Assembly: GCA_043816785.1 (NCBI GenBank)
Contig: JBDRHP010000100.1
Coordinates: forward strand, 1 to 16,393
From: Candidatus Margulisiibacteriota bacterium
GTDB lineage: Bacteria > Margulisbacteria > WOR-1 > O2-12-FULL-45-9
Reading direction: 5' to 3'
DNA length: 16,393 nt
A program made the position numbers and the translations under genes. Shown here in pieces: positions 1 to 16,393 of the stretch. The notes beneath the pieces are model-generated. The model made no database searches. It saw only the letters and a list, made by a program, of their open reading frames with translations, and was not told the origin of the DNA. Positions within the stretch are counted from its first letter, which is position 1; the number at the start of each line of letters is the position of its first letter.

Positions 1-272
1 ACAAAACCAAAGAAACGGTTGCGCAGGCTGGCGTAATCGTGTTCCTGCAGTTTAGAAAGATCCTTGCCCAGCAAGCGGTATTCGCCGCTGTCAGCCTTAT
101 CCAACAAGCCAAGGACTGCCAGGAGCGTTGACTTGCCGGAACCGGATGGGCCCATAATAGCCACGAATTCGCCGGGCTCAATAGACAAATTGACACCGCG
201 CAGCGCGTGGACCGGGATCTCGCCGCCGATCAGGTAGGTCTTCTTAACTTTCTTGAGCTCGATCAGCGACAT
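1..272 (-). CDS. ABC transporter ATP-binding protein, MacB/LolD family (3' end runs off window)
   Basis: Hand translation from ATG at 272 gives [65 protein letters not shown]...RNRFFGF, with Walker [10 protein letters not shown]. The start overlaps the MFP stop (TGATG). Not in the supplied ORF track. Confidence 0.93.
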
Positions 273-1237
273 CAGTCGTTGCTCTTTTTCTGCAAAGGAT
301 TGACCGGACCGCGCCTGTGCTCAAAGCGCGAATTGAGCTGTTCTATCATTTTGACCGTTGGGATAACCACCTCATCCCCCTGCTTTACCCCGCTGACCAC
401 TTCAACATTTAAAGAGTTCTCCAGCCCGGCCTTGATCTGCAGCGGCTCAGGCTTCTTTCCCTGTTGCTTCTGGATAAAGACATAAGTCTGGTTGCCGGCC
501 TTTTTGACCGCGTTAAGCGGCAGGACCAGCACATCCTTTTGCTCTGACAGGATAAAATTGACCGTGGCGCTCATGCCGGCGCGGAAAAAAGCCGGCACCC
601 TGCCGGGCACGACTTTAACCTCATAGATATTAACGTTATTGATCGTCTGTGATTCGTAGGCAATATGCTCTACCCGGCCTGGGATCTCCTGGCCCAGATA
701 AGCGTCCAATTCAATGTTGACCGGCTGGCCGATCTTTATCTTGCCGATATCGGTCTCGTCGACCTGGGCGTTAACGATCAGATAATCCGCCATGACCAGG
801 ATCGGGTCACCTGTTGCAACTGATTGCCCTGGTTCGACCGACCGCTGGATAACAAAACCATTTAAAGGCGCCACGACCGGGGTCGGCTTATAAACGTCTT
901 CCCACTTCTTGACCTCCTCCTCACCTTTGGCCCGGGCCGCGTCCAATAAAGCTGCTCTATCGGTTGAGCTCATCCAGGCCAGGATCTGTCCCTTCTTAAC
1001 GCTCTGGCCTTCCCTGACCAAAACATCATCGATCCGGCCGGCGATCGGCGGCTTGATCTCTAAACGATTGCGCGGCTGCACTATGCCGGTCGAAGGTATC
1101 TCCGCCTTGATGCTGCCAGTTTTAACTTTAACAGTCTTGAGCGGTTGTTCGGTCTTGCCGGCGCAGGAAGCAAGGGTCAAGGCAAAGGCTGCTATCAACG
1201 AATAAACAACGAATGAACGAATTTTCTTAATTGTCAT
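272..1237 (-). CDS. Efflux periplasmic adaptor (MFP, MacA-like) lipoprotein
   Basis: Lipobox LASC. Two half-lipoyl motifs ([46 protein letters not shown]) and [13 protein letters not shown]. Lies between TolC and the ABC ATPase with overlapping start/stop codons. Confidence 0.92.
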
Positions 1238-2463
1238 CTCACATACCCTCCATAAGTTTTATGCCATAAAGCTTCAGCTAACAAGGCAGATTTTTTATAA
1301 GTTAATAAACTTTTTTGCGCCTGGATGTAGGCGCTTTCGATCCGGTCCCACTCATCATAAACCGTCAGACCGTTTAAATATTTAGCGTTAGAGATCATCG
1401 CCCGCTCCTTAGCCGCGGCCAGAGAAATCTTGTTTACTTCTAATGCATCCAGCGAATCATCAAAGTTCTCATAAGCTTCTTCCAGCGAGTATCTCAAGTC
1501 TTTAATGGAATTCTCATAATCTTCTTTAGCCTGAGCCAGTTTTGCCCCGTAGATCGCCCGGTCAGCAATATTGCTGCCGCCAGGAAAGATCGGCAAAGAA
1601 ACATTTAAGCTCCAGGACTTGTTCGAAGTAAGCGGAGGCCAGTCGCTGCCAGTCTTTCTAAAGCTGCCGGAAAGAGAAACGGAAGGCAGAAATTCTGCCA
1701 GCGTGGCTTTTTGCGCCAGCTCAGCAGATTCCAACTGCTGTTTACTCATAACGAAAGCCGGCGTTGTTTTGATCAACTTATCAAAATTAACCGCGGCTGC
1801 TTTATTGACCAGATCATTTCCACTGACTTTTGAGACTTCCTGCCCCAGCAGCTGCGATAGTTTCAACTTTGCCAGTTTTAGGTCACGCTTAGCAGAAGAC
1901 AGATCGTATTTTGCCCGGGCTTCGTCTGCCTTCGTAGTCATAAGATTTCCTTTGTCTTCTTTGCCGCTGTCATAACGCAGTTGGATCAGGCTGGAGTTCT
2001 CCTGGCGCTGCTTTAAGATCTGCTCCAGGAGCCCGACATTCTCTTGAGCGACCAGCACTTCCACAAAGTTTGAGCGCAGGTCGTAATAAACACTAGCTTT
2101 AGTTGACGTAAGACCGGCCTTCTGATATTCAACAGCAGAATAAGCTGACTGGATCCCGTAAATCCCAGCCATGCCCTTAAAAAGATTCTGGCTGGCGCTC
2201 AAGCCAAAGGAGTAAGAATCGCTCCAGGCCGAAGAGGTCGCGGACTGCGTGTTGGTCAAGCCGGCTGAAGCAGATAATTGGGGTAAAAAGGTTGACCAGG
2301 CCTTACGATAGGTCCATTCAGATGATTCCAGCTCTTTTTGCGCGCTGATCAATTCATTGCTGTTTCTCTCTGCCAAAGACAGAGCTTCGTTCCAGGTCAA
2401 GGCACCGACCCGTACGGATAAAACCAGCAGAAAACAAAGCAGCAGAAGCCAAACCTTCCTCAT
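1234..2463 (-). CDS. TolC-family outer membrane efflux protein
   Basis: Signal peptide and two internal repeats (FLPQLSASAG / FLPSVSLSGS). Helical OEP pattern, plus RYDSG and KYLNGL motifs. RBS GGAGAGG at 2472-2478. Confidence 0.92.
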   Translation of the reverse strand: MRKVWLLLLCFLLVLSVRVGALTWNEALSLAERNSNELISAQKELESSEWTYRKAWSTFLPQLSASAGLTNTQSATSSAWSDSYSFGLSASQNLFKGMAGIYGIQSAYSAVEYQKAGLTSTKASVYYDLRSNFVEVLVAQENVGLLEQILKQRQENSSLIQLRYDSGKEDKGNLMTTKADEARAKYDLSSAKRDLKLAKLKLSQLLGQEVSKVSGNDLVNKAAAVNFDKLIKTTPAFVMSKQQLESAELAQKATLAEFLPSVSLSGSFRKTGSDWPPLTSNKSWSLNVSLPIFPGGSNIADRAIYGAKLAQAKEDYENSIKDLRYSLEEAYENFDDSLDALEVNKISLAAAKERAMISNAKYLNGLTVYDEWDRIESAYIQAQKSLLTYKKSALLAEALWHKTYGGYVR

Positions 2464-2483
2464 TTTGCTAACCTCTCCACCAT

Positions 2484-2512
2484 ATTATAGGATAAAAGAA
2501 AGCCCGGCGCAA
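2484..2512 (-). promoter_or_regulatory. Putative sigma70-type promoter for tolC-MFP-ABC operon
   Basis: TTGCGC (2512-2507), 17 nt spacer, TATAAT (2489-2484), followed by the RBS. Confidence 0.6.
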
Positions 2513-2523
2513 AGGCCAGGCTT
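2492..2523 (-). terminator. Intrinsic terminator after Spy/CpxP-like gene
   Basis: Minus strand AAGCCTGGC-CTTTGC-GCCGGGCTT followed by TCTTTTAT. Confidence 0.7.
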
Positions 2524-2537
2524 AACCGGCTACGGCC

Positions 2538-2984
2538 TTAGCGACCTTTAGGCCCGCGAGGCTTATGCTGATTCATAAGCTTTTTATATTTTTCCCTTTG
2601 TATTGGCGTGAGCAAGGCGCGCAGCTCAAGCAACGCGTCCAGCCGCTGGATCTCCATTTCAACTCGTTGCTGATTAATTTTCCCGATCAGGGCGTGCAGT
2701 TTTGTCCTGTCCGGAGTGTCTTGGTCTATTTCAACCTTAAGCTGTTCCGCCAGCTTTTTCATTTCCGCCCGATGAACTTTCCGCGCTTCTTTCCGTTTCT
2801 CCTCGTTAGCCTTGAGCGCGGCCTGCTGCTCCTTGCTCAAATCCAGCTTTTGAGTGATCATTTCCATTTTTTTCCCAGGATCCAGTTTATTTGCCTTCTC
2901 TCCCCTGCCCCAAAAAGCCAAAGACTGGGAAGCCAGCACCGCAACCAGGAACACGACCACTAAGATCTTTAACATTTTTTTCAT
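2538..2984 (-). CDS. Spy/CpxP/ZraP-family periplasmic protein (chaperone or metal/stress sensor)
   Basis: Signal peptide, all-helical, two LTxxQ-like motifs (LDLSKEQQ, LLTPIQREKY). RBS AAAGGAGGAG at 2991-3000 favours the ATG at 2984 over 2990. Confidence 0.8.
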   Translation of the reverse strand: MKKMLKILVVVFLVAVLASQSLAFWGRGEKANKLDPGKKMEMITQKLDLSKEQQAALKANEEKRKEARKVHRAEMKKLAEQLKVEIDQDTPDRTKLHALIGKINQQRVEMEIQRLDALLELRALLTPIQREKYKKLMNQHKPRGPKGR

Positions 2985-3008
2985 TTTCATCTCCTCCTTT
3001 ACAGTTGA

Positions 3009-3037
3009 TTAGACAATATATTTTTCAAAAAGGTTCC
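3009..3037 (-). promoter_or_regulatory. ECF sigma promoter upstream of Spy/CpxP-like gene
   Basis: GGAACC-N17-GTCTAA, with the same boxes and spacing as the copy at 3819-3847. Matches the RpoE/AlgU-type GAAC...TCTAA consensus. Confidence 0.8.
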
Positions 3038-3040
3038 CTC

Positions 3041-3316
3041 TTAATCTTCCAACACATAAGCCAGCAGGGGCCCATCAAGGCTTTCCTGTTCAAAAACATA
3101 AGACATTAAGATATCGCCATTGCTGGCCTGCTGCGCGGGATAATAGAAGTAGGCCGCAAAAGCCAGCAGCAGCACCGCTACCGCACCCGCCAGGAGGAAT
3201 CTGGCTCGGGGCCGCCGTTGACTGACTTTTTGTTCGATCTGAGATAACAGCCTGTCGTAATCAGCCGGAGCCGCCGGTTCCTTCAATTCATTCAAGAATT
3301 CATTATAAGATATCAT
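3041..3316 (-). CDS. Putative membrane-anchored anti-sigma factor
   Basis: 91 aa with a single TM helix (FLLAGAVAVLLLAFAAYFYY). Overlaps the 3' end of the ECF sigma gene. Confidence 0.7.
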   Translation of the reverse strand: MISYNEFLNELKEPAAPADYDRLLSQIEQKVSQRRPRARFLLAGAVAVLLLAFAAYFYYPAQQASNGDILMSYVFEQESLDGPLLAYVLED

Positions 3317-3797
3317 TATCCTTCAACTCCTTTTTTAATATCTCTCGCGCGCGGGACAGGTTTGACTTGACCGTTCCCACTGGGAGGTTTAAGATCTCTG
3401 AGATCTCCGAGATCTTTCTTTCTTCAACCTCAGCCATGATCAGGAGCATTCTCTGCTGCGGATTAAGCTTCTGGAGCGGCTCGAATGTTTTATCCGGCTC
3501 CTGCGTCTCCGATTGTTCCTCAACTTCGATCAGCCGAAAACTGCCCAAGAGATCTTTTAAGCCGGCGTGGCGTTTTTGTTTCTTTAAGAAATTCAGCGAA
3601 GTATTAACTGTGATCCGGTAGATCCAGGTACTCAGGCTGGAGTCAGCGCGAAACTTGGGTAAAGCTCGATGGATCCTCAAAAAAACTTCCTGAAAAAGGT
3701 CTTCCCGGTCGTGTTGGGAAGAAACATAGCGAGAGATCAGTCTCCAGACTGTTTTATTATGTCCAGCGTAGACTTGATTAAATTCTAATTGTCCCAT
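3303..3797 (-). CDS. ECF-family RNA polymerase sigma factor
   Basis: Region 2 (EDLFQEVFLRI...LSTWIYRITVN) and region 4 (EISEILNLPVGTVKSNLSRAR). GGAG at 3804-3807 favours the ATG at 3797; alternative start 3809. Confidence 0.93.
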   Translation of the reverse strand: MGQLEFNQVYAGHNKTVWRLISRYVSSQHDREDLFQEVFLRIHRALPKFRADSSLSTWIYRITVNTSLNFLKKQKRHAGLKDLLGSFRLIEVEEQSETQEPDKTFEPLQKLNPQQRMLLIMAEVEERKISEISEILNLPVGTVKSNLSRAREILKKELKDNDIL

Positions 3798-3818
3798 CGC
3801 TTGCTCCATAACTATTGG

Positions 3819-3847
3819 TTAGACAACTGGGGGCTAAAAAAGGTTCC
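3819..3847 (-). promoter_or_regulatory. Autoregulatory ECF sigma promoter
   Basis: GGAACC-N17-GTCTAA directly upstream of the sigma gene. Confidence 0.8.
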
Positions 3848-3901
3848 TTAAGGCTAGGCCAACCTACTCTTTTGAACCGGACTTAACTAATTAGCAGAAG
3901 C

Positions 3902-3910
3902 ATTATAGCA
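3902..3910 (-). promoter_or_regulatory. Putative extended -10 promoter (basal transcription of ECF operon)
   Basis: TGCTATAAT on the minus strand immediately after the RRM1 terminator. Confidence 0.5.
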
Positions 3911-3911
3911 T

Positions 3912-3941
3912 AAAAAAAGGCCCCGCATTAAAGGGGGCCTT
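3912..3941 (-). terminator. Intrinsic terminator of RRM gene 1
   Basis: AAGGCCCC-loop-GGGGCCTT running into a T7 tract on the minus strand. Confidence 0.85.
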
Positions 3942-3964
3942 GATCGATCGATAAGGTCGACTAA

Positions 3965-4252
3965 TTAGAACGCGAAATCTGCGTTCTGTCTTTGTCGTCT
4001 CGGGCTATCGGTCTTGGGCTTGGCTTCATTACAGGTGATCTCGCGCTCGCCCCATTTTTGGCCGCTCATGGCTGCAATGGCTTTTTCAGCGTCCGCGTCT
4101 TCCATGTCAAGAAAACCAAAGCCTCTGGACTTGCCAGAGAACTTATCATTAATTATCCTGGCTGATTGGACCGCGCCGAACTCGGAAAACTTAGCTTCCA
4201 GATCGGCATCAGTCACAGACCAGGGCAAATTGCCTACAAATATGCTTTTCAT
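3965..4252 (-). CDS. RRM (RNP-1) RNA-binding protein 1, Arg-rich tail, 95 aa
   Basis: RNP2 IFVGNL and RNP1 RGFGFLDM. The start at 4252 (MKSIFVGNL, same as the paralog) has AAAGGAG at 4261-4267. Confidence 0.95.
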   Translation of the reverse strand: MKSIFVGNLPWSVTDADLEAKFSEFGAVQSARIINDKFSGKSRGFGFLDMEDADAEKAIAAMSGQKWGEREITCNEAKPKTDSPRRQRQNADFAF

Positions 4253-4276
4253 ATGGTGTGCTCCTTTGTGAAATTT

Positions 4277-4369
4277 TTCTGCGATTAACGGAATGTAGAG
4301 GCCCAACAATGGGGACATCAACACGACTAAGAGGCAGACTCTTAAGTTCTCGATCCATTAACTTCGACC
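4277..4369 (-). ncRNA. Putative structured cis-regulatory 5' leader (copy 1)
   Basis: Blocks shared with 11577-11683: GGTCGAAGTTAATGG, GAGTCTGC, GGCCTC and CCGTTAATCGCAGAA. Predicted pairing is preserved although the stems diverge. Confidence 0.65.
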
Positions 4370-4388
4370 AGCCTGCCGCAGGCAGGCT
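4370..4388. repeat. Short perfect palindrome AGCCTGCC-GCA-GGCAGGCT
   Basis: 8-bp arms and 3-nt loop. Absent from the paralogous leader. Confidence 0.8.
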
Positions 4389-4442
4389 CTTACCTATATG
4401 ATTATCCGAAGTTTAGCAGAGAAATTTCACTTATTCTTAAAC

Positions 4443-5048
4443 TTAATTGATTGGCAAATGATAACCGATCGCAGCGCTGTAATTGCTCTGATTATCCATA
4501 AAAGTAAGTAGTTGTTTTACGTAAACCACCGTCCCGCCACCCAAAGGAATACCAAGATATGCTCCAACCCTGGGAGCTGTTTTATTAACAGTGGTACTGC
4601 CAATACTATAATTGACCTGGACCACCCCCACATAAGGCATGATCTTATAGCCTGGCAATGCTTTTAAGTCCAGTCCCAGGTCAGTTCCGATAAAGTAGCC
4701 CGAAGCACTGAGCGCGGAAGACCCGGAAGAAGCATTAATGATTAAATAATCACCTTTCAGTGACCAGAACCAGATATTATTTTCATCAGGCTTAAGTAAG
4801 TAATACTTTATACCAGGCACAACTATTTGGACCGTGACCCCGCCTTCATTGACATTGGTATAGCTCATGTCCAATTCCAAACGGTTATTCAAGCCAAAAC
4901 CGCCGCCGATCAAAACACCATTTCTAAAGCCAGAAGTATCAGCCAGAAAACCCAAGGACATTTTATTATTCTCAGTGAATAAAACATCAGCCATAGAGAT
5001 CGAGGCCGCTAAAACAGCCAGAAATAGCATGAAGATGACCTTTTTCAT
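4443..5048 (-). CDS. Secreted hypothetical protein, probable outer-membrane beta-barrel
   Basis: Signal peptide (…ASISMA-D), alternating Gly/aromatic beta-strand pattern, final strand AAIGYHL. RBS AGGAG upstream. Confidence 0.65.
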   Translation of the reverse strand: MKKVIFMLFLAVLAASISMADVLFTENNKMSLGFLADTSGFRNGVLIGGGFGLNNRLELDMSYTNVNEGGVTVQIVVPGIKYYLLKPDENNIWFWSLKGDYLIINASSGSSALSASGYFIGTDLGLDLKALPGYKIMPYVGVVQVNYSIGSTTVNKTAPRVGAYLGIPLGGGTVVYVKQLLTFMDNQSNYSAAIGYHLPIN

Positions 5049-5125
5049 TATCTCACTCTCCTGTCAAGATTTGCCAAAATTATCTCACATTATATTTTAT
5101 TGCGCAATGATGATATAATTTATTG

Positions 5126-5346
5126 ATGCCGGTCAATAAAGCCAAAAAGCATTTTCTTGGAAAAGAAGGTCACGAAAAGCTGAATTGCGCCGCGGCGATC
5201 ATCAAGGCTTTTACGGAGCTCGATCCCAAAGCCAAAGATCTGATCTGCAAAGGCGGCGGCAAATCACCTAACGATGAATGCGGGGCGCTTTGCGCGGCAA
5301 GGGAGATCATCAAAAAGCAGCGGAGTATCTGGCTGCCCAGCTTTAA
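5126..5346 (+). pseudogene. C_GCAxxG_C_C (redox-active) family gene, apparently internally deleted and frameshifted
   Basis: N-terminal motifs NCAAAI and GGG..ECGAL are present, but the last two Cys motifs are missing. A family-like C-terminus, KAAEYLAAQL*, lies in the -1 frame at 5314-5346. The zero frame runs to 5383 with non-family sequence. Confidence 0.6.
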
Positions 5347-5379
5347 TCCGGTTTTTCTGTTGACTGTTACAACTAAAAT

Positions 5380-7917
5380 TTAGAAAGAAAAATTAAGACC
5401 GAAATACCCTCGGCTCTCGCCATTAGCAAAGGCCAGGCCAAGCTTGGGCACAAAACTTTCCCAGTAAGCACCCCCGCCTTCAAAGGTCAATTCATAGCCA
5501 TAACTTGACAGGCTGGTATTCAGATAAGCATGCTCAAAAAACAATGTGCCATAAACATCACCAATGAAAAAGTTGGGATTCCATAAACCTCGTCTTATCC
5601 GCATGACTTGCTGGGTTAAATTAACATTAAATTGGTAGCCACTCCCAGTGCCGCCCCACCTGGGAAAACCCCTGGGATAAAAACCCTTACCAAAATCCTT
5701 AAACAGATTGGCGTAAAGATTTAGCATGCCGCTGTTAAATAAATAATTTTGGCTCAAAACAAGGTTCGTCCCATTGGCTTCAGGATCAAGCTGCCAGGAA
5801 AAAGTGGCATTGTACTTGGGAGCGGAGAAGCGCAAGCTGATCCCCGGATAAACAACTCCAAGAAAATATGTGGACAAGCTGAGCGAAACAGCTGACAAGC
5901 CTTTTCTGGATGAGCGATAAAGCGGATATGATGCAGCCAGATAATTAACTGTGCCCTGGGACATGTTCGCATAAGAAAGAGTCAAGGGCAAAAGCAGGCT
6001 TGAATCAAAATAAAAGTTTATTCCGCCATTTGATGAATAGTCGGCTAAATAACTGTTATAACCAATAGCATCTTCTCCAGCAAAAGGAGAAGGCCAAACC
6101 CTTTGAGTCGGCCACAAAAGATAGCTAAAATTACTTAATAAGGCACTGCCCTCTTTTATCTCAACTTCAGGCCAAGAGTCTTGTTCCTTAATAAGTTCTG
6201 GCCCAGGCAAGTCATACGACAGCAGGGTCGGCTCTGAGCCATAAACATAAGTCCCCTCATCGGCAATCCCAATAGAATACAAATTACCATTCAGCACAAC
6301 CCCATCATCCGCATAGCTGCTTTTTGAGAGCGACCAGGCCCGACCTGAATTCAGATCAAGCTTATAAGAATTAACTTTGCCGCCGTATAAAGCCGTATAG
6401 CACAATTCATCGCCGCTGACCTTGATCTTATACTCGTGCCAGGGACTCGCCAGTATGGGCAATAACGACAAATCATTTAGATCGAAAAAAGAAATATTCC
6501 AGGAACTCAGCTGCTTCTTATTAGCCACAAGATACTTATCTTTATAAGGATATATCTGACCAATAAACTCATCCAGTTCCCCAAGCTTTTTCCTGCCGGT
6601 CTTTTCATCATATTCCCATATCTCAGAGCCATAAGAGCTTTTTCTTAATTTAACATAAACTATTCGGCCTGTTTTTTGTATCACAAAATCCACCAGCTCA
6701 TCAGATAAGATTGCGCTGGTTTTCCCGGTTTTAAGATCATAAGCAGACAAAACCCCAATCACACCACGGCCAGCCATACCTAAGTTGGCATAACCGTCAG
6801 CCAGGTCTTTATGAAGATAATAGAGCTTATCCCCGGCTTTCACTGGATAATTGAGGGGATAAGTTAAAAATTGGTCCAGGATTTTTTCCTGGCGGGCCAC
6901 CGGGTCATACTCAACCAGGCTGTAAACAGAATGGTAATTGAAAGCGCTATTAGCCTGCTGTTTTTGCTTATAATAATAAAGCTTGTTATCGTATTTGGTT
7001 AAAAAACTGGCCTGGCAAAGCTCTTCTACTAACCCGATCCTTTCCCCGCTGATCTGCCAATCAGCCCAACGCTGTTTTTCATAAGCTGCCCAATCAGTAA
7101 AAAGCTCGGGAAAAGTCTTGCCATAAACCTCCACTGCTGCCCGATCCAGCGCCAAGGCCGGAAAAAGGGCGCCTAAGTAACGTCCCCAAAAATACGAACC
7201 GTAAAGCTTAAAAAACTTAGCAAATTGTTCTTCGCCATAAGTTTTGGCCAGATAATCAAAAAAGACCCCGCCATAAACATAAAAATAACCCATTGGGTAA
7301 CGCGCGTAAGCATAATTAGCCTGGGAAATAGACGGCAGATTATCAGCAACAGCTTTGCTGGCCACGATTGCTGAAAAATGACCTTGATTTAAGCGGCCTT
7401 CATACTGATCAATTTGCGATTCCCCGTAAACAGTGATCCCCTCAGCCATCCAAAAAGGGATCTGGACATTGGCAGAAAACCTATTGCCAAAAATTGTTGT
7501 GGCAAATTTACCTGAACCCGAGTTATTAAACGTTTGGTTAATATGAATGCTTTCATGGTAACCCACTCCTCTTAGCCAGTTGGAAGGCTGTAACTCAAAA
7601 AAGACATAAGACGGGTTAGTATAAATTAATATTTTATTATTAATAAAATCGGCAAAGGCATTGGAATAATTGCCAGTATCCTGAACAACTATTCTGGTTT
7701 TGAGCTTTTCCTGGTTGCCGGTAAGCTTTTGGATCCTAGGCAAATCTTGTTCAAAATAGTAAAGCGTTGCCTTTGCCTGCCATTCATAGCCCCGGGGATA
7801 AAAAACAATAAAATTATCTGTCTCATAAGTTTGCCAGTCAAAAATTGAGGCAAAAGCAGGCACAGACATTAAGCTGAGAAATATTGAAACACAGAAAAAA
7901 ATATTCTTTATTTTCAT
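5380..7917 (-). CDS. Secreted HEXXH metallopeptidase (MA-like) + beta-propeller + degenerate Omp85-like barrel
   Basis: Signal peptide, HESIH followed by PFWMAEG (third ligand E), repeated short beta-blades, PRGF resembling the Omp85 (V/I)RG(F/Y) loop, and a C-terminal beta-signal YFGLNFSF. TTGTCA-N17-TATAAT and GGAG upstream. Confidence 0.75.
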   Translation of the reverse strand: MKIKNIFFCVSIFLSLMSVPAFASIFDWQTYETDNFIVFYPRGYEWQAKATLYYFEQDLPRIQKLTGNQEKLKTRIVVQDTGNYSNAFADFINNKILIYTNPSYVFFELQPSNWLRGVGYHESIHINQTFNNSGSGKFATTIFGNRFSANVQIPFWMAEGITVYGESQIDQYEGRLNQGHFSAIVASKAVADNLPSISQANYAYARYPMGYFYVYGGVFFDYLAKTYGEEQFAKFFKLYGSYFWGRYLGALFPALALDRAAVEVYGKTFPELFTDWAAYEKQRWADWQISGERIGLVEELCQASFLTKYDNKLYYYKQKQQANSAFNYHSVYSLVEYDPVARQEKILDQFLTYPLNYPVKAGDKLYYLHKDLADGYANLGMAGRGVIGVLSAYDLKTGKTSAILSDELVDFVIQKTGRIVYVKLRKSSYGSEIWEYDEKTGRKKLGELDEFIGQIYPYKDKYLVANKKQLSSWNISFFDLNDLSLLPILASPWHEYKIKVSGDELCYTALYGGKVNSYKLDLNSGRAWSLSKSSYADDGVVLNGNLYSIGIADEGTYVYGSEPTLLSYDLPGPELIKEQDSWPEVEIKEGSALLSNFSYLLWPTQRVWPSPFAGEDAIGYNSYLADYSSNGGINFYFDSSLLLPLTLSYANMSQGTVNYLAASYPLYRSSRKGLSAVSLSLSTYFLGVVYPGISLRFSAPKYNATFSWQLDPEANGTNLVLSQNYLFNSGMLNLYANLFKDFGKGFYPRGFPRWGGTGSGYQFNVNLTQQVMRIRRGLWNPNFFIGDVYGTLFFEHAYLNTSLSSYGYELTFEGGGAYWESFVPKLGLAFANGESRGYFGLNFSF

Positions 7918-7930
7918 TTTGTCTCCACCA

Positions 7931-7990
7931 ATTATATCCTTTCAACAAACAATTGACAACATTGACAGCAGCAGCTATCAGTGGGAAAAT
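7931..7990. promoter_or_regulatory. Divergent promoter pair
   Basis: Minus strand: TTGTCA (7959-7954), N17, TATAAT (7936-7931). Plus strand: TTGACA (7962-7967), N17, GAAAAT (7985-7990) with an upstream TG. Confidence 0.6.
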
Positions 7991-7996
7991 TTACCT

Positions 7997-9214
7997 ATGA
8001 AACAAATCAAGCTAGCTCTTTTTCTACTATTGTTAATCTTCCTTGTTGCCAGCTGCGGTATTCTCAACCAAGGAACACCCACAGCCAAAAAGCAATGGAC
8101 CTTTATGTTATACCTGGATGGCGATGAAGTTTCCATGCAGCAGGATTTCAATGCCGCTTTAACGGAAATGATCAGCAATGAGGTTGGCAGCTCAGATGAT
8201 GTTAATGTTGTAATCCAGTATGACCGCTACTTTCTGACTGCCGAAGCCTTTGGCGGCTGGAGAATTGCGCACAGATTCTATTACACTCCGGGCCTGGGCC
8301 CCACGGCTGAAGCTGCCATCGCAGACTGGGGCGATGGCCTGGGCGGCGGCAGAGAAGTAGATACTTCGGATCCAGATACCCTGGCAGCGTTCATTAGCTG
8401 GGCCACGACCAATTATCCTGCGGACCACTACGCTTTGCTCCTGGGCGACCATGGCTATGGCTGGCAGGGACTAATCATTGACATGACCAGTGATGGAAAT
8501 TTTATGACCTTAATAGGAATGGTCAGGGCCTTGAGTAACTCGGGGGTACAACTTGACCTGCTGGCCTTGGATGCCTGTACTATGCAAATGAATGAAGTTA
8601 TGCATGAGCTGCGGAACTTGCCCATTGAAATCGTGGTCGGTTCTGAAAATTTAGGCACTACCTGGCCTCTTTCAGATATTATCCAAACTCTCACGAACAA
8701 CCCGGCCATAACTGCCGAAGCCCTGGGCACAGCAATTTGTGATCTTTATTTCAACGCCCACGCCTCAGATGACCAGATCACCCTCTCAACCATAAGATTG
8801 GCTGAAATCAATAATGTATCCAATGCAGTCCAGGACCTGGCCGAAACAATGCTGGCTAGCGCCCCTTTCACCTCGGTTCAGGCCAAAGCAGCCATAGTCA
8901 TGGACAGGATTGAAGCTGCCATGGTTTATGTTAAGAATGGAGCTAGCTGGGAATCCGCTGCCGGACTATCGATCTACTTCCCCGCCAATGAGGGAGGCAT
9001 GATCCCAGATATGTTTAACTATAACTATATTAATGAAATTACCAGTTTTGCCAAAGATACTTCGTGGCGTAATTTTCTTTACGTCTACTTTGACATGTAT
9101 GGGTATCAGGGAGTTATTCCCGGAGAAGTCTACCATGCCAGAATAGGCATGCCCCTCTTTGACGGGGACAAAATTGATCTTTACGATTTCTGCAAGCGCA
9201 TTGTTGAATATTAA
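7997..9214 (+). CDS. Clostripain-family (C11) cysteine peptidase lipoprotein, 405 aa
   Basis: Lipoprotein signal MKQIKLALFLLLLIFLVASC. Motifs WTFMLYLDGD and YPADHYALLLGDHGYGW (catalytic His), and LDACTM (catalytic Cys). Confidence 0.88.
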   Translation: MKQIKLALFLLLLIFLVASCGILNQGTPTAKKQWTFMLYLDGDEVSMQQDFNAALTEMISNEVGSSDDVNVVIQYDRYFLTAEAFGGWRIAHRFYYTPGLGPTAEAAIADWGDGLGGGREVDTSDPDTLAAFISWATTNYPADHYALLLGDHGYGWQGLIIDMTSDGNFMTLIGMVRALSNSGVQLDLLALDACTMQMNEVMHELRNLPIEIVVGSENLGTTWPLSDIIQTLTNNPAITAEALGTAICDLYFNAHASDDQITLSTIRLAEINNVSNAVQDLAETMLASAPFTSVQAKAAIVMDRIEAAMVYVKNGASWESAAGLSIYFPANEGGMIPDMFNYNYINEITSFAKDTSWRNFLYVYFDMYGYQGVIPGEVYHARIGMPLFDGDKIDLYDFCKRIVEY

Positions 9215-9224
9215 AGATACTGGT

Positions 9225-9944
9225 TTACTTTGATCTCATCCCCAAACCAGCCAGCAAATCTTGCCTTTCCTTGTTTGACAACAATCTATGCTGCCCAGGC
9301 TGTAGTTCGTTCAAAAGCAAATTAAGAATTCTCACCCTTTTCAACCTGATCACTTCATAACCAAAGTTATTTAACATTCGCCTGATCTGGCGGTTCTTGC
9401 CTTCGCGTAAAACAAAGCGGTAAGTCGTTCCTGTTAATTTTGTCACCTCAACCGGTTTTGTCTTCTCCCCCAGAATAACAATTCCTTTACTATATTTGTC
9501 CAGCACCTCCGCCGCGATCAGCTTATCAACCGCCACGCTATATTCTTTTTCGTGGTCAAATTTTGGTGAGGTCAAACGGTGGGCCACAACTCCATCATTA
9601 GTAAACAAAAGCAGGCCTTCAGAATCCTTATCAAGCCGGCCAACCGGTTTTAAGCCCCGGAACTCAGGCGGCAGCAGCCCGCGCGCCTCTTTTTCGCCCT
9701 TTTGCGGCAGGATAGTCACATAGCCAACTGGTTTATTTAGTAAAACATACTTAAATTTTTTTCGCTCCTGCTCTGCTTCCGGACACAGCTCAACAACGTC
9801 TTTTTCCGAATCAACCTTGGTCCCCAGCTCGGTCACCACCTGGCCATTGACCTTGATCCAGCCTTTTTGGATATATTCTTCAGTCTTGCGCCGTGAAGCC
9901 AGGCCTTTTTCAGAGCAATATTTTTGCAGTCTGATTTTGGACAT
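9225..9944 (-). CDS. rRNA pseudouridine synthase, RsuA/RluB/RluF family with S4 domain
   Basis: RLQKY..GLASRR S4 domain, LNKPVGY, catalytic GRLDKDSEGLLL and EGKNRQIRRM. Confidence 0.95.
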   Translation of the reverse strand: MSKIRLQKYCSEKGLASRRKTEEYIQKGWIKVNGQVVTELGTKVDSEKDVVELCPEAEQERKKFKYVLLNKPVGYVTILPQKGEKEARGLLPPEFRGLKPVGRLDKDSEGLLLFTNDGVVAHRLTSPKFDHEKEYSVAVDKLIAAEVLDKYSKGIVILGEKTKPVEVTKLTGTTYRFVLREGKNRQIRRMLNNFGYEVIRLKRVRILNLLLNELQPGQHRLLSNKERQDLLAGLGMRSK

Positions 9945-9953
9945 ATTAGGCTA

Positions 9954-9976
9954 ATTATAACATTTAATGCTATAAT
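9954..9976. promoter_or_regulatory. Back-to-back extended -10 promoters
   Basis: Minus TGTTATAAT (9962-9954) and plus TGCTATAAT (9968-9976) lie in a 38-bp intergenic gap. Confidence 0.7.
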
Positions 9977-9982
9977 AGAGGC

Positions 9983-11186
<1,204 letters not shown>

Positions 11187-11188
<2 letters not shown>

Positions 11189-11222
11189 AAACAAAGCGCC
11201 CGGGTTACCCCAGGCGCTTTTT
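11187..11222. terminator. Bidirectional intrinsic terminator between helicase and RRM gene 2
   Basis: Minus strand GCGCCTGGG-GTAA-CCCGGGCGC flanked by A and T tracts on both sides. Confidence 0.85.
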
Positions 11223-11242
11223 GCTTTAATTAAAGCAACTGA

Positions 11243-11551
11243 TTAGAAGCGGTCAAAATTTCTCTTGCCGCCGCCACCGCTGCCGCCGCGTCCGCCGCCG
11301 CCGCCAGAACCTTTTGGTCTAGCTTCGTTGACAGTTAAATCACGATCGCCCCATTTTTGGCCGTTCATGGCCGCAATGGCTTTTTCAGCATCAGCATCTT
11401 CCATATCAACAAATCCAAATCCGCGGGATTTTCCTGAGAACTTATCAGTTACAATCCTGGCAGACATGACATTGCCGAATTCCCCGAACTTGGACTTTAA
11501 CTCTTCGTCAGTTGCTGACCAAGGCAGGTTGCCTACAAATATGCTTTTCAT
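11243..11551 (-). CDS. RRM RNA-binding protein 2, glycine-rich tail, 102 aa
   Basis: RNP2 IFVGNL, RNP1 RGFGFVDM and a Gly-rich C-terminus. AAGGAG RBS at 11561-11566. Confidence 0.96.
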   Translation of the reverse strand: MKSIFVGNLPWSATDEELKSKFGEFGNVMSARIVTDKFSGKSRGFGFVDMEDADAEKAIAAMNGQKWGDRDLTVNEARPKGSGGGGGRGGSGGGGKRNFDRF

Positions 11552-11576
11552 ATATTATTTCTCCTTGATTTTTTTG

Positions 11577-11683
11577 TTCTGCGATTAACGGGATGTGAGG
11601 CCAATAGAGGCATCAGCATGATCAGGTTGCAGACTCCTTTGATCTCAATGTAACTAATGTAACATCTACCATTAACTTCGACC
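11577..11683 (-). ncRNA. Putative structured cis-regulatory 5' leader (copy 2)
   Basis: Same conserved blocks as 4277-4369. It begins 8 nt downstream of a TTTACT-N17-CATAAT promoter-like motif (11720-11692). Confidence 0.65.
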
Positions 11684-11823
11684 TTGTGTATATTATGATA
11701 CATTTATTAATAAAAGTAAAGGGTTATTTAAAATTTTGCCATCCCCTCCCAATAAACTATTTAATGAGAGCAAGAACACAACCCTCATCAATGCATGAGC
11801 CTTTCTATGCTATAATTAATGTT

Positions 11824-12885
11824 ATGAGAAAAATTTTGGTCATCAGTCTGACGGTTTTGCTCAGCTTTTCCACCTGTGCCTGGGCTGACCAATCCTCAGT
11901 GGGCGGTATGCCTTATGTTATTTATAATTCGACTTACGGCCTGGAATATGGTTTGATTGGCCGGGCAAAGAATTTCCTGGGCAGACATGAATCCTTGACC
12001 CTGGCATCCACACTGATTGAGAACGGCGGCAACGTCAACAATTTCACCCTTTCCTTTCCAGACCAGGACTTTCGCCACGGCAAAGTCTATTTACTCGCCG
12101 TTGATCTCGAAGGCTCCCTTGGAACTTACATATCCGAACGCTATTACGGATTGGGCCGCAATACGCCGGAAACAAACTATACAACATTCAACAATCAGCA
12201 CAGCCGGGTAAGCCTTAGCCTTTCCCGGGCATATCAGCATAACTTCGTACTCAATACCGCCCTCCTAATAGCCAGCAATTCATTCACCAATATCAAGCAA
12301 GGCACTAACCCCCTTACCCAGGAACTCCAGGATAATTGCCGGCAGTATTATGCCGGAAGCATCGGCTTAACACTTGATAATCGAGACAAGAGTATGGATC
12401 CGCATGCTGGCAATTATGTTTTAACTGATTTTGATTTCGGCATTGCCGCAGGCGGCAGCCCGGCAAAATATTCCAAGCTTACTGTTGACCTAAGGCGTTA
12501 TGACACGCCATTAAATAAAGATCAGGTCCTAGCTAGCCGCGTGATGCTGGCACAGATGACCGGCGATGTCATCCCCGTATATGAATATGCCTCTCTCGGC
12601 GGCCGCGATACCCTGCGCGGTTACAGCGTGAACCGTTTCCGAGATCGCTGCTCAGCCCTACTTAATCTGGAATACCGCTTTCCCATCTACTGGGTCTTCA
12701 GCGGCGCTGTTTTTTATGAGACAGGCAAGGTCACCCCTCTGTTTACTGATATTGGTTTAAATGATTGGGCATCAGATCTCGGCGCAGGCTTAAGGATCAA
12801 TTTCGGCAATGTGATCGTACGCGGGGATTTTGGCAGAAGCAGCGAAGGCACAAACGCCTATTTCTTTTATGATCAAGCTTTTTGA
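11824..12885 (+). CDS. Omp85/BamA-TamA family barrel-only outer membrane protein, 353 aa
   Basis: Signal peptide from ATG 11824 (MRKILVISL…AWA), LDNRD, LGGRDTLRGY (L6 motif), LEYRFPI, GAGLR and a terminal F. There is no room for POTRA domains. Confidence 0.88.
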   Translation: MRKILVISLTVLLSFSTCAWADQSSVGGMPYVIYNSTYGLEYGLIGRAKNFLGRHESLTLASTLIENGGNVNNFTLSFPDQDFRHGKVYLLAVDLEGSLGTYISERYYGLGRNTPETNYTTFNNQHSRVSLSLSRAYQHNFVLNTALLIASNSFTNIKQGTNPLTQELQDNCRQYYAGSIGLTLDNRDKSMDPHAGNYVLTDFDFGIAAGGSPAKYSKLTVDLRRYDTPLNKDQVLASRVMLAQMTGDVIPVYEYASLGGRDTLRGYSVNRFRDRCSALLNLEYRFPIYWVFSGAVFYETGKVTPLFTDIGLNDWASDLGAGLRINFGNVIVRGDFGRSSEGTNAYFFYDQAF

Positions 12886-12982
12886 GCCTCACACTAAACA
12901 TCCATGTTGACATGCAAGCCCTTGACCAGAGTAGCTGATCGCGCTCAGCAGCGCTTAAATGCTTTGGTAAATTAAATACAAA

Positions 12983-15925
12983 CTAATTTTCCTGGCCCAG
13001 CATTTTATTCAATATCTGCAGCGCATTCTCCTGCGTAAGCTTTTCGAGTCTATTGCGTTTCAACATTAACTCCCGCATAAAATTGTGGAACAACTGTGTG
13101 TCTTTGATCACAAAAGTGTTAAAGTCCGTAAGCAAAGCCCGCCGGATGCCGTCGAGCTTCTGCCAGTGCTTTTTTAATGTCTCATAGTGATGCGCGTATT
13201 TGCGGATCGTGACCACAAATTGATAAGTATCATACTGCAAGCCCATGATCTTCTGCATATTGATCTTGAGTTCGCCGCTTCTCTTGTAAGCAATCCCCTC
13301 ATCGATCAAGATCTTAATCTCATCATTGGCCAGCGGCACTTTTCTTAAAACTTTATTGGCAATGATCACATCCCTGGGTAATAAGGCTTCCTCGGAAGGG
13401 GTTAAACTCAAACTATAGTACAAACGATAAGCCGCCCGCTCCCTTGGTTGGATCAAGTCCGTTCGGGCCGGGTTCTGGGTAAAATCATAACAGATCTTAT
13501 AAAGATCAAAATTCTGGCTGTATTTAACACAATCATCTAAGGCATCGTGCGGCGCGGTTAAGACTTTTATCAGATCATTGACCAGCGAACGTTCCTCCAT
13601 TATCAGATCGCCGCTGGAGTGGATCAACTCTGGCCACGGGGTTTTTCCGTCCTGGGTGCTCTGAATGGCGTATTTGCCGAAAGGATGACTGCCCCACTTC
13701 ATCTCGATCACTTCGCCGCTGGGATTTTTTACCAGATCATAATAAGTGTATTCTCTTTCATCTGCCGGACGATCCAGGTCAGCGGCTACCATTGGGGACA
13801 TATCTTTCCAGTTGCCTTTCTGGTCCTGAAAAACCCATTTATCCTTAACCCGCTTGATCAGCCCGCCCATAGGAATGATCGTTGTGTCATGATAAATATT
13901 GGACACATAGTTTTCAACTTTCCTAAAGATGCGATAATCACCCGGCGTGGTTGGATAAGCCATGACTTGTTCAAAGATCGGCTGGCTATCCTTGTCCCGG
14001 CCCTGCAGCTGATAAAATTTTGCCTGCGGCCCGCCGCGGATACGCAAACGGGTAAAGGGCTTATCCTTCACATAGATGATCCAGTCGCCGGAATACGGAT
14101 AAACCGCGACTTGAACCTCCTTGGTTATGGCAAAGTTCTGTTTTAGTTTTTCCAGATCGTCTTGAAAATTAACCAGGTCAGCTAACCCGGGTATGGCGCT
14201 CAAGGCTTCCTCGCTAATGCGTTCCGTATATTTATAAACCTTCATCTGCGCGCCGACCGGCAAAAGGTCATAGAGAAAAACCGCGTTGCGCGGTGAGGCA
14301 TGCAAACAACCATGGCTCTTATAAAGATCGCCCAGGATCTCGTTGAGCAGGATGCCGAAGTTGTAATTGTTTAAACCATCCACCACATTCAAATTTAGCC
14401 CTTTACCCTCTCCCCGGGCCGCCTTTCTGATCCTCTCCAACATAATCGCCTGCTCCCTCTCAGTGAACAGCATTGTTTCATCATCCGGCTTAAAAAAACT
14501 GGAAAATGACAAATCTGTCAGATATTTTGCCTGCTTGGGCGGCGCAGCAGAGTTAAACTCCAAACGGTCATTTAACCAGCCTTCAACAATATTCTGCCGG
14601 TTCTCGAGTGAAAGCACACCCATTTGATCAAAGTCTTTGCGCAAAGCAACCCGCAGCTGCGCAAATTTTTCCCAATCATCCTTAACGCTTTCATACCAGC
14701 CAGCCTGCTTATCAATGACCAGGCTGTTAATTCTTAAATATTGATAAAGGCCTAAAGCCTTTTGTCTGGCAGTTTGATCGCGCGGCAAACGGTTTTCCTG
14801 GTATTCCTGAAAAGCTTTCACTAATCGCTCATCCAACAATTGCTGGTCTTGTGCTGTCAGGTCAAAACCATTAAACAATTTATAGCAGCTGTAAGCTGTC
14901 CTATCCCCCCGGCTGGGGATCTTATTACCTTTGGATTGTTTAAAATCGTAGAGCTCTTTATAAAAGGAATAATTATCGTTTTGTTTAACTACCGCATCAA
15001 GGTCATCGGTTGAGGCTAAAGTAAAAAGATGGACCAGGTCCTTGACCAAAATGATTTGCTCATAGACCAGCTCGCCCGCTGCATAACCCATTTCTGGATA
15101 ATGATTTTTGCCGTCTTTGGTCCAGAGCAGCACATATTTGCCAAAATCATGGCCAGCGTAGCGCGCGGCAACAACCTGGCCTTTCTGGTCAACATTAATA
15201 TCAAAATAATTGTAAATGCGCTGCTCATCTTTGCTGGCCAGATCAGCAATCACATTATCAGGCAGTTTGTACCACTTGCCATTCTTCTGGTATGACCAGC
15301 TGCCTTCGATCTTCTTGATCCAGGAGCCAAAAGGCACGATCGTATTCTTATAATAAGCGCTGCTAAGATAATGGTCCGTAACTCTTAAAACTTTATACGC
15401 GCCCGGATCAGTGGGCGTTGACAACATAAAATCCCAGGAGATGGCCCCATTCTTCCTAACATCATAGGCCATGAGAAAATTATACGGCGGCCCGGCCAGA
15501 GCTTTGACTTTGGCATAAGGATAGCCATTAACCATAATAAAAAGCAGATCAAGCGAAGGATAAAAGACTATTTCAGTCTTATAGCTCTTAAACATCTGCG
15601 CGTGTTTTGTGATGTCAGCCTGCGATTTAGTCATGTCGCTCAAATATTCGATCTTGTTAACTGGAAAGGACGGATCACCTTCTTTAAGTTCATATTTCTT
15701 GATTGTTAAAGGAATGCCCGGCGGGATAGTTTTATATAACAAATAGATATCCGTGGGCGTAAAGTGTAAACAGCCATGGCTGTCGTAAAGGTATCCCAGA
15801 GTCTTATCAAACCACTTGACCCAGTTGGTCGAATTAATGAGTTTTAGGCTTTCGTAGGTGTCTTCGGCCAGGCTGCCTGAAACCAGCAAAAGCAAACAGG
15901 TCAAAGCTAACAAAAACTTCTTCAT
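12983..15925 (-). CDS. Large secreted protein with two L,D-transpeptidase (YkuD)-like repeats in permuted order
   Basis: Signal peptide. Two SHGCLH motifs (15770-15781 and 14306-14317), two PTxPGxY motifs and LIHSSG, with a repeat period of 488 aa. Start at 15925 or 15931. Confidence 0.75.
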   Translation of the reverse strand: MKKFLLALTCLLLLVSGSLAEDTYESLKLINSTNWVKWFDKTLGYLYDSHGCLHFTPTDIYLLYKTIPPGIPLTIKKYELKEGDPSFPVNKIEYLSDMTKSQADITKHAQMFKSYKTEIVFYPSLDLLFIMVNGYPYAKVKALAGPPYNFLMAYDVRKNGAISWDFMLSTPTDPGAYKVLRVTDHYLSSAYYKNTIVPFGSWIKKIEGSWSYQKNGKWYKLPDNVIADLASKDEQRIYNYFDINVDQKGQVVAARYAGHDFGKYVLLWTKDGKNHYPEMGYAAGELVYEQIILVKDLVHLFTLASTDDLDAVVKQNDNYSFYKELYDFKQSKGNKIPSRGDRTAYSCYKLFNGFDLTAQDQQLLDERLVKAFQEYQENRLPRDQTARQKALGLYQYLRINSLVIDKQAGWYESVKDDWEKFAQLRVALRKDFDQMGVLSLENRQNIVEGWLNDRLEFNSAAPPKQAKYLTDLSFSSFFKPDDETMLFTEREQAIMLERIRKAARGEGKGLNLNVVDGLNNYNFGILLNEILGDLYKSHGCLHASPRNAVFLYDLLPVGAQMKVYKYTERISEEALSAIPGLADLVNFQDDLEKLKQNFAITKEVQVAVYPYSGDWIIYVKDKPFTRLRIRGGPQAKFYQLQGRDKDSQPIFEQVMAYPTTPGDYRIFRKVENYVSNIYHDTTIIPMGGLIKRVKDKWVFQDQKGNWKDMSPMVAADLDRPADEREYTYYDLVKNPSGEVIEMKWGSHPFGKYAIQSTQDGKTPWPELIHSSGDLIMEERSLVNDLIKVLTAPHDALDDCVKYSQNFDLYKICYDFTQNPARTDLIQPRERAAYRLYYSLSLTPSEEALLPRDVIIANKVLRKVPLANDEIKILIDEGIAYKRSGELKINMQKIMGLQYDTYQFVVTIRKYAHHYETLKKHWQKLDGIRRALLTDFNTFVIKDTQLFHNFMRELMLKRNRLEKLTQENALQILNKMLGQEN

Positions 15926-15993
15926 AGTCATAATTTTACAACTTTACTAGAGCAATTGCTATATGCTATACTTCGCCCACGGAGGTAAACATC

Positions 15994-16393
15994 ATGAAAT
16001 ACTATGTAAGCATATTCTTAGGTTTGTTCCTTATTATTGGTATTGCAGGCAACGTGGACGCGCAGACGAAAATCATCCGCAAGACAGTTAAAAAGGTGGT
16101 CAGCCCCCAGATCACGCCTGTTCAGCCGCCAAAAACAGAAGAGAATCCCGAAGTAATGCCTGAGGTCCCACCGCCACCAGCGCCACCAACTTGGGAAGTC
16201 CAGACTATTGAAAAAGATAAAGGCCTGCTTGGCTGGGGACTTAACACAGACCTGACTGGAACACTTTTATCCGGCAATGGATCGCTTATAGGCCTCGCTG
16301 GAAATATCATTTTTTCCGACCCCTGGCTTTTGGGAGAAAAGATCGGCTTAGCCGAAGACGCGGTTGAATACAAGCTTGGGCTGGGGTTCGGCC
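15994..16393 (+). CDS. Secreted hypothetical protein with Pro-rich linker, probable beta-barrel (3' end off window)
   Basis: GGAGG at 15981-15985 and TGCTATACT at 15964-15972. Hand translation: MKYYVSIFLGLFLIIGIAGNVDAQ…PEVPPPPAPPTW…GLLGWGLNTDL…VEYKLGLGFG, open to the window end. Confidence 0.8.
   Translation, partial: MKYYVSIFLGLFLIIGIAGNVDAQTKIIRKTVKKVVSPQITPVQPPKTEENPEVMPEVPPPPAPPTWEVQTIEKDKGLLGWGLNTDLTGTLLSGNGSLIGLAGNIIFSDPWLLGEKIGLAEDAVEYKLGLGFG

Follow-up and report, generated by a model that had tools for sequence, protein, structure and literature searches.

The RNA leader that precedes RRM genes in the bacterial class WOR-1/Saganbacteria is a real and new structured leader family and a member of no Rfam family. 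Two copies were found in the window (the whole stretch of DNA that was analysed, 16,393 nt of contig JBDRHP010000100.1 from a Candidatus Margulisiibacteriota bacterium), each upstream of an RRM gene on the minus strand, and a third RRM gene in the same 1.53-Mb genome is preceded by a third copy of the element. A preliminary description of the window had put forward a new cis-acting structured 5' UTR of RRM genes, which is supported by covariation and by an exclusively RRM-linked context across the WOR-1 class. The features of the two loci, from promoter to terminator, were as follows:

4401–4430 (-): predicted sigma-70 promoter of RRM gene 1, -35 GTGAAA and -10 GATAAT (consensus scan 9/12, prediction only)
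4371–4387 (-): degenerate palindromic repeat, copy 1 only, between promoter and GUCGA and outside the conserved element
4364–4368 (-): GUCGA box of copy 1, predicted single-stranded, the most conserved piece
4355–4362 (-): P1 5' arm of copy 1 (sequence comparison and pairing counts)
4325–4349 (-): P2 hairpin of copy 1, loop CUGC at 4337-4334 (single-sequence fold)
4293–4324 (-): P3 of copy 1, an irregular hairpin (single-sequence fold)
4284–4291 (-): P1 3' arm of copy 1 (sequence comparison and pairing counts)
4279–4282 (-): GCAG of copy 1, partner of the P2 loop, with a conserved A run 3' of it (pairing counts)
4261–4266 (-): Shine-Dalgarno AAGGAG of copy 1 (sequence)
3965–4252 (-): RRM gene 1, 95 aa, single RRM_1 domain (Pfam PF00076, E 2.8e-20)
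3912–3941 (-): terminator-like hairpin and U run 3' of RRM gene 1 (by eye)
11692–11720 (-): predicted sigma-70 promoter of RRM gene 2, -35 TTTACT and -10 CATAAT (consensus scan, prediction only)
11678–11682 (-): GUCGA box of copy 2 (sequence comparison)
11669–11676 (-): P1 5' arm of copy 2 (sequence comparison)
11647–11667 (-): extra hairpin P2a of copy 2, optional, present in a minority of homologues
11620–11644 (-): P2 hairpin of copy 2, loop CUGC at 11632-11629 (single-sequence fold)
11593–11619 (-): P3 of copy 2 (single-sequence fold)
11584–11591 (-): P1 3' arm of copy 2 (sequence comparison)
11579–11582 (-): GCAG of copy 2, partner of the P2 loop (pairing counts)
11561–11566 (-): Shine-Dalgarno AAGGAG of copy 2 (sequence)
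11243–11551 (-): RRM gene 2, 102 aa, RRM_1 domain and glycine-rich tail (PF00076, E 9.1e-22; ORF list)
11183–11220 (-): intrinsic-terminator-like site 3' of RRM gene 2

The six coordinates quoted in the preliminary description were all read back correctly from the sequence for both copies. The shared non-coding blocks it had noted were confirmed, the 5' and 3' 15-mers of copies 1 and 2 being identical at 15/15 positions each, against agreement at only 12/25 four-fold sites of the two genes. Three occurrences of the 3' 15-mer were found in the 1.53-Mb genome, all preceding RRM genes. Stems P1, P2 and P3 were all present, as proposed, in single-sequence folds of both copies. Folding energies were unremarkable (z from -0.57 to +0.59 versus shuffles), and because stability is no greater than that of shuffled sequences, support for the fold comes from covariation and not from energy. 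The most conserved piece, GUCGA (4368-4364 and 11682-11678), was absent from the earlier description. Neither copy had been assigned to a named family, and indeed Rfam gave no match at either copy (E up to 10) and none at 20 related loci.

Other genes of the window were also recorded. Directly downstream of RRM gene 1, positions 2538-3809 (-) carry genes for an ECF sigma factor, a small membrane protein and a Spy/CpxP-like protein (LTXXQ, Metal_resist), and an efflux cluster lies downstream of these. A DEAD-box helicase gene (9983-11188, +), a possible cold-related neighbour, converges on RRM gene 2 and is divergent from a pseudouridine synthase gene 38 nt away. Positions 12983-15931 (-) encode a protein of 982 aa; its halves are internally repeated, and its only match, to YkuD (L,D-transpeptidase), is weak. 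A search of solved structures retrieved generic RRMs only. The palindromic repeat of the copy 1 leader is a degenerate instance of a GC-rich short palindrome (CCTGCC...GGCAGG type) with 36 pattern matches genome-wide, and palindrome-like inserts were also seen in two homologous leaders (L018 and the P3 loop of L072).

For the comparison across the lineage, 137 RRM gene starts were taken from the best of 256 matches (30 loci and 100 regions); one (other class, miscalled start) was dropped, leaving 136 leaders, and a covariance model was built from 89 of them. The model gave 100 matches in 58/65 genomes of the class; in 99 of these an RRM start follows 13-26 nt after the end of the match, and the remaining one is cut by a contig end. 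Not a single match preceded a non-RRM gene in 146 genomes (65 of the class and 81 other), and the 81 genomes from other classes of the phylum had none at all. Since most matches were training sequences, these figures speak for exclusivity of gene context and not for independent recovery. RRM genes themselves were present in 65/65 class genomes. In a separate pattern search an RRM gene lay downstream in 40/66 loci, one more true copy was situated at a contig end, and the remaining 25/66 looked like chance. The RRM-linked matches, where named, belonged to WOR-1, Saganbacteria or Margulisiibacteriota, plus one Omnitrophota; Chlorobi was not among the names.

Outside the class, the element was not found at 30 RRM loci of other classes, nor was there any model match in samples of 150 genomes each around genomes G146 and G148. 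The 151 genomes from the phylum of a Sericytochromatia-labelled genome (G147) contained no true match, their single match being a chance one in a coding frame. These out-of-class searches were samples with strict filters, covering 25-26 candidates per genome. RRM leaders from the phylum sample around G146 (L358, L368, L374, L375, L378 and L393) are long, carry repeated GGUUU words and have a terminator-like hairpin ahead of the ribosome-binding site. One of them (L358, about 1320-1500, +) was alone among 50 in having GUCG and a P1-like pair closing beside the Shine-Dalgarno (SD) sequence; profile searches did not link it to the WOR-1 family.

From 5' to 3' the element is composed of GUCGA, two or three letters, the P1 5' arm, the optional P2a, P2 with its CUGC loop, the irregular P3, the P1 3' arm and, after 2-3 further letters, GCAG with an A run behind it; the SD comes next. 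The P1 consensus is UUAAUGG pairing with CCRUUAA. The predicted fold is a closed junction of several stems, with the CUGC loop pairing to GCAG just 3' of P1. In a plain MAFFT alignment P1 was 95% paired and CUGC/GCAG 98%, slid controls being far lower. The model alignment (96 rows) had been made without fitting the long-range helix, and here the four CUGC/GCAG pairs held in 96, 96, 96 and 95 rows, the sole miss being a misaligned row. The last pair changed from C-G to U-A in 8 rows and to U-G in 1; on the gene tree (short alignment, many weak branches) its loop letter changed 4 times and the partner 5 times, with the C-G to U-A double change falling in four places (L071, L073, L100 and the family-f7 clade). 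The first pair changed from C-G to U-G in 3 rows and to U-A in 2 rows (one event). Covariation among homologues had been set beforehand as a test of the structure, and compensatory changes were seen in both P1 and CUGC/GCAG. A metagenome scan, the pattern of which left the loop out, supplied 42 distinct new RRM-linked copies as a held-out set: a complementary loop tetramer was present at the right distance in 42/42 of these, versus 1/15 chance matches.

Two details of the long-range helix differed from the preliminary description. Of the proposed UCUGC/GCAGA pairing, the 4-bp CUGC/GCAG core is conserved, but the fifth U-A pair was found in only 64/96 rows and copy 3 reads ACUGC, and a five-base helix was rejected on this count. 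The pseudoknot had been placed about 10 nt upstream of the ribosome-binding site; its GCAG strand actually stops 12-15 nt upstream of the SD's GGAG in 83/93 leaders, a distance that, together with an A run well above background, would set the knot against the upstream border of the region where the ribosome loads. Judged by per-sequence stability, P2 surpassed shuffles in 86/97 leaders and P3 in 92/97; both had double changes on the fitted alignment and were 72-76% paired there, in a variable register. RNAalifold applied to plain alignments recovered CUGC/GCAG only, or P1 only, and not P2 or P3. P1 was within the single-sequence optimum fold in only 49/89 leaders. At 37 °C it dominated in 52/93, and a nested alternative (CUGC/GCAG formed, P1 open) in 16/93, as calculated by a program that is blind to pseudoknots. 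As read from the sequences, covariation fits CUGC/GCAG pairing alongside P1 (a pseudoknot) as well as replacing it (a nested helix); the conserved hairpin around CUGC would favour the pseudoknot. Pairing of GUCGA with P3 by invasion was also considered for the main type and rejected, being no better than shuffles (46/93 below the control mean). In one subfamily the P3 5' strand carries a second GUCGA (14/101) or a GUUGA (17/101), a possible second site that is inherited and does not occur in other subfamilies.

Exact GUCGA was present in 126/136 leaders: 97/99 of the full type (L108 classed by hand), 14/15 terminator-type, 7/8 bare-P1 and 2/2 without P2, as well as 6/12 otherwise unstructured or cut leaders (two of these precede divergent paralogs). 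Leaders with GUCGA and no P1 were L037, L094, L097, L118, L132 and L027 (1144, -), and some GUCGA-only leaders have just about 25-30 nt from box to start codon. P1 was kept without the pseudoknot in 25/136 leaders (15 terminator-type, 8 bare-P1, 2 without P2). The distance from the best -10 box to GUCGA, as scored with our own promoter heuristic, ranged from 3 to 37 nt, peaked at 6 (26/134) and was 6 or more in 129/134. At the 6-nt spacing the G of GUCGA is the predicted first base of the message, and the box is predicted to lie at or just after the transcription start. Because the spacing from the -10 box varies, GUCGA appears tied to P1 and not to the promoter; the palindromic insert that separates the copy 1 box from its promoter likewise indicates that the box follows P1.

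In all 15/15 leaders of families f3/f4 (L091, L102, L109, L111, L112, L117, L119, L121 and L124-L130), a hairpin of -8.9 to -16.2 kcal/mol, with conserved arms CCAAG/CUUGG and a U-rich tail, lies inside the GUCGA-P1 core, and CUGC/GCAG is gone. The terminator had a predicted probability of 0.99 or more at 37 °C in 13/15 of these. The f3/f4 variant is a candidate attenuator, albeit without an evident RNA antiterminator: RNAalifold suggested GUCGA in this role, a suggestion rejected for want of any double change and in view of the same terminator probabilities.

What can be read directly from the alignments is the position of the element, its presence across paralogs, the P1 and CUGC/GCAG pairings and the separate loss of parts. 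The explanation we favour, to which we give roughly an even chance, is that the leader is a shared feedback operator set on a cold-shock-type leader, through which RRM proteins restrain their own genes. It is favoured because the box is common to all paralogs and stands before no other gene, the pattern that cross-feedback would predict. The weakly stable fold would close, more so in the cold, while the A run and SD stay open, leaving the message stable and translated; RRM protein, once plentiful, would bind the exposed GUCGA-P1 end and either loosen the fold or block ribosome loading 12-15 nt downstream, so that the output of all paralogs would be lowered. In f3/f4, where the GUCGA-P1 core is combined with an intrinsic terminator, output would be set by read-through. 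RRM feedback and a cold response would both fit the gene context, and the RRM proteins are likely this lineage's substitute for cold-shock proteins. Against the feedback operator, protein feedback alone leaves unexplained a 4-bp tertiary pairing kept in 99/136 leaders. The variable P2/P3 register, a P1 predicted as optimal in only 49/89 leaders and a nested fold predicted to dominate in 16/93 also count against it. Both the sign of the effect and the factor that binds are proposed from work on other phyla, the leaders of which gave no match to the WOR-1 model.

Cyanobacterial rbpA1/rbp1 genes encode single-RRM, often glycine-tailed proteins and are cold-regulated through their 5' UTRs. The WOR-1 genes resemble them as single-RRM genes with a 5' UTR for which a cold role may be supposed by analogy. 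For another cyanobacterial protein, Rbp3, UUNGN sites were predicted and one was confirmed by mutation (PMC12232666). In Bacteroides, as described in the relevant sections of a preprint (PMC13370968), the RRM-1 paralogs rbpA/B/C are non-canonical cold-shock proteins with 5' UTRs of 122-155 nt, a function in the cold, and redundant negative auto- and cross-regulation that acts partly through the 5' UTR, the contribution of which is modest; RbpB was reported to bind its own mRNA (PMC11697453). The Bacteroides and WOR-1 genomes alike carry several single-RRM paralogs, but the former belong to another phylum and their leaders are comparable by description, being presented in those sections of PMC13370968 without structure or motif. 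The 5' UTR of E. coli cspA unites a cold box, feedback and a pseudoknot, and shares with the WOR-1 leader its length ahead of an RNA-chaperone gene, a conserved short 5' box and the pseudoknot, as far as the pertinent parts of PMC4496569 describe it; GUCGA would be the positional analogue of the cold box. Feedback at cspA is exerted by the encoded protein (same parts of PMC4496569), whereas for the WOR-1 leader this is suggested by analogy. The two also differ in that cspA encodes a cold-shock domain and not an RRM, its Rfam model found no match here, and it hides the SD through pairing of UTR with coding sequence (again in those parts of PMC4496569), a pairing that is not selected in WOR-1 leaders. 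We infer by analogy that the WOR-1 leader may work like the cspA and Bacteroides rbp leaders. The Chlorobi-RRM motif (RF01697) is likewise a candidate cis-regulatory structured RNA at RRM genes, and its drawing in PMC2864571 marks a terminator, like the f3/f4 variant; however, the rows given in that source differ in sequence, lineage and topology and have neither the GUCGA-P1 closure nor CUGC/GCAG, and the RF01697 model was unmatched in the window (E up to 10) and in 20 related loci (E up to 1).

The strongest competitor, with about one chance in four, is a cold sensor or mRNA stabiliser independent of protein: the AU-rich, weak P1 would form together with the pseudoknot in the cold alone, and the knotted fold, with GUCGA as part of it, would protect the message or ease ribosome loading. 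The fold is indeed marginally stable; mean predicted P1 probability is 0.62 at 10 °C and declines to 0.45 at 50 °C; cold-shock-domain proteins are nearly absent from the class (1/65 genomes, 1/37 high-quality genomes); and E. coli cspA mRNA provides a pseudoknot-stabilised cold switch (in the parts of PMC4496569 on the switch). The predicted temperature effect is gradual, however, and GUCGA is kept where the fold is gone. The cold thermosensor suggested in the preliminary description found no backing in its classical SD-hiding form, as no conserved anti-SD helix was detected: predicted SD partners were mostly early codons, no better than under synonymous randomisation, and real sequences left the SD more open (0.44 unpaired) than their synonymously randomised versions (0.37). 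Nor did predicted SD pairing fall in the cold, in a prediction that ignores pseudoknots.

A smaller probability, and a rather low one, attaches to another host factor reading the leader, such as ribosomal protein S1, a DEAD-box helicase, a 5'-end-dependent nuclease or a transcription elongation factor. Enzymes of 5'-end decay act at the message 5' end, and GUCGA is often at the predicted +1. The A run ahead of the SD, where A reaches 74-91% against a background of 36-42% at equal offsets, and the fixed distance to the SD would suit such a factor, and the terminator variant requires some read-through factor. A general factor should nevertheless have other targets with the same motif, and the full model found none in 146 genomes; a crude promoter-plus-GUCGA scan of this genome gave no enrichment either.

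A rather low probability, about that of a host factor, also goes to a self-contained tertiary switch, in which a single pocket built from GUCGA, the P1 base and CUGC/GCAG would respond directly to cold or to a small ligand by changing from the knotted fold to the nested, P1-open fold or back. An orphan riboswitch, whose pocket of GUCGA, the P1 base and the pseudoknot would bind a small molecule or an ion, is unlikely. Riboswitches commonly combine a junction with a pseudoknot, a topology that the leader shares with many of them, and the near-invariant unpaired GUCGA, the post-P1 linker and the A run would cluster around the pseudoknot helix. This idea of the preliminary description fares poorly against the separate loss of parts in 25 leaders while GUCGA stays, the RRM gene as sole linked gene with no metabolic gene among the neighbours so linked, and the failure of any known aptamer model in Rfam to match either copy or 20 related loci. 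No expression platform with competing helices was seen in the main type, and f3/f4 have a terminator but no general antiterminator.

Least probable is that the conserved letters act at the DNA level, as an operator or part of a promoter, or encode a short upstream frame that starts at an AUG inside P1: P1 letters are highly conserved with few double changes, and the frame is open through to the gene start in 27/123 leaders vs 11.6 expected by shuffling, but P1 and the pseudoknot show compensatory and G-U changes, the distances from arm to arm and to the promoter are highly variable, and the upstream frame was rejected as not conserved (AUG in all three frames, 33/31/43; lengths from 1 codon; 16/123 without AUG).

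A literature search found this RNA undescribed and no RNA motif described for Margulisbacteria; the main text of PMC5737381 is without the term 'RRM', and its supplement and subscription papers may bear on novelty. The family is a ready Rfam-type entry for the WOR-1 lineage. If the tertiary switch were true, it would be a new sensor class for an RNA chaperone gene, for which natural deletion and terminator-swap versions exist. The feedback operator touches on questions raised in the sections of PMC13370968 cited above, namely self-control by bacterial single-RRM proteins, the sequence they recognise and temperature sensing by the 5' UTR. To these the family brings a fold backed by covariation and a candidate binding site of five letters. 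Its natural variants form a series (full knot, no P2, bare P1, GUCGA only, terminator swap) open to testing in vitro and in laboratory reporter strains, even though the hosts are uncultured.
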